Positions 1-64,000 of a stretch of 64,000 nucleotides of DNA are shown here, in pieces. Within the stretch, counting starts at the first letter, position 1. Every line of letters starts with the position of its first letter. Origin of the DNA: Candidatus Moraniibacteriota bacterium (GTDB taxonomy: Bacteria > Patescibacteriota > Minisyncoccia > Moranbacterales > GWC2-37-73); assembly GCA_036845785.1 (NCBI GenBank), contig DAIUDF010000001.1, forward strand, positions 33,221 to 97,220, in the 5' to 3' direction. The translations under genes and the position numbers were made by a program. The notes beneath the pieces are model-generated. The model had not been told where the DNA came from. It saw only the letters and a list, made by a program, of their open reading frames with translations, and did no database searches.

Positions 1-255
1 TCCATGATCCAAATGGATGCCAATGGGAATTTCCGGCGCATAAAACTCAGCGCAATTTTTGACCAGATTGAAAATGGCACGGCCTCCGGCATATTCCATG
101 GTTTTTTCCGTAATCTGGACAATCACTGGACTCTGCATTTCCTTGGCGGCGTCAATAATGGCCCGCGTTGTTTCCAAATTAGTCGTATTGAAAGCGCCAA
201 CGGCATAGCCTTCTTCTTGCGCTTTTTTCAAAATGTCGATAACGGGAGTAATCAT
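1..255 (-). CDS. fba: fructose-bisphosphate aldolase class II, N-terminal portion (gene continues beyond window start)
   Basis: Reverse complement of 1-255 translates to MITPVIDILKKAQEEGYAVGAFNTTNLETTRAIIDAAKEMQSPVIVQITEKTMEYAGG..., which is the characteristic class II FBP aldolase N-terminus. ATG is at the complement of 253-255. It is absent from the ORF track because it is truncated. Confidence 0.8.
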   Translation of the reverse strand, partial: MITPVIDILKKAQEEGYAVGAFNTTNLETTRAIIDAAKEMQSPVIVQITEKTMEYAGGRAIFNLVKNCAEFYAPEIPIGIHLDHG

Positions 256-319
256 AATATTTCACAAAATTACGCAGAAATTTACAGAACGACACAGAAA
301 ATTCCGTGTTTATTCTGTT

Positions 320-1099
320 TTATTCTGTTTTTTTCTGTTCATTAATTGTTTCTGCAATTTTCAAAAATTCAGATGGAACCAAACTTTCTCTTCCAACCAA
401 AACTCCGTCCATGCCTGGTTCCAAGCAAACCTGCTCTGCGGTTTTAGCTTTGACGCTGCCTCCGTATAAAATTTTTATCTTATTGGCAATTTCCGGACCG
501 TAAGCATGCGAAAGCAGTTTTTTGATCAATATTTTGGCTTCTAAAATTTCATTGCCAGTTGGAATTTCATCACTGCCAACAGCCCAGACCGGTTCATAAA
601 CAAGGACTATTGATTGTATTTTTGTCGAAGAAATTTCATCCAGTCCTTCAACCATTTGTTTCATAATCACATCCACAGTATTGCCAGACAATCTTTCTTC
701 TTTTGTTTCGCCGATGCAATAAACCGGCACCAATCCATTCTTGAGAGCTATTCTAATTTTCGCATTCGCAATTCTATTGTCTTCGGAAAAATATTTTTTA
801 CGCTCACTATGACCGATAATCACGTATTTGGCTCCGATGTTTTTTACCATCGCGGCGGAAATTTCACCGGTAAAAGATCCTCTTTCTTCCCAAAAAATAT
901 TTTGCGCTCCGACGGCTATTGCCTTTGATTTATTGTTTTTGACAAAGTTTTCAATGTGCACCGCCGGCGGGCATAAAACTATTTCTGTATCAGAAATATT
1001 TTTGTTTTTTAATTCTTTTTTGAAAGATTCAAGATACCGCTCACGTTCAGAAAGCGTCAAGAGATTCATTTTTAAATTGGCTATGATTAGTTTTTGCAT
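320..1099 (-). CDS. tpiA: triosephosphate isomerase
   Basis: The IIANLKMN, GAQN, IIGHSERK and CIGET motifs are present. The start is chosen at the internal MQKLIIANLKMN (cat at 1097-1099). The last codons are supplied by an intergenic repeat copy. Confidence 0.9.
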   Translation of the reverse strand: MQKLIIANLKMNLLTLSERERYLESFKKELKNKNISDTEIVLCPPAVHIENFVKNNKSKAIAVGAQNIFWEERGSFTGEISAAMVKNIGAKYVIIGHSERKKYFSEDNRIANAKIRIALKNGLVPVYCIGETKEERLSGNTVDVIMKQMVEGLDEISSTKIQSIVLVYEPVWAVGSDEIPTGNEILEAKILIKKLLSHAYGPEIANKIKILYGGSVKAKTAEQVCLEPGMDGVLVGRESLVPSEFLKIAETINEQKKTE

Positions 1100-1242
1100 A
1101 TTTATAATTTTATTTTTCCCAGCTAATTTACTAATCATTTACTAATATACCAATATTAAACTGCGCTCGCATTCATATATTCGTACTAAATTTGTACATT
1201 AGTTGGGCTTTCAATTGACAATGAGTTATTCTAAATATTTAA

Positions 1243-1761
1243 TCAGAAATACAATGTTATCGCCACCACAATCGCCCCTGAAACCATCGTACCAAAAAGC
1301 ATGAGCGGCAAGGATTTTTTGAGCGGCACGCCGAAAACAAAAGCGGCTAAAGCTCCGGTCATCCCGCCCAAAAGCGGGATTGGCGTTGCAGCTAAAACAA
1401 AAATTGCCCAGGATCCGTATTTTTCCATTTTCTTGTCAGCTTTCTTGCGCGTATGTTCGAAAAGCCAGGCAAAGAATTTGCCGAAAAGCGGAATAATTTT
1501 TGAAAGGAATTTTGAAATTGGATCCAGCAGCAAAACGATCAGAACCATCACGAAATAAGTGCCGGCTACCGAATAGAACCAGGCGGCTGCCGGCGTCAGC
1601 CCATAAGCCTTGATTGCCAGAGGAATCGAAGCCCGCAGTTCCGTGACTGGGATGAAAGCAATCAAAAATGTCGCCAATTCCCTAGGAAAATCACTAAAAA
1701 AGTTAGCTATCATTTCGTTCATAATCATGCTAATTATCAAGATACAAGAAACAATAACCAA
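1243..1761 (-). CDS. small multidrug-export-like membrane protein (Sm_multidrug_ex/COG2426-like)
   Basis: Polytopic membrane protein with an ELRASIPLA motif typical of the PF06695 family. The start is ambiguous (M1, M11 or M13). Confidence 0.6.
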   Translation of the reverse strand: MVIVSCILIISMIMNEMIANFFSDFPRELATFLIAFIPVTELRASIPLAIKAYGLTPAAAWFYSVAGTYFVMVLIVLLLDPISKFLSKIIPLFGKFFAWLFEHTRKKADKKMEKYGSWAIFVLAATPIPLLGGMTGALAAFVFGVPLKKSLPLMLFGTMVSGAIVVAITLYF

Positions 1762-1836
1762 TTTTTAAATTCAAAACTTTTTGATTATTAATTATTCTAA
1801 TTTGTATTTTTTTGTATCTTGTTTCTTGATTATTGG

Positions 1837-2871
1837 TTATTCTTCTATTTGTTTTCTTAGGAATTCTGCGGCTGCTTCCGGTTGAACCATTGAAACTTCA
1901 ATTCCTGTGTCTAATTCAGCTCCCGCCCAAATTGTTGTGCGCGGCAAAATTTCAATATGCCAATGATAGTGCGGATAATCCTTCCCATCGCAAGGAGAAC
2001 TGTGGATATAAAAATTATACGGCGGATCATTAAGCGCTTTATAAATCGCATTCAAGCCCTTGCCAAAAACTTCAGCCAATTTTATTTTTTGTTCATTAGT
2101 AATTCTTTCAAAATAGGGGCTATGCTTCTTTGGCGCTACCCAGACTTCAAAGGCAGCTCTGGAGGCAAACGGACAGAAAGCAATAAATTCATCATTCTCA
2201 AAAACCACCCTCTTCTTTTCTTGAAGTTCATGTTCAATCATCACGCAAAACGCGCAGTGTCTGTGACTTTTGTGATATTTTTCAGTTCCATCAAGTTCCA
2301 GCTGCACATAAGGAGAAACGACAGGAATTGCAATGAGTTGTGAATGCGGGTGCGCAATGGAAGCTCCGCATTCTTTTCCGTGATTATGAAAAACCGTAAT
2401 ATATTTCACGCCCCTTTTTTTCATGAGATCAAGATACCGATCCTGAAAGGCATCGAAAACTTCCGCGATTTCCATTGTTTCCATAACTGCCAACTGGCGA
2501 TAATGATCGCGCGTGACAATAAGCTCATGATATCCCAAGCCCGGCATAGCAAAATAGGGTCCTTCCGACAATTTTTTTCCTGATCCATTTTGCGAATAAG
2601 CGGGATATTTGTTGGGAAAAACCCTAAGGGTCCATTCACCGTCAGCTCTATGATAAATCAAAACATCTTTTTCTTGCCCGGAAGCCACAGGATCTTCGAA
2701 AAGACAGCCTTCTATTCCCTTATCATCCGGGGCACGCTGAAAATCAGCAAAAGCATCTGGACGCTTGGCACGACCGGTTGCAATCACAACCCAGTCTCCG
2801 GAGATTAGATCTTGCCTAAGTTCCGAAGCTGGAATACTTTTTTCTTCTTTTTTATTTTTATTTTCTTCCAC
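1837..2871 (-). CDS. galT: galactose-1-phosphate uridylyltransferase-like HIT-family nucleotidyltransferase
   Basis: Two HIT-like halves with HPHSQ and HYHWHIEILPR motifs, CxxC/H zinc-site residues, and RADGEW/FPNKYPA motifs. Confidence 0.75.
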   Translation of the reverse strand: MEENKNKKEEKSIPASELRQDLISGDWVVIATGRAKRPDAFADFQRAPDDKGIEGCLFEDPVASGQEKDVLIYHRADGEWTLRVFPNKYPAYSQNGSGKKLSEGPYFAMPGLGYHELIVTRDHYRQLAVMETMEIAEVFDAFQDRYLDLMKKRGVKYITVFHNHGKECGASIAHPHSQLIAIPVVSPYVQLELDGTEKYHKSHRHCAFCVMIEHELQEKKRVVFENDEFIAFCPFASRAAFEVWVAPKKHSPYFERITNEQKIKLAEVFGKGLNAIYKALNDPPYNFYIHSSPCDGKDYPHYHWHIEILPRTTIWAGAELDTGIEVSMVQPEAAAEFLRKQIEE

Positions 2872-2904
2872 TTCTTTTTTATTCGTTGATTCGAATCTTT
2901 TTAT

Positions 2905-3663
2905 TTATTTTTTAAATTCTTTTATTTTATATTGTCCGGTCATTAGACGCCATTTGGTTTTGAACAGATCAATCAAGACTTGAATGAATCCATTTGGTCC
3001 AGTCAGGCTGACGGTTGATCCTTCCTCATTCATCCAGCGCACCGGCATTTGTTTGACTTTAAAACCAAGCTTGTGAGCCAGAATAATAAGTTCAAAATCA
3101 AAACCGAAACGATCCACCACCATTCTCTTAGCAACTTCATGAGCAGCTTGACCAGTTAGCATCTTGAATCCGCATTGGGTGTCCGGATAGCTCCAAAGTC
3201 CTAAAACAATCCTGATCAGCCAGTTTCCTCCTTCGCCCATAACTTCACGATATTTAGGCTGGTGGATTTGAATGAAAGATCCTTCAATTTTTCGGGAGCC
3301 CACAATCACTTCATTGCCTTTTTCCAATTCCGGCAAAAATTTTTCCACATGAGTGATGGAAGTCGAACCGTCGGCATCCAAGAAAACCACATATTTTCCT
3401 TTGGATTCCAAAAGTCCCTGTCTCACCACATAGCCTTTGCCATGATTTTCCTTGTTGTTAATAACACGCAAATTATCAATTTGGGTTCCATAATTCTGAG
3501 CCACTTCGGCAGTATTGTCAGGAGATCCGTCAACTACCACGATTATCTCATGAGTATAATTTTTGTCTGATAAAAACCTGGAGATTTCCAAAAGATTTTG
3601 TCCAATGCGTTCCCCTTCTTTATATGCGGGAATAACAATTGAGAGATAAGGCTGATTTTCCAT
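2905..3663 (-). CDS. GT2 family glycosyltransferase (dolichyl-phosphate sugar transferase-like)
   Basis: LSIVIPAYKE...VVDGSPDNT...FLDADG shows the GT-A DXD signature. Confidence 0.8.
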   Translation of the reverse strand: MENQPYLSIVIPAYKEGERIGQNLLEISRFLSDKNYTHEIIVVVDGSPDNTAEVAQNYGTQIDNLRVINNKENHGKGYVVRQGLLESKGKYVVFLDADGSTSITHVEKFLPELEKGNEVIVGSRKIEGSFIQIHQPKYREVMGEGGNWLIRIVLGLWSYPDTQCGFKMLTGQAAHEVAKRMVVDRFGFDFELIILAHKLGFKVKQMPVRWMNEEGSTVSLTGPNGFIQVLIDLFKTKWRLMTGQYKIKEFKK

Positions 3664-3808
3664 TTTTTTTATTATTATTGATTAATTTTTTACTTAAACT
3701 GCCCACTATTAGGCTAACTATATTATAGCACAAAGACGCGACAAATGGCTAGAGACTGCAAAAAAGCTTATTTATTATTTTTTCTAATGAAGCTAAATAA
3801 GCTAAAAT

Positions 3809-4243
3809 TTATAAGCTGTTTTTGTCCAGCCATGATTGCAAGATAATTCTGGCCGCTTCCTGATCATCTTTAGCTGCAATATTCTTTTGCCCGGATTGTT
3901 TAAGATTTTCCGTTGCCATTTTAGTGGTAAACATTTCTTCCTGAAAGAAAGGAATCAACCCGGTTTCTTTTTTGACCCTTTCTGCAAATTCCATTTTCTC
4001 CTCCGCACTTTGTTGGTCTTTTTCGTGTCGGGTTATGCCGATAACTATGGCTTTTATATTTTCATTTTCAACGATTTCCTTGAGTTTTTGCAAAAAATTT
4101 TTGTCATTTTTGAGTGTACTAAAAGCAAAGGCCATCCGCGTTTCATTGTCGGCAATGGCCAGCCCGATTTTGGCTTTGCCAAAATCTAGGCCTAAATAGT
4201 GGCTTATTTCAGCTTCATTTCGGCTGGGTATTGACTTTTTCAT
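3809..4243 (-). CDS. ruvX: YqgF/RuvX Holliday-junction resolvase-like pre-16S rRNA nuclease
   Basis: YLGLDFGKAKIGLAIAD motif, about 140 aa, RNase H-like fold signature. Confidence 0.8.
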   Translation of the reverse strand: MKKSIPSRNEAEISHYLGLDFGKAKIGLAIADNETRMAFAFSTLKNDKNFLQKLKEIVENENIKAIVIGITRHEKDQQSAEEKMEFAERVKKETGLIPFFQEEMFTTKMATENLKQSGQKNIAAKDDQEAARIILQSWLDKNSL

Positions 4244-4308
4244 GAATTTGATATATAATTACAAGTTAGTGTTAAAAATAAAAAACTGTTCAAAAAAGGA
4301 GATATGTA

Positions 4309-4647
4309 ATGAAAAATTTTCTTAAAGCTTCAGCGACTATTATTATGTTAGTATTGGTAATTGTCGGAGCGGGCTATACTTTATTTTATGATTCAACTGA
4401 TATATTCTATCACAAAGTTGAATCTAATAAAGAGAAGCTGACGGTAGGAGAATATCTTGAGAAAGACAATCTTCTCTCATCAGTAAAAATTACTCCCGAG
4501 TTGAGGCAAAAATTGGGAGAGGTAAGAATGTTCGTCGAAAAATCGGAGAAAGAACCTCCTTGTGAAAAAGGAGATGTAATGATTTCAATTGGAGGATCCA
4601 AAATTGAAAATATTCTTTTTATAAGGTTTACCAACAGTAAACCTTGA
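4309..4647 (+). CDS. hypothetical N-terminally membrane-anchored protein
   Basis: Strong SD (aaaggagatatgtaATG), a single N-terminal TM helix, and an intrinsic terminator immediately downstream. Confidence 0.6.
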   Translation: MKNFLKASATIIMLVLVIVGAGYTLFYDSTDIFYHKVESNKEKLTVGEYLEKDNLLSSVKITPELRQKLGEVRMFVEKSEKEPPCEKGDVMISIGGSKIENILFIRFTNSKP

Positions 4648-4666
4648 TCCCCCCGTTTTACCCCCC

Positions 4667-4710
4667 CCCCCGGCTAGCGTAATGCTACGTCCGGGGATTT
4701 TTTTATTTCA
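4667..4710 (+). terminator. intrinsic terminator after 4309..4647, preceded by a C10 homopolymer
   Basis: ccccggctagcgtaatgctacgtccgggg hairpin followed by a T8 run. The C10 tract is at 4661-4670. Confidence 0.6.
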
Positions 4711-5200
4711 AAAAACAATTTTGTATTTATAACACAACATTCGCCCGCTTTTCTTTCAAAAGAAAAGCGGACAGAAAAGAAACTTGCACCCCGATGAATT
4801 TCTGGGGCAAATTCTAAGCTCATTCGCTAAAAAATCTAACTCGCTTCACTCAGACAGAGATTTTTCTTAACGCTCACTCGCTTGAATTTGCTGACGAAAT
4901 TCATAGGGTGCGGAAAATGCAAAAATACAGAATTTAAAAATGCATTTTGTATTTCAATTCCGCCCGATGGAAGACGCCGCTACAAATTCTGATTTGCGAG
5001 CGTCTAAAAAATTTCTGTTTGAGTCACGCCTTGGCGGGACGAGTTATATTTTTTAGTGAGCAAATCTTGAATTTGTCGGTGGCTGCAACTGGGCGGAGAG
5101 TTTTCTTTCTCCACTTTCTTTTGCGGAAAAAGAAAGTGGAAATAATAATTTCAAAAAACTTTCCTGGATTCCCGCTTCCGCGGGAATGACAAATAAAAAG

Positions 5201-5965
5201 TTACACCGTTAGAACCTCCACTCCCTTTTTCGTAACCACAATCGTATTTTCATAATGCGCTGAGAGAGAACCATCGGTAGTTTTGAAAACCCAACCGTCT
5301 TTGCCGATAAAAGTTCTGAAATCTCCCTGATTTATCATCGGCTCAAGCGCCAGCGTCATGCCTGCTTGCAGTCTCAAATCCGGAAAGCTTCTATCATAAT
5401 AATTCAAGATTTGCGGATCTTCGTGAAGTTTTTTTCCAATTCCATGCCCGACTAAATTTTTGACTACTGAAAATCCGGCGTCCTCGGCAGTTTTTTGCAC
5501 CACTTTTGAATATTCACTGAGCATTGCCCCTTCTTTCATTTTTTTAATTCCATTCCAAAAACTTTTTTCTGTCACTTCCATAAGCTTTTTGGCTTCATCG
5601 GAAATTTTCCCGACCGGAAAAGTCCGCGCCATGTCGGAACAATAGCTGTCAATTTCCACGCCAATGTCAATTTTCAAAATATCGCCTTCGTTTAAAATTC
5701 TATTGGAATCGGGAATACCATGCACCACTTCATCATTAATGGAAGCGCAAATCGTGGCCGGAAAAGGATTCTTGCCACCGCCATATCCCTTGAACAAAGG
5801 TTTGCCGCCACGGGCAAAAACAAGCTCCTGAGCGAGCTTGTCGAGTTGCAAAGTGTCGATTCCGGGCCGCACTTCTTTTCCGATTTCATTCATAATCTCA
5901 ACCAAAATCTTGCCAGCCCGGCGCATCTTTTCTATTTCTTTTTCAGTTTTAATGGAAACAAACAT
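5201..5965 (-). CDS. map: methionine aminopeptidase type I
   Basis: Pita-bread fold motifs (DIGVEIDSYCSDMARTF, HGIGKKLHE, TLALEPMIN). True start is at MFVSIKTEKEIEKMR (cat at 5963-5965). The ORF-track N-extension is hydrophobic junk. Confidence 0.9.
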   Translation of the reverse strand: MFVSIKTEKEIEKMRRAGKILVEIMNEIGKEVRPGIDTLQLDKLAQELVFARGGKPLFKGYGGGKNPFPATICASINDEVVHGIPDSNRILNEGDILKIDIGVEIDSYCSDMARTFPVGKISDEAKKLMEVTEKSFWNGIKKMKEGAMLSEYSKVVQKTAEDAGFSVVKNLVGHGIGKKLHEDPQILNYYDRSFPDLRLQAGMTLALEPMINQGDFRTFIGKDGWVFKTTDGSLSAHYENTIVVTKKGVEVLTV

Positions 5966-6214
5966 AATTTTTACAATAACTACTACATAAAAAATTATAA
6001 TAAACAAAATACAAAATGTTGAAGATACAATAACCAAGATAAAGTCTAAAGACACAAGATACAAGATACAAATCCCAAACAAACTTCAAATAACAAGTTA
6101 TTAATAACCAAAATTTGTAATTTTTGAATTTGATTATTGAATATTGTTTGTTTCTTGTTTCTTGGGACTTGTTTCTTGGCCGTGTTTCTTGGTTATTTAA
6201 AGTTGCTTTTTTGG

Positions 6215-6856
6215 TTATTCCAATTTGTTGGTTATATCTGCAAAAACCTCTTCTACTCCCTTTCTGCCATCAACTTCGACAAGCATTCCTTTTTGGCGGT
6301 AATATTCGATAACCGGAACGGTGACTGCCTGAAAGGTGTTGAGCCTTTTTATGACTCCTTCGGGGGTATCATCAACACGCTGGCTTACTTTTGTTCCGCA
6401 TTGCGGACACAAATCATTTTCATCTTTAATATCCTCTCCTAATATGAATTGCTTGCCGCATGAGGAACAAACATAGCGCTTGCTGATGCGGGCAATGGAT
6501 TCTTCCCGCGGCAGAGTTATGGATATTGCCTTGTCTATCGATCTCTTGAATTTTTCAAATATTTTTTCAATCAGTGCGATCTGGCTTACAAGCCTCGGTG
6601 CGCTGTCGATTATCAAGCCTTTTTCAATCGGAATTTTTTTCAGTTTTTTTTCTAGGACTTCGGCCATAACATCATCAGGAATCATTTCCTTTTTTTCATT
6701 TAACTCGCTGATTTTCCTGCCTAGTGGAGTTTCCTCTTTAGCCATTTCCCGAAAAATCTGTCCGGTTTCAATGTGTTCGAGACCGTGTTTTTCAGCCAGT
6801 TTCTTGGCCTGAGTTCCCTTGCCACAGCCTTGCGGACCAAAAATAATTAGGTTCAT
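6215..6856 (-). CDS. adk: adenylate kinase with zinc-binding lid
   Basis: GPQGCGKGTQ P-loop and a CSSCG...CPQCG lid. Confidence 0.95.
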   Translation of the reverse strand: MNLIIFGPQGCGKGTQAKKLAEKHGLEHIETGQIFREMAKEETPLGRKISELNEKKEMIPDDVMAEVLEKKLKKIPIEKGLIIDSAPRLVSQIALIEKIFEKFKRSIDKAISITLPREESIARISKRYVCSSCGKQFILGEDIKDENDLCPQCGTKVSQRVDDTPEGVIKRLNTFQAVTVPVIEYYRQKGMLVEVDGRKGVEEVFADITNKLE

Positions 6857-6989
6857 TTTTTATAGTTAAAAATGCAAATATCAAAATGAAAAATTAACGA
6901 GTCGCTTTGCGATAACTAATTTAAATAGCCGCGGCAAAGTCACTCTTTAATTCTGATTTTTGATTTTTGATTTTTAAATTTTAAATTTT

Positions 6990-8261
6990 TTAGAATCCTT
7001 CGTAATCCCTCATCACTAGCTGGCTTTCGATTTGCTTGATTGTTTCAATAACAACTGAAACAACGATCAAGATGCTGGTGCCTCCGATTGTCAGAGATTG
7101 GATATTGGTCAAACCCTGGACAATAAAAGGCAAAACGGCAATCACTCCAAGAAAAAGAGCTCCGGAAAGAGTAATGCGGTTCATTATTTTATAAAGAAAA
7201 TCTGCAGTGGTTTTGCCAGGACGGATTCCCGGAATATAACCGCCTTGTTTTTGTAAATTTTCCGCGATCTTGTTGGGATCAAAAACCACAGCGGTATAGA
7301 AATAGGTGAACAGAACAACTAAGATGAAATACAAACTGCCGTAGAACCATTGGTTCTGAAAAAGATTGTTAACTACTGTGGCCATATGGGCAACTGTTTG
7401 ATTGCTGACACCCATCAGAAAACTGGCAATCATTCCCGGAAAAAGCATGATGGACATGGCAAAGATAATCGGAATAACTCCAGCCTGGTTGACTTTGAGC
7501 GGCAAGATTGATTGCGCTCCGCCATAGGTCATGTTGCCGCGGATTTTCTTGGCATATGAAACGGCTATTTTTCTTTGTCCTTCGGAAACCAAAACCACGC
7601 CAGCTATTGTCACCAGTGCCAAAACAAGAAGCGAGATGTACGTAAAAATTTGAGCTGAATCAAAAGTAGCCATGAGTTGCGAAATGCCTGATGGAAGACC
7701 GCTGACAATACCCGCGAAGATAATGAGCGAAACTCCGTTGCCTATTCCTTTTTCGGTAATAAGTTCGCCCAGCCACATCAAGAAAATAGTGCCGGCTGTT
7801 GCAACTATGACAATAACTGATATGTCAAAAATTGAGGACGTTTGCAAAACATTTTGTGAGCGCAAAAGAGCAATCATGCTGAAAGTCTGAAGAGCAGCCA
7901 ATGGCACAGTCAGCCATCTGGTTATCATATTAAATTTCTGCCGTCCAGCTTCGCCTTCTTCCTTGTAGAGCTGCTCGACCCGCGGAATAATCATGGTCAT
8001 CAGCTGCATGATAATGGATGATGTGATGTATGGTCCGACTCCGAGCATCACGATTGAAATGTTGGAAAGTCCGCCGCCGGAAAAAACGTTGAGCATTCCC
8101 AGAAACTGATTGCCTTCAAAAAGCCTTTTAAGCTGTTCCACGTCCACTCCCGGAACCGGAACATTGGCAGCAATCCTAAAAACAACCAAGATTCCTAATA
8201 TGAAAAGAATCTTGTTGCGTAGTTCGCGTACTTTAAAGATTTGTGTGAGTTTTTCTAACAT
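6990..8261 (-). CDS. secY: preprotein translocase subunit SecY
   Basis: 10-TM SecY signature and its position after rplO. Confidence 0.95.
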   Translation of the reverse strand: MLEKLTQIFKVRELRNKILFILGILVVFRIAANVPVPGVDVEQLKRLFEGNQFLGMLNVFSGGGLSNISIVMLGVGPYITSSIIMQLMTMIIPRVEQLYKEEGEAGRQKFNMITRWLTVPLAALQTFSMIALLRSQNVLQTSSIFDISVIVIVATAGTIFLMWLGELITEKGIGNGVSLIIFAGIVSGLPSGISQLMATFDSAQIFTYISLLVLALVTIAGVVLVSEGQRKIAVSYAKKIRGNMTYGGAQSILPLKVNQAGVIPIIFAMSIMLFPGMIASFLMGVSNQTVAHMATVVNNLFQNQWFYGSLYFILVVLFTYFYTAVVFDPNKIAENLQKQGGYIPGIRPGKTTADFLYKIMNRITLSGALFLGVIAVLPFIVQGLTNIQSLTIGGTSILIVVSVVIETIKQIESQLVMRDYEGF

Positions 8262-8290
8262 ATAAAGCTAACAAAGCTGAAAACTATAAG

Positions 8291-8725
8291 CTAGTTTATG
8301 GTTCCGCCTGCCTTAATGATAGCATCTTTGGCTGATTTTGAAAGAAGAATTTTTTTGTCCACGTTGAATTTTTTGGATATTTTTCCGGTTGCCAAAATTT
8401 TCACGCCATTTTTGGCTTCGGTTTTTTTCATTAAATTGGCCTTGACCAAAGTTTCGATTGAAATAGTTTCACCGTCTTTGAATTTCTTTTCCAGCGTTTC
8501 CAATTTCACCACGTTCTTTTTGGCATTAACCGATTTGAAGCCACGTACTTTTTTAAGACGCATAATCAAAGAAGAACGGCCGCCTTCAAACAACGGATCG
8601 ATTTTAGCTCCCGATCTGGCTTTTTGGCCTTTGTTGCCTTTGCCGGAATATGTTCCGCGTTTGCCACCTCGGCCAATCGTCTTTCTTTTCTCACGTTTTT
8701 TAGTTTTAAGTTCGTGTATTTGCAT
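8291..8725 (-). CDS. rplO: 50S ribosomal protein L15
   Basis: GRGGKRGTYSGKGNKGQKARSG signature. Confidence 0.95.
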   Translation of the reverse strand: MQIHELKTKKREKRKTIGRGGKRGTYSGKGNKGQKARSGAKIDPLFEGGRSSLIMRLKKVRGFKSVNAKKNVVKLETLEKKFKDGETISIETLVKANLMKKTEAKNGVKILATGKISKKFNVDKKILLSKSAKDAIIKAGGTIN

Positions 8726-8731
8726 ATAATT

Positions 8732-9199
8732 TTATTCTTCTTTAGCTTTCTTTACTCTTGGGGCTTTCAAGCTCTTTAAAGCGGCTACTGTTGCTCTGGC
8801 CACATTCAGTTTATTTGAAGTTCCCAAAGATTTTGAAACAATATCTTTAATCCCAGCCAAATCAACCACGGCCCGCACGGCTCCGCCGGCAATCACTCCG
8901 CGTCCTTCCTGCGCCGGCTTAAGAATAACTTTGGCGCTGCCTAACTTCATTTGAACATCATGAGAGATAGTGTTATCAGAAAGCTTTACTGTAATCATTG
9001 ATTTCTTGGCATCATTGAAGGCTTTTTGGATTGCATCGGAAACATCTGATCCTTTAGCTACGCCAACTCCGACTCTGCCTTTGCGGTCGCCGATTACCAA
9101 AGTGGCACGAAAACGAAAACGTCTTCCGCCTTTGACCACGCGGGTAACGCGAGCCAAATCCAAAAGTTTTTGGTCAAACTCCGGTTTCTCGCGATGCAT
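8732..9199 (-). CDS. rpsE: 30S ribosomal protein S5
   Basis: VTRVVKGGRRFRFRATLVIGD motif. Start set at MHREKPEF (cat at 9197-9199) so that it does not overlap the upstream repeat. Only 6 bp separate it from rplO, so rpmD (L30) is absent. Confidence 0.9.
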   Translation of the reverse strand: MHREKPEFDQKLLDLARVTRVVKGGRRFRFRATLVIGDRKGRVGVGVAKGSDVSDAIQKAFNDAKKSMITVKLSDNTISHDVQMKLGSAKVILKPAQEGRGVIAGGAVRAVVDLAGIKDIVSKSLGTSNKLNVARATVAALKSLKAPRVKKAKEE

Positions 9200-9230
9200 A
9201 TTTTTTCTGTTTGGTCGTTTATTCATATTG

Positions 9231-9322
9231 CTATCACAGAATGACACAGAAATCTACGGAATGACACAGAAAAATTCTGTGTATCTGTGTTTATTCTGTT
9301 TTCTTCCGTGTTTTATCTGTTT
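9231..9322. repeat. 92-bp intergenic repeat family R1 (CACAGAA element), 5 copies: 262-345, 9231-9322, 11041-11135, 12111-12205, 12571-12665
   Basis: Near-identical CACAGAATGACACAGAAAnTTACGGAATGACACAGAAAAATTCTGTGTATCTGTGTTTATTCTGTTTTCTTCTGTGTTAAATCTGTTT, containing the palindrome cacagaaaaattctgtg. Confidence 0.85.
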
Positions 9323-9671
9323 AAAATTTTAATCCGCCTTCTCTGGCGCCTTCAGCCAAAGCTTTTACTTTTCCGTGATATTTATAACCCGATCGATCAA
9401 ATTTCACAGTCTTGATTTTGGCTTCCAGACATTTTTTGGCCAGCAATTTTCCCATATCTTTAGCGCCTTCTACGGTATTTTTAGCTTTCTTTATTTCAGA
9501 AAGTTTAACTGAAGCCAAAGTTTCACCTTTCACGTCATCAATAATTTGCGCATAAATTCCACGCAAACTTTTGTGCACAGCCAAGCGCGGACAATTTGCA
9601 TCACCCGAAACTTTAGCGCGGATTCTTTTCTTGCGTCGTAATCTTGTTTTATTGTTATTTACTTTTGACAT
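9321..9671 (-). CDS. rplR: 50S ribosomal protein L18
   Basis: RLRRKKRIRAKVSG...PRLAVHKSLRGIYAQIIDD. Start at MSKVNN (cat at 9669-9671), with an alternative start at 9707. Confidence 0.9.
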   Translation of the reverse strand: MSKVNNNKTRLRRKKRIRAKVSGDANCPRLAVHKSLRGIYAQIIDDVKGETLASVKLSEIKKAKNTVEGAKDMGKLLAKKCLEAKIKTVKFDRSGYKYHGKVKALAEGAREGGLKF

Positions 9672-9709
9672 AATAGTTTCTAATAAAATTACTCTTTGAT
9701 TCGCCAAGG

Positions 9710-10246
9710 CTATTTAGCTGCCTTCTTTCCTTCTTTTCTGCGGACATGCTCGCCGACATATTTAAATCCTTTGCCTTTATACGGTTCAACTGGTTTTAGG
9801 GCTCTGACATTGGCGGCAAATTGCCCCACCTTGCATTTATCAACCCCGGAAATTGTCATGACGTTATTTTCAATAGTAACTTGCAAGTCTTCCGGCACAT
9901 CGACAACAACTGGATGAGAAAAACCCAGAGCTAGATTTATTTTCTTTCCGGCCACTGACATGCGAAAACCAACGCCATTAAGCTCTAATTGTTTTTGAAA
10001 ACCCTTAGCTACTCCTTCAATCATATTATTGATAATGCGAGTTGTCGTTCCCCAAACAGCTGGAGCATTCTTGCTTTTGCCCGTTTTTTCAACCAAAACT
10101 TCATTATCTTGAATTTTAACAACCACATCAAAATGATGCTCAAAAGTCATCGTTCCTTTGGCGCCTTTTATTGTTACTACATTTTTATCCGTTGTAACAG
10201 TTACTCCTTGCGGAATGCTTATTGGTTTTTTTCCTATCCTAGACAT
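9710..10246 (-). CDS. rplF: 50S ribosomal protein L6
   Basis: MSRIGKKPISIPQGVTV signature. Confidence 0.95.
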   Translation of the reverse strand: MSRIGKKPISIPQGVTVTTDKNVVTIKGAKGTMTFEHHFDVVVKIQDNEVLVEKTGKSKNAPAVWGTTTRIINNMIEGVAKGFQKQLELNGVGFRMSVAGKKINLALGFSHPVVVDVPEDLQVTIENNVMTISGVDKCKVGQFAANVRALKPVEPYKGKGFKYVGEHVRRKEGKKAAK

Positions 10247-10372
10247 AATAATTAATTCAAAATTTAAATCTCAAAATATAAACTTACGGAGTCGCTACGC
10301 GACATTTTTATAAACATGAGCGGAGCGAATTCCTAAATTTTGATTTTTTATTTTTGATTTTTTAATTTTACT

Positions 10373-10777
10373 CTACCAAACTTCGCAAATTATTTCCCCT
10401 CCGATTCCCATTTTTCTGGCTTCATCTGCCGGCATAATGCCTTTTGAAGTTGAAACTATGGAAATTCCATATCCATTCTTAACTCTCTTCAGATCAGTTT
10501 TCTTTGCATATATGCGCTGTCCTTGGCGGCTGATTCTTTTGATTTCTCTGATGGCCGGATTCTTTTCAGTATTGGAAACGACATCATATTTTAAAACTAT
10601 TTTTATTAAAGATATATTTCCTTCAGTTTCTTCGCTGACTGATTCAATAAAATTCCTTTGTTCTAAAATTTTGGCAATAGCCATTTTGAGACGCGAAAAC
10701 GGCACCAGCACTTCCTTGTGTCCGGCTCTTTGCGCGTTTCTAATTCTTGTAAGCATGTCTGCTATTGGATCTAACAT
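10373..10777 (-). CDS. rpsH: 30S ribosomal protein S8
   Basis: DPIADMLTRIRNA signature. Confidence 0.95.
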   Translation of the reverse strand: MLDPIADMLTRIRNAQRAGHKEVLVPFSRLKMAIAKILEQRNFIESVSEETEGNISLIKIVLKYDVVSNTEKNPAIREIKRISRQGQRIYAKKTDLKRVKNGYGISIVSTSKGIMPADEARKMGIGGEIICEVW

Positions 10778-10850
10778 ATCTTTTTTTAATTCAAAATTTA
10801 AAATTCAAAATTCAAAATTATAGTGTTGTTTCTGATTCTTTAATTTATTG

Positions 10851-11036
10851 CTACCAACTGCTCTTCTTCACTCCCGGCAACTCTCCTTTGCTGGCTAATT
10901 CCCTAAAACAGATTCTGCAAATATCGAAAGCACGAAGATACCCATGCTTTCTTCCGCAACGCCAACAGCGGCGCACAATACGGGTTGAAAATTTAGGTTT
11001 CTTTTCTGCTCTAGCTTTTGTAGATGTCTTTGCCAT
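10851..11036 (-). CDS. rpsZ: 30S ribosomal protein S14 type Z (zinc-binding)
   Basis: 61 aa starting at [16 protein letters not shown], with [38 protein letters not shown]. cat at 11034-11036. Confidence 0.9.
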
Positions 11037-11122
11037 TTTTGTTGTCACAGAATAACACAGAAACTTACGGAATGACACAGAAAAATTCTGTGTATCTGTG
11101 TTTATTCTGTTTTATTCCGTGT

Positions 11123-11671
11123 TTAATCTGTTTTAATTGGGAATCCTAATAATTTAAATAATTCAAAACCTTCTTCCTGTGATTTCGCGTCAGTCGAAAC
11201 TGTTATTTGCAGACCGAACACGTGTCTTGTTTTTTCTGGAGAAATTTCGGGAAAAATCAAATGTTCTTTAATGCCGATATTCATGTTTCCTCCTTTGTCT
11301 ATTGATTTTCTGTTAATTCCCTGAAAGTCTCTGGTTCTTGGCAATGTCGCGTTTATCAGACGATCAATAAATTGCCACATTCTTTTTCCTCTGAGTGTCA
11401 CCTTGACTCCGACTTCCATTCCTTCCCTAACTTTGAAACCGGAAATGGCTTTGCGAGCTTTGGTTTTTAACGGTTTTTGTCCTGTAATCGCAGCAATTGA
11501 ATTTATGACTTCTTCAACCTTGTCATTCTCCTTGGTAATTTTTCCAATTCCAACATTAACAACAGCCTTTTTGATTCGAGGCATCGCCATTGTGCTTTTA
11601 TATCCAAATTTCTTCTTCATTTCTGGAGTAGCTATTTTGGTATATTTTTCTTTTGTTGAAATTATATTCAT
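11123..11671 (-). CDS. rplE: 50S ribosomal protein L5
   Basis: L5 signature motifs. Its final codons overlap the end of a repeat copy. Confidence 0.95.
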   Translation of the reverse strand: MNIISTKEKYTKIATPEMKKKFGYKSTMAMPRIKKAVVNVGIGKITKENDKVEEVINSIAAITGQKPLKTKARKAISGFKVREGMEVGVKVTLRGKRMWQFIDRLINATLPRTRDFQGINRKSIDKGGNMNIGIKEHLIFPEISPEKTRHVFGLQITVSTDAKSQEEGFELFKLLGFPIKTD

Positions 11672-11685
11672 AATAATATTATTCT

Positions 11686-11800
11686 AATCTGCCCGCCTAG
11701 ACTCACGGAGACAATCGTTCATCGACGCGAGGCTGGCTAATTAATCCTGACCTACAAATTTGTTTTTACTGAATTCATTCGTAGATTTGAATCGTGTTTA
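11686..11800. repeat. repeat family R4, two copies (11686-11800 and 18333-18460), upstream of rplE and rplC
   Basis: ATCTGCCCGCCTmGACTCACGGAGACrATCGTTCATCGACGCGAGGCTGGCTAATTAAT followed by a ctacaaa...tttgtag hairpin. Confidence 0.8.
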
Positions 11801-12106
11801 TTAAAATTCTTTCTTGCACTTCTTGCACACGCGAACTTTTTTGCCATTGGCAAATGCATATCCAACCCGCGTAGGCTTTCCGCAGCCAGGACAGATAACC
11901 ATGGCATTGGAAACGCTAAACGCAGCCGGAACTTCAACACGCTGTCCTTTCTCTCCTTCCCGGCGGGGTTTTTTGTGCCTTTTTACTATATTCATCTTCT
12001 CGACAACAATTTTTCCTTCACTTGGAATAGTCCGGATGACTTTGCCTTCCTTTCCTTTGTCTTTGCCGGTAATTTTTTTAATTGTATCTCCTTTTTTAAT
12101 CCTCAT
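11801..12106 (-). CDS. rplX: 50S ribosomal protein L24 with C-terminal Cys4 zinc-ribbon-like extension
   Basis: KOW domain MRIKKGDTIKKITGKDKGKEG plus a C-terminal CPGCGKPT...CKKCKK tail. Confidence 0.9.
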   Translation of the reverse strand: MRIKKGDTIKKITGKDKGKEGKVIRTIPSEGKIVVEKMNIVKRHKKPRREGEKGQRVEVPAAFSVSNAMVICPGCGKPTRVGYAFANGKKVRVCKKCKKEF

Positions 12107-12202
12107 ATAACTATCACGGAATTACACAGAAACTTACGGAACGACACAGAAAAATTCTGTGTATCTGTGTTATTCTGTTTTCTTCTGTGTTAATTTTGTT
12201 TA

Positions 12203-12568
12203 TTACAATACTTCTGGTGCTAATGAAATTATTTTAGTATATCCTTTCTCTCTAAGCTCTCTGGTAACTGGTCCGAAAATTCTGGTTCCTTTTGGTTCTT
12301 TGCCATCCAAGATCACGGCTGCATTCTCATCGAATCGGATGTATGACCCATCTTTTCTCCGGAAAGATTTTTTCTGTCGGACAATCACTGCTCTGACCTT
12401 ATCTCCTTTTTTGATCATGCCTCTGGGTTCTGCCGATTTAACACTGCAAACAATAATATCCCCGATGGAAGCATAGCGTCTGCGGCTGCCTCCAAGAACC
12501 TTGAAGCATTCAATGGTTTTTGCTCCAGTGTTGTCAGCTGCTCTTAATCTTGTTTCTGCTTGAATCAT
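12203..12568 (-). CDS. rplN: 50S ribosomal protein L14
   Basis: [17 protein letters not shown] signature. Confidence 0.95.
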
Positions 12569-12662
12569 ATTGCTATCACAGAATTACACAGAAGCTTACG
12601 GAATGACACAGAAAAATTCTGTGTATCTGTGTTTATTCTGTTTTCTTCTGTGTTAAATCTGT

Positions 12663-12893
12663 TTATGCTATTTTATGGCTCTTTCCCTTGCTTATCGGCT
12701 TGCACTGCACAAACTCAACCGCATCTCCTTTTTTGAACTTGTTTTCAGCGTCATGTACTTTATATTTCTTGGTAGACAGATACTTTTTCAGATATTTCGG
12801 ATGCGTCTTAAAAGTTTGGACAGCCACTACAATTGTCTTGTCCATTTTATCACTGATAACTATTCCCTTCTTTTTGGCTAACTTTTTTGCCAT
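12663..12893 (-). CDS. rpsQ: 30S ribosomal protein S17
   Basis: GIVISDKMDKTIVVAV signature. Confidence 0.9.
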   Translation of the reverse strand: MAKKLAKKKGIVISDKMDKTIVVAVQTFKTHPKYLKKYLSTKKYKVHDAENKFKKGDAVEFVQCKPISKGKSHKIA

Positions 12894-13070
12894 AATTGTC
12901 TACGAGCGGAGCGAGTAGCTACAATTATGAGCATCCCGCACCAATTCTTTATTTAAACTTAATCTTATATCTTATTAAAGCCGCAGGCGAATTCCGTGAA
13001 AAGTTTTCAATCTTTTATTAAAAACTTTATTCGGAATTTGGTGCGGGACAACAATTTATTTTTAATCTAA
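12894..13070. repeat. about 165-bp intergenic element family R2 with 15-bp inverted repeats. Copies at 12894-13070, 14497-14665, 15612-15768 and 36697-36874, with divergent copies at 41640-41790 and 60725-60765
   Basis: GAGCGGAGCGAGTAGCTACAAAnnGAGCATCCCGCACCAATTC...CCGCAGGCGAATTCCGTG...TTCGGAATTGGTGCGGGAT. The IR atcccgcaccaattc/gaattggtgcgggat is perfect. Confidence 0.8.
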
Positions 13071-13262
13071 TTATTTCTGCATTTCTTTTATAATTGTTAA
13101 AATTTGCGCTATGTCTTTTTTGAGTGCCCGATATTGCCGATGATTCTTGAGCTGTTTGTTGGCAATATCAAACTTAAACCTGACAACCTGTGTTCTCTTT
13201 TCGTCTGCCAGCTTTTTCAGCTGTTCTATGTTCATATTTCTTAATTCTTGAATATTTGCCAT
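13071..13262 (-). CDS. rpmC: 50S ribosomal protein L29
   Basis: 63-aa helical protein (IQELRNMNIEQLKKL). Confidence 0.9.
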   Translation of the reverse strand: MANIQELRNMNIEQLKKLADEKRTQVVRFKFDIANKQLKNHRQYRALKKDIAQILTIIKEMQK

Positions 13263-13264
13263 AT

Positions 13265-13678
13265 CTATTTTTCCTTAACTACAAATTTACTCTTAACACA
13301 AAGCTTGTGTGAAGCCAAACGCATAGCTTCTCTGGCTACTGATTCGGCGATTCCATCCATTTCAAACAAAACTCTGCCTTGTTTTATTTTAGCTACAAAA
13401 TGATCCACGCTTCCTTTTCCTTTACCCATCGGAGTTTCGTCACCCTTTTTGGTCATTGGTTTGTCCGGGAAAATCCTGATCCAAATTTTTCCGCCACGTT
13501 TCACATATCTGGTCATCGCTCGACGAGCAGCTTCAATCTGGCGGGCAGAAATAAGTCCGGAAGTTGTCGCCTTCAAACCAAAACTGCCGAAACTGACAGT
13601 GTTTCCTTTTGTCGCCACTCCACGGATTGGTCCTCCGCGATGGATCTTTCTATGTTTTACTTTCTTTGGCATCAACAT
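13265..13678 (-). CDS. rplP: 50S ribosomal protein L16
   Basis: [15 protein letters not shown] signature. Confidence 0.95.
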
Positions 13679-13842
13679 ATGCGTTTCACTAAATTCAAAA
13701 TTTAAAATTCAAAGTTCAAAATTATGGAGCTCGCCTCGATTCGACAAGGTATGTCATCGAGTCGAAGCGGGTCGCTACGCGACATTTTTTATAAACATGA
13801 GCGAAGCGAATTCCTAAACTTTTAACTTTTCACTTTTAACTT
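13679..13842. repeat. intergenic repeat family R3 (AATTCAAAATTTAAAATTCAAAATT module plus GTCGCTACGCGAC hairpin plus GAGCGAAGCGAATTCCTAAA). Copies at 10247-10372, 13679-13842 and 17637-17752, with partial copies at 6857-6989, 10778-10850 and 36097-36228
   Basis: Shared blocks upstream of rplF, rplP, rplD, secY, rpsH and fusA. Confidence 0.7.
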
Positions 13843-14496
13843 TTAACTTTTAACTTCGTTAAATACTTCCCCTTTATAAATCCAAACCTTTACTCCAATA
13901 ACTCCGTAAGTGGTGTATGCCTTAGCTCTGGCAAAATCAATATCAGCTCGGAGGGTGTGAAGCGGTACTGTTCCTTTGGACAACCATTCGCGACGTGACA
14001 TTTCAGCGCCACCCAATCTTCCAGAAACCTCAACTTTAATTCCTTTAATATTTTTATTCTTCGCTGCCTGGTCTAAGGTTGATTTCAAAATTCTCCTGAA
14101 TGGCATTCTTTTTTCCAGCTGTTCTGCCACATTCTGGGCCACCAAACAAGCATTTTCTTCAAACTGTTTTATTTCCTGAGCTTCGATTTTCAGATCAATC
14201 TTCTTGCCGGCAAAAAACTTTTTCTTGATAATTTCCAACATGTCAGTGATTCCAGTGCCTCCTCTGCCGATCAAAACTCCCGGGCGTGATGTTTTAACAA
14301 TCAATTTCAGCGTATTGGCGTTGCCCTCAATATCCACATCAGCAATGGCTGCCGCCTTCCATTTTTTCATTACAAAATCACGGATTTGAACATCCTCTTT
14401 GAGCTTTTTGGAATAATTTTTGCCTCCAAACCATCTTGATTTCCAATTGGTGGTAATTCCGATTCGGAGTCCTGTTGGGTTTACTTTATGTCCCAT
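13843..14496 (-). CDS. rpsC: 30S ribosomal protein S3
   Basis: MGHKVNPTGLRIG start, KH and S3-C domains. Confidence 0.95.
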   Translation of the reverse strand: MGHKVNPTGLRIGITTNWKSRWFGGKNYSKKLKEDVQIRDFVMKKWKAAAIADVDIEGNANTLKLIVKTSRPGVLIGRGGTGITDMLEIIKKKFFAGKKIDLKIEAQEIKQFEENACLVAQNVAEQLEKRMPFRRILKSTLDQAAKNKNIKGIKVEVSGRLGGAEMSRREWLSKGTVPLHTLRADIDFARAKAYTTYGVIGVKVWIYKGEVFNEVKS

Positions 14497-14665
14497 GCAA
14501 TTTTTGTCTGCGAGCAAGGCGAGTAGCTACAAAAATTAGCATCCCGCACCAATTCGCAATATTAACTTTCTATTATTTCCGGTTAAGCCGCAGGCGAATT
14601 CCGTGAAAAGTTTTCAATCTTTTATTAAAAACTTTATTCGGAATTTGGTGCGGGATAACTTCTTA

Positions 14666-15235
14666 TTACGCTGACTTTCTTTGAAAAACTTTTTTCAAAA
14701 ATCCACTGTCTTGTCCTTTTTTAGCTGTTTCTTTCTGAACGGAAACTTTTTTAACCGGCGTTTTTTCAGCCGCTGTATCTTCTTTTTCCTTTTCCTCTTT
14801 TTCCATTTCTGCCATTGCTTCTTTCATCATCTTTTCTTTTTCTGCCTGGCGTTTGGCTTTTTCTTTTTCCAGTTCCTGCTTTGATTTTCTGTTTTTGCCT
14901 TCCACTCTTTCTGCGAGTTCCAATTTAATGTGGGATGTGCGTTTCAAAATCTGAGTCGCCCTGCCCTGGGCCCGCGGCAACCATCTTTTCAGCCTGGCTC
15001 CTTCGCCGACTAGGATGCTGCTTATATACAGATTGTCCCGGTCCAAACCGAAATTATTTTCTGCATTGGCCAAAGCGCTTTTCAGCAATTTTTCCAAAAT
15101 TCCGCTGGTTTTTTTCACCAAATGTTCGAGTTGGATAAAAGCATCATTAACATCCATGCCGACAATACTGTCCGTAACTAGACGCACCTTGCGGGGAGAC
15201 ATTCTTAAATTTTTGAGATTAGCAGTAACTTGCAT
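14666..15235 (-). CDS. rplV: 50S ribosomal protein L22 with long KE-rich C-terminal extension
   Basis: SPRKVRLV...NAENN core plus a 60-aa lysine/glutamate-rich tail. Confidence 0.9.
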   Translation of the reverse strand: MQVTANLKNLRMSPRKVRLVTDSIVGMDVNDAFIQLEHLVKKTSGILEKLLKSALANAENNFGLDRDNLYISSILVGEGARLKRWLPRAQGRATQILKRTSHIKLELAERVEGKNRKSKQELEKEKAKRQAEKEKMMKEAMAEMEKEEKEKEDTAAEKTPVKKVSVQKETAKKGQDSGFLKKVFQRKSA

Positions 15236-15260
15236 AAAATTATAATCAAACTACAACTTA

Positions 15261-15611
15261 TTATTTACCTCCATTTTTCTTATTACTATCTTCAGCTTTA
15301 GCCGCCTTGGCTGCATCCAAAGCCTTCTGTTTTTCCGCTATCTCGATTTCTTTCTGCATCTTGCCTCCGTGTCTTGTAAATTTGCGAGTTGGCGAAAATT
15401 CTCCCAGCCTGTGACCCACCATTTCTTCAGTTACATAAACATTCAAAAATCCTTTTCCATTATGCACGCCAAAAGTAAAACCGATCATTTCTGGTGAAAT
15501 TGTGCAGGCTCTTGACCAGGTTTTGATCACTCCTGCTCCCGGCTTGGCGTCAATGACTTTCTTGAGCACGCGCGGGTCTACATATGGTCCTTTCTTTAAA
15601 CTTCTGCTCAT
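15261..15611 (-). CDS. rpsS: 30S ribosomal protein S19
   Basis: SLKKGPYVD...HNGK...GHRLGEF signature. Confidence 0.95.
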
Positions 15612-15768
15612 TTGTCTGCGAGTGGAGCGAGTAGCTACAAATGAGCATCCCGCACCAATTCTTTAATTATTCTTTAAATTATATTATTACTGAGCCGTTA
15701 GGCGTTTCCGTGCACCAAGCTTTCTTTTGAAAAAATCTGTCTTCGGAATTGGTGCTGGGATTAATAAT

Positions 15769-16599
15769 CTATTTCTTAATTCTTCTTTTAACTATAAATT
15801 TATTACTATATCTTTTCTTCTTTCTGGTTTTCTTTCCTAATGCCGGCTTGCCCCATGGGGTTTTCGGATATTTAAGACCGATTCCTTGACAGCCTTCGCC
15901 GCCTCCATGCGGATGGTCAATCGGGTTCATAACCGTTCCACGCACTGCCGGTCTCTTGTTTTTCCATCTGTTTCTGCCAGCTTTGCCAATTCTTTCCGCA
16001 CTATGTTCAAAATTGCTGACTCGTCCGATTGTAGCATAACATTCTTCACTGGCCAATCTGATTTCGCCAGAAGACATTTTCAGCTGAGCCATCTTGTTGT
16101 CAATTGCCATAAGAGCAGCTCCGCTGCCGGCGCTTCTGATAATCTGTCCGCCCTTGCCTGGAAATAATTCAACATTGCAAATAATGGTTCCGTAAGGAAT
16201 ATTTTTAAGCAGCGTTCGGTTGCCTTCTTTGATAGGAGCTTTCGGGGAAGCCATGATTTCAACTCCCGCCTTCATTCCTTCCGAAGCCAAAATATATTTC
16301 TTATCTCCGTCTTTGTATTGAACCAAAGCAATCAAAGCGCTTCTGTTGGGATCTTTTTCAATCGCCACAATTTTTCCCGGAATATCAAATTTCTGTTGCT
16401 TGAAATCAACAAGTCTATAGCGCCTTTTGTGTCCGCCACCCTGATGTCTCACGGAAATTTTTCCATTGGATCTTCCCGCCTTATTTTTAAGAGGGGCCAA
16501 CAAAGATTTTTCCGGTTTTTTGTCCGTCAAATCATCCGGTTTTACAATCGACATGTTTCGCCTTCCGGCATTATTCTTTTTATAAACTTTAATTGCCAT
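15769..16599 (-). CDS. rplB: 50S ribosomal protein L2
   Basis: L2 signature including the HPHGGGEG motif. Confidence 0.95.
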   Translation of the reverse strand: MAIKVYKKNNAGRRNMSIVKPDDLTDKKPEKSLLAPLKNKAGRSNGKISVRHQGGGHKRRYRLVDFKQQKFDIPGKIVAIEKDPNRSALIALVQYKDGDKKYILASEGMKAGVEIMASPKAPIKEGNRTLLKNIPYGTIICNVELFPGKGGQIIRSAGSGAALMAIDNKMAQLKMSSGEIRLASEECYATIGRVSNFEHSAERIGKAGRNRWKNKRPAVRGTVMNPIDHPHGGGEGCQGIGLKYPKTPWGKPALGKKTRKKKRYSNKFIVKRRIKK

Positions 16600-16629
16600 A
16601 AATTTTCTGATTCGTAGTTTTGAATCGCA

Positions 16630-16998
16630 TTACGCTGTCTTAAAAAATTCTATCTTATCTCCTTTCTTAACCGTCACAGTTGCTTTTCTAACGGCTGGCT
16701 TTAAACTCAGATGCCGTCCGTAAGCCTTTTTCTTTGGCTGCAAATTCACTATTGAAACTTTTTCCACTTTTACTTTATAAATTCCCTCAACTGCTTTTTT
16801 CACTTCTTTTTTGTTTGCACTGTGCGTAATTCTGAAAGTGTATTTATTATCAGCCGAATCTCGATGCGTTTTTTCCGTAATCCAAGGCGCAACCAAAACA
16901 TTGCAAGCTATTTCAACATTATCAGCCGCTACAATAACTTCCGCCTTCTTGGCCGCAGTTTTTTTGGTAACTTTTTTTGTAGATTTTTCTTCAGTCAT
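16630..16998 (-). CDS. rplW: 50S ribosomal protein L23 with N-terminal extension
   Basis: Core VLVAPWITEK...KYTF plus a 28-aa basic N-terminal extension. Confidence 0.9.
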   Translation of the reverse strand: MTEEKSTKKVTKKTAAKKAEVIVAADNVEIACNVLVAPWITEKTHRDSADNKYTFRITHSANKKEVKKAVEGIYKVKVEKVSIVNLQPKKKAYGRHLSLKPAVRKATVTVKKGDKIEFFKTA

Positions 16999-17006
16999 AT
17001 TTCAGA

Positions 17007-17636
17007 TTATTTCTTAAATTTTTCTTCCAAAAATGCTATCGACTGCTTGGAGAGAATCAAATATTTATTATTCAGAATATCCATCACATTCAAATCCTTA
17101 ACTTCCGTGTTGGTCACATTTTTGACATTGCGGCTGGCCAGATTCATCTTTTTTTCCTCCTGAGAAAATGCCGCCAATGTCTTGCCTTCTATTTTCAAAT
17201 TATTCAAAACTTTCACAAATGATTTGGTCTTAGTTTCTTTCAGCAGCAGTGAATCAACAGCGATAAGCTGTCCGTTTTTCAGTTTTCCGCTAAGAGCAAT
17301 GCAGACTGCTTTTTGCTTCATTTTCTTGTTCAAATCTCTTTTGAAATTGCGATCGCTTTTAGGTCCAAAAGAAACACCTCCGCCTTTCATGACTGGATTT
17401 CTTTTCTGGCCTTGTCTGGCGCTGCCGGTTCCTTTTTGCCTGAATGGTTTTTTGCCGCTGCCAGCCACTTCACCTTTGCCTTTCACATGCGCAATCGGAT
17501 TTCGCTGATTGCCAGCCATAACCATGAAAACTTGTTTCACCAATTCATCATTAGCAGCTGCACCAAAAACAGCATCTGAAACTTTCAGATCTTCAATCTT
17601 TTTTCCTTCTTGATTATGTATTGCAATTACCGCCAT
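17007..17636 (-). CDS. rplD: 50S ribosomal protein L4
   Basis: L4 family signature and position between L23 and L3. Confidence 0.9.
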   Translation of the reverse strand: MAVIAIHNQEGKKIEDLKVSDAVFGAAANDELVKQVFMVMAGNQRNPIAHVKGKGEVAGSGKKPFRQKGTGSARQGQKRNPVMKGGGVSFGPKSDRNFKRDLNKKMKQKAVCIALSGKLKNGQLIAVDSLLLKETKTKSFVKVLNNLKIEGKTLAAFSQEEKKMNLASRNVKNVTNTEVKDLNVMDILNNKYLILSKQSIAFLEEKFKK

Positions 17637-17752
17637 AATATTAATTCAAAATGCAAAATTTAAAATTCAAAATTATAGAGTTTTGCTTCGCAAAATATTT
17701 TTTAAAAATATGAGCGAAGCGAATTCCTAAACTTTTAACTTTTCACTTTTAA

Positions 17753-18319
17753 CTATTTTACTGTCTGAACTTCCACGATTCTGCCGACAACTCCCGGCAC
17801 TCCGCCTTGCACTGCCAGAATATTCTTGGCTGAATCTATATAAACAACTTTCATATTTTTCACAGTTACTCTTTTGCCTCCCATGCGTCCAGCCATTTTC
17901 TTGCCCTTAATGACGTGCTGCGGTTGCTGTGCGCCAATTGATCCCGGCGCCCGAAGATCATGTTTGTGTCCATGGCTTTTTGGAGATCCCTTGAAACCAT
18001 GGCGTTTGACCACACCCTGATATCCCTTGGCTTTTCCGATTCCGCTGACTTTTACAATATCCCCTATTTGGAAATTTTCAACTGTAATTTTATCTCCCAC
18101 CGCCACCTTTGCTGCTTCATCCAAAGAAAATTCTTTCTTGTGGGAAACTTTTTTTGTCTTAGCAACCTTAAGCTGCAAAGCATTGTAGCCATTTTTTTCT
18201 TCAGTTCTGATATCAGAAACAACATTGGGTTCGCATTCAATCAGAGTCACGTTCAAAGCGCCACGTTCTTTGTCGTACAGTGTTGTCATTCCTAATTTTT
18301 TTCCGAGTATAAATTTCAT
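17753..18319 (-). CDS. rplC: 50S ribosomal protein L3
   Basis: MKFILGKKLGMTTLYD start and L3 signature. Confidence 0.95.
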   Translation of the reverse strand: MKFILGKKLGMTTLYDKERGALNVTLIECEPNVVSDIRTEEKNGYNALQLKVAKTKKVSHKKEFSLDEAAKVAVGDKITVENFQIGDIVKVSGIGKAKGYQGVVKRHGFKGSPKSHGHKHDLRAPGSIGAQQPQHVIKGKKMAGRMGGKRVTVKNMKVVYIDSAKNILAVQGGVPGVVGRIVEVQTVK

Positions 18320-18591
18320 AAAATATTATTCAAATCTGCCCGCCTCGACTCACGGAGACGATCGTTCATCGACGCGAGGCTGGCTAATTAATTCTAATCT
18401 ACAAACAATTCGTTGATTGGAATGATATTTGTAGATTGGGATAATTCTGGCAATAAAAATACTGGCCTCAGCCAGCATCATTCCGATCTATCGGAATTTA
18501 GCTAGTTGAGTATCCCCGAACTGCCGAGGACTTTAACTAGTAATATTCACATGTGCCCCATTTGCAGCGGGGCTCCGCCAAAAGCGGATAA

Positions 18592-18927
18592 CTACATTTT
18601 GATTTCAACATCGACTCCGGCCGGTAGGTCTAAACTGGTGAGATTCTCAATCGTTTTTGAATTCGGATTCCAAATATCAATAAGCCTCTTATGAATTCTC
18701 ATTTCATACTGGTCTCTGGAATTCTTATATACAAAGGTCGACTTATTGACAGTTACCTTGTGTATTTCTGTTGGAAGAGGAACCGGACCTGTGATTTGCG
18801 ATCCTGATCTTTCCGCAGTTTCCACAATTTTTTTGGCTGATTGGTCAATGACTTTGTTGTCATAGGCCTTGATCTTAATCCTGATCCTTGTGGACAATTG
18901 TTCTGAATCTGTTTTTTTCGCTGCCAT
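18592..18927 (-). CDS. rpsJ: 30S ribosomal protein S10
   Basis: IRIKIKAYD...GPVPLPT signature. Confidence 0.95.
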
Positions 18928-19022
18928 CTAATTTTTTAGTAACAAATTACTTTTAATTTAATATTGTTCGTTAGAACACAGGCAGACACAATTTTGTTTT
19001 GTGTCTGCTTAGTAAATTCGAA

Positions 19023-20216
19023 CTATTTGATGATTTTGGTGGCTGTTCCGGCTCCGACTGTTTTGCCTCCTTCGCGGATAGCGAAGCGCATTCCTTCTTC
19101 CATAGCTACCGGTGCAATCAATTTAATATTGATGTGCACAGTGTCTCCAGGCATAACCATTTCAGTTCCTTCTGGCAGAATAACTTCTCCGGTAACATCA
19201 GTTGTGCGGATATAGAACTGTGGTTTGTATCCTTTGAAGAAAGGAGTGTGTCTGCCGCCTTCTTCTTTGGTCAGAATATATATTTCACCTTCAAATTCAG
19301 TGTGAGGAGTGATTGAACCCGGTTTAGCCAAAACTTGTCCGCGCTCAACATCTTCTTTCTTAACACCGCGCAGCAGAAGTCCGGCATTGTCTCCAGCTTG
19401 TCCTTTGTCCAAAGATTTGTTGAACATTTCGATTCCGGTTACAACAGTCTTGGTAGTTGGCTTAAGACCAACAATTTCAACTTCTTCATTGATGCTGATG
19501 GTTCCGCGTTCAATTCTTCCGGTTACTACAGTTCCGCGGCCTTCAATTGAGAAAATATCTTCAATCGGCATCAAAAGAGGCTTGTCAGTGTCACGAACCG
19601 GTTCAGGAATTTTTGAGTCCAGTGCGGCAATCAAATCATAGATAGGTTTAGCATCAGCGTCTTCAGCTCCCTTAACTTCCAAAGCTTTGACAGCTGATCC
19701 ACGGATAACAGCGGCATTGTCGCCATCAAATTCATATTTGGAAAGCAGTTCGCGAACTTCTGTTTCAACCAAATCGATAAGTTCAGGATCATCAACCATG
19801 TCAACTTTGTTGATGAAAACAACGATCGCAGGCACGCCTACTTGTTTAGCCAAAAGGATGTGTTCGCGAGTCTGAGGCATAGGACCATCAGTTGCGCTCA
19901 CAACCAAAATTGCTCCGTCCATCTGAGCGGCGCCGGTAATCATGTTTTTGATGTAGTCAGCATGGCCAGGACAGTCAACATGAGCATAATGACGGGTGTC
20001 GGATTCATATTCGCAGTGTGAAGTTGCGATAGTGATTCCGCGTTCCTTTTCTTCTGGAGCGTTGTCGATTTCATTAACGCCTTTTTCCTTGGCAAAACCT
20101 TTAAGGCTCAGACAATGAAGAATAGCCGCGGTCAAAGTTGTTTTGCCGTGGTCAACATGTCCGATTGTGCCGACATTTACATGTGGCTTTGAACGTTCAA
20201 ATTTTTCTGCTGCCAT
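19023..20216 (-). CDS. tuf: elongation factor Tu
   Basis: [18 protein letters not shown] and NKVD motifs. Start at [12 protein letters not shown]. Confidence 0.95.
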
Positions 20217-20407
20217 ATTGATTTTTTTCGCGGCCAAAGGTTTTTTACTTTGGCACCACGCGATTAATTAAGATAATTTAATTATAAAATTATTGCATCT
20301 GTTTACTATACACTAAATTCCTTTTTCAGGCAAATTTAAAAAATCCGTCTGTGGAAAATTCAATACATGACTCATTCTACACGACCTATAAAATCTGTCA
20401 ACCCCGC

Positions 20408-20473
20408 ACTAACTTTAGGCAAGTGTACAACACTGGATTGCTTTCAGCAAGCCTAAAGTTAGTGCGGGGTCAA
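20408..20473. repeat. hairpin element family E with 12-bp terminal inverted repeats CCCCGCACTAAC/GTTAGTGCGGGG, two copies (20408-20473 and 59746-59810)
   Basis: The arms are identical and the interiors unrelated. One copy sits at the tuf-side edge of the island. Confidence 0.7.
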
Positions 20474-20612
20474 GCCCCCGCCAATTTGGCACTTTTGTCT
20501 TACCTTAGCCAATAACCAACCCTCAGAAAACCTAGGAATTTGAAGATTTTACTCACTATATCCACATTTTTAATACGTAGCGAAGTAAGTATTAAATTAT
20601 TCCGCCCAGAAA

Positions 20613-21032
20613 TTAGATTTTTTTTCTGAAGAAAATTGAAACAATGAAAATTAAAATGAAAAAGATCGAACCCATGACGCATGTCGGCAGGCCGAAGAAA
20701 TATGCGCTCGGTCCATTTTCAAAAAACAAGGACAATTCTCCCCAAGAAAAATAGCCGGCAAAAAGAACTCCCAAAAATGAAAACAAAAATAAAAGATTGG
20801 CCAAACATTTTGTCGCCTGTTCCTTGAAAAAAAGGACGACGGAAAAAATAAAAAGGAGGCAGAACATGACAAAGCCGTAGTAGCAGGCCGGAAAGCCCAG
20901 GAACAGCGGGCAAGTTTCCCCGAAAGCGCAGACAGATGAAAACATTTTGACTCCGCTCATATAGCCGGAAAACAATACTCCGCCCAGCGAAGCCAGCAAA
21001 AAGAAAATTTTAAAATTTTTGTATTTATCCAT
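20613..21032 (-). CDS. hypothetical polytopic membrane protein with internal 2-TM duplication
   Basis: Two repeated LGGVLFSGYMSG / LGVLFAGYFSWG modules, each followed by Cys residues. Start set at MDKYKNF (cat at 21030-21032). Confidence 0.5.
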   Translation of the reverse strand: MDKYKNFKIFFLLASLGGVLFSGYMSGVKMFSSVCAFGETCPLFLGFPACYYGFVMFCLLFIFSVVLFFKEQATKCLANLLFLFSFLGVLFAGYFSWGELSLFFENGPSAYFFGLPTCVMGSIFFILIFIVSIFFRKKI

Positions 21033-21093
21033 TTTATTAAATAAATAATTAATTAAGTAATTATTTCTGATCCGTTTTTCTTTTTTTACAATT

Positions 21094-21588
21094 TTATATT
21101 TCGGCAAAAAATATCATATAATTATGCCCGAATTTCTTGGCGCATTTCGGACAATAGGCATAGTGGATGTAATAATCCTTGGCCTTTTTCCCTGTCTCGG
21201 CCAGATATCCATCCATAACTTTGATAAATTTAGGAATATCATTATAGCCGCCATCAAAAACTCTGGAGATAAAATTTCCGGAAATCACAACGTTGTTTTC
21301 ATCCGGAACGTCTTTTTCCACCGCTACATATATCTCGCCCCTAAAAGGCGTCGGATCGCGGAACAATATCAGGGTGTCTTTTTTGTCCGGCGCGCCCGCC
21401 CCGACCTTTTCCACAGCCGTCCACATTCTGGTTATTTTTTTGCCGATCATCGGCGGAAAAGGGATATGGAAAAACTCCGGCATGGAATCTTTGATGAATT
21501 TTTTATTGTCCCAGCTCAATGTTTGCTTGTCCCATTTTTCTACACTAAATTCGGGACAGCATTCTTGTTTTTGATTTTCGTTGTTCAT
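21094..21588 (-). CDS. hypothetical protein
   Basis: 164-aa ORF. Its conserved GGCGGGGTAAGTAATTAAT leader motif is shared with two other island genes. No confident domain was recognised. Confidence 0.45.
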   Translation of the reverse strand: MNNENQKQECCPEFSVEKWDKQTLSWDNKKFIKDSMPEFFHIPFPPMIGKKITRMWTAVEKVGAGAPDKKDTLILFRDPTPFRGEIYVAVEKDVPDENNVVISGNFISRVFDGGYNDIPKFIKVMDGYLAETGKKAKDYYIHYAYCPKCAKKFGHNYMIFFAEI

Positions 21589-21686
21589 AGTTTTATTAAT
21601 TACGTAATTAATTACTTACCCCGTCAATTATATCTGATCAGAAAATGATTATCTTTATTTTTCCTTTGCTCGATTTTATTTTTTAT

Positions 21687-22964
21687 CTATTTTTTCGCTC
21701 TTTCTGATTGTTTAATTTTATTTATTATTACTTGCATTTTATCCCAATCTTTAAATTTTTTCCTAGTTAAAAAAAATTTTTTTAATTCTTCCTCGGGATT
21801 TACCGCTAAACTATATTTTTTGTGTGTCATTCTTTTTAAAATGCAGTGGATAATATTTCTTTCTGAAGAATAGGTCAGGGATGCCGGCATTTTTAAAATT
21901 GCATTTCTTGTTTCTTTAATATCATTGTCAAAAATCATGGTTAGAGTTTGAAAATTTCTTTTAGAAGTTTGGTAAGACTGATGGAAAAGCGATGGCTGTC
22001 TTAATGCAATTTTAATAAAATCTTCTTTGGAAAGTCCTAATATCTCGACTGAATTTTCAATATTTTTAACAATAGTCATGGGAGATTGATAAAAAAGCTG
22101 TGGATGCTTTAACGCAACTTCCAGAAATTCTTGTTTATCAATGCTTATAAGCTTTGATGTACTTTCAATATTATTATTTATCGTGCTTGGGTTAAGATAA
22201 AGAATTTGAGGAGCTTTAAGAGAGCTTTTTATAAACATCTCTTTTTTGATCCCTAATAATTCGGCCGAATTTTCAGCATTATTATTTATAGTTTCGGGAT
22301 ATTGAACTAAGAGCGATGGTCTTTTAAGAGCTGCGTTGAGAAATTTTTCTCTCGAAATACCCAACAATTTAGCTGAATTTTCGATATTACTATTGATAGT
22401 TTCTGGGAGCATACCAAAAAGTGACGGGTGTTTAATTGCAGCTTTAATAAATTCTTCTTCTGATATTCCTATTAGCTTAGCTGAATTTTTAATATTACTA
22501 TCGATAGTTTCTGGAGATTGACAAAAAAGTTGTGGCGTTTTAAATATGCACTTTTTCCATTCATCTGCTGACACATTAAAATTACGCATACTTCGCAAGA
22601 AATTATATTTGTATTTGTCTGATTTAAGAGTTTCCGGACGACATCTAAGAATTGCTTCGTTTGAAATAATCTTATTTACTTCATCATCTGTGAAAACAAT
22701 TTTTTGTTCTTCTTTTTGATTATCGGCAGGAATAGTTATTTTAAATTCGCAAAAAACTTTCCTCAGCTCAATTTTCCTTCTAGCTTTTGGACCTTGTTGA
22801 CCATTTTCTTGTCTATCTCTTTCTTCTTGCAGCGTTATTTCAGATTGAGCATAATCATCTCTGGAAGGCTCTCCGCTTTCATTTCTTTTCAGCTTCAAAT
22901 CAAGAGCTTTATCTCTTATTACATGTGCCTCATTTTCTGCTTTTTCAAACAAATACTTCTCCAT
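21687..22964 (-). CDS. tandem-repeat protein with about seven 36-aa mTERF-like repeats
   Basis: Repeats of the form F.KAA.KHPSLF.Q.PETINSNIENSAKLLGIS.EEF. The DNA shows matching 108-bp periodicity across 21950-22560. Confidence 0.6.
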   Translation of the reverse strand: MEKYLFEKAENEAHVIRDKALDLKLKRNESGEPSRDDYAQSEITLQEERDRQENGQQGPKARRKIELRKVFCEFKITIPADNQKEEQKIVFTDDEVNKIISNEAILRCRPETLKSDKYKYNFLRSMRNFNVSADEWKKCIFKTPQLFCQSPETIDSNIKNSAKLIGISEEEFIKAAIKHPSLFGMLPETINSNIENSAKLLGISREKFLNAALKRPSLLVQYPETINNNAENSAELLGIKKEMFIKSSLKAPQILYLNPSTINNNIESTSKLISIDKQEFLEVALKHPQLFYQSPMTIVKNIENSVEILGLSKEDFIKIALRQPSLFHQSYQTSKRNFQTLTMIFDNDIKETRNAILKMPASLTYSSERNIIHCILKRMTHKKYSLAVNPEEELKKFFLTRKKFKDWDKMQVIINKIKQSERAKK

Positions 22965-23014
22965 AAAAAATTTACTGTCTGTATTAATTACTTACTCCGC
23001 CAATCAGATTAATT

Positions 23015-23066
23015 ATACAATTCTTGGCTGTTTTTATTATATCACCAAATTAAAAAGGCCGATTTC
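23015..23066 (-). promoter_or_regulatory. conserved promoter/leader element F, two copies (23015-23066 and 24160-24215), with extended -10 TGATATAAT
   Basis: AATTATACAATTCTTGGCTGwTTTTATTATATCACCAAATTAAAAAGGCCG on the plus strand. The minus strand reads ttggTGaTATAATaaaa, then GGCGGGGTAAGTAATTAAT just before the ATG of the lipoprotein and repeat-protein genes. Confidence 0.45.
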
Positions 23067-23101
23067 ACATCCCCCTTCGGCATAAATTCAGGGGGATGTA
23101 A

Positions 23102-23374
23102 TCATTTTTTGCTAAAGAGACTTATCCGACGTTTTTCAACATAGACAATTTGCCACCATTTCTGGCCGATGAAATAGCCCGCAGCTACGCCCAAAAGCAG
23201 AAGGATGAAAGTTAGCATTGGCCAGACATATCCCCCGTTTCCAAGAATTGACGGGCCAGTACCTGATTTCAAAAGACTCTTAATATACCACAATTCCAAT
23301 CCGGCACGAGCAATCACCGAAAGCAGAATAAACAAAACAATGCTGGCAATTAAATATATTGTTTTTTTGGTCAT
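23102..23374 (-). CDS. small two-TM membrane protein
   Basis: 90 aa with two hydrophobic helices. Confidence 0.5.
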   Translation of the reverse strand: MTKKTIYLIASIVLFILLSVIARAGLELWYIKSLLKSGTGPSILGNGGYVWPMLTFILLLLGVAAGYFIGQKWWQIVYVEKRRISLFSKK

Positions 23375-23457
23375 AAATTTAATACCCTTCTTAATAATTA
23401 TAATTAATTTATACTTATTCCGGAATTCTTGAGAATACCGGAATAGTGTAATTTTGA

Positions 23458-24111
23458 TTATTTGTAATTTTTGATCGCTTCGCCTATCTTTATTGCAAAA
23501 TCAATGAATTTTCCGTTCTCAATCGTATTTTTTGAACTTGGCTTGATTGAAATAAATTTTTCCGGACTAAGTACAAAATAAATTTCACTGACAAGATCTC
23601 CTTGTGTAATTACTACATTATCCATAGGAATTTTAGGATTTTTTTCTACCTTATCTCCGGTCTGTTGATAAAAAAGTTTTTGATTTTCAATTTTTAAATA
23701 TTCCAGATTAAACAATAAATATTCCTTATCATTAAGATAATAGGAACAATTATAAAGACTTGCATATTTTGGCAGTTCGATTTTTACTACTTTTTGGCCT
23801 AAGGCATTTTCCACAAATTCTTTAGTAAACTGACCGCAGATATCTTCAACAATATAATAACTTTTGTCCTGACGACTTGGTTCTCCTGGATATTCCACAA
23901 AACAATTTTTAAGACGCTTTCCTGGTTCGCCATAACCTTCTATTGATACATTTTCTTTTTCGCAAGCTCCGTCTAAATTATCTTCAGTTGCTGGGGCTGA
24001 CGCTACACTTTCCGCATTATTATTTTTTTCAGCTTGATTGTTATTTGCACAACCGGAAAGAAAAATGGCTCCAACAATTAACATCGGCAGAATGATTATT
24101 TTTTTGTTCAT
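23458..24111 (-). CDS. putative lipoprotein
   Basis: Signal peptide with an LSGC lipobox. Confidence 0.55.
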   Translation of the reverse strand: MNKKIIILPMLIVGAIFLSGCANNNQAEKNNNAESVASAPATEDNLDGACEKENVSIEGYGEPGKRLKNCFVEYPGEPSRQDKSYYIVEDICGQFTKEFVENALGQKVVKIELPKYASLYNCSYYLNDKEYLLFNLEYLKIENQKLFYQQTGDKVEKNPKIPMDNVVITQGDLVSEIYFVLSPEKFISIKPSSKNTIENGKFIDFAIKIGEAIKNYK

Positions 24112-24265
24112 GGTTTTATTAAATAAATAATTAATTACTTACCCCGCCAAGCATGTTTAATTATACAATTCTTGGCTGATTTTATTATATCACCAAATTA
24201 AAAAGGCCGCTTTTAAACTTGTCTTGCGGCCTTTATAGATTGGAAAAATTTCCTTTTTCAACTCC

Positions 24266-24760
24266 TTACGTCCTTATAATCTTGTCTATAGCCATTTGCT
24301 CAGCGTTTTTGAGGATTTCCTCAATAAAAGGATCCCTGCGAAAAATGAGATGATCGGGCGTGTTATCGAAAACAAATGTTCTCCCAGTGAAAGGAAGAAA
24401 GGTTTCCCATCTATCCCCCTTAATCTGCATCGGGACTCCTCTCGTCGATTCAAGACCGCATTCTGCTGCAATTTTTTCTACCGCATCCCTACATTCAGCA
24501 GGGACGCTCATTACAGTCCAAATTTTTTTAGCCCAACGGATCGTGTGCATGAAAAAAAGCGCGCTCTGTTGGCTTTGCGGATTGAAATGCTTATGCTTCA
24601 CAGTCAGCATGCATTCCCTGATGCCAGGCGTATATGGTTCTTCTAATCCTACATACTGAATGAATCGCTTATTATTCAAAAGATCATTAAATTCTTCAGT
24701 CATAATGCCTATTGCCTGGGTTTTTGTTTCTTTTTTTAACAAGCTCTTCAATCGTATCAT
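24266..24760 (-). CDS. hypothetical protein
   Basis: 164-aa ORF with locally higher GC than its neighbours. No domain was recognised. Confidence 0.45.
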   Translation of the reverse strand: MIRLKSLLKKETKTQAIGIMTEEFNDLLNNKRFIQYVGLEEPYTPGIRECMLTVKHKHFNPQSQQSALFFMHTIRWAKKIWTVMSVPAECRDAVEKIAAECGLESTRGVPMQIKGDRWETFLPFTGRTFVFDNTPDHLIFRRDPFIEEILKNAEQMAIDKIIRT

Positions 24761-24895
24761 TTGAACCTCCTTTCATTAAATATTTGAGAGTTATTTTCTT
24801 TTTATAAGTTGTTAAAGAAGTGTTAAAAATATCACCACCTGTACATACCTAGGTACGCTCGCCCCGTAGCAAGCGAAGCTTTGCTTCTGGGGTAA

Positions 24896-25474
24896 TTAAT
24901 TATTTATTCTTTCAATCTCTTTTAACAAAAAATTTAAATCTTTTGACAATGGATTTCCTTTCCATCTTTTCAGGATTGATTTGATAGCCATTTGCTGATG
25001 ATTTAAGATTTTTTCTTTTGGCGCATTAAATCTGGCAAAAACTTCCTCTCTGTAACGATTATAATCATCCAACAATTCAGAAACGTTAGCAATAATATCA
25101 GCCGATTTAATTAGTAAAGAATCATGCGAAAAATTCTTTATGTGTTCCAATGCTTGCTTTTTCCTTTCCTCCCATGGTAATTTTTTCTCAATCTCTGTTA
25201 CACTCAAAACTCCTCTTGCAACTTTTTTACCGAATCTTTCTTCCAGCATTTTGGCATTTACTTTTTTCTGATCTATAGAATCCTCAATCGTATCGTGCAA
25301 AATTCCAGCCACAACTATGTCTTCTTTGGCTTTGATCAGTGAGAGGATAATCCCTACAGTTAATGGATGGGTTATATATGCGATATCTTTGCCTTTTCTT
25401 TTTTGCTTCTGATACACTTCGTGTGTTTTAGTGGCAAATTTTATCGCCTTTTGTATTTTTGGAGTATAGATCAT
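24896..25474 (-). CDS. HD-domain metal-dependent phosphohydrolase
   Basis: ITHPLTV...AGILHDTIED matches the HD motif. Confidence 0.7.
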   Translation of the reverse strand: MIYTPKIQKAIKFATKTHEVYQKQKRKGKDIAYITHPLTVGIILSLIKAKEDIVVAGILHDTIEDSIDQKKVNAKMLEERFGKKVARGVLSVTEIEKKLPWEERKKQALEHIKNFSHDSLLIKSADIIANVSELLDDYNRYREEVFARFNAPKEKILNHQQMAIKSILKRWKGNPLSKDLNFLLKEIERINN

Positions 25475-25571
25475 AATTTATTGTATACTTAGAATACTTT
25501 AAATTTTTTTGCATTCACCTCCCCCTTCGGCATAAATTCAGAGGTACGTAATTAATTACGTAAATTCAAAT

Positions 25572-26591
25572 TTATTCCTCATTATTTCTAATTCTTCCCC
25601 AATTTATTCTATCCAATTCTGGTTTTAATCTTGATACTAATAAATCTAATCTATCCAAAATTTCATTCACATCTTCTTGATCAAATTCAATTTTATTTGT
25701 TGTAGAATAAACATTATATAATTTTGACCAATTTTTGCCCCACTTAGCTTTTAACTTAAAAATTTTATCACTCTTAGATAAATCTTTTTGCACATTCTTC
25801 ATTATTTTAAGTAATTTATTTCTTCTTTTCTTAGTAAAATCATGAATCAAATGGGATTTAGCAAATTCAACATGAAAAGCTATTTCAAACTGCGCTTTAT
25901 CGCTTGCTTTAGTTATTTTTTTAGAAGTTATTTCAAAATGTAAAAATGGATTTCCTATTTTTTCTTTAATTTGAATCATATGTCTAAACTGAGTCCTGTT
26001 TTCCATTAGTCCTTCAGCAATTGGCTGATTTAAAAATTTATTTAGAATTTCTTGTAAAATTTGCTCTCTGGTATAAATTTTTCTCAACTTAATTAGCAGC
26101 GGTTTAGCTGGAATACCTAATTCACATTTTTTACTATTCGCAAAAAAAACTCCTATAGAAGATCCGAAATCACCTAGATTTTTTAACATTAATTTAGCCG
26201 AAGGTAATAATTTGTCCTTTTTTTCTAGAGGTAAAGTTACAAAAAAACAAGCACGGATGGCTTTATTTTCAAGAAAAGTTGAAACATCTTCTAGCTCCAA
26301 TCTTTCTTGTTGAGTTATTTTTTCAAGAAATTCATAACCTTTCTCCTGGATAACTGACATATAGGCAATAAGCTGGCCAACTGCATGGCCGATCGAAGCA
26401 ACATTTCCAGATCTTTTCCCTTCACTAATATAGAAACATTTTTCGTTTTGATTATAGGCCAGAACATCAAGGAAGCCAGCTGAAAATTTAAATTCCGTAA
26501 CAGAAAAATTACATTTGAATTTACTTTTGAAATAATTTTTAGTCGGCTGATTTAATTGTTTGTCTTCTGGGTTGTTCATAAGTTCTGGCAA
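25572..26591 (-). CDS. hypothetical protein with N-terminal PD-(D/E)xK nuclease-like motif
   Basis: FLDVLAY...ISEGK fits a D...ExK arrangement. It is the last gene of a tightly packed six-gene operon. Confidence 0.45.
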   Translation of the reverse strand: MPELMNNPEDKQLNQPTKNYFKSKFKCNFSVTEFKFSAGFLDVLAYNQNEKCFYISEGKRSGNVASIGHAVGQLIAYMSVIQEKGYEFLEKITQQERLELEDVSTFLENKAIRACFFVTLPLEKKDKLLPSAKLMLKNLGDFGSSIGVFFANSKKCELGIPAKPLLIKLRKIYTREQILQEILNKFLNQPIAEGLMENRTQFRHMIQIKEKIGNPFLHFEITSKKITKASDKAQFEIAFHVEFAKSHLIHDFTKKRRNKLLKIMKNVQKDLSKSDKIFKLKAKWGKNWSKLYNVYSTTNKIEFDQEDVNEILDRLDLLVSRLKPELDRINWGRIRNNEE

Positions 26592-26607
26592 GTAATTAAT
26601 TACGTAA

Positions 26608-26793
26608 TTATCTATTATATTTTTTATTACAAGATGGACAATATTTCCAATTTCCTGTTATCTTAACACCACAAATACATTTTCTCATTCCATATCTCGC
26701 CTTATTTTCTTTTTGCACTTTTTCCCAGCAGTCATTACAATATATACTTTTTATATACTTTGATTGATAACCACATTTTCTACATTTTCCCAT
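26608..26793 (-). CDS. small zinc-ribbon protein
   Basis: 61 aa containing CxxC...CxxC...CxC...CxxC. Confidence 0.5.
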   Translation of the reverse strand: MGKCRKCGYQSKYIKSIYCNDCWEKVQKENKARYGMRKCICGVKITGNWKYCPSCNKKYNR

Positions 26794-26808
26794 AAATTTT
26801 TTATCCTA

Positions 26809-27912
26809 TTATTTCCCCGATTTAGTTCGATTGTCTTGTTTGCAAAGCATCTGACAATTTTCAGCAATTGTTTTTCCGCCCTCATGCCAAGGTTTGATAT
26901 GATCAGCTTCCATCTCGCCTATTTTAAAATGTTCACTGCATTTCGGACAAATTCCATTTTGTCTTTCATAAGCTTCACGCTTCATTTTGTCAGTAAACGC
27001 CCGAATCGAAAGATATTTTTCCTGTCTGGTTAAAACATACGGATAAATTCCGGATTTTTTCGTCACATCTTCATCCTGCATTAAATCTTTGATTTCGGTT
27101 TCAAGTTTTTTAGTATCTAGTTTTTTATCTTTAAATTCATTATATAATTCACCCCACTGCACGTTTTTCATTTCTTTGCGATAATTTATGAAAGTTTTTC
27201 TGGCCCACTCAATAACATTTTGAAAATATTCCCACAATTCTTCGGCATTTTTGTCGTGCTGATGTTTGGCCATATAGTCTTCAATTTTTCCATCATTTAT
27301 CCATGAAATTGCAGTTTCTAAATATTCTTGCCGAATTGGCGAACCACTAACTAACCCACCTCCATCATTGGCCAGAAGATAAGCTGCGCAATTTGATTTA
27401 CTGAATTTTAGTTTTGCATCAGAAAGCCACGGACCAGTATAGACAGCATTTCTAAGTTCTTGGTCAGTCAATTTCTCGCCGGCAATATTAATAATTTTAA
27501 ACCAATCTAATCGCTCTTTGTCACTGCCTTCGCAAAAATAGATCATGAGTTCATAATTCAGAATCTGTTCTTGTTCTTCTTTGGTTAGATTGTGAAACGC
27601 AGCTAGTCTACCGTTGAATTCAACAGAATAATTACCTTCTTTATATTCCGCAATACTAATTGTTCTTTGTTGACCATCAAGCACTTCAAAATTTCCCTGA
27701 TCAGTTTTGACCCAATACATTACATTAAGTGGAAAACTGTTTTTGATTGTTTCAATCACAGCATCGCGCTGTTTGCCGGTGTATACAAACTCCCGTTGAT
27801 ATTTCGGACGAATATCCAACTTGCCGCCATAAGCCACCACGCCTTCTTCGTGACTGTCCTTATAGCCATTGATAACGTCCCGCACCGAAATTCTTTGTAG
27901 TTCAATTTTCAT
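26809..27912 (-). CDS. DUF262 (ParB-like, DGQQR) plus HNH nuclease, GmrSD/SspE-like defense nuclease candidate
   Basis: VLDGQQRTISI is the DUF262 hallmark. The C-terminal ADHIKPWHEGGKTIAENCQMLCKQDNRTK is an HNH motif. Confidence 0.75.
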   Translation of the reverse strand: MKIELQRISVRDVINGYKDSHEEGVVAYGGKLDIRPKYQREFVYTGKQRDAVIETIKNSFPLNVMYWVKTDQGNFEVLDGQQRTISIAEYKEGNYSVEFNGRLAAFHNLTKEEQEQILNYELMIYFCEGSDKERLDWFKIINIAGEKLTDQELRNAVYTGPWLSDAKLKFSKSNCAAYLLANDGGGLVSGSPIRQEYLETAISWINDGKIEDYMAKHQHDKNAEELWEYFQNVIEWARKTFINYRKEMKNVQWGELYNEFKDKKLDTKKLETEIKDLMQDEDVTKKSGIYPYVLTRQEKYLSIRAFTDKMKREAYERQNGICPKCSEHFKIGEMEADHIKPWHEGGKTIAENCQMLCKQDNRTKSGK

Positions 27913-27918
27913 ATTATT

Positions 27919-28413
27919 TTAATTTTTGAAATAATTGTTATCAATAATAAATTGGTTGACTTTTTGACTTATTTTTTCAATAACTTCTAATTTTGGCATT
28001 TTTTTATATCCATACATCATTTCTAATAACATTTCATCTGAAAAATAATCAAATCCTTTTTTAAAATATAATTTATTAACATTTTTAAGATTTTTTTTGT
28101 CTTTCTTTGAAAAAATATTAATAAATAATAATTCAAATTCTTTAATTACTTTCTCTAAATTATGCTTGATACTTATTGCTAAAAAACGTTTTTTAGACTT
28201 AGTGCATTCTTTGCTTAAAATTGCTGCTTTCAATCCCCTTTCTATTGAAGATAAATACATAGAATATTTAGCTAACGAAAAATGCTTTTGCTTGTATGAT
28301 TCTGCCGAATTATGAAAATCGTCTGAAATTTTGGCTAGCATATAAGGAGTAATCGAAATAGCTAAAGGATCGCATTTTATTAAACAATGTTTATTCTTAA
28401 CTTGTAGTTTCAT
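27919..28413 (-). CDS. hypothetical protein (operon member)
   Basis: 164 aa, very AT-rich, 6 bp downstream of the preceding gene. Confidence 0.45.
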   Translation of the reverse strand: MKLQVKNKHCLIKCDPLAISITPYMLAKISDDFHNSAESYKQKHFSLAKYSMYLSSIERGLKAAILSKECTKSKKRFLAISIKHNLEKVIKEFELLFINIFSKKDKKNLKNVNKLYFKKGFDYFSDEMLLEMMYGYKKMPKLEVIEKISQKVNQFIIDNNYFKN

Positions 28414-28451
28414 AAAATTCCTTATTATTTTTTTATTTTTAATTAAAATAT

Positions 28452-28730
28452 CTAATCAATTTTAAATAGAGATTTAAAATTATCTACTAAATCAATTTTA
28501 TAAATGAACGCTGTGACAGATAAAATAAGTGCTAATATTGAGATTATTAAAGATGCTAATGAAATTTTTTTCTGATAACCAGTTATATGCTTATTCATTT
28601 CTAATTGCAGTCTATTTGAATGGCTTAGCCATAAGCCGCATTTTTTACATTCGGAAACCCCTGGCCCATCTCTTCCATCATAAGTTAAAATTCTCCAATC
28701 ATGCTTACAATTTAGTTGATCTTTTGACAT
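28452..28730 (-). CDS. small zinc-ribbon protein with C-terminal TM helix
   Basis: CKHDW...CKKCG followed by a hydrophobic helix. Confidence 0.45.
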   Translation of the reverse strand: MSKDQLNCKHDWRILTYDGRDGPGVSECKKCGLWLSHSNRLQLEMNKHITGYQKKISLASLIISILALILSVTAFIYKIDLVDNFKSLFKID

Positions 28731-28753
28731 AGATATTTTTAATTATCGGACAA

Positions 28754-29818
28754 CTATTTTTTCACTTTCTTATTTTTAATTAATATACGTCGAAATAACA
28801 TTTTTCCATTTATAGTAAAGTCTTTATCTCCATTTTTTCCTGTATATCTATCTAATCCTATTATTTCAAATTGACTAGGATTATGATAATTAAGAAAAGT
28901 AATTGGCACACCCATTACTCCATCATAATCCATAGGAATATCAATATATCTATTTACATTAATCCCATTATAATTATCATATTTTAAATATTCTTTAGGG
29001 TTATATTTTTTATATAATGTGAGATCTTTGTGACGACTAGCAACATCAAGATTGGTATACCAATTAACACTTCCCATGCTGAAATATTTCACTCCGTTAA
29101 CAATTTTCTTCCTCGATTCCGTAGGAATATCATAATCCATTGGGACTTGAAACCATTTTGTTCCACCATTATCATATCCAAGCCAAACTTTATTTTCTTT
29201 TATCAAAGGAAAAAATTCTTTATAAATCACTGCGCCTTGCTGACCTAATATTAAAAAATTTTTATTATGTTTTACTAATTGATCTACATATTCCCTAAAC
29301 AATGAAAACGGCGGATTAGTGACAACCATGTCCGCTTGTTTTAACAGCTCTATACTTTCTTGACTTCTAAAATCCCCTTCTCCCTGGAGCGGCGCCCATT
29401 CATTATTTTTATTGTCTTTGAGTTGCTGGGCAATATCATTCAAATCAAAAGCTCCGTTATTATCAAGATCACCAACTTCATTAATAATAAATTTGTTAGC
29501 AGTTGTTTTTGGGCGGCCCTTTTTTACTGTAAGTGTTTTGTCATCGCCAAATAGGCTAAGTTGAGTGTTGGCAATCGGCGATGGCTTATAGCTGGTAGCC
29601 ATAAGTTTTTTCAAACCCAAAGCATTGAAATTTGATGCAAAATATTTGAAAAAATTACTTTCAAACGGATCGTCGCAATTACAATAAACCACTTTCCCAC
29701 GAAACTGGTCTTTATAATGCATGAGTTCCTTTTCAATATCAACCAGCTGAGTGTAAAACTCATCTTTTTTGGCCTTGTTTGCCTTGTGCAAGTTTTTATT
29801 CGACGATTTATTTTCCAT
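28754..29818 (-). CDS. N6-adenine DNA methyltransferase (NPPF motif, gamma-type order)
   Basis: DEFYTQ N-terminal motif, CNCDDPFESNFF (motif I-like), and VVTNPPF (motif IV). Confidence 0.7.
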   Translation of the reverse strand: MENKSSNKNLHKANKAKKDEFYTQLVDIEKELMHYKDQFRGKVVYCNCDDPFESNFFKYFASNFNALGLKKLMATSYKPSPIANTQLSLFGDDKTLTVKKGRPKTTANKFIINEVGDLDNNGAFDLNDIAQQLKDNKNNEWAPLQGEGDFRSQESIELLKQADMVVTNPPFSLFREYVDQLVKHNKNFLILGQQGAVIYKEFFPLIKENKVWLGYDNGGTKWFQVPMDYDIPTESRKKIVNGVKYFSMGSVNWYTNLDVASRHKDLTLYKKYNPKEYLKYDNYNGINVNRYIDIPMDYDGVMGVPITFLNYHNPSQFEIIGLDRYTGKNGDKDFTINGKMLFRRILIKNKKVKK

Positions 29819-29994
29819 AATTTTATAAAAACTAATTTTCCTTTAAATAAAGCAATTTTTCTTGATTTTTGAAAATTATCCACAGGGGCTTGAAATAATT
29901 ATAAGAATATGGTAGTATCTATACATAGACAAGTAAATTCCTTATGCGTGGGGTTCCGGATGGTTCCTCTTAAATAGCGCATAAGGTTTTGTTT

Positions 29995-30633
29995 TTATGG
30001 GAATAATGGACTTTCTTCAACGATTTTCTGCCTTATTAAATTATAATAGCTCTCATCTCCTAATTCTTTTTTCTTATATATCGCCCAGCAAATAAAATCA
30101 ACCGCCTGCAAGCACTTTTCAGCTTCAGGTGTTTTTATTTTTACACAAATATCAAGTTTATGATTATTCTTAACCTGATTTTCTAAATAATTTTTAAAAT
30201 TATCATTAAGAAATCTGTTTGTTTCACGCCTAGAAGCTATTAAAATTATTGGCGAATCTAGTGAAATAAGTTTTTTGGTGAATATTCTATCCAATAATAT
30301 ATTAGAAACATAATTATAAAGGACGTGTTTTTCATCTCTGAGTTTGGTATATACTTTCGCCTTATTTAGATGTATGGAAAGAACTGAAATATCTTTTTCA
30401 TTTAGCATTCCCAATGTTTTTATAATTGTCTTTGGTTTTTCTTTGCAAGCATGCAAAATTCCGACATGCTTTTTAAGCTCCTTCTTGCTTAAATTTCTAG
30501 CAACTTTTTTAATTACTTTTTCTACAGGACCTTTATTTTTAACAAATAAAAAAGTAACCACAAAAAATTTTGAAGATTTCTTGTTCGAATCAAATCCTAA
30601 GTCTCCACTTTCATCCAAAAATATATATGCCAT
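29995..30633 (-). CDS. DUF3800 family protein
   Basis: MAYIFLDESGDLG N-terminal signature. Confidence 0.65.
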   Translation of the reverse strand: MAYIFLDESGDLGFDSNKKSSKFFVVTFLFVKNKGPVEKVIKKVARNLSKKELKKHVGILHACKEKPKTIIKTLGMLNEKDISVLSIHLNKAKVYTKLRDEKHVLYNYVSNILLDRIFTKKLISLDSPIILIASRRETNRFLNDNFKNYLENQVKNNHKLDICVKIKTPEAEKCLQAVDFICWAIYKKKELGDESYYNLIRQKIVEESPLFP

Positions 30634-30750
30634 TTTTTATTTTCCCCAATCCACGTAAAACAATTTCATTATCACGTGGCTGTGCTTTAATTATTTTTTT
30701 GAATAATAATCCTTAATCATCAGCCCACCCCGGTTAAATACGATTTGAGC

Positions 30751-31809
30751 CTATTTTCTAAAAACATAGGCGGAGGCGGGACCTTTGCCTACTTGTTTTA
30801 TTGACCCGATTTTTTTGAGTTTTTGAAGATGCAACTGAGCTGTCCTCTTGGGACAATTCAGAATATCAACCACATCGTTCACGTTTATTTTTCCAAGCTT
30901 ATCCAAAAAATCCAAAATTTTCATCTGATCCTTGTCCAGATAGATTTGCGAATTAACATCCGCATCAATTTTCATGGCGGAAAGCGAGATTATTTTGTTT
31001 TTGACATTGTCAATTTCCTCTTTGAAACCTTTGGAGAAATATTCCAGCCATAAAGTGAAATCAGTTTTTCTTTCATCATAAGTCTTGCCTATATTGATAG
31101 CTTTATAATATCGTTGTCTATCTTTGTTGTAATAATCTTCCAAAGCAAAAAGTTTTCTGAAGTCATAGCCCCGCTTATAGAGAATAAGAGTGGCCAACGC
31201 CCTGGCTGTCCTGCCATTGCCATCATTGAATGGATGGATGGCAGCAATTTCCTGATGGGCTATGCCAGCCACAATGATCGGGCTAGTGTCTTTTTTCTTA
31301 CTATCTTCTATCCAAGAAATAAGATCAGCGCAAAGTTTCGGAACTTTCTTGGCATCCGGGCCTGTATACATAACCTCATTAGGAAAGCCTAAGCGCCTTC
31401 TGACGATATAGACCGGACCTTTTCTGTAGTGTCCTGACGATTCCTCATCCAATGTTTTGTCTGTAACTAATTTATGTATTTTAAGCAAAACTTTTTCGGT
31501 AATCGCCTGCTTTTTTTTGACGACTTGCTCGATATATTTCAAAGCATTGAGATAATTTTGCACTTCAAAAATTTCTCTCTGGGGAGCATCCACTTTTTTC
31601 CGGCCAACTAAAGCTTCAACTTCGTGCATATTGAGCTGGTTGCCTTCAATGGCAGTTGAGCTATGAGTCATCCTGATCAAAGCTTGCCGGCGCAATTTCA
31701 GCTCATTTTTAGGAAGAATCTTGGCTCGCTCAATAACTGCCTTGGCCTCAGCCACCGCAGTCAACATTTTTACAATATTGTCAGTAATTTTATATTTTGG
31801 ATTAAACAT
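30751..31809 (-). CDS. fic: Fic-family protein (AMPylator-type) with C-terminal wHTH
   Basis: HPFNDGNGRTARA matches the HxFx(D/E)GNGRxxR Fic motif. Confidence 0.85.
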   Translation of the reverse strand: MFNPKYKITDNIVKMLTAVAEAKAVIERAKILPKNELKLRRQALIRMTHSSTAIEGNQLNMHEVEALVGRKKVDAPQREIFEVQNYLNALKYIEQVVKKKQAITEKVLLKIHKLVTDKTLDEESSGHYRKGPVYIVRRRLGFPNEVMYTGPDAKKVPKLCADLISWIEDSKKKDTSPIIVAGIAHQEIAAIHPFNDGNGRTARALATLILYKRGYDFRKLFALEDYYNKDRQRYYKAINIGKTYDERKTDFTLWLEYFSKGFKEEIDNVKNKIISLSAMKIDADVNSQIYLDKDQMKILDFLDKLGKINVNDVVDILNCPKRTAQLHLQKLKKIGSIKQVGKGPASAYVFRK

Positions 31810-31910
31810 ATCGATATAGAAAGTATAGCATGTTTTTGATAATCACGCAATAATCGCGCAAAGAATCGCGCAAAGTTTTTTTCGCCCACTTTCGGAATTC
31901 TATATTTATT

Positions 31911-31985
31911 ATTTTTTTGAATAATAATCCTTAATCATCAGCCCGCCCCAGTTAAATATCGCTTCGCTATTTAACGGGGTAAACC
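31911..31985. repeat. palindromic element family G (ccccGTTAAATA...TATTTAACgggg). Copies at 30688-30750 (degenerate), 31911-31985, 32724-32800, 33260-33320, 42481-42540 and 48313-48362 (inside comEC)
   Basis: Three copies share the upstream TTTTTTGAATAATAATCCTTAATCATCAGCCCGCCCC block plus a 12-bp-stem hairpin. All six carry the GTTAAAT/ATTTAAC arms. Confidence 0.8.
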
Positions 31986-32165
31986 TTATCTTTTTTTCCA
32001 GTCCCTTATTACAAAACCGCCCTTAATTTTTTTAACGGTTATTTTTTGCCGCTCCTTCCACCCCAGTTCCCTAACAACTTCAATAGGCAGAGTTAAACCG
32101 ATTGAGTGTTTTCCAATTTTTGTTAATTTTCGCACATTTTTTTCGTTTGATTTTTTGTTTGCCAT
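31986..32165 (-). CDS. AbrB/MazE/SpoVT-type swapped-hairpin small DNA-binding protein (antitoxin-like), 59 aa
   Basis: Complement translates to MANKKSNEKNVRKLTKIGKHSIGLTLPIEVVRELGWKERQKITVKKIKGGFVIRDWKKR. It is absent from the ORF track, presumably because it is under 60 aa. Confidence 0.6.
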   Translation of the reverse strand: MANKKSNEKNVRKLTKIGKHSIGLTLPIEVVRELGWKERQKITVKKIKGGFVIRDWKKR

Positions 32166-32199
32166 ATTTTTTTGTTGCTACTTATAATTCTAATAAAAT

Positions 32200-32646
32200 T
32201 TATCGAACCTTTGCGAAAAGATAAACATCATAATATTTCCCGTTTTTGCAGACTTCTTTCCTTAATATTCCCTCCAACTTAAATTTATTCTTCTCCAAAA
32301 CTCTTGCCGATGCTTTATTCGGGAGATACACCTTTGCTGTAACTCTTTTTAATTTTAATTTGTCAAAACATAGCTTCACCAGCTCTCTTGTGACCTCGGT
32401 AATCAAACCTTTGCCCCAATGCTTTTTTGCCAGCCAGTAACCGATCTCCGCCTGATGCCCGTTTCTATGTATTCCGCAACTGCCAGCAACTTCACCTTCA
32501 ATTTCAATGGCAAGGTTTACCCTGTCCTTCCTTTTTAGGTTAAGTGCTTTTTTCAGAAAAATATTCGCTTCTTTGGATCCGTAAGGATACGGCACTACTG
32601 ACATATAGCGGCCAATGTCGGGATCATTTATATTTTTTATCAGCAC
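32200..32646 (-). CDS. GNAT N-acetyltransferase (RimJ/RimL-like)
   Basis: GIHRNGHQAEIGYWLAKKHWGKGL...ARVLEKNKFKLEG acetyl-CoA-binding region. Confidence 0.8.
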   Translation of the reverse strand: MLIKNINDPDIGRYMSVVPYPYGSKEANIFLKKALNLKRKDRVNLAIEIEGEVAGSCGIHRNGHQAEIGYWLAKKHWGKGLITEVTRELVKLCFDKLKLKRVTAKVYLPNKASARVLEKNKFKLEGILRKEVCKNGKYYDVYLFAKVR

Positions 32647-32783
32647 ATCCTTATCTGTTTTTTTGTAATTTCTGATTATAAACCGCTTGGTTTTGATCGG
32701 CTTGATTTTCGTATATTTATGTTAATTATTTTTTGAATAATAATCCTTAATCATCAGCCCGCCCCCGGTTAAATATCGCTTCG

Positions 32784-33224
32784 CTATTTAACAGGGTAAA
32801 TCTTCCTTACATTTTCTTTGTTTGGTTCTTCGTTTGGTTCTTTGTTTTCCTTACGTCTTCCCCTGGATTCAAGCTCTAGCACAACTGCTTCATAGTACGC
32901 AGGATGACTTTTTATTTTAGTTTCATCTGCAGCTATTATGATATCCATCAATTCTATACTTGATGCATCATGCACAAGAGCTCTGCGTTTTTGAACATTT
33001 TCAGAACTTATAGCACCTGGGCTTGAATGCCTCAAACTAATCAGGGTTTCAACTACCCATTCCTTATTTTCTAAGTATTTTTTACATTTTTCATCTAAAA
33101 AAGCTTTCTCTTCAGCTGAAAGTTTATATTTTTTATCACTCGTATTTCTTGTTTCTTCTTGATTAGCTTTTTTTATTTCTGCTTTTCGACCCGATGGAAC
33201 CGGGAATTGTATTAATTCTCCCAT
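32784..33224 (-). CDS. hypothetical protein (cassette)
   Basis: 146-aa ORF bounded by palindromic repeat copies. Confidence 0.4.
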   Translation of the reverse strand: MGELIQFPVPSGRKAEIKKANQEETRNTSDKKYKLSAEEKAFLDEKCKKYLENKEWVVETLISLRHSSPGAISSENVQKRRALVHDASSIELMDIIIAADETKIKSHPAYYEAVVLELESRGRRKENKEPNEEPNKENVRKIYPVK

Positions 33225-33349
33225 AATTTTATTTTATTAAATAATTTATTTTTTACTTTTAAAATCTCTCACTACCAACGCACCCCCAGTTAAATATCGC
33301 TTCACTATTTAACGGGGCAAGCGTACTTCAATTCTACGCCTAAAAATCC

Positions 33350-33396
33350 CCCTTAGCAAAAGAAAAAGGCTTGGCGACACAATCGTCACCAAGCCT
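33350..33396 (-). terminator. intrinsic terminator after 33409..33828
   Basis: ggcttggcgacacaatcgtcaccaagcc hairpin followed by a T-run on the minus strand. Confidence 0.6.
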
Positions 33397-33408
33397 TCGG
33401 TTTATTTG

Positions 33409-33828
33409 TTACGGAAAATCTATAAGACTCTCCACTTTTCCCTTGAGATAATTCAGGCCCTTTTCATCAATGAAGACGTTTGATTCTTTATCAAACATGG
33501 CAATCCAATCTTCAGGGTATTTGAAAGCAGCAAGTTTTTCCAGAGCTTCTTTCTCTTCAGGACTGCCCTTTTTGGTTTCCTGATAAGCCAAAAGTGTCTC
33601 TTCGACATCTTTGGCTTTATCCAGCATTTTTTTGAGAATAATTTTGAGAAGGCGTTCCCGGTATTTGTCTTTTTCATAAAAACGTACAACTTTGGTATAT
33701 ATGCCCTCCCAATCGTTGAAATCGAATTTGTCTTTGGCTTCTTTTGAAAGTTTGCCTAGATACATGGTACGCGTCCGGCTCACTCCAACTTTGCGTGCAA
33801 ATTTTTCAAATGGTATTTTATTATCCAC
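33409..33828 (-). CDS. hypothetical protein with possible N-terminal HTH
   Basis: FEKFARKVGVSRTRT is HTH-like. An intrinsic terminator lies just downstream. Confidence 0.45.
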   Translation of the reverse strand: MDNKIPFEKFARKVGVSRTRTMYLGKLSKEAKDKFDFNDWEGIYTKVVRFYEKDKYRERLLKIILKKMLDKAKDVEETLLAYQETKKGSPEEKEALEKLAAFKYPEDWIAMFDKESNVFIDEKGLNYLKGKVESLIDFP

Positions 33829-33961
33829 TTTAAACCCTCCAATATAGAATTGTTGCCTTCAATGTGATTAGAAATAAAAATTTTTACCCACCTCCTTGTG
33901 CTGAATTATCATCTTAAAGAACAACAGCAATATATTACATCTTCTATGACTGTTGTCAAGC

Positions 33962-33990
33962 CATAAAAAACAGCCCCGAAGGGCTGCTTT
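33962..33990 (-). terminator. intrinsic terminator after fusA (island boundary)
   Basis: cagccccgaagggctg hairpin followed by T6 on the minus strand. Confidence 0.65.
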
Positions 33991-34017
33991 TGTAAAAAGT
34001 ATTCAAATTTCTATAAG

Positions 34018-36096
34018 CTATTTTTTCGCAATGATTGTTTCTGCTACATTTTTCGGCACTTCGTTGTAGTGTGAAAATTCCATGTAGTAGCTGGCGCGGC
34101 CCTGGGTCATGCTTCTCATTTGGGTTGCGTAGCCGAACATGTTGGCCAGTGGCACTTCCGATTCAATTTCTTTGACGCGCGCATTGCCTTCTCCGCGATC
34201 ATTGATTTCTTTGATCATGCCACGACGAGAATTGATGTCGCCCACCACATCGCCCATAAATTGTTCCGGCGTCGTGACCACCATTTTCATAATCGGTTCA
34301 AGGATGACAGGTTCAGCTCTTTTCACTGCTTCTTGCACTGCCAATGATCCGGCAATTTTGAAAGCAGCTTCCGAAGAGTCAACTTCATGGAAAGATCCGT
34401 CATAGAGAGTTACTTTCACATCCACCATTGGATAGCCGGCCAAAACTCCGTTTTCCAAAGCTTCTTTGACGCCGACATTGATCGGTTTGATATATTCCTG
34501 CGGAATGACACCGCCTTTGATTTCGTCAATAAATTCATAACCCTTGCCTTTTTCTTCCTGCGGCTGCACTTTGAGCCAGCAATGTCCATATTGTCCGCGA
34601 CCGCCGGATTGACGGATATATTTTCCTTCAGCTTGAGCTTCTTTTTTGATTGTTTCACGATAGGCTACTTGCGGCTGGCCGATGTTGGCTTCAACATTGA
34701 ATTCCCTTTTCATACGATCGATGATGATGTCCAAATGAAGTTCGCCCATGCCGGAAATGATTGTCTGGCCGCTTTCTTCATCCGTGCGCAGGCGGAGAGT
34801 CGGATCTTCACCGGAAAGTTTGCGAAGGGCAGTGCCCATTTTTTCCTGATCAGCTTTGGTCTTCGGTTCAACAGCAATGTCGATCACCGGTTCCGGGAAA
34901 ACGATATTTTCGAGCTGGATTTGTTTGTTTTCATCGCAAAGAGTGTCGCCTGTTGTTGTGTTTTTGAGTCCGACCAATGCGCCGATTCCTCCGGCTGAAA
35001 TTTCCTGAATTTCTTCACGATGATTGGCATGCATCTGCAAAATGCGTCCGATTCTTTCTTTTTCTCCGTTAGTAGCATTTATCACATATGAACCAGCTTT
35101 CAGCGTTCCTGAATAAACACGGAAAAATGTCAGCTGACCCACGAAAGGATCAGTGGCAACTTTGAAAGCCAGCGCCGCAAAAGGTTCTCCGTCATCAGCT
35201 TTTCTTTCAATTTCGCTTCCGTCTTTTGGATCAATGCCTTTGACAGGCGGAATATCAATCGGCGATGGCAGATAGTCAACCACGGCATCCAAAACTAATT
35301 GTACTCCTTTGTTGCGAAGAGCAGTTCCGGTCAAGACCGGCACAATTTTAACAGCAATCACAGCTTTTCTAAGTGCGGTTTTGAGTTCTTCAATGGAAAT
35401 TTCTTCGCCGTTCAAATATTTTTCTGTGAGCGCATCATCAGTCTCGGAAATTTTTTCCACCATTTTTTCGCGCATTTCTTTGGCTTTGTCCAAAAGTTCA
35501 GCTGGAATTTCAGCTTCCACGATTTTTTCTCCCATTTGGCCTTCGAAAGTGTAGGCTTTCATTTTGATAAGATCAACAACACCTCTAAATTCACTTCTTT
35601 CGCCAATTGGTATTTGAATTGCCACTGCGTTCGGAGTCAGACGATTCCAGATTGAATTCAAAACAAAATTAAAGTCCGCGCCTTCTTTGTCGATCTTATT
35701 TACGAAGCACATGCGCGGCACGTGATATTTGTCAGCTTGGCGCCATACTGTTTCAGATTGCGGTTCCACGCCTTCCTTGCCGTCAAAAATTACTACCGCA
35801 CCATCCAAAACGCGGAGTGATCTTTCCACTTCCACGGTAAAATCCACGTGTCCTGGCGTGTCAATGATGTTGATTTGGTGTTCTTTCCAAAAACAAGTGG
35901 TAGCCGCGCTGGTGATGGTGATGCCGCGTTCGCGTTCCTGTTCCATCCAGTCCATCGTTGCTTCGCCTTCATGCACTTCCCCGATTTTGTGGGTAATGCC
36001 GGTGTAGAACAAAATACGCTCGGTGGTGGTTGTTTTGCCGCCGTCAATATGAGCGATGATACCAATGTTTCTTAGTTTTGAAATATCCTTAGACAT
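34018..36096 (-). CDS. fusA: elongation factor G
   Basis: [17 protein letters not shown] and full five-domain EF-G. Confidence 0.95.
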
Positions 36097-36228
36097 ATTT
36101 TTTAATTAAAAATTGAAAAATCAAAAATCAAAATGACAGTTGAAAAATAAAAAAATATTTTTAAATTATTAATTTATTTTTACATTCTTATTTGTCATTT
36201 TCCATTTTGAGATTTACATTTTACATTT

Positions 36229-36696
36229 TTATGCGAAGTGGGCAAAGGCTTTGTTGGCTTCAGCCATACGGTGCACATCTTCGCGTTTCTTGATAGAAGA
36301 TCCGGTTTTGTTGGAAGCATCAATAAGTTCGTCTGCCAATTTTTCTGCCATTTTCTTGCCTTTGCGGCTTCTGACAGCTGCCAAAATCCAGCGGATAGCC
36401 AAAGTCTGTCGGCGTTCACCGCTAACTTGGATCGGCACTTGATAGTTGGCGCCTCCTACTCTTTTTGATTTAAGTTCCAAAAGCGGTGAAACATTTTTGA
36501 TAGCTTGTTCAAAAACATTAAGTCCGCCCTTTTTGGTTCTTTCATGAATAACGTCAAAGCAATCGTAAATGATTTTTTCCGCCACGCTGCGTTTGCCATT
36601 TTTCATGACATTGCCAATCAGTCTGCCGACCAGCATATTTCCATATCGCGAATCAGCTTTCCATTGTTTTTTATATATTCTTTTTCGTCTAGCCAT
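36229..36696 (-). CDS. rpsG: 30S ribosomal protein S7
   Basis: S7 signature. Confidence 0.95.
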   Translation of the reverse strand: MARRKRIYKKQWKADSRYGNMLVGRLIGNVMKNGKRSVAEKIIYDCFDVIHERTKKGGLNVFEQAIKNVSPLLELKSKRVGGANYQVPIQVSGERRQTLAIRWILAAVRSRKGKKMAEKLADELIDASNKTGSSIKKREDVHRMAEANKAFAHFA

Positions 36697-36874
36697 TTTT
36701 GTCTATGAGCGGAGCGAGTAGCTACAAAAATGAGCATCCCGTCCCAATTCTTAAATTTTACCTTTAAATTATATTAAAACTGAGCCGTAGGCGTTTCCGT
36801 GTCTCAATCCAATTCACTACTGCAACTCTTCTTTGGAATTTGGGACTGGGATAGCCATACCTTTATCTATTGTA

Positions 36875-37297
36875 TTATTCTGTTTTCGCTTTCGGTCTCT
36901 TGGTGCCGTACATGCTGCGGCTTCTTTTCCTGTTTTCTGTTCCAGCCGTATCCAAAACTCCGCGCACCACGTGATAGCGCACGCCGGAAAGATCCTTCAC
37001 GCGTCCTCCGCGGATCATAACGATTGAGTGTTCCTGCAGATTATGTCCGATGCCCGGGATATAGGCGGTAACTTCCATGCCGTTGGTCAATTTGACGCGG
37101 GCTATTTTCCGAAGAGCTGAGTTTGGTTTTTTCGGCGTTGTGGTTCCGACTTTGGTGCAAACTCCACGCTTAAAAGGACCAACTGTTTTGACCGGCTTAT
37201 TTTTGAGCGTATTAAAAGTCATGCTCATGGCTGGTGACTTTGTCTTCTTTTTGATTGATTTCCTGTTTTTCTTTACTAACTGATTTATTGTAGGCAT
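36875..37297 (-). CDS. rpsL: 30S ribosomal protein S12
   Basis: [10 protein letters not shown]...[10 protein letters not shown] signature. Confidence 0.95.
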
Positions 37298-37711
37298 ATT
37301 TACATCAATTTCTAATTTCTAATTTCTAATTTTCCGCCTCGGCTTCGCCTTGGGCGAGACGGGCTAAACAAATTCTAATGACCAAATTTCTAAATGTTTT
37401 AAACATTGAAAATTGAAACATTGAAAATTGATTGAAAATTGAGAATTGAAAATTGAAAATTTCCAGTTCTATTATAATTATTTTTTATAAACAAACAATC
37501 TTCCGTGCAACTCTCACGGATTTTCAATAAAAACGGCTAATTAGATAGCAAAATCATAATAAACGATATCGGAAAATGTGTCAACCCTGAAATGTTTAGC
37601 AAAATTGACAGCAGCCAAGGCTGTGCTAGGCTGAAATCAAAGCTAAGCAATGTTGATTTAACAATTTTTTAAAACCGAAATCTACAATAAAAAAATATAT
37701 TCTGAGAGGAG

Positions 37712-39061
37712 ATGAGAAAAATGAAGAAGAAAGCTTTGAAATCAGATTTGGGGAATAAATTTTATTCCAAAAATGTTTTTTTACCCATAGACAAGATCAA
37801 TGTTTTAAGACAACATCGGGAGACTTTTGATTTAGAAGGAATCCGGGATCTGGCTAATCACATCGCCAGCACTTTTCTTATGGAACCGGTCGTTGTCGCT
37901 TGCCTCAACGAAAAAAACGCACAGGAATATATCAATCTCTTAAACAAATTTTATAAGACTGACTACGATTTAAAGATGTTGATCAAGTTGACTGGTGGCA
38001 ACTATGCTGTGCTGATTTCAGGCGAAAGACGTCTTCGTGCTCATCAAGTAATTTGGCTTGGAGGCTGTTCGGAATGTCAGGATCTTTACGGTCAGGAAAA
38101 ACCTGGGACTTGTTGGAGTCGGCACTTTTCTGGAGAAAAAATCAAAAAAATGATTGAGACGCGTTTGTGCTACAACCTGTCAGCCATCAAGGTGATGGAT
38201 TTGCAGCTTTCCGGAAACAACTACATTCCACCACCTGAAGATGAAGTGATTAAAACCACTTCACTGCAATATCTGGTTAAAAAAGAACTGAATCCGAGAA
38301 TAACGATCAAAGAATTTGCCAAAGGCATTGGAAAAAGTTCTGACACTGTCGGCAAATATCTCCAGGTTTATAATCTGCCTCCGGAGATTTATGAGTATTA
38401 TGACAAAAAAAGCATTCCCTACGGCATCGCTGTTGAGTTGGCTTTTCTCAAAAACAATGGCGAAACCGACTTGGCCTATTGGGCCAACTGGGCCATATCG
38501 AAAAGAGTAACTGTTGAAAGGTTTAAAAAAGTAATCAGAGACTATCTTGGAACAAAGGATCAGGGCATTTTGGAAATATTCACAATGAAAGCTCAGGAGA
38601 TAGAGAGAAAAAGAATTATCAGAAAAACGGTTAATGAAGAAATGGTTGGCAGCATGCATTCTATGATTGTTTATTGGAGAAGAGTTCTTCTTTTGTTTCA
38701 GGAAGAAAAATTGGGCAAGGAAGATTCTCCTTTCTCTGAAAAAAGTCCAGCTTCTCTCTATAGAAAACAGATTGATCTAATGAAAACCAGCGTTTTGCCT
38801 CATCTCAGAGAGTATTTGCCCAAAAAAGATATGGGCGAGATTGAAAAAACTCTCGATTTGGTTTCTTCTGAGCTAGTAAAAGGCTCGAGAGATAAAAAAA
38901 CGTCGTTGCCACATCAATGTAGTTTTGATTTACGAACAATTTTAAAGGGCGTTCTGCATTCGCAGACCGCCCTTATTTTTTACTTCTTTTCGCTTCTCCT
39001 TTTAAATCTTGCGAAAACCGGATGCTTTTCTTTAAATCCAAGCCCTGGCAAAACGGTTTGA
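37712..39061 (+). CDS. ParB/Srx-fold (GERR box) domain protein with HTH
   Basis: YAVLISGERRLRAHQ is ParB box II. HTH at ITIKEFAKGIGKSSDTVGKYL. Good SD (gagaggagatgagaaaaATG). The 3' end is uncertain because it overlaps the convergent gene. Confidence 0.65.
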   Translation: MRKMKKKALKSDLGNKFYSKNVFLPIDKINVLRQHRETFDLEGIRDLANHIASTFLMEPVVVACLNEKNAQEYINLLNKFYKTDYDLKMLIKLTGGNYAVLISGERRLRAHQVIWLGGCSECQDLYGQEKPGTCWSRHFSGEKIKKMIETRLCYNLSAIKVMDLQLSGNNYIPPPEDEVIKTTSLQYLVKKELNPRITIKEFAKGIGKSSDTVGKYLQVYNLPPEIYEYYDKKSIPYGIAVELAFLKNNGETDLAYWANWAISKRVTVERFKKVIRDYLGTKDQGILEIFTMKAQEIERKRIIRKTVNEEMVGSMHSMIVYWRRVLLLFQEEKLGKEDSPFSEKSPASLYRKQIDLMKTSVLPHLREYLPKKDMGEIEKTLDLVSSELVKGSRDKKTSLPHQCSFDLRTILKGVLHSQTALIFYFFSLLLLNLAKTGCFSLNPSPGKTV

Positions 39062-40155
39062 GTTTGCAGCGGCTGAAGATTGAAAGGAACCCGATCCATT
39101 TTCATGAGAATTCCCCAGATATAATAGGGGGCTGCCGGAACAACACCATGACAGTACTGCTCTATTGGACAAGCAGAACAAGGATCCGTATACATCCTGG
39201 GCCAAGAAATCTTCCCGGAATAAAATTTCTCCGGTTCTCTTAAAACGGTTCCTTCTTTTGCTGAAGAATTTTGAAAATGTCTTGAACACAGATCTCGCGA
39301 CAAAACCCAGAGAGCAGGATTAATAACTAAATGGCTAATTTTGCTTTTATGAAGAAAGTTCTGAGACCATTTGGTTACTTCATCAACAAAATCTTCTCTC
39401 ATTCTCACGGCAATCTTGCCATCATAGGATATTGGATGATCTAGATTGATTTCAAATGGCTTTAAATCAGGCAAATTTAAAATTCCTGTTATCCAGAGAA
39501 TTCTCAAAGCGTGAAAATCAACCGGAATTGGAGTTGGAAAATGAGGAATTAGATTTTTTTCCTGAAGCCAAATTGTTAATAATGAAAATATCTTGCGCCG
39601 CATTCCTAAAATCCCGTGTCCGCCATTTCTTTTTTTGTCCTTTAAATTGACTCTGGCAAAAGCTTCTTCAAAGTCCTTGACACCTTTAAAAACTTTCAGG
39701 ATATTTCCATTCCATTTATCAACCAGAAAATAAGAATTGGTTATCCAGGCCTTGGTATGTTGATCGATTTTGTAAGCAAACGGATTGCCACTGCCGTTTT
39801 CTTTTCGTCCATAAACATGACCATTCTGTGCCAGAACCTTGGGTGTTATTTTCAGGAACGCTTTTTGCAAATCAGCTTCTTCTATGCCCTCGTCAACTAT
39901 ATAATTGGGATCAAAATATTCTGGATTTTCATCATACAAAACACATATCCAACGAAAAGGATCTTCGCTGATAATTCCGCCGCGCATAAACAAAGCTGCA
40001 TAAAAAAGAAAATTGGCATCCCTGGAAAACTTTAATCTGTCTTGTGGCAACACAATGTTTTCAAAGACATCTTTCTGCGCTCTCCATTCTCTATCCAAAA
40101 TTCGGAATACTTTCAAAGCCTTTTTATTATCAAACATTATATTCATCTTCCTCAC
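38980..40155 (-). CDS. hypothetical protein, possibly an HhH-GPD (endonuclease III-like) DNA glycosylase with C-terminal Cys cluster
   Basis: PIPVDFHALRILWITGIL resembles the VDTHVxRVxxRLG helix-hairpin-helix. Four C-terminal Cys residues (C-x34-C-x2-C-x5-C). Confidence 0.4.
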   Translation of the reverse strand: MRKMNIMFDNKKALKVFRILDREWRAQKDVFENIVLPQDRLKFSRDANFLFYAALFMRGGIISEDPFRWICVLYDENPEYFDPNYIVDEGIEEADLQKAFLKITPKVLAQNGHVYGRKENGSGNPFAYKIDQHTKAWITNSYFLVDKWNGNILKVFKGVKDFEEAFARVNLKDKKRNGGHGILGMRRKIFSLLTIWLQEKNLIPHFPTPIPVDFHALRILWITGILNLPDLKPFEINLDHPISYDGKIAVRMREDFVDEVTKWSQNFLHKSKISHLVINPALWVLSRDLCSRHFQNSSAKEGTVLREPEKFYSGKISWPRMYTDPCSACPIEQYCHGVVPAAPYYIWGILMKMDRVPFNLQPLQTQTVLPGLGFKEKHPVFARFKRRSEKK

Positions 40156-40268
40156 CCCTTTCCTTATTCGATTTTTAATTTAACTAAGCTAGCCAGAAAA
40201 TCCTAGCAGAAGATTAGTTTTTAAGCAAGAAAAAAACTGCCTAAGCAGTTTTTGAGAATTTTTTAGAG

Positions 40269-40967
40269 TTATAATGCCAAACTGAAAAAGATGTTCAGCA
40301 TAAAATTCAAGAAAATTCCCAGCGGCTTGGAAAAAATAAAGATAAACAAAAGCAAAAGAATGAAGCCATACTGTTCCAACATTATCATTATTTCAGTTCT
40401 AATTGGCAGAAAAGCAAAAAGCAGTTTTGACCCATCGAGCGGCGGAAACGGAATAAGGTTAAAAAAGGCCAAGAGCACATTCCAAAAAATGACAATCATG
40501 AGAATGGCAAAAAATATCGATCCAACAGAACCAGAAATAGCTGCGGAAAGCTGTTCCCAAGAAGTTCCGGCAATTCCGGAAATGATGGCCATTTTTACAG
40601 CTGTGGAAATAGGAATAATTTTAGCTATAATTGCAGAAATTAGGGCAATGGCAATGTTTGCCCCCGGTCCACCGAAAGCAACTGCAACCGGACCCCATTT
40701 TTGATTTTTGAGATTGTAAGGATTGTATGGAACCGGTTTCGCCCATCCGAAGGCGAATCCTGTTGAGATAAACATCGCGAAAGGAACAATAATTGAACCC
40801 CAAATGTCAATATGTTTAATTGGATTGAAATTCAGTCGGCCGGCATATTTGGCCGTCGGATCGCCGAGCCAAAGCGCCACGAAACCATGCGCCACTTCAT
40901 GGATGATAATGGTGTATATCAAAATTGCGATATAAAAACCAATAAGAATGATTGAGTTCAGATCCAT
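40269..40967 (-). CDS. site-2 protease family (peptidase M50) membrane metalloprotease
   Basis: HEVAHG zinc motif and NLIPFPPLDG motif. Confidence 0.85.
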   Translation of the reverse strand: MDLNSIILIGFYIAILIYTIIIHEVAHGFVALWLGDPTAKYAGRLNFNPIKHIDIWGSIIVPFAMFISTGFAFGWAKPVPYNPYNLKNQKWGPVAVAFGGPGANIAIALISAIIAKIIPISTAVKMAIISGIAGTSWEQLSAAISGSVGSIFFAILMIVIFWNVLLAFFNLIPFPPLDGSKLLFAFLPIRTEIMIMLEQYGFILLLLFIFIFSKPLGIFLNFMLNIFFSLAL

Positions 40968-41053
40968 AAAATTTTACCGATACGAAACTACAAATTAAAT
41001 ACGAATCTACGAAATTTCGGATGTGCGCTTTTGTAGCGCGCTTTCGGATACTC

Positions 41054-41082
41054 TTGCCAAAGTACAATATATATAGTACAAT
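41054..41082 (+). promoter_or_regulatory. sigma70-like promoter for rpmB
   Basis: TTGCCA, 17 bp spacer, TACAAT, about 40 bp upstream of the ATG. Confidence 0.45.
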
Positions 41083-41123
41083 GAAATTCGTAATTAATCA
41101 ACATTTATACATTACATAAATAT

Positions 41124-41291
41124 ATGAGTAGAACATGCAGCGTCTGCGGCCGCGGAACAACTTCTGGAAATTCCCGAAGCCATTCAAACATCGCTTCCAA
41201 AAGAAAATTTTCCATCAATCTTCAGAGCAAAAAAGTTAAGGGCAAGAAAGTCAAGGTTTGCTCAAAGTGCCTGAAAACGGAAAATAAATAA
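41124..41291 (+). CDS. rpmB: 50S ribosomal protein L28 (zinc-binding form)
   Basis: MSRTCSVCGRGTTSGNSRSHSNIASKRKF...CSKC. Under 60 aa, so not in the ORF track. Confidence 0.85.
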   Translation: MSRTCSVCGRGTTSGNSRSHSNIASKRKFSINLQSKKVKGKKVKVCSKCLKTENK

Positions 41292-41306
41292 TTGCATTCC
41301 TTTAAA

Positions 41307-41341
41307 AAATCCCCTGCTAAACCAGCGGGGATTTTTTGTTT
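41307..41341 (+). terminator. intrinsic terminator after rpmB
   Basis: tcccctgctaaaccagcgggga hairpin followed by T6. Confidence 0.7.
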
Positions 41342-41364
41342 CCATAAAAGCTTTGAAAGAATTT

Positions 41365-41571
41365 TTACTTTCTTTGCATCATTCCCACGACAAAAATCAA
41401 ATACAGTCCGGCCAAACCGACCAAATCATAAACTATTCTGGATACAATCGACATGCTGCCGAAAATTGCAGCCACAAGATCAAAGCTAAACAACCCCACC
41501 AGCCCCCAGTTGATGGCGCCAACGATAACAAGCACTAAGGCAACCCAGTCAAGTATTGTTAATTGTTTCAT
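41365..41571 (-). CDS. DUF378 family small membrane protein
   Basis: GAINWGLVG...FDLVAAIFG signature. Confidence 0.7.
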   Translation of the reverse strand: MKQLTILDWVALVLVIVGAINWGLVGLFSFDLVAAIFGSMSIVSRIVYDLVGLAGLYLIFVVGMMQRK

Positions 41572-41817
41572 AAAAACCCACCTCCTCGCATTTTATCAAA
41601 ATCTAAGATTTTGCTAAAAAATGCAGAGTCCCGTAAAATTCTCTTTTGAATCTTTATCTTACGACTAGCTAAGCCGTCAGGCGATTCCAAGCGCAATTTA
41701 TTTGCTACATAAATCGTATTCGGAATTTGTACGGGGCTGCATCATTAAATATTATAGCTACTATTACTACAACGAAGCGAGTTATTTATGACAATTTTCA
41801 TTTATATAACAGAAAAA

Positions 41818-42480
41818 TCAAAACAAACGGCCGGAAGAATTTTCAAATACCATTTTCCGATAGACATCCCGCGTAGTCGCGACATCCCGCTGGCAATATT
41901 CGCAGATTTCTTTGTCTTTGCCTTTCCGATGAAACTCCGCCACTTGCGATCCGTCAATTCCGTCTTTGGGCGAAGGAATGCTAAGTGCCAAAGCCAGATA
42001 TTCCAATCCCACTCCGCTGTTTGCCCATTTCATCCACTCTTTCATTGTGTCGAAAATCGGATAATTCCTATACCTAGCAAAGCTGATTTCGTAGGCAGGT
42101 TTGACTCCTAAAATAATGGAACGCTGATAGATGAAGCGCAAATCGAAATCCATCACATTGTGACCCACGAAAAGCAAACCGTAGTCCGGATATTGTGGAT
42201 TGCGCGGCGTGATGCTGAGCGCCTGAACCAAATCCCAAAATTCTTGCAATGTTTTTTTCTCATTATTTTCATTGTAAAAAAATTGGACCGGATCGTCATC
42301 GACGGCATAGCCGATGCAAAGAATCTGGCCATAGGCTCCGTCAAAACTGGTCTTGGCCAAAAATTCATCGAATTTTTCCTGATCAAATTCATCATGCTTC
42401 TTGTCAAAAAGCATTTTCAAAGTTTCTGTCTTGCTTTCTTCGGCTGGCAAAGTTTCAATGTCTAAAAATAGTTTGTGCAT
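41818..42480 (-). CDS. DnaQ-like (DEDD) 3'-5' exonuclease
   Basis: FLDIETLP (Exo I), GHNVMDFDLRF (Exo II), YCQRDVATTRDVY (Exo III). Confidence 0.7.
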   Translation of the reverse strand: MHKLFLDIETLPAEESKTETLKMLFDKKHDEFDQEKFDEFLAKTSFDGAYGQILCIGYAVDDDPVQFFYNENNEKKTLQEFWDLVQALSITPRNPQYPDYGLLFVGHNVMDFDLRFIYQRSIILGVKPAYEISFARYRNYPIFDTMKEWMKWANSGVGLEYLALALSIPSPKDGIDGSQVAEFHRKGKDKEICEYCQRDVATTRDVYRKMVFENSSGRLF

Positions 42481-42609
42481 TTACCCTGTTAAATTCAACT
42501 CTGTTGAAATTTTGCTTTGGCAAAATTATTTAACAGGGTGAATTTTAAATTATATCTTATAATTACATTATAACACCAAACAAAAACCGCTTCTAGCTTG
42601 AAGTGGTTT

Positions 42610-43173
42610 TTAGAGTTTTTGAAGTTGATTTTTTATTCTTTCGTATTCCGGAATAGTTTCCGAAACCAGATTCCAAAAACGTTTGGAATGATTAAATTCC
42701 TTGAGATGGCAAAGTTCGTGTACAATGATGTAATCAGCGTGGCGCGAAGGGAGCAATATGATTTTGTAGTTGAAATTTAAATTACCTTTCGAACTGCAAC
42801 TGCCCCAGCGGGTTTTTTGATTGCGGATCGCCACGCTGTTGTATTCAAATCCATAAAATTCACTATATTTTTCCAAACGCCTGGTCACAAAATCCCGGGC
42901 ATACTCCTTGAGACGCAAATATTCATCCCGATTGTAGCGAGAAAACAGACTTTTGCGGCCGATTTTCTTCATAGCTTTCATTTTGTCCAAAACCCACTGG
43001 GAATTTTGCTGGATAAATTTTTCTGCATCCCAAAAACTCATGCGCCACGGCAATGTTACCATGCAGTTTCCATCGCAAGAAATGGCAATTTTGAGCCTCT
43101 TTGCCTTCCTGTGCTTGCGCACGCTATATTCAATTCTCTCATTTTTGAGAGTGATTTTTTTAGTCACTGTCAT
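42610..43173 (-). CDS. YgjP-like (DUF45/WLM) zinc metallohydrolase
   Basis: HELCHLKEFNHS HExxH motif. Start at MTVTKKITLKNERIEYSVRK (cat at 43171-43173). Confidence 0.75.
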   Translation of the reverse strand: MTVTKKITLKNERIEYSVRKHRKAKRLKIAISCDGNCMVTLPWRMSFWDAEKFIQQNSQWVLDKMKAMKKIGRKSLFSRYNRDEYLRLKEYARDFVTRRLEKYSEFYGFEYNSVAIRNQKTRWGSCSSKGNLNFNYKIILLPSRHADYIIVHELCHLKEFNHSKRFWNLVSETIPEYERIKNQLQKL

Positions 43174-43219
43174 ACGTTGACAAAAATCAATTATATTGCC
43201 TACTTTGAAAAAAATCATA

Positions 43220-44416
43220 CTATTCTTTGATCAAAGCATTATACTTTTTAACATTCTCGTTGTAAAGCGCGACATTGTTGTTGTATTTTTCCAGATCTCT
43301 TTTGTATTCTTCAAGAAAATTATTGTATTTTTCAACAACTGCGTTATATTTTTCAATATTTCCATCTTTTTTGTATTTTTTTAGATCATCCTTCATATTT
43401 TCCAGGTCTTCTACCTCTTCATTGATTACACTTTTAAATGAACTAGTCTTGGATGAAAGAGTTTGCATGTCTTTTTTAAGCTGTAAGATCTGATCTGCAA
43501 TTTTCTGCGTCTGAATTATCCCTAAATACTCTTTTCCTTCTTTGGGCAAAATTATTTTTACCTGCTCCAATTCCTTTATTTTTATTGTTTGCGTCGAGAT
43601 AGAATCATAATCAGCAATCTGCTTAACTTCCGCCACCTTGCCACTTCCCAAATCAAAATCCGGAATAATTCCAATTTTGTTCCCGGTATTTGTTGTTTCG
43701 ACAAAGCAATACCCGCTGTCATAATTTGAATAATTTTGCGGACATTCAACCGCAGCTGCCATATGTTTTTCTTGTTCGAATTCAAAAAGTGCGACACCAT
43801 AACCCATTTTATCTAATAATGCATATGCCAGAAGACTTTTGTCGCTGCAGACTCCCTTTTGTTCCCATAAAACTTCGTAGGGATAGAGCAACTCTTCTTT
43901 ACCTATTTCCTGCAAAATATTAGCGGCCTTGGCATCATCATATGGGATCGTTTGAACAAAACTTATTGCGAGTTCCACAATCTGATCATCGTTGAGATTA
44001 TTCTTTTTTCCAAGTTCCTCTATTTGATTTGCCAGCTCCGCCATTGTTGCGTCAGTCGGATCGCTTTTTAAAAACATCGCATAATATTCTTCTTCCCAAT
44101 TTGTCGGCAATTCTCCCAAATATGAATATTCTTTAGGTTTGGATTTATAGTATTCATAAACCGATTTATATAGCGTTTTTTCTAGGCTATATTTTTTTCC
44201 TTTATATTCCCATTCGAATTTTTTTATGACCGGCTGGCTGAGTTCCGGAAAAGGAATGAGTTTTTGCTTGGCATTTTGTACAGTTTGTTCGATTCCTGGT
44301 GCAATTTGAGCAAAATTATGAATACCCTTTTTTTCGGAAATATACCAAAGCAAGCCCGCAACAATTGCCAGTTCGACGAAAACAATAATTGATTTTTTCA
44401 GAAAATTTTTAAGCAT
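43220..44416 (-). CDS. membrane-anchored transglutaminase-like cysteine-peptidase-domain protein with C-terminal coiled coil
   Basis: N-terminal TM. GVCSDKS...EKHMAAAV...DSGYCFVE matches a Cys-His-Asp triad. EKYN-repeat coiled coil at the C-terminus. Confidence 0.55.
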   Translation of the reverse strand: MLKNFLKKSIIVFVELAIVAGLLWYISEKKGIHNFAQIAPGIEQTVQNAKQKLIPFPELSQPVIKKFEWEYKGKKYSLEKTLYKSVYEYYKSKPKEYSYLGELPTNWEEEYYAMFLKSDPTDATMAELANQIEELGKKNNLNDDQIVELAISFVQTIPYDDAKAANILQEIGKEELLYPYEVLWEQKGVCSDKSLLAYALLDKMGYGVALFEFEQEKHMAAAVECPQNYSNYDSGYCFVETTNTGNKIGIIPDFDLGSGKVAEVKQIADYDSISTQTIKIKELEQVKIILPKEGKEYLGIIQTQKIADQILQLKKDMQTLSSKTSSFKSVINEEVEDLENMKDDLKKYKKDGNIEKYNAVVEKYNNFLEEYKRDLEKYNNNVALYNENVKKYNALIKE

Positions 44417-44420
44417 TTAT

Positions 44421-44873
44421 CTATGATAATTTTTGTATCTTATAATAATTACTTTCGATTTCGTCTCTATCTTTTTTTATTTTAAGATCATTAAATAATT
44501 TTTTCTTAAGTAAGGTTGGCAAAACTGTTTTTTTTGAAAACTCATCGTAATTAACCCAATAAAATTCTAAATGTTTTTCAAGAGCGCGAATATTTTGCTT
44601 ATTGATTTTTACTCGAAACACAAAATTAACTTCGTGGATGACATCTTTTTTATCTTTAAAAACATTTTCTAATACGCCAATGGGTTTACAATTTTTTATT
44701 TCTGCTCCAATTTCTTCCTTAATTTCTCTTTTCAGGGCATCTTCTGCAAATTCACCAAATTCAATATGCCCTCCTGGAAAAAAATAATAATCCCTATCTT
44801 TCCTTTTGCAAAGCAAGATTTTTCCTTTTTGAAAAATGAAACCTCTAGCAATAAATTCTACATTTTTTTTCAT
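44421..44873 (-). CDS. NUDIX hydrolase
   Basis: GGHIEFGEFAEDALKREIKEEIG Nudix box. Confidence 0.8.
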   Translation of the reverse strand: MKKNVEFIARGFIFQKGKILLCKRKDRDYYFFPGGHIEFGEFAEDALKREIKEEIGAEIKNCKPIGVLENVFKDKKDVIHEVNFVFRVKINKQNIRALEKHLEFYWVNYDEFSKKTVLPTLLKKKLFNDLKIKKDRDEIESNYYKIQKLS

Positions 44874-44898
44874 ATATTTTTTATAAATTGTTTTAATG

Positions 44899-44969
44899 TC
44901 GGGGTATGGAGAGTTGAACTCCAGCTACAAGACCCCCAGCCTTGCGTACTACCGTTATACTATACCCCG
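44899..44969 (-). tRNA. tRNA-Pro (anticodon GGG), no encoded CCA
   Basis: Minus strand reads CGGGGTA-TA-GTAT...GTAC-G-CAAGG-CTGGGGG-TCTTG-...TGGAG-TTCAACT-CTCCA-TACCCCG-A. It has the C1:G72 pair and A73 discriminator typical of bacterial tRNA-Pro, and the anticodon loop is CU-GGG-GG. Confidence 0.8.
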
Positions 44970-45087
44970 ATTTTTGTTTCTAACGAGATATGCCCCGATA
45001 TAATTCAAGCATAACAGAACTTAGGCAATAAAAAAAGCAGAATTTTATTTTCAAAATCCTGCTATTTTTGTTTGCAAACATGAAAGA

Positions 45088-45267
45088 TCATATTTGCCAA
45101 GTTGTGTGAGGAACAAAATATGGTCCCTTCTCACTACGCTTTTTTGGAGAATTATTTTTAATTTCTCCCTTGCCGGCTTCAATCTGTGCCGGCAAAACTC
45201 CACGACAAATGTCACAAGTGTTAGGATTGACGCAAAAATGATCGCTTAAACTTTTTTCGTTACTCAT
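45088..45267 (-). CDS. small CxxC protein (59 aa)
   Basis: MSNEKSLSDHFCVNPNTCDICRGV..., with strong SD (aaaagggggaagaaATG). Not in the ORF track. Confidence 0.4.
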   Translation of the reverse strand: MSNEKSLSDHFCVNPNTCDICRGVLPAQIEAGKGEIKNNSPKKRSEKGPYFVPHTTWQI

Positions 45268-45286
45268 TTCTTCCCCCTTTTAAAAT

Positions 45287-45487
45287 CTAAGTTAAATGCA
45301 ATATGGATAAAATAATTACCCCTTCAATTTTCTTTATTTCTTCAGTGATTTTTTTAAAATCACCTTCAGCTTCTACTAAATAACCTTTTATTTCGCTGCT
45401 TATTACAGACAACCCCTCTATGGATTTAATTCCTTCAGCGATTTTCGTTTTATTATCCTTAATGCCTAATGAAAGTCTAACTGCCAT
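45287..45487 (-). CDS. small hypothetical protein (66 aa)
   Basis: Strong SD (aagggggtgaatgtattATG). Confidence 0.4.
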   Translation of the reverse strand: MAVRLSLGIKDNKTKIAEGIKSIEGLSVISSEIKGYLVEAEGDFKKITEEIKKIEGVIILSILHLT

Positions 45488-45693
45488 AATACATTCACCC
45501 CCTTATTGTTTTTAAAGGACCAATAAAAAATCCCGACTTGCGCCGGGCTTCCAATGCGAAACTTTTAAATATTTCATGCATTATTACCCAGCCAATAAAA
45601 CTTCTTGTTAAAGAAGAAAAACCAAAACAGGTTTATAAATTTTTTGGCTGAATAATTTTTCATATGTGAATTTTATCAAAATTCATTTTTTCT

Positions 45694-45722
45694 GTCAAAA
45701 AAGCCCCAATTGCTCAGGGCTT
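45694..45722 (-). terminator. intrinsic terminator after ndk
   Basis: agccctgagcaattggggct hairpin followed by T6 on the minus strand. Confidence 0.65.
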
Positions 45723-45741
45723 AAATAAAATCAGAAAAAAT

Positions 45742-46347
45742 CTATTCCAAGATTCCATCTAAGTTAACATCATACAAAATTTTATCCTGAACAAGATTAT
45801 AGCTAATAATTTCTTTTTTATCAAACCAGTGATTAATTTCCATTTCAGCTTCTTCAGGAGATCCAGAAGCATGAACTAAATTCCTAACAAAACGATTATC
45901 TGAATCACTCATTTCATAAGAATCCAAAACATAGTCTCCACGAATTGTCCCCGGATCTGAAGTAAGAGGTTCTGTTCCTCCGGTAATTTTTCTGACTATT
46001 TTTACTGCATGTGCTCCTTGCCATACCATAGCTACAACAGGTCCAGCAGTCATAAATTTTCGACCGTTTTCCAGGATTTTAGCTGTAATTTCCAATGGAT
46101 CCATTGATGGAGGAGTTAAACCCTTAGCTTGATAACCTTTTATTGTTTTTTCTCCAGTTACTCTGCGCCAATTAGGATCTAATGTATAATGTTTTTCAAT
46201 AAAATCTCCATCCGGAATAAGCATTTTAACAGCTATCAGTTTTAATCCTAATTGTTCATATCTTTTAATGATTTCTCCGATTAATCCTCTTTGTACTCCA
46301 TCTGGCTTAATAACTGTCAGTGTTCTCTCATGTTTAAAATGTTTTTC
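45742..46347 (-). CDS. ndk: nucleoside diphosphate kinase (with internal insertion)
   Basis: TLTVIKPDGVQRGLIGEII...NLVHASGSPEEAEMEI, including the active-site His. Start at MEKHFKHERT. Confidence 0.85.
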   Translation of the reverse strand, partial: EKHFKHERTLTVIKPDGVQRGLIGEIIKRYEQLGLKLIAVKMLIPDGDFIEKHYTLDPNWRRVTGEKTIKGYQAKGLTPPSMDPLEITAKILENGRKFMTAGPVVAMVWQGAHAVKIVRKITGGTEPLTSDPGTIRGDYVLDSYEMSDSDNRFVRNLVHASGSPEEAEMEINHWFDKKEIISYNLVQDKILYDVNLDGILE

Positions 46348-46399
46348 CATAAAAGTTAAGCTTAGTTTATTACTGAAATTAAATTTAGCACATAAAAAA

Positions 46400-47263
46400 T
46401 CAATTGGCAACCCGAGTGCATTTGTCATTTGGATTTTGACATTTATAAACGACATCCCCCATTTCATCGGTTCTTAAAATATTTACTTTATTTCTAAGCA
46501 GTCTGTCCAAAACTTCCTGATTGGGATGGCCATAGGAATTTTTACCCACAGAAATAACAGCGTCAGCCGGATTTGTTGCTGATAAAAAATCATCGCCGGT
46601 TGAATATTTGGAGCCATGATGGGCGACTTTGAGCACATCGGATTTTATATCCACTCTGGAATTTATAAGCTCTGTTTCTTTGGCGCTTGGCAAATCCCCG
46701 GTCAGAAGAAAAGAATTTTCGCCATAAACTAACTCAATAGCAACACTGTTGTCATTACTGGCTTCATCAACGGCTTCCGGAAGTGAAGTTAAAGGAAATA
46801 AAACATTCGCCACTGTTCCGCCGGGAAATTTAACTGTCGCATCTTTTTTGGCATCCACTTTTTCCAAACCTTTTTGGCTAATCACCTCTTTGAGTTTTTG
46901 ATAAACTTCCGAATCGCTTTCGGCATTGGTTTTCAGAATTTTTTCAACTCTATATGTTCCAAGAACATCAATGAGTCCCCCAATATGATCTTGATCGGGA
47001 TGGGTAGCGACAACAATTTCAATCTTCCGGTCCCAAAACGGAATATATTTTCCAAGCTCCTGCAAAAGCAATCCCCCGTCTTTCCCGCCATCAATCAACA
47101 TTTGATTTTGCCCTTCGGAAATCAAAATAGCGTCGCCCTGTCCGACATTCAGAAAATAGACGTTTAAATTATTTTTCCGAGCAGAAAAAACAATACTAAA
47201 AATAATTGCGGTTAATATTGCAAATAATATTAAGATTGAATAGATTAGTTTGCGATTTGTCAT
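46400..47263 (-). CDS. metallo-beta-lactamase fold protein corresponding to the ComEC C-terminal domain (separate ORF with its own TM)
   Basis: ATHPDQDHIGGL and VAHHGS motifs. Start at MTNRKLIY. Confidence 0.75.
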   Translation of the reverse strand: MTNRKLIYSILILFAILTAIIFSIVFSARKNNLNVYFLNVGQGDAILISEGQNQMLIDGGKDGGLLLQELGKYIPFWDRKIEIVVATHPDQDHIGGLIDVLGTYRVEKILKTNAESDSEVYQKLKEVISQKGLEKVDAKKDATVKFPGGTVANVLFPLTSLPEAVDEASNDNSVAIELVYGENSFLLTGDLPSAKETELINSRVDIKSDVLKVAHHGSKYSTGDDFLSATNPADAVISVGKNSYGHPNQEVLDRLLRNKVNILRTDEMGDVVYKCQNPNDKCTRVAN

Positions 47264-47334
47264 AAAAGTAAAATGACAAATGACGAATTCCCAATGACAA
47301 ATCAAATCCAAATGACTAAATGTCAAATTTGAGC

Positions 47335-48846
47335 TTAGGATTTTGACATTGATTTGTCATTAGTCATTGTAAATTTGACATTATGAAAATTTTTTATAAA
47401 TAACATAATTCCAAATAAAATTATATAATATAATGTTACCCACCATCCACTAAACTTTTCTATTTCGATGCTTGCCCAAGGAAAGCCAGCCAAAATATGC
47501 ACTGTTTTTATCACATAAGTCAGCGGCACGAAAGCCAGCCAGGCCAAAACCAACGACAAAGGCGGAAAAATAAGCCCGGCCAATGAAACCAGAAAAACCA
47601 AAAGCATAGCGAGCGGAACTATCGGCAAAATCAAAACATTGGCCAAAAGTGAAATCAGCGAGGCTATGTGGAAATTATACGCTATAATTGGCAGCACAAA
47701 AACCTGCGCACTGAGCGACAATGCAATTATCTCTGAAATTCCCAGTGCCTGGTTCTTTTTGATAAAACTTTTTTCCCAAATTGGTGAAATCAACACAATC
47801 CCCAGTGTAGCCAAAAAAGAAAGTTGGAATCCCACATCCCACCTAAGCAGCAATGGATTAATCAGTAGCATTACGGCACCCGCAAAAATTATGGCATTTT
47901 CGCTGTTAGCTAAGCGCCCATTTTTCATCGCCCAAAGTAAAAGCGTTCCCATAACTCCTGCCCGCACAGCTGAAGACGGCAGCCCAATCATAATTACGAA
48001 CAAAACTATGCCGAAAATCGCAAACCAAACCGCTCTTTTGCGCCAGAGTCCGATCCAGATTCCGATAAGAATTAAATATTCCGCAATGATTGTGACGTTA
48101 TAGCCCGAAACTGCCACGATGTGAGTCATGCCGGTTTTGGAAAAATCATTTTGGATTTCTTTAGGAAGTTGACTGCTCCCGCCGAATAAAATTCCGTCCG
48201 CCAAGGCTCTCTCCGGCTCGGGAACGACTTTGCGTACATTCTCTTGCAATAAATTTCTGACAAGAAAAATTTTATTTAAGAAAAAATTGCCTTTGTTTTC
48301 TCCAATCTTATTTACCCCGTTAAATTGCGAAGCACTTCGGCTTGCCGAAGATTTAACGGGGTCGCATTGATACAAAACTCCGTCTTTCGCCATATACATT
48401 TGATAGTTAAAATCAGCATTTTTATTTTCTATTGATTTTAAAGTGCACTCTACATTAAGCAAATCGCCATATTCATATTCCGGATATTTCGGAATTTGCA
48501 CCAGCAATTTTATTTTTTCCGCCGTTGTTTTTACGATTAAATTTTGTCCAAAAGCGTTGGGCGAACTCTTGAGTACCAATGCTTCGCCCCGGAAATTCTG
48601 TCCGTTCAATTTTAAATTTTGGCTTTCAACTATTCTGTTTTGTGTCAGCCACGCGCCAAAAACAAAAATTATAATCGTCAATGAAATTAAAAATATATTT
48701 TTGTTTTTATAAAAAACAGCTGCCATGATTATGTCAGCAACAATAAGCAGCCAATAAATCGTTTGATTTATTTCCCAAAATGACCGCACAAAAACTCCGG
48801 CGATAAATGCTAAAAGGATAACAAAAAAGACGCGTGATTTGCTCAT
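47335..48846 (-). CDS. comEC: ComEC/Rec2 competence channel (DUF4131 plus Competence domain), carrying an in-frame palindromic element insertion
   Basis: GMTHIVAVSGYNVTIIA...SAVRAGVMG Competence motifs. Polytopic membrane protein. Confidence 0.85.
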   Translation of the reverse strand: MSKSRVFFVILLAFIAGVFVRSFWEINQTIYWLLIVADIIMAAVFYKNKNIFLISLTIIIFVFGAWLTQNRIVESQNLKLNGQNFRGEALVLKSSPNAFGQNLIVKTTAEKIKLLVQIPKYPEYEYGDLLNVECTLKSIENKNADFNYQMYMAKDGVLYQCDPVKSSASRSASQFNGVNKIGENKGNFFLNKIFLVRNLLQENVRKVVPEPERALADGILFGGSSQLPKEIQNDFSKTGMTHIVAVSGYNVTIIAEYLILIGIWIGLWRKRAVWFAIFGIVLFVIMIGLPSSAVRAGVMGTLLLWAMKNGRLANSENAIIFAGAVMLLINPLLLRWDVGFQLSFLATLGIVLISPIWEKSFIKKNQALGISEIIALSLSAQVFVLPIIAYNFHIASLISLLANVLILPIVPLAMLLVFLVSLAGLIFPPLSLVLAWLAFVPLTYVIKTVHILAGFPWASIEIEKFSGWWVTLYYIILFGIMLFIKNFHNVKFTMTNDKSMSKS

Positions 48847-48996
48847 GCCCAGTAGTAGAAATTCAAATGGGCGTAGCCCAAAAAATATTTACTAAAACAA
48901 ATTACTGATTATAAAAATTTTTTATGCCTCAATAAAAATAGTGATGTTATATATTTTTGAATTTTCACTACTGGGCATGTATCTATTATAACAGAT

Positions 48997-49040
48997 ATAA
49001 AGAAAGGGTTGGCGAAAACATATCGCCAACCCTTTTTCTC
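48997..49040. terminator. bidirectional intrinsic terminator
   Basis: gggttggcgaaaacatatcgccaaccc hairpin with T-runs on both sides. Confidence 0.6.
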
Positions 49041-49476
49041 AGTAGCAAACGAAGGGTTTTTTCATTTTTTCCAATCTTCCTATAAATCCTTGCTCACTTA
49101 TGGAGCCTAATCCCATTTTACTAACAGACGCAATAATTGCATCTATTATGGTTTGCTTCAAAAGTTCCGGGTCTTCTTTTTCCCCATCAATGCGTTTTAC
49201 CATTATTTTGAAACTCGGTTGATTTTTGCGTATGTATATGTCAACATACCGCCCTTCTAACACATATGTTAAGAAACTTAATCCTGGCTGAAGTTTAATT
49301 TGAATTTTTGAAAGCCTCAAAATTACTTTGGCCAAATTGCTTTCTAGGCTAACATTCAGTCTAATCTTAATATTTCTTAAAACTTGTCCTTCCTCTGAAA
49401 TGCCAGCTCCAGCAATTTTTTTTCTCTCGTCCATGCCATCGCTTCTAGCGCCACTTCGAACTGCATATATCTCCAT
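49039..49476 (-). CDS. hypothetical protein
   Basis: 145-aa ORF with no recognised domain. Confidence 0.45.
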   Translation of the reverse strand: MEIYAVRSGARSDGMDERKKIAGAGISEEGQVLRNIKIRLNVSLESNLAKVILRLSKIQIKLQPGLSFLTYVLEGRYVDIYIRKNQPSFKIMVKRIDGEKEDPELLKQTIIDAIIASVSKMGLGSISEQGFIGRLEKMKKPFVCY

Positions 49477-49498
49477 TTTATAATCCCCCTTTCAATTA

Positions 49499-49717
49499 TT
49501 ATAATATATCGATTATTTTTGTTTTGGCGGTTTTACCGCCAATTATTTTTAACGAACTTTTCGGCATATTAAAATATTTTGCCAATACTTTTATTAGCAT
49601 ATCATTAGCCTTATTGTCAACCGGTGGAGCTGTAACCCAAACTTCGTATTCATTTTCAGAATTTTTTACGATTTTGTTTTGCGAAGTTTTGGGATGAATT
49701 TTAACGTAAATCCGCAT
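49499..49717 (-). CDS. DUF167 (YggU) family protein
   Basis: VWVTAPPVDNKANDMLIKVLAKYFNMPKSSLKIIGGKTAKTKII signature. Start is likely at MRIYVKIHPK. Confidence 0.65.
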   Translation of the reverse strand: MRIYVKIHPKTSQNKIVKNSENEYEVWVTAPPVDNKANDMLIKVLAKYFNMPKSSLKIIGGKTAKTKIIDIL

Positions 49718-49721
49718 AAAT

Positions 49722-50429
49722 TTAATTGTTTTCCCTAATTCCAGTTTTGGGAAAATATTTTTCAATATCTTTTTTTATTTTTTTAAGATCCAAGGTTCTG
49801 CCTTTGGTTTTCTTTTTAAGCTTGGGATCTAAAATAATTTTTTCCCGATATTCCTGAAGATAATAGGCCCGTGCGCCCTTGATCCATTTGGCAATTTCCA
49901 GAAAATCTTTTTCTTCATGGATTCCAGGCACAACTGTCGTCCTGAATTCATAAGGCACGCCCGAATTCATGATCAGGCCAACGCTGAGCTTGATTCTTTT
50001 TTTGTCACCTTTAACACCCGTAGCCTTGTCATATTTTTTAATCTGATGTTTGATGTCCATCGCTACAAAATCCAAGAGCTTTTGGTCTAAAAGTTTTTTG
50101 AGCACATCCGGCCGCGTTCCATTGGTGTCTAATTTTACCAGATAACCCAGGTTCTTTATTTTTTGAATAAATTCAATGATATCCGGCTGGACTGTTGGCT
50201 CGCCGCCGGTAATGCAAACGCCCTCCAGTTTGCCTTTGCGTTTCTCAAGATGAGCAAAAAACTCTTTTTCCATTTTCTGGCTATATTCGACTCCCAAAGC
50301 TCCGCGCTTAACCAATTCCGGATTATGGCAAAACGGGCAGCGAAAACTGCAACCTACCGTAAAAACAGTGGTTGCAATAGCACCCGGATAATCAATAAGG
50401 GTTAATTTTTGGAAACCACCGATGCGCAT
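49722..50429 (-). CDS. nrdG: anaerobic ribonucleotide reductase activating protein (radical SAM)
   Basis: GCSFRCPFCHN CxxxCxxC motif, immediately downstream of nrdD. Confidence 0.85.
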   Translation of the reverse strand: MRIGGFQKLTLIDYPGAIATTVFTVGCSFRCPFCHNPELVKRGALGVEYSQKMEKEFFAHLEKRKGKLEGVCITGGEPTVQPDIIEFIQKIKNLGYLVKLDTNGTRPDVLKKLLDQKLLDFVAMDIKHQIKKYDKATGVKGDKKRIKLSVGLIMNSGVPYEFRTTVVPGIHEEKDFLEIAKWIKGARAYYLQEYREKIILDPKLKKKTKGRTLDLKKIKKDIEKYFPKTGIRENN

Positions 50430-50526
50430 GCGCTTAAATTTAAAATTGAAAATTTATGTGAAAAATTCGGGGCAACCCGAATTTACATTCAAGTTGCCCC
50501 TCTATCTTTTTCTATGTCTATTTTAA

Positions 50527-52800
50527 TTATTTTTTCTTTTTGCTAGCGCCTACAGGTACGGGAACAAATGTTCTCCTGTCTTTGAATTCGGCTTGCTTAC
50601 CTTTGTTCCATTGTTCAACCGGTCGAATATAACCAACCACCCGTGAATATACTTCGGTTTTCTGCTCTACCACGCATTTCGGACAAACATGCTGTTCGCC
50701 TGCCAGATAGCCATGCACCGGACAAATGCTGAATGTCGGCGAAAGCGTGAAATATGGCAAAGCATAATTTTCGGCAATTTTCCTGACCAGATTCTTCACC
50801 ATATTTATATCCCAAATTCTTTCTCCTAAGAATCCGTGCAAAACTGTGCCACCCGTGTATTTGGTCTGCAAACTTTCCTGCAAATCCAAAGCTTCAAAAA
50901 TATCTTCAGTGAAATAGACCGGCAATTGGGAAGAATTCGTATAATATGGTTCAGCGCTTTCAATTTTAACAGCTTTATCATTGGCGAAAACAATGTTAGG
51001 ATATTTTATTTTATCCATGCGCGCCAAACGATAGGAAGTGCCTTCAGCCGGAGTGGCTTCCAGATTATACAGATTACCAGTTTCTTCCTGATAACTGACA
51101 ATCCTTTCGCGCATATGCACCAAAACTTCTTCCGCCAATTTCTGCCCTTCTTTAGTGGTTACATCTTTTCCAATTAAGTTCGTAAGCGCTTCATTCATGC
51201 CAACGAGCCCTATGGTAGAAAAATGGTTAGCCCAATATTGTCCACGCCGCATCTTGATCGCATCCAAATAAAACTTGGTATATGGATAAAGACCCTGCTC
51301 TGTGAGATTCTCAACTAACTTTCTTTTGGTTTCCAGGCTAGTTTTAGCCAGATCCATTAAGTTATCAAGTTTTTTAAAAAACTCCTGTTTGTTTTTTGAA
51401 ACAAATCCAAGTCTTGGCATGTTGATTGTGACTACTCCGACTGAACCAGTTAGCGGATTGGCACCGAAAAGTCCGCCGCCACGTTTGTGCAGTTCTCGGT
51501 TGTCCAATCTCAAACGGCAGCACATCGATCGCGCATCGTCCGGATCCATATCGGAGTTTACGAAATTCGCAAAATACGGAATACCATATTTAGCGGTCAT
51601 TTCCCAAATAGCATCAAACCTGCTGTCATTCCAATCGAAATTTTTGGCAATGTTATAGGTTGGAATCGGAAAAGTAAAAATTCGGCCGTTAGCGTCGCCT
51701 TCCGTCATAACTTCAGCAAAAGCCCGGTTAATCATATTCATTTCTTCTTGAAAATCAGCGTATGTTTCTTTTTGCGGAACTCCTCCGATAATAGCAGCTT
51801 CCTTGGCTAGCGTTTTTGGCGGCGTAATATCCAAAGTTATGTTAGAAAAAGGAGTTTGAAAACCGACTCGAGTCGAGACATTCATGTTAAAAACAAAAGA
51901 CTGAATCTCCTGCTTGACTTGGGCATATGACAGCTTGTCATGGCGCACAAAAGGAGCCAGCAGTGTGTCAAAGTTGGAAAAAGCTTGAGCGCCAGCGACT
52001 TCGCCCTGAAGAGTATAAATAAAATTTACCATTTGGCCCAAAATAGATCCGAGATGCTTGGCTGGCTTGCAGGCAACCTTGCCCGACACACCGGTAAAAC
52101 CGCGACGGATCAAATCTTGTAAATCCCAGCCACAGCAATAGGCTGCAATAAGTTGCAAATCATGAATATGAAAATCACCGCCTTCATGCGCCTCGCGGAT
52201 TTCCTTGGTATAAACCCGATTCATCCAATATTTAGAACTCACGATTGAAGCAATGTAGTTATTAAGTCCCTGCAAAGAATAGGCCATGTTGGCATTTTCC
52301 TTAACTTTCCAATCTATTTCCTGAATATATTTGTCCACCAAGCTTACGGCTTCATCCAAAGATTCTTCGGTTTCGCGAATTTTCCTGTGTTGTTCACGAT
52401 ACAGAATGTAGGCTTTGGCGGTTTCTTCAAAATCAAGCACCATCAAAACCCTTTCAATCACATCCTGGACTTGTTCCACGCTGGGGATTTCTCCTTTTTT
52501 GTAATTTTTATTCAAAAGCTGCAAAACTTTTTCGGTAACTTTTCCGGCATCTTTTACACTGCCTTCGCCTGTAGCCGCAAAAGCTTTGCTGATGGCGATT
52601 AATATTTTCTTTTTATCAAAAGGTGCAACATTGCCGCTGCGTTTTACTATTTTTCGAATTAGGTTCTTAATTTTTTTAGCCTTTGGCTTCTCTTCTTTCG
52701 TCTGCGCCTTCTTCTTGCTTATTACCTTCTTTACCCTATTAAATTGCTTCGCACCGACTTTGTCGGATTTAATAGGGTGAATGTTTTTTTGTTTTTTCAT
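50527..52800 (-). CDS. nrdD: anaerobic ribonucleoside-triphosphate reductase (class III)
   Basis: N-terminal ATP-cone, CxxC...CxxC C-terminal zinc site, and the glycyl radical motif RVVGYIRPV. Confidence 0.9.
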   Translation of the reverse strand: MKKQKNIHPIKSDKVGAKQFNRVKKVISKKKAQTKEEKPKAKKIKNLIRKIVKRSGNVAPFDKKKILIAISKAFAATGEGSVKDAGKVTEKVLQLLNKNYKKGEIPSVEQVQDVIERVLMVLDFEETAKAYILYREQHRKIRETEESLDEAVSLVDKYIQEIDWKVKENANMAYSLQGLNNYIASIVSSKYWMNRVYTKEIREAHEGGDFHIHDLQLIAAYCCGWDLQDLIRRGFTGVSGKVACKPAKHLGSILGQMVNFIYTLQGEVAGAQAFSNFDTLLAPFVRHDKLSYAQVKQEIQSFVFNMNVSTRVGFQTPFSNITLDITPPKTLAKEAAIIGGVPQKETYADFQEEMNMINRAFAEVMTEGDANGRIFTFPIPTYNIAKNFDWNDSRFDAIWEMTAKYGIPYFANFVNSDMDPDDARSMCCRLRLDNRELHKRGGGLFGANPLTGSVGVVTINMPRLGFVSKNKQEFFKKLDNLMDLAKTSLETKRKLVENLTEQGLYPYTKFYLDAIKMRRGQYWANHFSTIGLVGMNEALTNLIGKDVTTKEGQKLAEEVLVHMRERIVSYQEETGNLYNLEATPAEGTSYRLARMDKIKYPNIVFANDKAVKIESAEPYYTNSSQLPVYFTEDIFEALDLQESLQTKYTGGTVLHGFLGERIWDINMVKNLVRKIAENYALPYFTLSPTFSICPVHGYLAGEQHVCPKCVVEQKTEVYSRVVGYIRPVEQWNKGKQAEFKDRRTFVPVPVGASKKKK

Positions 52801-52896
52801 ATCTTTTTTAATTAACCCCTTTTTCTTTAGTTTGATTATCTTCCTTTCCCCCGAAAATTAAAATTTATTATTTTTTGGTTCTTTAACTGTTTCTTA

Positions 52897-53352
52897 TCAC
52901 TCTTGAACAGACATTTTTTCCATTTCCTTCCGGAAACTGTCCGCGCTTTTGAATGATTTGTAAACGCTGGCAAAGCGGAGATAGCCTACGTCATCGATTT
53001 CTTTAAGTTTTTCCAAAACTATCTTGCCAATATCTTTGCTAGTTATCTCAATCACTTCTTTAGAATGAATTTCGTATTCTATATCCCCGATAAGCTTATT
53101 GACTTTTTCTTCGCTAACCGGTCTTTTTTCCAGAGCCTTGTGGATTCCAATTTCAATTTTCTGGCGATCATAGTCTTGTCGGCTGCCATCGCGTTTTATT
53201 ACTGTAAGTTTCATTATTTCCATTTCTTCATAGGTGCTGAAACGTGCCTGGCATTTTTCACATTCTCTGCGACGACGGATGGCTTTTCCGTCATTGGTAT
53301 CGCGCGAATCAACAACTTTTGTTTCGTTGTGTCCGCAAAATGGGCAAATCAT
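52897..53352 (-). CDS. nrdR: transcriptional repressor NrdR
   Basis: MICPFCGH...CEKCQ zinc ribbon plus ATP-cone. Confidence 0.9.
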   Translation of the reverse strand: MICPFCGHNETKVVDSRDTNDGKAIRRRRECEKCQARFSTYEEMEIMKLTVIKRDGSRQDYDRQKIEIGIHKALEKRPVSEEKVNKLIGDIEYEIHSKEVIEITSKDIGKIVLEKLKEIDDVGYLRFASVYKSFKSADSFRKEMEKMSVQE

Positions 53353-53467
53353 ACAAATAGCTTTTAGCTTTACTAGCTCCTTAGCTTAGTTAGCTTCTGA
53401 TTATTTTTTATAAGCACTTGACAATATTACAATTTTAATATCCCAAATTTCATTTTTTCAATTAAAA

Positions 53468-53503
53468 CCACTATATATTGTGTATGTATATACTATTATA
53501 CCA
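53468..53503 (-). promoter_or_regulatory. NrdR box overlapping an extended -10 promoter of nrdR-nrdD-nrdG
   Basis: CCACTATATATTGTGT (53468-53483) fits the 16-bp NrdR palindrome acaCwAtATaTwGtgt. TGGTATAAT extended -10 lies on the minus strand at 53495-53503. Confidence 0.55.
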
Positions 53504-53618
53504 CAAGTCAAATATTTGCCAAGAGTCCATTTTTAGGGCACTTTATAAGTTATCCACAGGCCATAAAAATAAAAACAGGGTCTCCCCTGTTTTCATTATT
53601 AAAATCAAAATACTAAAT

Positions 53619-54845
53619 TTATTTTTCCATCTTTCTCCGAATAAAAGCCGGGATTTCCAGTTCATCTTCTTTATCATCATCCTTGGAGCTGGAAGAAAAA
53701 CTGGCTGGACGCGGCTGAATTTTTTCTTCAATAATCATTTTTGGCTCAAAAAGCTTTTTAACCGGAAAAGTTACCCTATCTTCAATTTCGTCTTTCTTTT
53801 TATCATCTCTTTCCTTGCCATGATTTTCAAGGCTTTTATTGGCAGCGGAAAACTTATTCAATAAAGAAACTCCTTCTTTGGAAGCTTGTTCGATGTCAAA
53901 GCCGGTTGCTACCACAGTTATAACTATTTCTCCTTTTTTAACCTGGTCATCAATCACTGCTCCAAAAATAACTTTTGCATTCGGATCAATGCTTTCCGTG
54001 ATAATATTGGCGGCTTCATTTATTTCCAACATTCCCAGATCACTGGAACCGGAAATATTAAAGAGAACGCCCTTGGCTCCGTCAATAGAAAGTTCCAGAA
54101 GCGGACTATTGATGGCAGTGCGAGCTGCTTCAGAGGCCCGATTGTCGCCGCTGGCAACACCGATTCCCATCAAAGCGCTGCCGGAATCCTGCATAATCGC
54201 CCGTACATCGGCAAAGTCAACATTAACAATTCCCGGTTTGGTGATGAGATCGGAAATTCCCTGAACTCCTTGTCTTAGAACATCGTCGACAATGCGGAAT
54301 GCATTTATGAGTGTTGTTTTTCGATCGATGATTGAAAGAAGCTTATCGTTTGGAATTGTAATCAAGGTGTCAACTCTGTCTTTTAGGTTTTGCAGACCTT
54401 CTTCGCCTAACATTCTTCTCTGTGCTCCTTCAAAAGAAAAAGGCTTTGTAACAACAGCCACAGTCAAGGCGCCAAGTTCTTTGGCGGTTTCAGCTACAAC
54501 CGGAGCAGCTCCGGTTCCTGTTCCGCCACCCAATCCGCAAGTTACAAAAACCATATCAGCGCCCTTAAGGACTTCTTGGATCTCGTCCCTATTTTCTTCC
54601 GCAGCTTGTCTTCCAATTTCCGGATTCATGCCGGCGCCCAATCCCTTGGTTAAATTTTTTCCAATGTGAACTTTTTCGGAAGCTTTGGAATGATGCAGGG
54701 CTTGTGCATCCGTGTTGATTGCCACAAACTCCACTCCTTTTATTTTAGAATCAATCATGCGGCTGATTGCGTTGTTTCCGGATCCGCCGACACCGACAAC
54801 TTTGATTCTTGCAAATGTTTCTATTTCGGGCTTGATTTCTGCCAT
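53619..54845 (-). CDS. ftsZ: cell division GTPase FtsZ
   Basis: GGGTGTG tubulin signature. Confidence 0.95.
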
Positions 54846-55078
54846 ATTTTTTCAGCGACCATTGTTTTTTAAACTATGATCAAATATATAAATTAGTTCT
54901 TTCTGAAATTACAACCCTTGTGTTTTTATTTTAGTTTTATATTCAGCACAGGAAAATTTTTTAATTCCTACCTAAATAGTATATTTTTAATTTAAATGCC
55001 ATGTTTTCCAGTACTTTAATCTATCATAACTTAAGCTTTTGTGTCAACCTGGCAAATTCAGCCTTTGAAATATATGTT

Positions 55079-56344
55079 TTACGGCAGGAATTTTTTAAGC
55101 CAACCACTCATTTTATTTACTGTTTTTCCAGCAGGACGTGCTAAAGATTCAAAAGATTTTAAACCCATAAACCCGTCATTTTGTGAAGAATGTTTTTCTT
55201 GTTCCCACAAAACAAGTCCGGCAACAGTGGCAAAGGAAGGATCGTCAAATTTGTCCAGGATTCCCTTGAAGCCTGTCGGAAAACCAATTTGCACCGGCAA
55301 GCCCAAAATTTCTTTGGCTATTTCGGCAATATGCACAAGCTTTGCTCCTCCGCCTACTAAAACTGCGCCCGACGGAAGCAAATTAGCCTTGCCAATTTTT
55401 TTCAGTTCTTCTTGCACCAAAGAAAATATTTCTTCCAGTCTGGCTTCGATAATTTCTGCCACATGATAGCGGGAAATAATACCTTCTTCTTTGGAGTCTA
55501 TTTGAGCAAGATCAATTCCATCTTTTTTGTTAACTTCTCTCGAAAGAGCACTTCCATATTCCAATTTTATTTTTTCTGCCACATCAATGGATGTTCTGAG
55601 TCCGATAGCAATATCATTTGTCACATGCCCGGCACCAACAGGCAAAATTGCCGTATAAACAAGATCTCCTTCTTCATAGACTGCTATGGATGTCGTTCCC
55701 CCGCCAATATTAACCAGAACTACGCCTAGTTCTTTTTGTTTTTTACTTAAAACTGATTTAGCCGCTGCCAAAGGTTCCAAAACCAAATCATCAATTTCCA
55801 CGTTTGCTTGATACATGCACTTGCTGATATTTTTTATGTTTGTGCTGGAACTTTCAATAAGCAATGTATCCGCTTCCAAACGCACGCCTTTCATTTCTAA
55901 CGGATCTTTAATATTGTCTTTGTCATCCAATCTGTATTTGCGGGCAACTACATGCACAATTTCCTTATTCATAGGCAAAGGAACATTTTGAGCTTCGGCA
56001 ATAGCCCTGTTGACATCATCTTCTGTAACTTCTCCATCTGCCCGACCGACAGCCACCACTCCTTTTGAGTCCTGAAAATCAATATCGCCGCCCCCAATAT
56101 TCAATATTGCGCTTTTAATATTTATTCCTGACATTTTTTCTGCCAACTCCAGTGAATCATTGATTGATTTGGTAACATCTTCCACATCAATAATAACCCC
56201 TCGTCTGATTCCAAACGAAGGCGCTGATCCGACACCAATCACGCGTAATTCATTTTCTCCACGAATCTGCTGCGCAACAACAGTGCGCACGCCTGAAGAT
56301 CCAATATCAATTCCGACAATAATGTCCCCGCTATTTTTTGACAT
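55079..56344 (-). CDS. ftsA: cell division protein FtsA
   Basis: Actin-fold ATPase motifs, located upstream of ftsZ. Confidence 0.9.
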   Translation of the reverse strand: MSKNSGDIIVGIDIGSSGVRTVVAQQIRGENELRVIGVGSAPSFGIRRGVIIDVEDVTKSINDSLELAEKMSGINIKSAILNIGGGDIDFQDSKGVVAVGRADGEVTEDDVNRAIAEAQNVPLPMNKEIVHVVARKYRLDDKDNIKDPLEMKGVRLEADTLLIESSSTNIKNISKCMYQANVEIDDLVLEPLAAAKSVLSKKQKELGVVLVNIGGGTTSIAVYEEGDLVYTAILPVGAGHVTNDIAIGLRTSIDVAEKIKLEYGSALSREVNKKDGIDLAQIDSKEEGIISRYHVAEIIEARLEEIFSLVQEELKKIGKANLLPSGAVLVGGGAKLVHIAEIAKEILGLPVQIGFPTGFKGILDKFDDPSFATVAGLVLWEQEKHSSQNDGFMGLKSFESLARPAGKTVNKMSGWLKKFLP

Positions 56345-56554
56345 ATCCAGAAAAAATTTTAATTTATATTTTAACTTAAGCTTCCCTTTTTATTTTTTTA
56401 ATCTTAATTTTCATCAACAGACATAAACCCAAACCAAACACATATCGTATGCTGGTTGTTTTTGTCTTTTTTTTGATTTTTATTCTTGATTTTTTGAATA
56501 TCCTTTCAATTTATTATACAAAAATTTGCCTATAAATGCAAAAACTCAAGAAAA

Positions 56555-56941
56555 TCAAAAAAAGCAGAGAATTATGATGAAATCACGTGCGTATGGATAG
56601 AAAATTATGATACCCACCATTATTGCCACCACTGAAGAAATCAAGACAGCTGAAGCCATAAGATCCTTAATTAGTCGCGCATACGGATGAATTCTGGGTT
56701 TTAATATGTCGACTATTCTTTCCATAACTGTGTTTATGAGTTCCGCTACCAACACCCACATAATCATCAAAATGAGCAGAATTGCTTCCCAGTTCTTTAC
56801 TTTAAAGAAGAATATCAGGAAGATGACAAAAATTGCAATCAGCATCTCGATGCGAAAATTTTTTTCATGGGAAATGGCATATTTGATGCCATCCAATGCG
56901 TGCTGCAAACTTTTTTTAAAACGGCCTATTTCTTTTTCCAT
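56555..56941 (-). CDS. dgkA: diacylglycerol kinase (prokaryotic DgkA)
   Basis: Three-TM protein of about 120 aa with EMLIAIF...NTVMERIVD motifs. Confidence 0.7.
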   Translation of the reverse strand: MEKEIGRFKKSLQHALDGIKYAISHEKNFRIEMLIAIFVIFLIFFFKVKNWEAILLILMIMWVLVAELINTVMERIVDILKPRIHPYARLIKDLMASAVLISSVVAIMVGIIIFYPYARDFIIILCFF

Positions 56942-56991
56942 ATTTTTATTTTTTTATTTTTTCTATTTTGCAAACATTTTTAAAAAGTGAA

Positions 56992-57465
56992 CTAGGTTTC
57001 TGTCTTATTTGCAACTTGATCCTGCAAAAAGAACATTTTTTCACCATGTGAAAATCCCAAGAGATGCAAAAGGCCATGCGAAAAAACTTTGGCCAATTCT
57101 TTTTCAAAATTTAAACCCTCCTTTTTAGCATATTCATTGATATCATTATAACACAAAATGAGTTCGCCTAAAAATATTTCCGGCTGATTATTGGCATTGA
57201 TTTCATTTTCCAAATCTTCCGTTGATTTATATTCCGGAAAAGACAGAATGTCGGTCACACTGTCATATTGCCGATAATTCTTGTTGATTTTCCTGATTTC
57301 TGCAGGTGTTACGAATGCTACGCTTACATTTATTTTTTTTTCATTAATTGGCAGGTTTAAAAAATCATAATTTGCCGCTATCAAGGTTTTCTCCGCTATT
57401 TCCTCGAAAAATTTTTCTTCAATCGGGCTATGAGTTGTATTGTTGATTTCCAAATTAATTTTCAT
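56992..57465 (-). CDS. ybeY: rRNA maturation endoribonuclease YbeY
   Basis: HGLLHLLGFSH zinc motif. Confidence 0.85.
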   Translation of the reverse strand: MKINLEINNTTHSPIEEKFFEEIAEKTLIAANYDFLNLPINEKKINVSVAFVTPAEIRKINKNYRQYDSVTDILSFPEYKSTEDLENEINANNQPEIFLGELILCYNDINEYAKKEGLNFEKELAKVFSHGLLHLLGFSHGEKMFFLQDQVANKTET

Positions 57466-57946
57466 GATCTGAAATTTTACTATTTATATCAGAAATAAAT
57501 TTTTCCAATTCTTCAGCAAAATCATTTTTAGCAACGTCTCTAGTCAGAAGCGCCAGAGTAGCCAATGGTTTTTGACCGATAATTTGTTCCATTTCTGCGA
57601 AAGCTTTGTCGTCCCCTGATCCGTCCATCGTGCAGAAAAAGGCTGCTTTTTGGAAATTATTTTTCTGTTCGGTTATATATGTTCGAACCGGCGTTGACAT
57701 ATTCCAGCCCCAAATCGGCGTGCCGATGATCACTAAATCAAAATCCGTCGGATTTTTTTCGCTCGGTTCCAAAACAGTCAGCTTTTTCTGCATCGCATCC
57801 CGTCCGGAAACAAGATAGCCCTTGATTCCGCTGCGACTCACTGTATCTTTAATTTCTTCAACTTCAGCCCCCAGTTTATTGGCGATTTCCAGCGCCACTT
57901 TTTTGGTCGTTCCTGTGCGGGAATAATATGCGATTAATATTTTCAT
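57455..57946 (-). CDS. flavodoxin-like protein
   Basis: MKILIAYYSRTGTTKKVA...IIGTPIWG signature. Confidence 0.75.
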   Translation of the reverse strand: MKILIAYYSRTGTTKKVALEIANKLGAEVEEIKDTVSRSGIKGYLVSGRDAMQKKLTVLEPSEKNPTDFDLVIIGTPIWGWNMSTPVRTYITEQKNNFQKAAFFCTMDGSGDDKAFAEMEQIIGQKPLATLALLTRDVAKNDFAEELEKFISDINSKISDHEN

Positions 57947-57977
57947 ACGATTGCAATATTAATTATAAATCAGACGC

Positions 57978-58244
57978 TTATTTTCCAAATTTATATTTCT
58001 TTTCAATCGGTTCTTTGATTTTCCAGGTGCAATCCAATCCTGGTGGGAAAATTACGAAATCACCGGCACCAAATTCCACTTTTTCTCCGCCGGAAGTTGT
58101 GACTTCCGCCTTGCCTTTGAGAATCAGGCAAGTTTCCTGATCTGAATAGCTCCAAGGAAATTCCGAAACCTCCTTGGTCCAGGTCGACCAATTTTCAGCT
58201 GTTTTTATTTCTTCTTCTGTCGGTTTTCTGACTTCAATAGACAT
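57978..58244 (-). CDS. cupin-domain protein
   Basis: Cupin_3-like motifs GEKVEFGAGDFVIFPPG. Confidence 0.6.
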   Translation of the reverse strand: MSIEVRKPTEEEIKTAENWSTWTKEVSEFPWSYSDQETCLILKGKAEVTTSGGEKVEFGAGDFVIFPPGLDCTWKIKEPIEKKYKFGK

Positions 58245-58339
58245 AGTGATATATTTTTTAATTTTTATTTGTTACGTAGCATGCTACGTAGCATTTAATA
58301 CAAACGATATCTGAATTTTACGCCGAAATTCAGCTTTGG

Positions 58340-58381
58340 GCAAACAAAAACGGCAGACTTCTTATTGAAGCAAGTCTGCCG
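58340..58381 (-). terminator. intrinsic terminator after 58405..58989
   Basis: cggcagacttgcttcaataagaagtctgccg hairpin followed by TTTTTGTTT on the minus strand. Confidence 0.6.
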
Positions 58382-58404
58382 TATTAACTTATATTGCCGC
58401 TTAA

Positions 58405-58989
58405 TTATCGTAATGTAGACAAACTTCTTTTGCGGAAAAGCCTTCTGTCGCTCACGACATCCACCATTGGCCAACCCGCTGTTTGTCGAGCATTTATAGC
58501 CAATGTTGCAGTATTGGGCGAAAAATCCAGATTTTTCTCTTTCTTTCGTGATTTTTTGCGCTTAGCGGATTTGTTTGCCGGCTTTAGTTTTTTAACTTGC
58601 CGTTTCACAACTTTATTATCAGCCCCTCTGATCATTTTTATAGTAATTTTATCGGCAGGTATAATTTTATTGAATCGTCTTTTTACTTTATTGCCAATTA
58701 GGCAATAGTTGACCGAAACAAAATTCAAAAAAATAAAACCTTTCATTTTGACCAATTCTGGCCGGCGTAATTTATCAGCAAAGCGCTTTTTTATTTTAAG
58801 CATCTTAGCTTGTAATTTTTTTCGATCATTTTCCAATTCTATTTGTTCTTGGCACTTGGATATTTTTTTATCAATAGCCGGCAAAATATTACGCAACTCT
58901 GAAAACAAAATTATTTGCATCAATTTCTCAATCATTCTTCTGTTCAACGTTTCTGCTTCATCAAATAATTCTTGCAATGTTTTCTTCAT
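58405..58989 (-). CDS. hypothetical highly basic protein
   Basis: 194-aa ORF with a K/R-rich C-terminal half. It has its own terminator and a conserved upstream leader repeat. Confidence 0.45.
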   Translation of the reverse strand: MKKTLQELFDEAETLNRRMIEKLMQIILFSELRNILPAIDKKISKCQEQIELENDRKKLQAKMLKIKKRFADKLRRPELVKMKGFIFLNFVSVNYCLIGNKVKRRFNKIIPADKITIKMIRGADNKVVKRQVKKLKPANKSAKRKKSRKKEKNLDFSPNTATLAINARQTAGWPMVDVVSDRRLFRKRSLSTLR

Positions 58990-59037
58990 GTTCTTTCTCC
59001 TTTATGTTTATTTTATTCATTATTTTAAATTGCTCTT

Positions 59038-59097
59038 TATCCAAAGCTTTTGATAAAGTTTTTTATCATAACAAACAATTTTCAAAAATGCAAACCG
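59038..59097. repeat. leader repeat H, two copies (59038-59097 and 59680-59745)
   Basis: ttatccaa...gataaagt.tt.atcataacaaa....aaaaatgcaaacc shared upstream of two adjacent small-gene units. Confidence 0.6.
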
Positions 59098-59165
59098 TAT
59101 ATGATTCAGGGGCGACACCATTTGGTGCGCCCCCTTTGTTAACATTTTTCTTTGTGATGATGGAT

Positions 59166-59489
59166 TTATTTGCGTCCATCACGGAGAACTCTGTATTTTA
59201 GAGCTTTGGGAAGATAGAAACTATGCTTCACATTGGCAGGAACCAGAACTGCCATTGCTCTTTTTGGATCAAATCTTATCCAATAAGAAACCCCGTTCAA
59301 ACAAAGATTGCATCGGCCTTTGCCGGGAGGAAGGATAATCCATTCATTCGACTTGTGTATATCTTCGGGAATCATTGTTTTGGCTTCGAAGTCATGATCA
59401 ACAACAGGATATTCTTTTTCTGTTTCTCTGAGACCTTTTTCTGCCTCATCTACACTTGAATAAAAAATTTTTATTAGTTTAACAGACAT
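59166..59489 (-). CDS. hypothetical protein (107 aa)
   Basis: Start at MSVKLIK preceded by tggaggtaaaaATG. The M1 of the ORF-track ORF is the SD itself. Confidence 0.5.
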   Translation of the reverse strand: MSVKLIKIFYSSVDEAEKGLRETEKEYPVVDHDFEAKTMIPEDIHKSNEWIILPPGKGRCNLCLNGVSYWIRFDPKRAMAVLVPANVKHSFYLPKALKYRVLRDGRK

Positions 59490-59887
59490 TTTTACCTCCA
59501 TTTAATTTGGCGTTTCCTGAACAGCACTTTTGCCTTTCTTTTTTACTGGTTTATTAAGCCTTCGATTTGCCCTTTCAGGTCTTACGGTTTTGGATTTAAT
59601 CAGTCGCGGTCTTGGTTCATTCTTTGACATATAAACCTCCTTAGGAATATTTTAGTTTATTTATAATATTAAGAACTTCTTATCCAACATTGTGTGATAA
59701 AGTATTTCATCATAACAAAACTAACTAAAAATGCAAACCCCGCACTAACTTTGCACAAGCGCGAAGCGCTAATCGGCAAAGCCAGTGCAAGGTTAGTGCG
59801 GGGCAAATACCCTTGTTACGTAGCATGTACGTAGCAAAAAAACACCCTGCACAAGCAGAGTGTTTTTCAAAATTTGTATAAGCTGTA

Positions 59888-60340
59888 TTATTGCAATTCT
59901 TCTTCCACGATTTTTTTCACCACATTTCCATCCGCTTGGCCCTTCAGCTTGCCCATGGCCTGGCCCATGACTTTGCCCATTTCCGATTTGGAATTGACAC
60001 CGGAAACAGAAATTATTTCTTTCACGATTTTTCTGATTTCCTCTTCCGAAAGTTGCGCTGGCATGTAGACTGACAAAATTTCAATTTCAGCTTTTTCGTT
60101 TTCAGCCAGTTCCGGACGTCCACCAGCTTCATATTGGGCTACGCTGTCTTTTCTTTGTTTAATTCCGCGCGCAATCACTTCAATAATTTCTTCATCATTG
60201 AGTCCTGTTTCTCTTTTTTTCTTCTCGATTTCAGTATTTTTAATGGCACTATCCAAAAGGCGCAGCGTGTCTCTTTTTTTGGCATCACCGGCTTTCATAG
60301 CCTCTTTGAGATCGGCAATAATTTTTTCTTTTAAGCTCAT
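59888..60340 (-). CDS. yqeY: GatB/YqeY-domain protein
   Basis: Full-length YqeY family signature. Confidence 0.8.
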   Translation of the reverse strand: MSLKEKIIADLKEAMKAGDAKKRDTLRLLDSAIKNTEIEKKKRETGLNDEEIIEVIARGIKQRKDSVAQYEAGGRPELAENEKAEIEILSVYMPAQLSEEEIRKIVKEIISVSGVNSKSEMGKVMGQAMGKLKGQADGNVVKKIVEEELQ

Positions 60341-60344
60341 TTTT

Positions 60345-60596
60345 TTATTGATTAAGTTTCAATTTAATTCTGCGAAGAGCTTCTTCATCGAATTTGCCCA
60401 TTTTTTTAAGTTTGTCGATTTCTTTGCGGATTTTTACTTTATAGAGAGCTTCTTGGCGCTTTTCTGTTTTGCTTTTCTCTTCATTTTTAAAACGAGTCCG
60501 GCGGGCACGCACCAAAACACCGCTTTGTTGAATTCGGCGGGAAAATCTGCGCATCAAACTTTCAGTTGTTTCCTTTTCTTTTCTTCTGACTTCAAT
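60345..60596 (-). CDS. rpsU: 30S ribosomal protein S21
   Basis: MIEVRRKEKETTESLMRRFSRRIQQSGVL. The ORF-track extension upstream of this start is hydrophobic junk. Confidence 0.8.
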   Translation of the reverse strand: MEVRRKEKETTESLMRRFSRRIQQSGVLVRARRTRFKNEEKSKTEKRQEALYKVKIRKEIDKLKKMGKFDEEALRRIKLKLNQ

Positions 60597-60771
60597 CATA
60601 CAATGCCTCCTTTCTAAATAGTATGTGGTATAAAGTATCTGGTATGCGGTATAAATACCGAATACGAAATACAAAATACTAAATACTTATATGTTTATAA
60701 CCTAACATATTATAACGATAAATTCAAATAAGTCAATCCCGTGCCAATTTGGTGCGGGATCAAGATGATTT

Positions 60772-62229
60772 CTATGAGCTTTGTTCTTCATGAGACACCA
60801 CCACATTATTTTTCAGGATTTTTTTGACTGCATTTACCAGTTTTTCATTTGTAACTGTTTCTTGTGTTCCACTGACCATGTCTTTAATAATCACTGTTTC
60901 ATCCAAGGCTTCTTTTTGGCCGACAATCAAGGTCACTTCCACTCCCAAACGATCAGCCACTCGAAGCTGCGATTTAAGGCTACCTCGTCCGAAACTTTCC
61001 GCTGTCAAAATTCCGTTTTTTTGCAGTTCAGCAAAAATATTCAGGCTTTTTTTCTTAGCCAATTCTCCGAGTTGCGCCAAAAATACGCGCGGCTTTGGTT
61101 CAATATACATTTTAGCGTGGACTCTTTTCATTTCAGATACCAACCTGTCCATTCCCACGCCAAAACCAATAGCCGGTGTATGCTCGCCGCCCAATTCTTC
61201 AATCAAATAATCATAACGTCCGCCGCCGCCCAAAGAATATTTTTTGCCTTCTTCATCATTAGACCATATTTCAAAAACAGTTTTTGTATAATAACTGAGT
61301 CCCCTGACTAAGCGTGGATTTATCATATAAGGCAGATCCAGTTCATCCAAATATTCCAAAATATGCTTGAAATGAGTGTGGCATTCAGGACAAAGCCGAT
61401 CGATTGATTGCGGTGCCGTAGCCGCTACTTGAATGCATTTATCTTCTTTGCAATCTAAAATACGCAGTGGATTTGTTTCCAGACGTTTTTTGCAATTTTG
61501 GCAGAGCTTTTGCTTTTTCGATTCAAAATAGGCCACCAAAAGTTCCTGATAGCTTTTGCGGCATTTTGGACAGCCAATAGAATTAACTTGAAATTGGATA
61601 TTTTTAATTCCCAAGCTTGTTACAACCCGATGCGCCATTTGAATCAGTTGCGCATCCAAAATAGGATCTTGTTCGCCAAAAGCATCGAAGTTGGCCTGGA
61701 AATGTTCGCGATATCTGCCTTCTTGCGGACGATCATATCGATAGACAGGACCGGTTGAAAAAAGTTTTACCGGTTTGGAAAGAACGTTCATGCCATGTTG
61801 GATATAGGCACGACCAAGACCGGCAGTTAATTCCGGACGCAAAGATACCCGGTCTCCGCCTTTGGTATTGAAAATATACATTTCTTTGTCGACAATATCA
61901 GTGCCTTCGCCAATTGAACGGACAAAAAGGTTGGCATATTCCAAAACTGGAGTATCTATGCGGCCAAAACCATATTCCAAAGCAATGCGGGCAATTACAC
62001 GCCTAATCTGATTCCAATATGGCTGATCTGATGGCAGCAAGTCGCGCATGCCTCGCGGCGGCTGCAAAAGAATTTCTTCTTGCGGTTCTATGTATTTTTC
62101 TTTTTTATTCCTAGTTGCTTTTTTTATATTTTTTTTCTTCACGGCCAATTTCTTTTTGATTTTTTTTAGAGGTTTCTTTTTGGAACTTTTTTTACTTTTA
62201 GCCATACTCGATAAAGATACAATGACCAA
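60772..62229 (-). CDS. hisS: histidyl-tRNA synthetase with K-rich N-terminal extension and Cys-rich insertion
   Basis: Class II motifs (RGMRDLLP, YRYDRPQEGRYREHFQ, GGGRYD) plus a CPKC...CQNC...C...CPEC insert. Confidence 0.9.
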   Translation of the reverse strand: MVIVSLSSMAKSKKSSKKKPLKKIKKKLAVKKKNIKKATRNKKEKYIEPQEEILLQPPRGMRDLLPSDQPYWNQIRRVIARIALEYGFGRIDTPVLEYANLFVRSIGEGTDIVDKEMYIFNTKGGDRVSLRPELTAGLGRAYIQHGMNVLSKPVKLFSTGPVYRYDRPQEGRYREHFQANFDAFGEQDPILDAQLIQMAHRVVTSLGIKNIQFQVNSIGCPKCRKSYQELLVAYFESKKQKLCQNCKKRLETNPLRILDCKEDKCIQVAATAPQSIDRLCPECHTHFKHILEYLDELDLPYMINPRLVRGLSYYTKTVFEIWSNDEEGKKYSLGGGGRYDYLIEELGGEHTPAIGFGVGMDRLVSEMKRVHAKMYIEPKPRVFLAQLGELAKKKSLNIFAELQKNGILTAESFGRGSLKSQLRVADRLGVEVTLIVGQKEALDETVIIKDMVSGTQETVTNEKLVNAVKKILKNNVVVSHEEQSS

Positions 62230-62374
62230 GATACAAACACCAAATAATATTCAATGACCAAATTCCAATAATCAAACCGTTTTGTTATTTTAGTTATTGG
62301 TGATTGTGATTTGTTTGGTTATTGTTTCTTGTTTCTTGGTTATTTATATATCTAAAATTTAATTACATACCTTT

Positions 62375-63061
62375 TTACAATATCTCTGCTTTAGTTATAG
62401 GCCAAGCCCTGAGCAAAACTTTGCCGATTATGTCTTTTTGCGGCAAAACTCCCCAGCCGCGGGAATCATAACTGGCATTCCTATTATCTCCTAAAACAAA
62501 ATATTCATTATTTTTCAGCTTAATATTAACGTTGCCATTGGTAATCACATTTTTTGCAATGTATCCATTTTCATTAAGATTTATTCCCTCCGGATTTTGT
62601 TCGTTATAAATTATGACTTTTCCGTTTTCAATTTTCACCTGTTCGTTCGGCAAGCCAATAACTCTTTTAATAAAAAATTGCTGCGGATTTTTTGGATAAC
62701 GGAAAACAATCGTATCCAGTCTTTGAGGATCTTTAAATGATTTGACGGTAAACAAATGTTTTCCGGCAATAATGATGCTGGTTTGCTTGTATCCAAATTC
62801 ATTTACGATCAAATAATCTCCATCTTGAAAATTGGGTTCCATGCTGGCTCCCTGGACGAAAAAAGGTTGGAAGAGAAACATGCGGATAGGTACGATGATA
62901 ACTATCGCCCATAAAAAAACCTTGACAACTTCCCATAAAAATCCGCCTACTCCGAAATAAACTTCCTCATTTTCTTCCGGAATTGATTCATTTTCCAGTT
63001 TTTCTTTTGTTTTATCCTCCATTCTTGCTCTGAACAAAAGCTGCCTTTTCTTAGAAAGCAA
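62375..63061 (-). CDS. lepB: signal peptidase I
   Basis: GASMEPNF and GDNRNASYDSRGWG boxes. Confidence 0.85.
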   Translation of the reverse strand: MLSKKRQLLFRARMEDKTKEKLENESIPEENEEVYFGVGGFLWEVVKVFLWAIVIIVPIRMFLFQPFFVQGASMEPNFQDGDYLIVNEFGYKQTSIIIAGKHLFTVKSFKDPQRLDTIVFRYPKNPQQFFIKRVIGLPNEQVKIENGKVIIYNEQNPEGINLNENGYIAKNVITNGNVNIKLKNNEYFVLGDNRNASYDSRGWGVLPQKDIIGKVLLRAWPITKAEIL

Positions 63062-63162
63062 TTTATTGCTTAATTTAAAAAATTAAAAATATTCGTTTCT
63101 AAATACTAACATGCAATTTGCCTCTAAGCAATAGCTGAATTTGTGCTTAAAAAAGCCTTTTT

Positions 63163-63192
63163 TTGACATTTAGGCCCTTTTGGGGTTATTAT
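63163..63192 (+). promoter_or_regulatory. sigma70-like promoter for the LCP gene
   Basis: TTGACA, 18 bp spacer, TATTAT. Confidence 0.4.
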
Positions 63193-63427
63193 ATAAGAGC
63201 AGACATAACAAATAAAAAGAAATTTAACAGGGCAGGGCCCGTAATTCTTCCTTTGTCAGATGGATAGCTTGCGAAAAAGGCGATTTGAAAAACCGCCGGA
63301 AAAAAATCAAATATTTCAGCAAAACATTTCCATTCCCCCTGCCCCCCACAGAGAAGAGATTTTTATTTCCTCAAAAGATTCTCAAGCAACGGATACTTAT
63401 GAAAAAAAATTCCAGCGGGGACGTTTG

Positions 63428-64000
63428 ATGAAAAAAATTATTTTCATTCTAATGATTGCTGCCATTGCCGTTTTTTTGTCCTATGTTTCTTTTCTTTTTT
63501 TCAAGACCTATGGCACTTTCAAAAAAATCAGCCTGAAATCTGATTCTGAAGCCAAATCAATAAACCTGACTGAATATGCCCGCGAAGTTGTTTCTCCGAT
63601 AATTCCCAAAGAAAAACAAATGCTTCGTGGCGAAGAATCGGGCCGGATCAATATATTGCTTCTGGGCGCAGCCGGTGAAAAAAAACCAGGCAACAATTTG
63701 ACTGACACGATCATGTTGATGAGCGTTGACACAAAAAACAAAAAAGTGTCTCTTCTTTCATTACCCAGAGATCTCTATGTCAACATTCCTGATTCAGAAA
63801 GTTATTCTAAATTAAACACTCTTTATCCGATCGGCCTGAAACAAAATAGCGGGATTGATCTTATTAGGTCAGCCGTTTCAGAAATCACTGGCTTAAAAAT
63901 AAATTACTATTTAGTGATTGATTTTGACAGTTTCGAAAAAATCATCAATGACATTGGCGGAATCAATATCACTAATGAGCGCGATATTTATGACCCAAGA
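63428..64000 (+). CDS. LytR-CpsA-Psr (LCP) family protein, 5' portion (runs off window end)
   Basis: N-terminal TM, then INILLLGAAGEK...TDTIMLMSVD...LSLPRDLYVNIP. Not in the ORF track because there is no stop codon within the window. Confidence 0.75.
   Translation, partial: MKKIIFILMIAAIAVFLSYVSFLFFKTYGTFKKISLKSDSEAKSINLTEYAREVVSPIIPKEKQMLRGEESGRINILLLGAAGEKKPGNNLTDTIMLMSVDTKNKKVSLLSLPRDLYVNIPDSESYSKLNTLYPIGLKQNSGIDLIRSAVSEITGLKINYYLVIDFDSFEKIINDIGGINITNERDIYDPR

Follow-up and report, generated by a model that had tools for sequence, protein, structure and literature searches.

The closest described counterparts of the protein analysed here are the pTERFs, prokaryotic mTERF-like tandem-repeat proteins that were named by Hu et al. 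(Nucleic Acids Res 2024; PMC11417379). The published set, from the one paper that names such proteins, comprises 46 homologues, which come mostly from Bacillota and contain 3–11 units each (PMC11417379). Nanomolar, sequence-specific binding of double-stranded DNA (dsDNA) has been demonstrated for these proteins: pTERF1 (MBQ3414883.1, cluster label TR_35), from a rumen Clostridia metagenome-assembled genome (MAG), binds ACTNNNAGTC with a Kd of 1.87 nM, and pTERF2 recognises another motif (PMC11417379). According to that paper, pTERF1 does not show the proline and leucines that are conserved in the mTERF motif (PMC11417379). Plant-oriented papers describe mTERFs as absent from prokaryotes (PMC12977773, 2026; bioRxiv 10.1101/2022.01.18.476766).

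The window, by which we mean the whole 64,000-nucleotide stretch of DNA that was analysed, contains a single mTERF-like gene as assessed through a six-frame HMM search (Table 1). The 425-residue product is a new CPR-lineage member of the prokaryotic mTERF-like (pTERF-type) proteins and is likened to pTERF1 through the published description of that protein. Its kind was already known, because pTERF had been described by Hu et al. in 2024 (PMC11417379); that description, together with the 1,378 clusters that match our family profile, makes outdated the statement in the first-pass annotation that mTERF-like proteins are essentially eukaryotic or organellar. The reading frame is exactly the one given in that annotation and has a GC content of 0.308. 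The same 425 residues are called on eight contigs of up to 123.7 kb from several samples, and the repeat number shows no variation among the strains compared through these contigs. In the NCBI annotation the identical protein is a hypothetical protein from a MAG of Candidatus Moranbacteria. We conclude that the mTERF-like gene is a real, maintained gene, with orthologues in other CPR lineages.

Table 1. Features of the mTERF-like gene, its product and its surroundings, with coordinates in the window.
Feature	Coordinates	Strand	Basis
mTERF-like (pTERF-type) helical repeat protein, complete ORF, 425 aa	21687..22964	-	ATG start; PF02536
Highly charged N-terminal segment, aa 1-58	22791..22964	-	pLDDT 46-64 in the first six 10-residue blocks
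N-terminal module, aa 59-135, kept in the CPR subfamily	22560..22790	-	Secondary structure, pLDDT 82-94, BLASTP alignments
Five canonical 36-aa units (108 bp each), aa 136-315	22020..22559	-	Identity matrices, pLDDT 92-98
Two degenerate units in the same register, C-terminal solenoid cap, aa 316-387	21804..22019	-	Identity, model
Basic C-terminal tail, aa 388-425 and stop	21687..21803	-	pLDDT down to 43-67 at the end
Putative promoter/leader element of the mTERF-like gene	22981..23065	-	Repeat families D2 and D4, alignment
Second copy of the element, upstream of the lipoprotein gene 23458-24111	24128..24213	-	57-nt match, alignment
Third, partial copy, upstream of the PF20603 hydrolase gene	21605..21646	-	TATAAT and GGGTAAGTAATTAAT; perfect palindrome GTAATTAATTAC
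GC-rich hairpin ACATCCCCC...GGGGGATGT, after the 90-aa membrane-protein ORF	23067..23099	-	Direct sequence reading

The Pfam mTERF family (PF02536) matches the protein in two stretches spanning residues 201-384 (64.4 bits against a cutoff of 23.1; E = 1.1e-17), and a Pfam search of the 425 residues finds no TPR, Sel1 or other repeat family. AlphaFold2 models the protein (pLDDT 86, pTM 0.74; pLDDT 92-98 in the repeats) as a solenoid of three-helix units that structurally resembles solved mTERF proteins. All 11 PDB matches found by Foldseek at E<=1e-3 are mTERF proteins, with DNA-bound MTERF1 among them; MTERF3 ranks first, and several of the matches are mTERF proteins that are bound to the ribosome and contact RNA. 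When compared with the PDB by sequence alone, the protein gives a weak match to human MTERF1 chains (E ~3e-3), and a profile built from 23 relatives matches only human MTERF1 (E = 8e-6). PF02536 is itself matched at E<=0.001 by 14 of these 23 family members.

The first-pass annotation had recognised the repeats as mTERF-like, which the Pfam and Foldseek matches bear out, and the AlphaFold prediction that it had proposed returns mTERF-type helical units and no TPR or Sel1 fold. A TPR, Sel1 or other solenoid is ruled out by the lack of any such Pfam match and by strong fold matches to mTERF proteins only. Sub-threshold NCBIfam matches to the VapB/BrnA antitoxins (24 and 16 bits against a cutoff of 60) are read as repeat-helix noise, as are matches to HTH_8/Fis, ComX, RuvA_C and PrgI in relatives. 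We take the 425-residue protein to be a cytoplasmic alpha-solenoid of mTERF fold with eight three-helix units, seven of which are in strict 36-residue register.

Five of the units are clear and in register, starting at residues 136, 172, 208, 244 and 280, with pairwise identities of 36-61%; the six-frame HMM matches coincide exactly with this part of the gene. Each canonical unit consists of a helix, a short helix and a long helix, and the AlphaFold2 model keeps this arrangement in all eight units. The unit at residue 316 is half-degenerate, keeping only the first half of the motif and sharing 25-31% identity with the core units. For the unit at residue 352 this identity is 11-19%, and it is recognisable, like the unit at residue 100, only as a three-helix unit in the AlphaFold2 model. 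The original count of about seven 36-residue repeats is thus a fair one, there being five clear units, one that is half-degenerate and two degenerate units that flank them.

Self-identity of the protein at a lag of 36 residues is 0.398, against 0.071 +/- 0.017 after shuffling (2,000 shuffles; maximum 0.134). The 108-bp periodicity noted earlier in the DNA is present but weak, with an in-frame identity of 0.59 at lag 108 versus 0.29 +/- 0.03 at other lags. Between units the DNA is only 53-65% identical, the same codon is used at only about half of the identical residues, and Tandem Repeats Finder (TRF) detects no array in the gene even at a minimum score of 30, so the DNA signal is explained by conservation of the protein. 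Recent duplication of units in the window gene, which had been read from this periodicity, is ruled out by the DNA divergence and the TRF result, and orthologues from other CPR bacteria keep the 36-residue register. It does hold for a Minisyncoccia orthologue (L006 491-734, JBMFRD010000011.1), where 2.3 copies of the 108-bp unit are 97% identical (TRF score 467), which shows unit duplication to be ongoing in the family.

The N-terminal module is made up of a helix, a β-hairpin and a degenerate three-helix unit at residues 93-135, and its conserved columns in a four-protein alignment are I89, F91, F122, N128 and W136. The segment that precedes it is likewise charged, and variable, in the orthologues. 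At the other end of the solenoid, the cap units are modelled as H313-344 and H349-380, in a segment that is conserved in orthologues, and residues 352-425 have a pI of 10.2.

In common with the pTERFs, the window protein is encoded in a bacterial MAG, is composed of strictly tandem repeats of about 35 residues (3-11 units in the published set and 2-11 in the family analysed here), and has Pfam/InterPro mTERF motifs inside repeats that form three-helix units like those of MTERF1 (3MVA) in AlphaFold2 models. We read the TR_35 label as a 35-residue repeat period. The presumed period of pTERF1 therefore differs from the 36 residues of the window protein, in which prolines 9 and 16 of the unit are strongly conserved. 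In addition, whereas the pTERFs are mostly from Bacillota, the window protein comes from Moranbacteria and is part of a CPR subfamily that has N- and C-terminal modules of its own. The difference of one residue in the period and the lack of the conserved proline in pTERF1 leave room for two related families.

Human MTERF1 (3MVA, 3N6S) is only 14-18% identical to the window protein. Its units are irregular, interspersed and about 30-32 residues long, whereas those of the window protein are regular and strictly tandem; the unit has 36 residues rather than about 30-32 and is far more regular than its eukaryotic mTERF counterparts. Over 136 units of the family, the prolines at unit positions 9 and 16 are conserved together with L11, F12 and I19. 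MTERF1 is nuclear-encoded and imported into mitochondria. By contrast, the window protein, rather than being a nuclear-encoded eukaryotic protein that acts in an organelle, is encoded on a bacterial chromosome, on a contig where its gene lies between fusA and tuf/S10. Identity is 8-14% to MTERF3 (3M66), MTERF4 and the mitoribosomal proteins mS93, mL114 and mL121, whose organellar roles concern rRNA or ribosome assembly. TALE and TALE-like proteins (AvrBs3, BurrH) likewise have tandem repeats of about 33-36 residues, a superhelix on DNA, and a conserved scaffold with variable positions. The window protein is nevertheless not TALE-like when this is defined by two-helix units of 33-35 residues, repeat-variable diresidues and structural similarity.

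A profile search run exhaustively over 1.84 billion cluster representatives (clusters at 50% identity) retrieved 1,378 of them at E<=1e-3, 828 at E<=1e-10 and 396 at E<=1e-30. A word-indexed search gave 27 relatives, mostly pre-annotated with PF02536 and including one named as a Micavibrio protein, and a second word-indexed search, which was profile-based, added almost no further relatives. Among 178 relatives examined, the repeat period is 36 residues in 86 and 39 residues in 72, with all periods at least 36, and the number of units per protein ranges from 2 to 11. Within the unit, A5, L6, K7, P9, L11, F12, P16, E17, T18 and N22 are conserved and positions 13-15, 20-21, 24-26 and 28 are variable.

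We also scanned one genome per species with a four-unit alignment as query. This located family loci in three Alphaproteobacteria MAGs, in one Gammaproteobacteria MAG (on a 3.3-Mb contig), in Gastranaerophilales, Minisyncoccia and Saccharibacteria, in a rumen MAG and in a MAG labelled Muribaculaceae. The homologues have ordinary bacterial genes as neighbours, and neither seven look-ups of homologues nor the CPR loci revealed a conserved gene neighbourhood. Isolate phages and plasmids contain no tblastn match to the mTERF-like protein.

The relatives from CPR bacteria (P0010, P0079 and the Minisyncoccia and Saccharibacteria loci) share 28-38% identity with the window protein and form a subfamily whose members have the N-terminal module and the C-terminal cap in common and differ by insertions or deletions of whole units. 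The orthologue in a Saccharibacteria MAG (L008 5689-6799) lies between mraY and murD, and another CPR orthologue (L016 10001-11287) lies between dnaA and rnpA/yidC; in the CPR the gene seems to relocate from one conserved operon to another.

Relatives of the window protein display varied fusions (P0029, P0002-P0004, P0007, P0008, P0124, P0138, P0052 and P0042), among which are, at the N terminus of longer relatives, sigma-70 region 4 and, going by JGI names, XRE-type HTH modules. P0029 has an N-terminal Sigma70_r4 domain (29.5 bits against a cutoff of 24.1), and P0124 and P0138 carry the JGI name 'transcriptional regulator with XRE-family HTH domain'. There is also a 1,602-residue protein with FG-GAP repeats and a 1,291-residue protein with two repeat arrays.

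The rpsL-rpsG-fusA-tuf-rpsJ gene cluster is usually contiguous. On the minus strand of the window the order is rpsL, rpsG and fusA (34018-36096), then a series of accessory genes, then tuf (19023-20237) and the S10 operon. The accessory block (20238-34017, about 13.8 kb) has a GC content of 0.333, against 0.386 in the rest of the window, and its genes code, in order, for an acetyltransferase, a Fic protein, a DUF3800 protein, an EcoRI-type methylase, a GmrSD_N-HNH protein, an HD protein, a lipoprotein, a 90-residue membrane protein, the mTERF-like protein, a PF20603 hydrolase and a VKOR-like protein. With the first six of these genes, the block resembles an island of defence or variable genes that has entered a core operon, and its gene order and GC content put the mTERF-like gene at the margin of a variable insertion, rich in defence genes, within the str operon.

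On balance we lean towards the reading, made by analogy with MTERF1, pTERF1 and pTERF2, that the window protein is a sequence-specific dsDNA-binding solenoid that works within the bacterial cell as a regulator of, or roadblock to, transcription. The curved repeat array would wrap double-stranded DNA and read a short specific site, with the conserved unit residues listed above (A5 to N22) building the scaffold and the variable positions (13-15 to 28) setting specificity. The protein would then act as a regulator or as a roadblock or terminator at few sites in the small Moranbacteria genome.

We infer that the protein binds nucleic acid because DNA or RNA is, to our knowledge, the ligand of every mTERF-fold protein characterised so far. 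The fold by itself is compatible with both, since the best match is MTERF3 and ribosome-bound mTERF proteins are also matched. DNA rather than RNA is suggested by the DNA binding of pTERF1 and pTERF2 and by the sigma and XRE-type fusions in relatives. The basic character of the protein (pI 9.28) counts for DNA binding; counting against it, the repeat region is only mildly basic (pI 8.7; 26 K+R versus 23 D+E) and the gene has no conserved neighbourhood that would hint at targets.

The main rival, which we consider unlikely, is a role in ribosome biogenesis or RNA processing, in which the protein would grip rRNA in the manner of MTERF3, MTERF4 and the mitoribosomal proteins of mTERF fold. The best structural matches and the neighbouring translation genes are consistent with such a role. 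However, the position of the gene is not conserved, with orthologues lying between mraY and murD or near dnaA, and the sporadic distribution of the family is a poor fit to core ribosome assembly. The sigma region 4 and XRE-type HTH modules that are fused to relatives point instead to DNA and transcription, and the only prokaryotic mTERF-like proteins tested bind dsDNA (PMC11417379).

Two further alternatives are less likely. Alpha-solenoids often bind proteins, and the small net positive charge of the repeat region would suit a scaffold for protein-protein interactions that has the mTERF shape with no nucleic-acid ligand. This is improbable given the record of the mTERF fold as described above, including the DNA binding of pTERF1 and pTERF2, and because profile and fold searches yield only mTERFs and not TPR, HEAT or Sel1 proteins. 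The first-pass annotation had put forward an effector or an island regulator as possible roles. Export of the protein from an episymbiotic CPR cell into its host, where it would interfere with host nucleic acids as an effector, is very improbable, even though the organism is a CPR bacterium (Candidatus Moranbacteria), the gene is in a lower-GC accessory block beside Fic, restriction-modification and HNH genes, the N terminus is charged and disordered, and relatives occur in Micavibrio and small-genome Alphaproteobacteria. By direct reading, the N terminus has no hydrophobic signal-peptide-like stretch, and there are no secretion-system genes nearby. Relatives are found on a 3.3-Mb gammaproteobacterial contig and beside ordinary housekeeping genes, phages and plasmids lack matches, and many relatives carry the sigma or XRE-type modules typical of endogenous regulators. 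The probability of a decaying pseudogene, which the first-pass annotation had named as a possible outcome, or of an assembly artefact of a repetitive region is negligible, since nothing beyond the repetitive sequence speaks for either, while all 425 codons read through without a break, gene calling gives the identical protein on eight contigs that differ in sample and assembler, the model is of high confidence and the terminal modules are conserved in orthologues.

A dsDNA-binding regulator or roadblock of this type would make the mTERF-like gene a plausible regulator in a cell where few others can be recognised. The type of protein has precedents, as does its likely activity; the family is much larger and more widely spread than published, with 1,378 clusters, some of them with sigma-factor or XRE-type fusions, against 46 published sequences. 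The intact, conserved member in a CPR bacterium contrasts with the claim in the plant literature that mTERFs are absent from prokaryotes, and the family bears on the origin of the organellar mTERFs. A more speculative proposal, which we hold to be distinctly unlikely, is that the bacterial family of 36- and 39-residue mTERF-like repeats (at least 1,378 clusters) is a prokaryotic stock ancestral to the organellar mTERFs rather than a set of recent captures from eukaryotes, that its regular units form a modular, re-programmable DNA-recognition array, and that the CPR subfamily is among the few dedicated transcription regulators or terminators of reduced genomes. The presence of the family in several Alphaproteobacteria, CPR bacteria, Melainabacteria and Gammaproteobacteria counts in favour of a prokaryotic stock. 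The CPR subfamily provides a concrete set for study of DNA binding, and the very regular repeats raise the question of re-programmable DNA-binding tools.

The element upstream of the mTERF-like gene, a putative promoter judging from its sequence, contains two TATAAT boxes, one of them preceded by TG, and the motif GAGTAAGTAATTAAT. That this element is common to the neighbouring lipoprotein gene, as had been noted initially, is real: positions 23009-23065 and 24157-24213 are 96% identical over 57 nt, and the similarity extends over about 85 nt, comprising CGGCCTTTTT, then two TATAAT boxes, then GGCGGRGTAAGTAATTAAT. The motif GGGTAAGTAATTAAT occurs three times within 2.6 kb (21607-21621, 22983-22997 and 24130-24144, all on the minus strand), against a chance expectation of 0.27, and each copy sits behind a TATAAT box and ahead of one of three consecutive transcription units. 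The upstream element is kept on all of the strain contigs. Because the element or its leader motif is common to the mTERF-like, lipoprotein and hydrolase units, these are probably co-regulated. Inside the leader motif is the 12-nt palindrome GTAATTAATTAC, perfect in the hydrolase copy, which may be an operator.

A sigma-70 consensus scan, which requires a -35 box, did not call the element and returned fewer sites than in shuffles. A search of the shared leader against Rfam identified no family, and gave one chance snoRNA match (E = 0.25) that lies inside the lipoprotein gene. The GC-rich hairpin at 23067..23099 probably separates the upstream unit from the putative promoter of the mTERF-like gene; a scan did not call this hairpin because its loop is longer than the scan allows.

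The PF20603 'bacterial hydrolase' gene (21094-21588, minus strand) is directly downstream of the mTERF-like gene. It overlaps by 14 nt the gene for a four-cysteine membrane protein (20613-21107, minus strand), the product of which has a sub-threshold VKOR match (26.1 bits against 27.5), and the two genes probably constitute one operon behind the third leader copy. In the lipoprotein copy of the upstream element, CGGCCTTTTT forms the 3' arm of a hairpin that resembles a terminator, GGCCGC...GCGGCC with a T-run (24193-24243). The 5' partner of this hairpin is missing from the mTERF copy (23051-23065), suggesting that the copy upstream of the mTERF-like gene was duplicated from the region upstream of the lipoprotein gene.

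Follow-up and report, generated by a model that had tools for sequence, protein, structure and literature searches.

Introduction

Two lines of described systems bear on the locus considered here. EcoRI-type Type II restriction-modification (RM) systems are two-gene cassettes of a methyltransferase (MTase) and a restriction endonuclease (REase), and R.EcoRI has the PD-(D/E)xK fold. GmrSD, BrxU and SspE combine an N-terminal DUF262 domain, which carries the nucleotide-hydrolysis motif DGQQR, with a C-terminal His-Me finger nuclease, DUF1524, placed after a long helical linker in proteins of about 600 aa. Enzymes of Type IV normally stand alone, and the GmrSD/BrxU/SspE enzymes are both solitary and modification-dependent. 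Defence operons may also house other genes. In RM, BREX, DISARM and Hma operons, unrelated single genes are found nested on the same strand between restriction subunit genes, as is PrrC in the Type Ic system EcoprrI, and PrrC is said in the literature to be embedded in Type I RM almost without exception. The survey of such guilt-by-embedding (Payne et al., 2024) did not extend to minimal Type II RM systems of two genes.

Here we analyse a six-gene block in a 64,000-nucleotide stretch of a Moranbacteria genome (contig DAIUDF010000001.1), referred to below as the window. An initial annotation had proposed that the six genes form one new defence system. We favour a composite, with a probability of roughly 0.8, in which a Type II RM core is combined with four independent cargo genes that are embedded in it or trail behind it.

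Results

A compact block within a low-GC island

All six minus-strand ORFs of the initial annotation are real: a methyltransferase gene, M (29818-28754, 354 aa), p92 (28730-28452, 92 aa), p164 (28413-27919, 164 aa), the DUF262-HNH gene R (27912-26809, 367 aa), p61 (26793-26608, 61 aa) and p339 (26591-25572, 339 aa as listed). The spacers had been put at 6-38 bp and measure 23, 38, 6, 15 and 16 bp. The true start of p339 is likely ATG 26579, which gives 335 aa, is used by public gene callers and agrees with the p339 family alignment; the p61-p339 spacer would then be 28 bp. Each motif previously quoted is present in the translations, namely DEFYTQ, DPF and NPPF in M, DGQQR and the HNH Cys/His residues in R, eight cysteines in p61, and D42...E57-x-K59 in p339.

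The GC content of the segment is 0.304, compared with 0.374 for the whole window, and the lowest 1-kb bin (28001-29000, GC 0.242) falls inside it. The segment had been called the most AT-rich stretch of the window; its low GC is real, and the lowest-GC interval of 4.2 kb, which starts at 24771 (GC 0.299), overlaps the segment for the most part. Gene by gene, the cargo has a GC content of 0.23-0.29, M of 0.32 and R of 0.37. The entire block sits in a low-GC variable island that separates fusA from tuf and also holds SoFic-like Fic, DUF3800 and HD-domain genes. Since no terminator-like site is found on the minus strand within the six-ORF block, its co-transcription is plausible. Genes packed so closely, with no terminator between them, would fit a functional coupling of cargo and RM equally well.

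M and R as a Type II RM core

M is predicted to be a gamma-class N6-adenine DNA methyltransferase of the EcoRI family, and the first gene of the RM core. It matches Pfam EcoRI_methylase (PF13651) over profile positions 1-345/345 (7e-130) and PADLOC MTase_II end to end (2e-122), it is 48% identical (aa 19-354) to the MTase adjoining a 'type-2 restriction enzyme EcoRI' on an E. coli plasmid, and it has the catalytic NPPF and the DPF of a SAM-dependent DNA MTase. R, the second core gene, is in all likelihood the restriction subunit, composed of a DUF262 domain (ParB/Srx-like NTPase, with DGQQR in the context VLDGQQRT) and a classical HNH nuclease. It matches GmrSD_N (9.5e-18) and, at aa 322-365, HNH (PF01844; 1.8e-11) in Pfam, and PADLOC REase_II (PDLC03418) over 1-367 of 372 (3e-144), the name of that model being an annotation and not an activity test. 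Profile searches thus uphold the MTase and DUF262-HNH assignments and return no curated family for the other four proteins. Because both matches to MTase_II and REase_II are full-length, M and R belong to a described layout, the Type II RM pair, contrary to the earlier view that none applied.

An MTase gene lies directly upstream of R in 97/99 loci, comprising 78/80 loci of other species, where the two genes share a strand, and 19/19 viral contigs (IMG/VR); the 80 loci were picked by REase similarity, and more distant ones were sampled only via viral contigs and plasmids. From M stop to R start the distance is at most 5 nt, or the genes overlap, in 52 of the 78 linked loci. Chromosomes, plasmids and viral contigs all carry the cassette. 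The plasmids come from four other phyla, with Aeromonas, Macrococcoides, Chryseobacterium, Sulfitobacter, Gordonia, Variovorax, Enterococcus and Ligilactobacillus as hosts, and most of the listed records annotate an 'EcoRI family' MTase beside a DUF262 protein. R alone has relatives in 571 GTDB species and more than 8000 homologous clusters, the top 120 being 79-100% identical, and within the M-R family it is the more conserved partner (median pairwise identity 79%, versus 65.5% for M). A separate endonuclease gene thus adjoins an MTase gene and the linkage is conserved across genomes, as in Type II RM; we infer that M and R form a two-gene Type II RM cassette that is widespread and ordinary in layout.

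Could R nonetheless be a modification-dependent Type IV enzyme of the GmrSD kind, with an adjoining MTase that is no protective partner? R does share DUF262 and DGQQR with GmrSD, BrxU and SspE, its C-terminal nuclease is likewise of the His-Me finger type, and NsnA and PD-T4-2_A are among its secondary PADLOC matches. The initial annotation had accordingly assigned it their domain logic, and this stands for the N-terminal domain only. The nuclease, however, is a zinc-binding PF01844 HNH, with no Pfam match to DUF1524, in a protein of only 367 aa that the REase_II model covers in full, and the order M-R is near-universal, with a stop/start overlap or a 1-nt spacer. Moreover, an m6A-dependent nuclease next to an m6A MTase would be self-destructive. 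We consider a Type IV enzyme highly improbable. The linkage of R to a cognate MTase rather implies that modification blocks, and does not trigger, cutting, so that cleavage by R would be prevented by the methylation that M deposits. We found neither a biochemically characterised prototype of a DUF262-HNH REase nor a paper on this M-R pair in the literature, and an analysis of palindrome avoidance yielded no adenine-containing candidate for the recognition site. Its likely NTPase domain would make R an unusual Type II enzyme.

The M-R junction is a recurrent insertion slot

In most genomes a single nucleotide separates the M stop from the R start at the junction (AAAAATAA-T-ATG), an arrangement suggestive of translational coupling. 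At the locus in the window, the comparison of junctions across loci identifies an R leader, AATAAT (27913..27918, minus strand), directly 5' of the R ATG, which looks like a remnant of this conserved junction. About two thirds of the loci have no insert, and M-R is complete and compact there. In 24/78 loci, same-strand inserts of 352-1873 bp separate the two genes. Their products include RhuM/PDC-S05, an OLD-like ATPase, SoFic, T5orf172/PDC-S57, a trypsin-like protease, PDC-S13, TM proteins and unknowns; the PDC families in the slot of sister loci are S05 RhuM, S13, S57 and, weakly, S32. An exact duplicate of at least 6 nt of the M 3' end stands directly before the R ATG in 7/19 inserts, as against 0.2% of control ATGs. 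The M-R junction is thus a slot in which unrelated defence-type cargo is inserted recurrently, and its precise and often duplicated coupling sequence hints at how cargo is captured.

Four genes with other partners elsewhere

None of p92, p164, p61 and p339 occurs in the related RM loci (0/80) or in the viral loci (0/19), and of the six-gene block only M and R stay together in other genomes. For these four genes we thus find the very unlinkage in homologous loci that had been named beforehand as speaking against one system. A single multi-component defence system of all six genes, in which two zinc-ribbon proteins would serve as adaptors beside two nucleases, might be read from their common strand, their short spacers, the lack of a predicted internal terminator, and the presence of the same block in 11 contigs. 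These contigs, however, seem to stem from one organism or from nearly identical ones, and beyond this organism the six genes do not co-occur; those accessory families that have relatives (p92, p164 and p339) are found elsewhere with different partners, and M-R does without the four genes in most genomes. In addition, a palindromic element parts p61 from p339. One copy of this palindrome, TACGTAATTAATTACGTA, lies between the two genes (26589..26606, no strand assigned), and a perfect copy of the same 18 bp lies between the p339 stop and an HD-domain gene (25545..25562, likewise without strand). Its core, GTAATTAATTAC, is present in 5 copies in the window (0.31 expected), all intergenic and between 21.6 and 26.6 kb, and the element recurs ahead of unrelated downstream genes. 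One six-gene system therefore seems to us scarcely tenable.

What, then, are the four genes? p92 is predicted to be a small tail-anchored zinc-ribbon protein (C8-x-H10...C28-x2-C31, C-terminal TM helix), carried as cargo between M and R. It has no match in Pfam, PADLOC, NCBIfam or PHROG, and its family is small, a search of 1.84 billion proteins yielding 30 representatives at E<=1e-3; H10, W12, C28 and C31 are invariant in it and C8 is nearly so. p61, placed after R, is a putative orphan, a Cys8 double zinc-ribbon mini-protein with sub-threshold Pfam matches to DZR and zinc-ribbon (1e-3) and no relatives in the metagenome scan or at any related locus.

p164, the second cargo protein between M and R, is a HEPN-fold protein with the corresponding helical bundle. 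In the alignment of 8 sequences, E58, G60, K62, H84, N113, Y116, K119 and G120 are invariant and no R-x4-6-H is visible; p164 may thus not be a nuclease, or may have a non-canonical site. The protein is a single HEPN domain, with no ATPase match and no sensor domain. Its few relatives lie, in 4/5 contexts, between M and R of Type II (this RM family) and Type III RM, and one (L099) has no RM nearby. Such positions could mean a specific dependence on RM or an opportunistic insertion.

p339, placed after the RM genes, consists of an N-terminal PD-(D/E)xK nuclease domain, with a restriction-endonuclease-like fold and invariant catalytic residues, and of one or more alpha/beta C-terminal domains; it is a singleton defence candidate. 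Its match to PADLOC PDC-S18 is partial (aa 11-89 to profile positions 23-97 of 302, E 1e-5). In 3/5 contexts elsewhere, relatives lie within Type I or Type III RM or come immediately after it, and one (L090) is in a non-RM island. The p164 and p339 families are absent from PADLOC as such, and loci with relatives of either share no common small partner.

That the four ORFs are not defence genes at all, but remains of mobile elements or regulators of how R is expressed, and that p61 may not even be coding, could be argued from the absence of any p61 relatives, from the two p92 relatives with visible context, neither of which adjoins RM, and from the failure of all four to reach a curated family threshold. 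Yet p164, p339 and p92 each fall into a conserved family in which certain residues never vary and the fold is assigned with confidence. Moreover, p164 and p339 occur overwhelmingly in defence contexts, recognised defence candidates occupy this slot in other genomes, and the block contains no integrase or transposase gene. We thus regard a non-defensive origin as improbable, and a defensive role of the cargo as probable.

Discussion

We envision that the EcoRI-family m6A methyltransferase would mark host DNA at its target site, and that the DUF262(ParB-like NTPase)-HNH endonuclease would cut DNA without that mark. In this Moranbacteria genome, p92 and p164 occupy the M-R junction, and p61 and p339 follow R. 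All four would be independent genes of the kind repeatedly embedded in RM operons, not RM subunits, and most likely act on their own in abortive infection or as a second line of defence, using the transcription of the RM system.

Might the cargo nevertheless be functionally tied to its host? p164, perhaps together with p92, and/or p339 could be coupled to the RM system, latent as long as it is intact and firing once an anti-restriction factor of a phage puts it out of action. PrrC in EcoprrI is a precedent, its nuclease domain belongs to the HEPN superfamily, as does the p164 fold, and relatives of p164 and p339 recur within or next to RM genes. On the other hand, p164 has neither ATPase nor sensor nor a clear Rx4-6H, some relatives live away from RM, and about two thirds of the loci manage with an empty junction; as the RM types that host the relatives differ, a specific protein-protein interface is unlikely. 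Such guards are thus a possible but doubtful alternative to the composite. A bolder proposal, which we consider unlikely, is that the M-R junction is an integrase-free cassette slot, where recombination at AAAAATAAT-ATG swaps in single-gene abortive-infection modules that are translated in line with R, and that at least p164, perhaps also p339, are RM-dependent guards firing once restriction is neutralised. If true, this would provide genome-reduced Patescibacteria with a compact two-layer immunity.

The composite we favour turns a striking six-gene operon into a mosaic, and cautions that tight spacing on one strand is no evidence of one system. The combination of DUF262-HNH with an EcoRI-family MTase ranks among the most widespread RM cassettes of Patescibacteria, and plasmids and viral contigs from other phyla carry it too; the p164 HEPN and p339 PD-(D/E)xK proteins are nominated as defence candidates from two rare, uncharacterised families.

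The locus adds new candidate cargo to a system of a known kind. Like EcoRI-type Type II RM it consists of M and R, M being a full-length family match and R matching a Type II model from end to end, but R has a DUF262-HNH architecture in place of the PD-(D/E)xK fold. The nesting of single genes resembles the described cases of guilt-by-embedding, except that the host is a minimal two-gene Type II RM and the insertion falls exactly at the stop/start coupling junction. Among minimal HEPN proteins (HEPN/MNT toxins, AbiV, PrrC/RloC), p164 differs in lacking an MNT partner, an ABC ATPase domain and any evident canonical Rx4-6H motif; in PrrC an N-terminal ABC-type ATPase is fused to the nuclease, for which the 164 aa of p164 have no counterpart. 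p339, finally, is at the sequence level no member of the single-protein PD-(D/E)xK effectors Shedu SduA, Hachiman HamA, Cap4, NucC and Can2, and stands by itself, with no helicase or cyclic-nucleotide sensor as partner.

Identity of the Conserved Gene Pair

The six minus-strand ORFs of the block lie where the initial annotation had placed them (29818 to 25572, in the order M, p92, p164, R, p61 and p339), with spacers of 23, 38, 6, 15 and 16 bp, and every motif quoted for them is found in the translations. The start of p339 is more probably the ATG at 26579; it yields 335 aa, is used by public gene calls and agrees with the family alignment. The low GC content ascribed to the block was likewise confirmed (0.304 versus 0.374 for the whole window): the lowest-GC 1-kb bin of the window is 28001-29000 (0.242), and by gene GC increases from the four accessory ORFs (0.23-0.29) to M (0.32) and R (0.37). 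Minus-strand terminator-like sites were absent from the block, and a promoter scan, uninformative in DNA this AT-rich, gave 44 matches versus 32 expected. The same locus is present on 11 public contigs.

M (28754..29818) matches the Pfam EcoRI_methylase profile over its entire length (7e-130) as well as the PADLOC MTase_II model (2e-122). It is 48% identical (residues 19-354) to a methyltransferase encoded on a 4-kb E. coli plasmid beside an annotated 'type-2 restriction enzyme EcoRI'; M is therefore a true EcoRI-family enzyme. R (26809..27912) is identical (100%) to an NCBI protein of a Candidatus Moranbacteria MAG, and its nearest PDB sequence matches are generic HNH domains. Its Pfam matches are GmrSD_N (9.5e-18) and HNH (1.8e-11), of which the former could by itself be read as that of a Type IV enzyme. 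We regard this as very improbable: residues 1-367 of R align with positions 1-372 of the PADLOC 'Type II REase' model (3e-144), and R is accompanied by a methyltransferase gene nearly everywhere. The proposal that the block matches no described layout thus fails for its two linked genes, which PADLOC recognises as a Type II restriction-modification (RM) pair.

Linkage across Genomes

The R family comprises more than 8000 clusters at E<1e-10, a lower bound; the top 120 are 79-100% identical, with all source names shown being Patescibacteria-group organisms. Among GTDB species, 571 were confirmed to have a relative. When the six proteins and four neighbours were compared by tblastn with the 80 loci best matching R, M was found upstream of R on the same strand in 78, and p92, p164, p61 and p339 in none. 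On IMG/VR viral contigs, M accompanied R in 19/19 cases and the other four genes in 0/19. A DUF262 protein of this kind also occurs on plasmids of Proteobacteria, Firmicutes, Actinobacteria and Bacteroidetes, most of the records listed having an 'adenine-specific methyltransferase EcoRI family protein' annotated under the same match; on an Aeromonas plasmid, they share one base. The initial annotation had itself listed a lack of linkage at every homologous locus as grounds for refutation, and this is what the comparison shows for p92, p164, p61 and p339. A single system of six components, as first proposed, accordingly has hardly any probability left; the domain assignments were partly right, the one-system architecture was wrong.

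Two of the loci carry a seemingly interrupted methyltransferase gene next to an intact R (L020, 58-1127; L063, 6326-6787), with the N-terminal ~160 aa and the C-terminal part in separate ORFs. These may be pseudogenised or phase-variable forms of M, or assembly errors.

R is usually the faster-changing member of an RM pair. Here the pattern is reversed: median pairwise identity is 79% for R versus 65.5% for M, and R exceeds M in 97.6% of locus pairs, an effect partly inflated because the 71 loci compared (those of the 80 with both genes complete) were chosen by R similarity.

The M-R Junction as an Insertion Slot

The stop codon of M and the start of R overlap or lie at most 5 nt apart in 52/78 loci, typically as ...AAAAATAA-T-ATGAAAAT..., R starting with ATG. 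This tight junction suggests that R is translationally coupled to the upstream gene. In another 24 of the 78 loci the junction holds inserts of 352-1873 bp, most with same-strand ORFs and unrelated to one another from locus to locus. They encode RhuM (PDC-S05, 9e-145), an OLD-like AAA_15 ATPase (5e-50), a SoFic-like Fic protein, T5orf172 (PDC-S57, 2e-56), a trypsin-like protease, PDC-S13 (6e-78), a weak match to PDC-S32 (PDC denoting PADLOC defence-candidate families), DUF2130, and several proteins with an N-terminal TM segment or without assignment. The DUF2130 gene of L009 and L010 (1793-3080 and 413-1700) consists of two overlapping ORFs in a frameshift-like arrangement, with identical sequence in two different MAGs.

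The 6-9 nt directly before the ATG of R are an exact copy of the end of M in 7/19 scorable insert loci, versus 0.2% for control ATGs, and about four more insert loci are one base off. In the window, the end of M reads ...AAAAAATAG-T and the bases before R read ...TAAAATAAT (27913-28753). Because this fits the repeat pattern of the insert loci, p92 and p164 occupy the same recurrent slot. We conclude from these comparisons that the junction (AAAAATAA-T-ATG) is a recurrent slot for unrelated defence-type cargo. The gene that follows R is not conserved either: 52 first-downstream ORFs fall into 45 unrelated clusters, in which defence genes (AbiP2 reverse transcriptase, OLD/Gabija/PARIS-like ATPases, Zeta toxin, NYN, GmrSD) are mixed with housekeeping genes.

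Accessory Genes

For p164 (27919..28413), a search of 5.8 billion proteins found only eight related clusters. In two other lineages its relatives are inserted between M and R of the same RM family, where the genes inserted with them differ; relatives also separate Type III mod from res, and one stands beside RhuM without RM genes. p339 (25572..26591) has 31 related clusters, with invariant D42, E57-x-K59, H69 and Q73xxxY77. Its structural model (pLDDT 88.6) matches the PD-(D/E)xK nucleases PaqCI, Shedu SduA, NucS, N.BspD6I, HamA and FokI, and its N-terminus partially matches PADLOC PDC-S18. One relative is found inside a Type I operon (hsdM-p339-x-hsdS-x-hsdR), two directly after Type III-like res genes and one in a SIR2/DUF2326 island. 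Loci with p164 or p339 relatives also contain SocA_Panacea, AbiEii, SIR2_2 and CTD10-MC6-DUF2326 genes (L092, 7744-8587; L088, 8978-9784; L090), company that reinforces the defence-island context of both families.

The p92 family (28452..28730 in the window), whose alignment is too divergent for a pattern scan, has 30 representatives in 1.84 billion proteins. Its members share a zinc site, C-x-H...C-x2-C, and are anchored by a TM segment at the C-terminus; two relatives were seen in context, one from a single-sequence scan, and neither adjoins RM genes. The eight cysteines of p61 (26608..26793) are arranged as in a double zinc ribbon, and a metagenome scan returned no relatives. We considered p92 as a partner of p164 and p61 as a partner of p339 and rejected both pairings, as neither of these small proteins accompanies the p164 or p339 relatives at other loci. 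That the small ORFs might encode controller (C) proteins was also discarded: they have no HTH match and are missing from most loci.

Copies of an 18-bp palindrome, TACGTAATTAATTACGTA, stand on either side of p339, and its core GTAATTAATTAC recurs in three further downstream spacers, so that copies occupy five consecutive intergenic spacers (26589-26606, 25545-25562, 24892-24903, 24124-24141 and 21601-21618; 5 copies versus 0.31 expected). Three copies lie 10-13 nt upstream of a start codon. The palindrome is missing from the M-p92-p164-R part and from all loci of other species, being private to this organism. Its placement argues that p339 stands apart from the RM genes, and it may serve as an operator or mark the boundary of a cassette.

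A Variable Island between fusA and tuf

The block sits in a variable island of ~13.8 kb (20217-34017; GC 0.333 versus 0.386 elsewhere) that splits the str/S10 ribosomal-protein cluster, with rpsL-rpsG-fusA on one side and tuf-rpsJ-rplC on the other. Directly upstream of the RM genes (29995-31809), it encodes a DUF3800 protein and a Fic protein of 352 aa whose C-terminal region is of winged-helix type. The Fic protein matches PADLOC SoFic (2e-57), and a SoFic-like gene also fills the M-R slot in locus L045. The gene for a 148-aa GNAT acetyltransferase precedes a 59-aa ORF that looks AbrB/SpoVT-like (31986-32646), and the two may form a GNAT-type toxin-antitoxin pair. The island further encodes a small HD_4 hydrolase and a 425-aa repeat protein (21687-22964), assigned to Pfam mTERF in public gene calls. 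The mTERF (mitochondrial transcription termination factor) family is mainly eukaryotic, and its occurrence in bacteria is unusual. A prophage origin was rejected, PHROGs matches being limited to generic HNH and MTase hits. In a distant Parcubacteria genome (L062, 5430-13354), the same RM family lies between fusA and tuf, which suggests that integration into this spacer may recur in Patescibacteria and make it a hotspot. Identity to the window is 81% for the REase, 81% for EF-Tu and 63% for EF-G, so that the REase there is conserved to the same degree as EF-Tu and better than EF-G.

Proposed Mechanism and Relation to Known Systems

How might the pair and its cargo act? We envision, with a probability of roughly 0.8, that M methylates adenine at a specific site and that R cleaves DNA without this methylation, with HNH as the cutting domain and the ParB-like DUF262 domain probably serving as an NTP-dependent DNA-engaging module. 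The site may, speculatively, be GAATTC or a related sequence. Palindrome avoidance in the window and in 1.1 Mb of pooled loci points to no adenine-containing candidate: GGCC alone stands out as under-represented, with GAATTC mildly depleted (ratio 0.76-0.79). The cargo genes would use the expression context of the RM pair and function on their own, as candidate effectors of second-line defence or abortive infection: p164 as a HEPN protein, possibly an RNase, with no canonical Rx4-6H motif apparent among its invariant residues, and p339 as a PD-(D/E)xK DNase. Alternatively, p164 and p339 could guard the RM pair in the manner of PrrC in EcoprrI and fire when RM is disabled. This would suit relatives housed in RM operons and sits less easily with those found beside RhuM or in the SIR2/DUF2326 island; we regard it as a live, if unlikely, possibility.

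Literature and PDB sequence searches yielded no characterised DUF262-HNH/M.EcoRI-family pair or REBASE prototype, and a recent survey of DUF262 systems covers only GmrSD, SspE, PD-T4-2, Dazbog and Menshen. Descriptions of the p164 and p339 families, or of genes embedded in so minimal a Type II pair precisely where its members are coupled, were not found in the literature either. R differs in fold from R.EcoRI, although M belongs to the EcoRI family. The locus is thus, in its M-R pair, a Type II RM of a kind already known, and it is the cargo that provides the new candidates.

What the first reader, a model, noticed from the sequence alone, without database searches (positions are those of the whole stretch)
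48313..48362. A copy of the palindromic GTTAAAT element sits in-frame inside comEC, in the manner of Rickettsia palindromic elements
ccccGTTAAATtgcgaagcacttcggcttgccgaagATTTAACgggg lies within the comEC reading frame. In frame it is translated as DPVKSSASRSASQFNGV, a low-complexity Ser/Ala loop. Another copy (42481-42540) is intergenic. A mobile palindrome that can insert into coding sequence without breaking the frame is rare outside Rickettsia RPEs. It links this element to the cassette-array element above.
Basis: seen in the sequence. Interest (0 to 1): 0.65.

Follow-up and report, generated by a model that had tools for sequence, protein, structure and literature searches.

The report
Mobile palindrome translated inside comEC
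The 49-base palindrome inside comEC is a real, in-frame copy of a small mobile DNA element found across many uncultured bacterial phyla, and its ends match those of a tiny nuclease gene that probably moves it.

Summary
Window 48314-48362 is ACCCCGTTAAAT-[two small hairpins]-ATTTAACGGGGT, in frame in a Moranbacteria comEC gene, and reads DPVKSSASRSASQFNGV. The window holds six full copies where chance predicts 0.06.

About 80% of close ComEC orthologs lack the segment. Carriers are scattered over the tree. One filled allele is 93-100% identical to an empty allele, except for the element plus about 70 nt. That tract was copied from a distant filled allele, so the element moves between alleles.

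The family is large and cross-phylum: at least 120 loci in Patescibacteria, Omnitrophota, Bacteroidota, Desulfobacterota and others. It has a conserved 12-15 bp terminal inverted repeat and a variable interior that usually folds as two hairpins.

About 15% of sampled copies sit in frame inside real housekeeping genes (FtsZ, PolA, PGK, L18, GatA and others), always read as xPVKS...FN(G/R)V.

The same termini flank a roughly 300-bp unit encoding an 84-86 aa stand-alone GIY-YIG nuclease. Its last codons and stop codon lie in the right terminus. One such unit interrupts a PDDEXK_3 gene.

I infer, but have not shown, that the small copies are non-autonomous relatives mobilised by this nuclease. It behaves like Rickettsia palindromic elements but is not one of them. 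I found no published description.

The parts
48314..48362 (-). Core of the palindromic element inside comEC: 12-nt arms ACCCCGTTAAAT / ATTTAACGGGGT enclosing 25 nt. On the coding (-) strand it is translated as (D)PVKSSASRSASQFNGV.
   Evidence: Sequence read. ORF and translation. Folds as a 12-bp outer stem plus two inner hairpins, -18.2 kcal/mol with DNA parameters.
48314..48325 (.). Left terminal inverted repeat, ACCCCGTTAAAT.
   Evidence: Same 12-mer (ACCCYGTTAAAT) as in at least 120 loci of other genomes.
48326..48334 (.). Mini-hairpin TGCGAAGCA (GC-GAA-GC). On the coding strand it reads TGCTTCGCA.
   Evidence: The TGC-NNN-GCA module recurs in the '46-nt subfamily' copies: nrdD copy, L035, L074, L087, L094, L120.
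48335..48350 (.). Inner hairpin CTTCGG-CTTG-CCGAAG (6-bp stem).
   Evidence: At the same comEC site in other lineages the stem sequence differs but pairing is kept: 4 of 6 pairs changed on both sides, 100% of cells paired.
48351..48362 (.). Right terminal inverted repeat, ATTTAACGGGGT.
   Evidence: The same sequence forms the last codons (Y-L-T-G) of the 84-aa GIY-YIG genes in L095, L213-L219 and L225-L234.
47335..48846 (-). Host gene: comEC N-terminal part (OB-fold/DUF4131 plus Competence membrane domain), 503 aa.
   Evidence: Pfam. 2161 homologs, the closest named ComEC/Rec2 of Candidatus Moranbacteria. In the AlphaFold model the insert falls in a low-confidence loop (residues 166-175, pLDDT < 50) between strands 157-163 and 178-182.
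42483..42539 (.). Intergenic copy with two inner hairpins and canonical flanks TTT|ACCCTG...CAGGGT|GAA. Its end lies 2 nt from the ATG of the RNase-H-like exonuclease gene 41818..42480 (-).
52733..52778 (-). Copy in the 5' end of the nrdD ORF (50527..52800 -), read as HPIKSDKVGAKQFNRV. Both arms carry a matching G:C->A:T change (CCTATTAAAT / ATTTAATAGG). Identical in the 92%-related contig L001.
31946..31980 (.). Short (35 nt) variant of the element, CCCCAGTTAAAT-ATCGCTTCGCT-ATTTAACGGGGT, inside the ~90-bp repeat that separates minus-strand genes of the cassette-like array.
32763..32797 (.). Second short variant in the array.
33284..33318 (.). Third short variant, at the edge of the array; its left flank differs.
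30728..30739 (.). Orphan left half-site (CCCCGGTTAAAT) preceded by the same 45-nt array repeat.
63222..63233 (.). Orphan right half-site ATTTAACAGGGC, intergenic.

Best explanation
The sequence is a miniature, non-coding member of a family of mobile palindromic elements.

Anatomy (shown): a conserved 12-15 bp terminal inverted repeat, (TTY)ACCCYGTTAAAT ... ATTTAACRGGGT(RAA), encloses a short interior. The interior varies in sequence but almost always folds as one or two hairpins, so a single strand would form a three-way junction.

Longer relatives (shown): units of about 300 bp carry, between the same termini, an 84-86 aa stand-alone GIY-YIG nuclease of the prokaryotic Slx1/UPF0213 type. Its last four codons (Y-L-T-G) and stop codon are encoded by the right terminus and the adjoining base or two.

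Mobilisation (inferred): this nuclease mobilises both its own unit and the miniature copies in trans. Between alleles of one gene, spread would run by break-and-repair or recombination that copies the element together with a short flank. Spread to new sites is by an unknown route that leaves no clear target duplication.

Survival inside genes (shown from the sequence): a copy can persist only if three conditions hold.
- Its core length is 1 mod 3, so that the net insert of core + 2 nt keeps the frame.
- It is read in the frame that avoids the TAA in each arm and the TRA stop at the right end. This gives xPVKS...FN(G/R)V.
- It lands in a tolerant loop.

The comEC copy meets all three conditions. 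It adds about 15 residues to a predicted disordered loop after the OB-fold domain.
For: The segment is an insertion.
- It is absent from most close orthologs and present in about 9 scattered clades.
- None of 80 more distant comEC loci has it.

It moves between alleles.
- L006 (filled) is 93-100% identical to L004 (empty) along the gene.
- In alignment positions 481-600 that drops to 54-75%, while L006 is 90-95% identical there to the otherwise distant L001.
- A second, independent insertion 4 codons downstream in L207 has full TTTACCCTG...TGGGTGAA ends.

The family is large.
These include Mb-scale Desulfatiglandales contigs and a single-cell genome.
- Of 126 distinct interiors, 89 fold as two hairpins and 26 as one; mean z = -4.3 against shuffles.

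It sits in frame in genes.
- 19 of 130 copies are inside long ORFs, almost all read as PVKS...FNGV.
- Hosts include GatA amidase, KsgA, DNA polymerase I, FtsZ, PGK, ribosomal protein L18, RecG and glycosyltransferases. Where an insert lies inside a domain, the Pfam match continues on both sides of it (Amidase, PGK, KsgA, L18, Aminotran_5).
- Core lengths are 1 mod 3 in 52% of copies.

The nuclease link.
- L095 5193-5513 is TIR + GIY-YIG ORF + TIR. That ORF is itself interrupted by a 35-nt mini copy; removing it restores LIYY-E-VCL.
- The same arrangement occurs in Moranbacteria (L213-L219) and Desulfobacteraceae (L225-L234). In the latter the unit splits a PDDEXK_3 gene...ELLPI | NEAQLLTYLKL....
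- 106 of 120 family members end in SYLTG.
- N-terminally extended forms read FTLLNN, which is the left TIR translated.
- Family members are 77-93% identical across CPR classes and into a Desulfobacteraceae-labelled MAG.
- Mini copies and GIY-YIG units occur in the same MAGs: CAZBOB01 (L067 and L231); Moranbacteria RIFOXYA12_FULL_35_19 (L046 and P0184, the latter by the source's name for the protein); and the L095 genome.
- The closest solved structures are UPF0213 proteins 1zg2 and 1ywl.
Against: - No GIY-YIG gene, transposase or recombinase is present in the 64-kb window. Trans-mobilisation in this genome is therefore untested.
- DNA-level evidence for TIR-flanked GIY-YIG units rests on three lineages plus one variant-TIR case (L086). 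The rest is inferred from protein ends.
- The structured two-hairpin interior of the small copies is not an obvious deletion remnant of the GIY-YIG unit. Only the AATTTT next to the left arm is shared. The nuclease gene could instead be an invader of the palindrome.
- No consistent target-site duplication or target motif could be defined. The comEC junction itself (TGCG|ACCCC...GGGGT|AAAT) lacks the usual TTY flank.
- An 85-aa GIY-YIG domain has no known transposase activity.
- The allele mosaic would also arise from ordinary recombination after DNA uptake, without any nuclease.
Confidence: 0.6

Rival explanations
1. The palindrome is selected for itself as a structured nucleic-acid element on DNA or mRNA, for example a protein-binding hairpin, an mRNA-stability or translation-pausing signal, or a recombination hotspot. 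It spreads by ordinary homologous recombination. The GIY-YIG gene is then only a passenger, or a homing gene that targets the palindrome.
For: - Inner hairpins are kept by two-sided changes at the orthologous comEC site even where the outer stem decays.
- Interiors are far more structured than shuffles.
- In L210 all three one-sided changes in the outer stem give T-G pairs on the coding strand.
- Several copies end 2-12 nt before a start codon.
Against: - No Rfam family matches, at gathering score or at permissive E-values.
- Copies occur in both orientations and in all contexts, with no strong positional enrichment.
- Window and L001 differ at 10 or more positions in the 25-nt interior while about 100 nt of flank is identical. 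That looks like block replacement or hairpin-templated correction, not slow compensatory selection.
- A host-beneficial motif would not be expected to split a PDDEXK_3 gene or a GIY-YIG gene.
Confidence: 0.17
2. The arms are recombination sites for a tyrosine recombinase, integron attC-like or Xer/dif-like. On this view the element is a by-product of site-specific recombination, and the cassette-like array at 30-33 kb is an integron-type array.
For: - GTTAAAT fits the integron R' consensus GTTRRRY and ATTTAAC fits R'' RYYYAAC. GTTAAAT is also the outer end of the E. coli XerD arm. Both consensus statements are from my own knowledge.
- Tandem junctions read ATTTAACGGGGT-TC-ACCCCGTTAAAT, a 10-6-10 palindrome.
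- Short variants separate Fic, GNAT and unknown genes in the window.
- The Desulfobacteraceae GIY-YIG unit sits among toxin-antitoxin genes, which are typical of cassette arrays.
Against: - The order of the boxes is reversed relative to attC: here GTT/AAC are distal to the loop.
- There is no integrase or Xer-like gene in the window.
- Single isolated copies inside genes cannot be cassette boundaries.
- The conserved 12-mer continues as ACCCY/RGGGT, with no resemblance to the inner part of a dif arm.
Confidence: 0.08
3. It is a REP/REPIN-type element moved by a HUH Y1 transposase (RAYT or IS200/IS605 TnpA) acting on single-stranded hairpins.
For: It has hairpin-rich anatomy, no target duplication, and a small nuclease gene flanked by the repeats, which is the arrangement seen for RAYT genes (REP/RAYT arrangement as in PMC3116915 and PMC3333891, titles and abstracts seen).
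Against: - There is no GTAG or CGTC tag at the foot of the hairpin.
- The gene found between the repeats is GIY-YIG (PF01541), not a Y1 transposase.
- REPs are extragenic, whereas 15% of these copies are intragenic.
Confidence: 0.04
4. The segment is native ComEC sequence, and its resemblance to the other palindromes is coincidence.
For: Eleven or more orthologs carry a similar segment at the same position.
Against: - Most close orthologs lack it, and carriers are scattered on the tree.
- Near-identical alleles differ by its presence, with a co-converted flank.
- The same 24-nt termini occur in at least 120 unrelated loci.
- Five matches were found in the window against 0.06 expected.
Confidence: 0.01

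Closest known systems
Rickettsia palindromic elements (RPEs; Ogata et al. 2000, as summarised in PMC10969869)
   Same: Both are multi-copy palindromic selfish DNA, a sizeable fraction of which is inserted in frame in unrelated housekeeping genes. Both are translated as a conserved peptide and sit in positions the protein fold tolerates.
   Different: - RPEs are about 150 bp, fall into ten families, and are confined to Rickettsia and relatives. This element is 32-62 bp and found across several phyla.
- I compared no RPE sequence here. They differ about threefold in length.
- No mobilising enzyme is known for RPEs. Here a candidate (GIY-YIG) shares the termini.
Bacterial MITEs (Correia, ERIC, RUP and others; review PMC10969869)
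   Same: Both are small and non-coding, with terminal inverted repeats, many copies, and a longer relative carrying the same ends plus a gene.
   Different: - No target-site duplication is detectable.
- The longer relative encodes a minimal GIY-YIG nuclease, not a DDE or other recognised transposase.
- The interior is structurally constrained to hairpins.
REP/REPIN-RAYT systems
   Same: Both have dispersed hairpin repeats whose sequence matches repeats flanking a small nuclease gene, and both imply mobilisation in trans.
   Different: - The nuclease belongs to a different superfamily (GIY-YIG versus HUH Y1).
- There is no GTAG tag.
- Transfer here is horizontal and cross-phylum, whereas REPIN-RAYT systems are mostly inherited vertically.
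- Intragenic copies are common here.
Free-standing GIY-YIG homing endonuclease genes (for example the T4 Seg proteins, I-TevI relatives)
   Same: Both involve a selfish GIY-YIG gene. The allele-to-allele spread with a short one-sided co-conversion tract seen in comEC is what homing produces.
   Different: - Homing enzymes are 200+ aa with DNA-binding domains and one cognate site.
- This protein is only the 85-aa catalytic core of the Slx1/UPF0213 branch. It is bounded by inverted repeats and the elements occupy hundreds of different sites.
- No matches were found in phage or plasmid collections.
Integron attC sites
   Same: Both are imperfect palindromes with conserved 7-nt boxes matching GTTRRRY/RYYYAAC and a variable structured centre, and both lie between promoterless genes in an array.
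   Different: The box order is inverted, no integrase was found, and isolated copies lie inside genes.

Membership tests
Rickettsia palindromic elements (RPE) | Multi-copy palindromic repeat inserted in frame in protein-coding genes without destroying them. | tested here: met
   19 of 130 copies lie inside long ORFs, and 16 of 18 hosts have Pfam domains; where an insert lies inside a domain, the match continues on both sides of it. The comEC insert lies in a loop.
Rickettsia palindromic elements (RPE) | About 100-150 bp, belonging to one of the RPE sequence families of Rickettsiales. | tested here: not met
   Core length is 32-62 nt. Hosts are Patescibacteria and other phyla. No alignment to RPE consensus sequences was run.
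MITE | Terminal inverted repeats bounding a short non-coding element present in many copies. | tested here: met
   12-15 bp TIR in at least 120 loci.
MITE | Target-site duplication flanking each copy. | tested here: not met
   103 of 127 copies have no direct repeat at the flanks, and the rest have only 1-2 nt. Two of the three filled/empty comparisons (L095, PDDEXK_3) fit a net insert of core + 2 nt with no duplication; the third (L213/L218) could not be resolved.
MITE | An autonomous parent with the same TIRs that encodes a transposase. | tested here: inconclusive
   A longer unit with the same TIRs exists, but it encodes a GIY-YIG nuclease whose transposase activity is unknown.
REP/REPIN-RAYT | GTAG or CGTC tag at the hairpin foot, and an associated Y1 (HUH) transposase gene flanked by the repeats. 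| tested here: not met
   Termini are ACCCYG, with no tag. The flanked gene is PF01541 GIY-YIG.
Integron attC | 5'-R''(RYYYAAC)-L''...L'-R'(GTTRRRY)-3' order, with the AAC/GTT triplets proximal to the variable centre. | tested here: not met
   The order here is GTTAAAT...ATTTAAC, with GTT/AAC distal to the centre. The attC consensus is from my own knowledge.
Integron attC | An IntI integrase adjacent to the array. | tested here: not met
   No tyrosine recombinase appeared among the roughly 50 window ORFs scanned with Pfam. An integrase beyond the window cannot be excluded.
Xer/dif site | 28-bp site made of two 11-bp arms around a 6-bp centre, one per replicon. | tested here: not met
   Only the outer 7-8 nt resemble a XerD arm, and there are many copies per genome.
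Free-standing homing endonuclease gene | Spread to the empty allele with co-conversion of flanking markers. | tested here: met
   L006/L004/L001 mosaic: the element plus about 70 nt downstream came from an L001-like allele. Ordinary recombination would give the same pattern.
Free-standing homing endonuclease gene | A single cognate target site and a nuclease with a DNA-recognition domain. | tested here: not met
   There are hundreds of different insertion sites. The protein is 84-86 aa, catalytic core only.
Known structured RNA (Rfam 15) | Match to a curated covariance model. | tested here: not met
   Only a tRNA in the window reaches gathering score. The best permissive hit is a chance miRNA match far below threshold.
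Prokaryotic Slx1-like / UPF0213 stand-alone GIY-YIG nucleases (for the partner protein) | [quoted passage not shown] | tested here: met
   PF01541 is precomputed for all 120 listed hits. The best PDB matches are 1zg2 and 1ywl, UPF0213 proteins, at E = 8e-4 and 4e-3. Classification follows PMC1564403.

The most novel reading that the evidence does not exclude
The comEC palindrome may belong to an undescribed class of bacterial mobile element. Its autonomous form would be among the smallest conceivable: about 300 bp, an inverted-repeat-bounded gene for a bare 85-aa Slx1-type GIY-YIG nuclease whose stop codon lies at the element's end. Its 32-62 bp hairpin derivatives have spread horizontally through Patescibacteria, Omnitrophota, Bacteroidota and Desulfobacterota. 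They routinely persist in frame inside essential genes (FtsZ, PolA, PGK, L18, ComEC), adding a PVKS...FNGV loop to proteins.
Probability: 0.45. Interest if true: 0.85.

Novelty: new variant of a known kind. Interest (0 to 1): 0.72.

Why it matters
**In-frame selfish DNA beyond Rickettsia.** In-frame, translated selfish palindromes are treated as a peculiarity of Rickettsia. Here the same phenomenon appears in the streamlined genomes of the Candidate Phyla Radiation and in several other anaerobic phyla, including in essential genes. That bears on three practical matters:
- how proteins in these lineages acquire loops;
- how to annotate their genes, since N-terminal extensions, split genes and 'hypothetical' low-complexity segments may be element-derived;
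- how to interpret assembly breaks.

**A candidate enzyme.** The match between the element's ends and those of a minimal GIY-YIG nuclease gene gives a concrete, testable candidate for the mobilising enzyme. That is missing for RPEs and for many bacterial MITEs. If confirmed, it would add a nuclease superfamily not so far known to drive DNA transposition in bacteria.

**A tool for population genetics.** The allele mosaic in comEC shows that such elements travel between strains of uncultured bacteria by recombination. Their presence or absence could be used to track gene flow.

Tried and rejected
- **Rfam.** Searches of the whole window at gathering score and of two copies at E <= 10 found nothing relevant.
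- **attC and dif readings.** I considered both because GTTAAAT/ATTTAAC fit GTTRRRY/RYYYAAC and a XerD arm. I rejected them on box order, copy number and the absence of any recombinase in the window.
- **Autonomous element inside the fetched loci.** I looked for long TIR pairs. L008 5476-7087 (1.6 kb) has no long ORF. Pairs of 100-150 nt have AT-rich interiors without genes. Only L095 gave a coding unit.
- **Viral contigs.** A scan for TIR-(255-285 nt)-TIR gave 5 chance hits and no GIY-YIG.
- **Plasmids and phages.** tblastn of the nuclease against both collections gave no match.
- **Position relative to start or stop codons.** There was no convincing enrichment, and my control was crude.
- **Functional strand.**
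  - The flanks are asymmetric: TTT..GAA 29 and its reverse complement TTC..AAA 22, against 17 symmetric pairs.
  - Interior orientation does not follow the flank asymmetry across subfamilies.
  - T-G and C-A combinations at the Y/R position are equal at 3 each.
  - The test was inconclusive.
- **Target site.**
  - Two of the three filled/empty comparisons (the GIY-YIG gene in L095 and the PDDEXK_3 gene) fit a net insert of core + 2 nt.
  - Both of those are compatible with insertion at TAT^GAA; the AbrB-like gene comparison (L213 against L218) could not be resolved.
  - Junction assignment is ambiguous, and the comEC junction does not fit.
- **More distant comEC loci.** The metagenome scan returned only relatives at 56% identity or less, none carrying the element. 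Closer orthologs had to be fetched one by one.
- **Literature.** Nine searches, including the literal terminal sequences, found no description of this element or of TIR-flanked UPF0213 genes. The library lacks most subscription-journal papers, so prior description cannot be excluded.
Full report
**1. The observation**

On the + strand, window 48314-48362 reads ACCCCGTTAAAT-TGCGAAGCA-CTTCGGCTTGCCGAAG-ATTTAACGGGGT. It lies inside ORF 47335..48846 on the minus strand (503 aa).
- Pfam places the Competence domain at residues 219-484 (2e-56) and a weak DUF4131/OB-fold match at 30-160.
- The metallo-beta-lactamase part of ComEC is a separate ORF downstream (46400..47326), as in all close relatives.
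- The closest named homologs are ComEC/Rec2 of Candidatus Moranbacteria, so the window comes from a Patescibacteria (CPR) genome.
- On the coding strand the element is translated D162-V178, DPVKSSASRSASQFNGV.

GTTAAAT-N(10-40)-ATTTAAC occurs five times in the window against 0.06 expected; no shuffle reached five. The five sites are:
- three short copies in a cassette-like array (31951, 32768, 33289);
- the comEC copy.

A sixth copy lies at 52733-52778 in the 5' end of the nrdD ORF, with a matching G:C->A:T change in both arms. It reads HPIKSDKVGAKQFNRV.

**2. Is it an insertion?**

I aligned 38 close orthologs (52-92% identity). Most read ...YQCDK(E/P)K-I(Q/E)KI..., with nothing at this position. 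Eleven or more carry a segment with the same ends, DP(V/I)KS...QFNGV, and a variable middle.

On a neighbour-joining tree of 121 sequences, carriers fall in about nine scattered clades, often with an empty sister. Examples are P0003 against P0005 and P0007 against P0015. None of 80 more distant comEC loci from metagenomes has the element in the gene.

The DNA of a filled/empty pair is decisive.
- L006 (filled) and L004 (empty) are 93-100% identical in every 60-nt window of the gene except two.
- In alignment positions 481-600, which hold the element and about 70 nt downstream, they are 54-75% identical.
- In that same stretch L006 is 90-95% identical to L001, an allele that is only 50-88% identical to it elsewhere.
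- So the element entered the L006 lineage together with a short, one-sided flank from a foreign filled allele.

A separate event is visible in L207 (P0006). A copy with complete TTTACCCTG...TGGGTGAA ends sits four codons further downstream, in a flank of the 'empty' type.

**3. Behaviour of the copy at the orthologous site**

Five lineages carry copies of identical length at the same comEC position.
- The 6-bp inner stem differs between them: CTTCGG/CCGAAG, CCCCGAC/GTCGGGG, CCTTGG/CCAAGG, CCTCGC/GCGAGG. It always pairs.
- Four of the six pairs changed on both sides, and 100% of cells are paired.
- The outer arms decay in some lineages (CCCATTAAAT in L006 and L209; TCCGTCAAAT in L210). Two lineages have internal deletions (L208, L212).

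Window and L001 are 92% identical as proteins and have identical flanks for about 100 nt. Yet they differ at ten or more positions within the 25-nt interior. The nrdD copy, by contrast, is identical in both.

This looks like block replacement or hairpin-templated correction, meaning template switching within a quasi-palindrome (an established mutational mechanism; my inference here). It does not look like slow compensatory selection. I cannot separate these possibilities.

**4. The family**

By record title, most are Patescibacteria of many classes: Moran-, Nealson-, Nomura-, Kaiser-, Doudna-, Kuenen-, Saccharibacteria and others. The rest include:
- Omnitrophota, Bacteroidota and Cloacimonadota;
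- Calditrichaceae and Spirochaetales;
- Desulfobacterota/Thermodesulfobacteriota.

The non-CPR hits include Mb-scale contigs (Desulfatiglandales 4.1 and 6.5 Mb; a 5.2-Mb 'Deltaproteobacteria' contig) and a single-cell genome, so mis-binning cannot explain them all. Some 'binchicken' titles (Gammaproteobacteria, Saccharibacteria) may be unreliable.

Anatomy:
- The 12-nt arms are extended by TTY on the left and RAA on the right.
- Nothing is conserved beyond that, and there is no flanking direct repeat (103 of 127 copies have none).
- Core length is 32-62 nt, with peaks at 37, 46, 55 and 58.
- 52% of cores are 1 mod 3.
- Of 126 distinct interiors, 89 fold as two hairpins and 26 as one. Loops are typically 3-4 nt (GAA, AAA, TTC, TTT). 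Mean z = -4.3 against shuffles.
- Copies within one genome can share interiors (L021, L026 and L043 of MAG JAHJSK01). That fits recent amplification.
- Tandem and nested copies occur (L083, L049, L123, L200).

**5. Copies inside genes**

Of 130 copies, 19 lie in open frames with at least 40 codons on each side. I scanned 18 host ORFs with Pfam and 16 are ordinary genes:
- GatA-type amidase, KsgA, cysteine desulfurase and phosphoglycerate kinase;
- DNA polymerase I, RecG and FtsZ;
- ribosomal protein L18;
- three family-1 glycosyltransferases, an O-antigen-ligase-like protein and PMT_2;
- a DsbD-like protein, MotA/ExbB and a SAM methyltransferase.

Where the insert lies inside a domain, the Pfam match continues on both sides of it (Amidase, PGK, KsgA, L18, Aminotran_5).

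Nearly all are read as x-P-V-K-S...F-N-(G/R)-V. This follows directly from the sequence.
- One frame of each arm contains TAA.
- The frame L-T-G of the right arm runs into TRA at the element's end.
- Only F-N-G/R-V is therefore open on the right.
- P-V-K on the left then requires a core length of 1 mod 3, which is also what keeps the host frame if the net insert is core + 2 nt.
- 17 of the 19 in-ORF copies are 1 mod 3.

In an AlphaFold model of the window ComEC (pLDDT 72.6, pTM 0.69), the insert is the only internal segment below pLDDT 50 (residues 166-175). It forms a loop between strands 157-163 and 178-182 at the end of the OB-fold domain.

RPEs are about 150 bp and nearly half sit in ORFs (PMC10969869).

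**6. A partner gene**

While listing longer pairs of termini I found L095 5193-5513. It consists of:
- ttcACCCTGTTAAAT;
- 25 nt;
- an ORF, MNMYYTYILQSEKDKKFYTGYTKNLKLRFKQH...RLKSYLTG;
- the codons TAT TTA ACA GGG TAA, which make up the right terminus ATTTAACAGGGT plus stop.

The ORF is itself interrupted by a 35-nt mini copy. Removing it restores ...LIYY-E-VCLNQ..., as in homologs.

The protein finds 3892 relatives.
- The best 120 are all PF01541 (GIY-YIG), 83-99 aa, and 77-93% identical.
- They come from many CPR classes.
- 106 of the 120 end in SYLTG.
- Two N-terminally over-called members begin ...FTLLNN / FTQLNS, which is the left terminus translated.

At the DNA level the same arrangement is seen in two further lineages.
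- Moranbacteria (L213-L219): GCCCTGTTAAAT 25 nt before the ATG, and ...TCTTATTTAACAGGGTGA at the end.
- A Desulfobacteraceae lineage (L225-L234; one locus is from the same MAG as the mini copy L067): ctatTTACCCTGTTAAAT...ATG...TATTTAACAGGGTGAatgagg.
- In the Desulfobacteraceae case the unit splits a PDDEXK_3 gene...ELKSCSELLPI | NEAQLLTYLKLTNIKVGLLINFN.... So the unit is itself an insertion.
- A 55%-identical GIY-YIG gene in L086 is bounded by a different inverted repeat of the same style, TCCCGTTAG...CTAACGGGATGA.
- Another GIY-YIG gene, in L069, has a mini copy abutting its 5' end.

The nearest solved structures are the UPF0213 proteins 1zg2 and 1ywl. These belong to the minimal prokaryotic Slx1-like branch of the superfamily. 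The 2006 survey of that branch left open whether members act as 'molecular parasites' (PMC1564403).

No GIY-YIG gene, transposase or recombinase is present in the window. The family has no matches in the plasmid or phage collections or in viral contigs.

**7. Interpretation**

Shown:
- The comEC segment is a copy of a dispersed, horizontally spread palindromic element.
- It is an insertion.
- It has moved between alleles with a co-converted flank.
- Members of the family commonly persist in frame in essential genes.
- The family's termini are those of a miniature GIY-YIG gene unit that can itself interrupt genes.

Inferred:
- The nuclease mobilises the small copies.
- Allelic spread is nuclease-driven homing, as opposed to plain recombination after DNA uptake.

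Unknown: the route to new sites, and the role of the inner hairpins. Eukaryotic Slx1 is a structure-specific nuclease (background in PMC1564403). That makes the predicted three-way junction a plausible substrate, but this is a lead, not a test.

Two of the three filled/empty comparisons fit a net insert of core + 2 nt, and both are compatible with insertion at TAT^GAA. The third, in an AbrB-like gene, could not be resolved. The junctions can be parsed in more than one way, and the comEC junction (TGCG|ACCCC) is atypical.

**8. Rivals**

- A host-selected structured motif with the nuclease as passenger (about 0.17) is not excluded. The structured interiors favour it. The gene-disrupting insertions and the lack of positional preference count against it.
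- A tyrosine-recombinase site (attC or dif-like, about 0.08) fails on box order, on isolated intragenic copies, and on the absence of an integrase in the window. The cassette-like array and the toxin-antitoxin contexts keep it alive for the array itself.
- REP/RAYT (about 0.04) fails on the tag and on the enzyme family.
- Coincidence is refuted.

**9. Novelty**

Nine literature searches, including the literal termini, found no description. The library is incomplete, so I rate this as a new variant of a known kind: an RPE/MITE-like in-frame palindrome. There is a substantial chance (about 0.45) that the GIY-YIG-bounded unit represents a new class of mobile element.

Noticed in passing
window 20401-20470 and 59738-59803: A second palindrome family has similar ends but different arms: ACCCCGCACTAACTTT...AAAGTTAGTGCGGGGT, with 19-20 nt arms that are 95-100% complementary. 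Both copies are intergenic. In other genomes the GTTAAAT element abuts this type directly (L059: ...CAGGGTgaACCCCGCACTTAC; L117). It may be a sister family, possibly with its own GIY-YIG variant, as in L086, whose gene is bounded by TCCCGTTAG/CTAACGGGA.
   Followed up: partly
window 29900-33320: A cassette-like array of minus-strand genes (DUF3800, Fic/DOC, a small ORF, GNAT acetyltransferase, an unknown 146-aa ORF). The genes are separated by a ~90-bp repeat: a 45-nt conserved block followed by a 35-nt short variant of the palindrome. Next to the array lie an EcoRI-type methylase, a GmrSD/HNH nuclease and an HD protein, so this looks like a defence/toxin island inserted beside fusA. No integrase was found in the window. 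No attC model was run.
   Followed up: partly
window 52733-52778 (nrdD ORF 50527..52800, minus strand): Another in-frame copy lies in the N-terminal extension of the anaerobic ribonucleotide reductase (MKKQKNIHPIKSDKVGAKQFNRVKK...). Both arms carry the same G:C->A:T change. It is identical in L001. Whether the upstream ATG is the true start was not tested.
   Followed up: partly
window 47272-47382 (junction of the comEC N-part and the MBL-domain ORF): An imperfect 48-nt inverted repeat built of AATGACA-like heptamers spans the stop of one ORF and the start of the next. It is translated as ...FTMTNDKSMSKS* and MTFSHLDLICHWEFVICHF.... Related C-termini (MTNYKSNPKS) occur in orthologs. This is another repeat family at a gene boundary.
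   Followed up: no
ComEC orthologs: L212 3001-4521, L209 3001-4509; alignment A1 columns 80-115 and 208-290: Orthologs carry other in-frame insertions at other positions: NLPAEEAR, NSPGGEAG, NPPARLDSAKRAGEAGN, and RKRHSGLDPESLKILNPSTRRARQVQDDTEV. The two clearest cases checked are DNA palindromes or hairpins (CTTGCCTGCCGAAGAGGCAAG; GTCATTCCGGACTCGATCCGGAATC...). Several palindromic families therefore colonise this gene in frame.
   Followed up: partly
window 48844-48979: A 24-nt inverted repeat (92% complementary) with arms 88 nt apart lies immediately upstream of the comEC start: CATGCCCAGTAGTAGAAATTCAAA...TTTGAATTTTCACTACTGGGCATG. It folds at -26 kcal/mol with DNA parameters. It is unrelated in sequence to the GTTAAAT element.
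   Followed up: no
L004/L005 8629-8666 and L212 915-1196: In related Moranbacteria contigs nrdD is called as two genes (about 712 aa plus 86 aa, both PF13597). This could be another insertion or a frameshift near the 3' end. The junction was not inspected.
   Followed up: no
L213 about 1820-1870, compared with L218: Directly downstream of the Moranbacteria GIY-YIG unit, an AbrB/SpoVT-like small gene is intact in L218 (...TIPIEMYKELGWKEKQK...). In L213 it is split by a degenerate mini copy (GCCCTATTAAAT...ATTTAACAGGGTGA) that shifts the frame. This is a filled/empty pair in which the insertion is not frame-preserving.
   Followed up: partly
window, gene orientation overall: About 70 of the roughly 80 long ORFs in the 64-kb window are on the minus strand. 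This fits strong co-orientation with replication. It could confound any test of element orientation relative to transcription as against replication.
   Followed up: no
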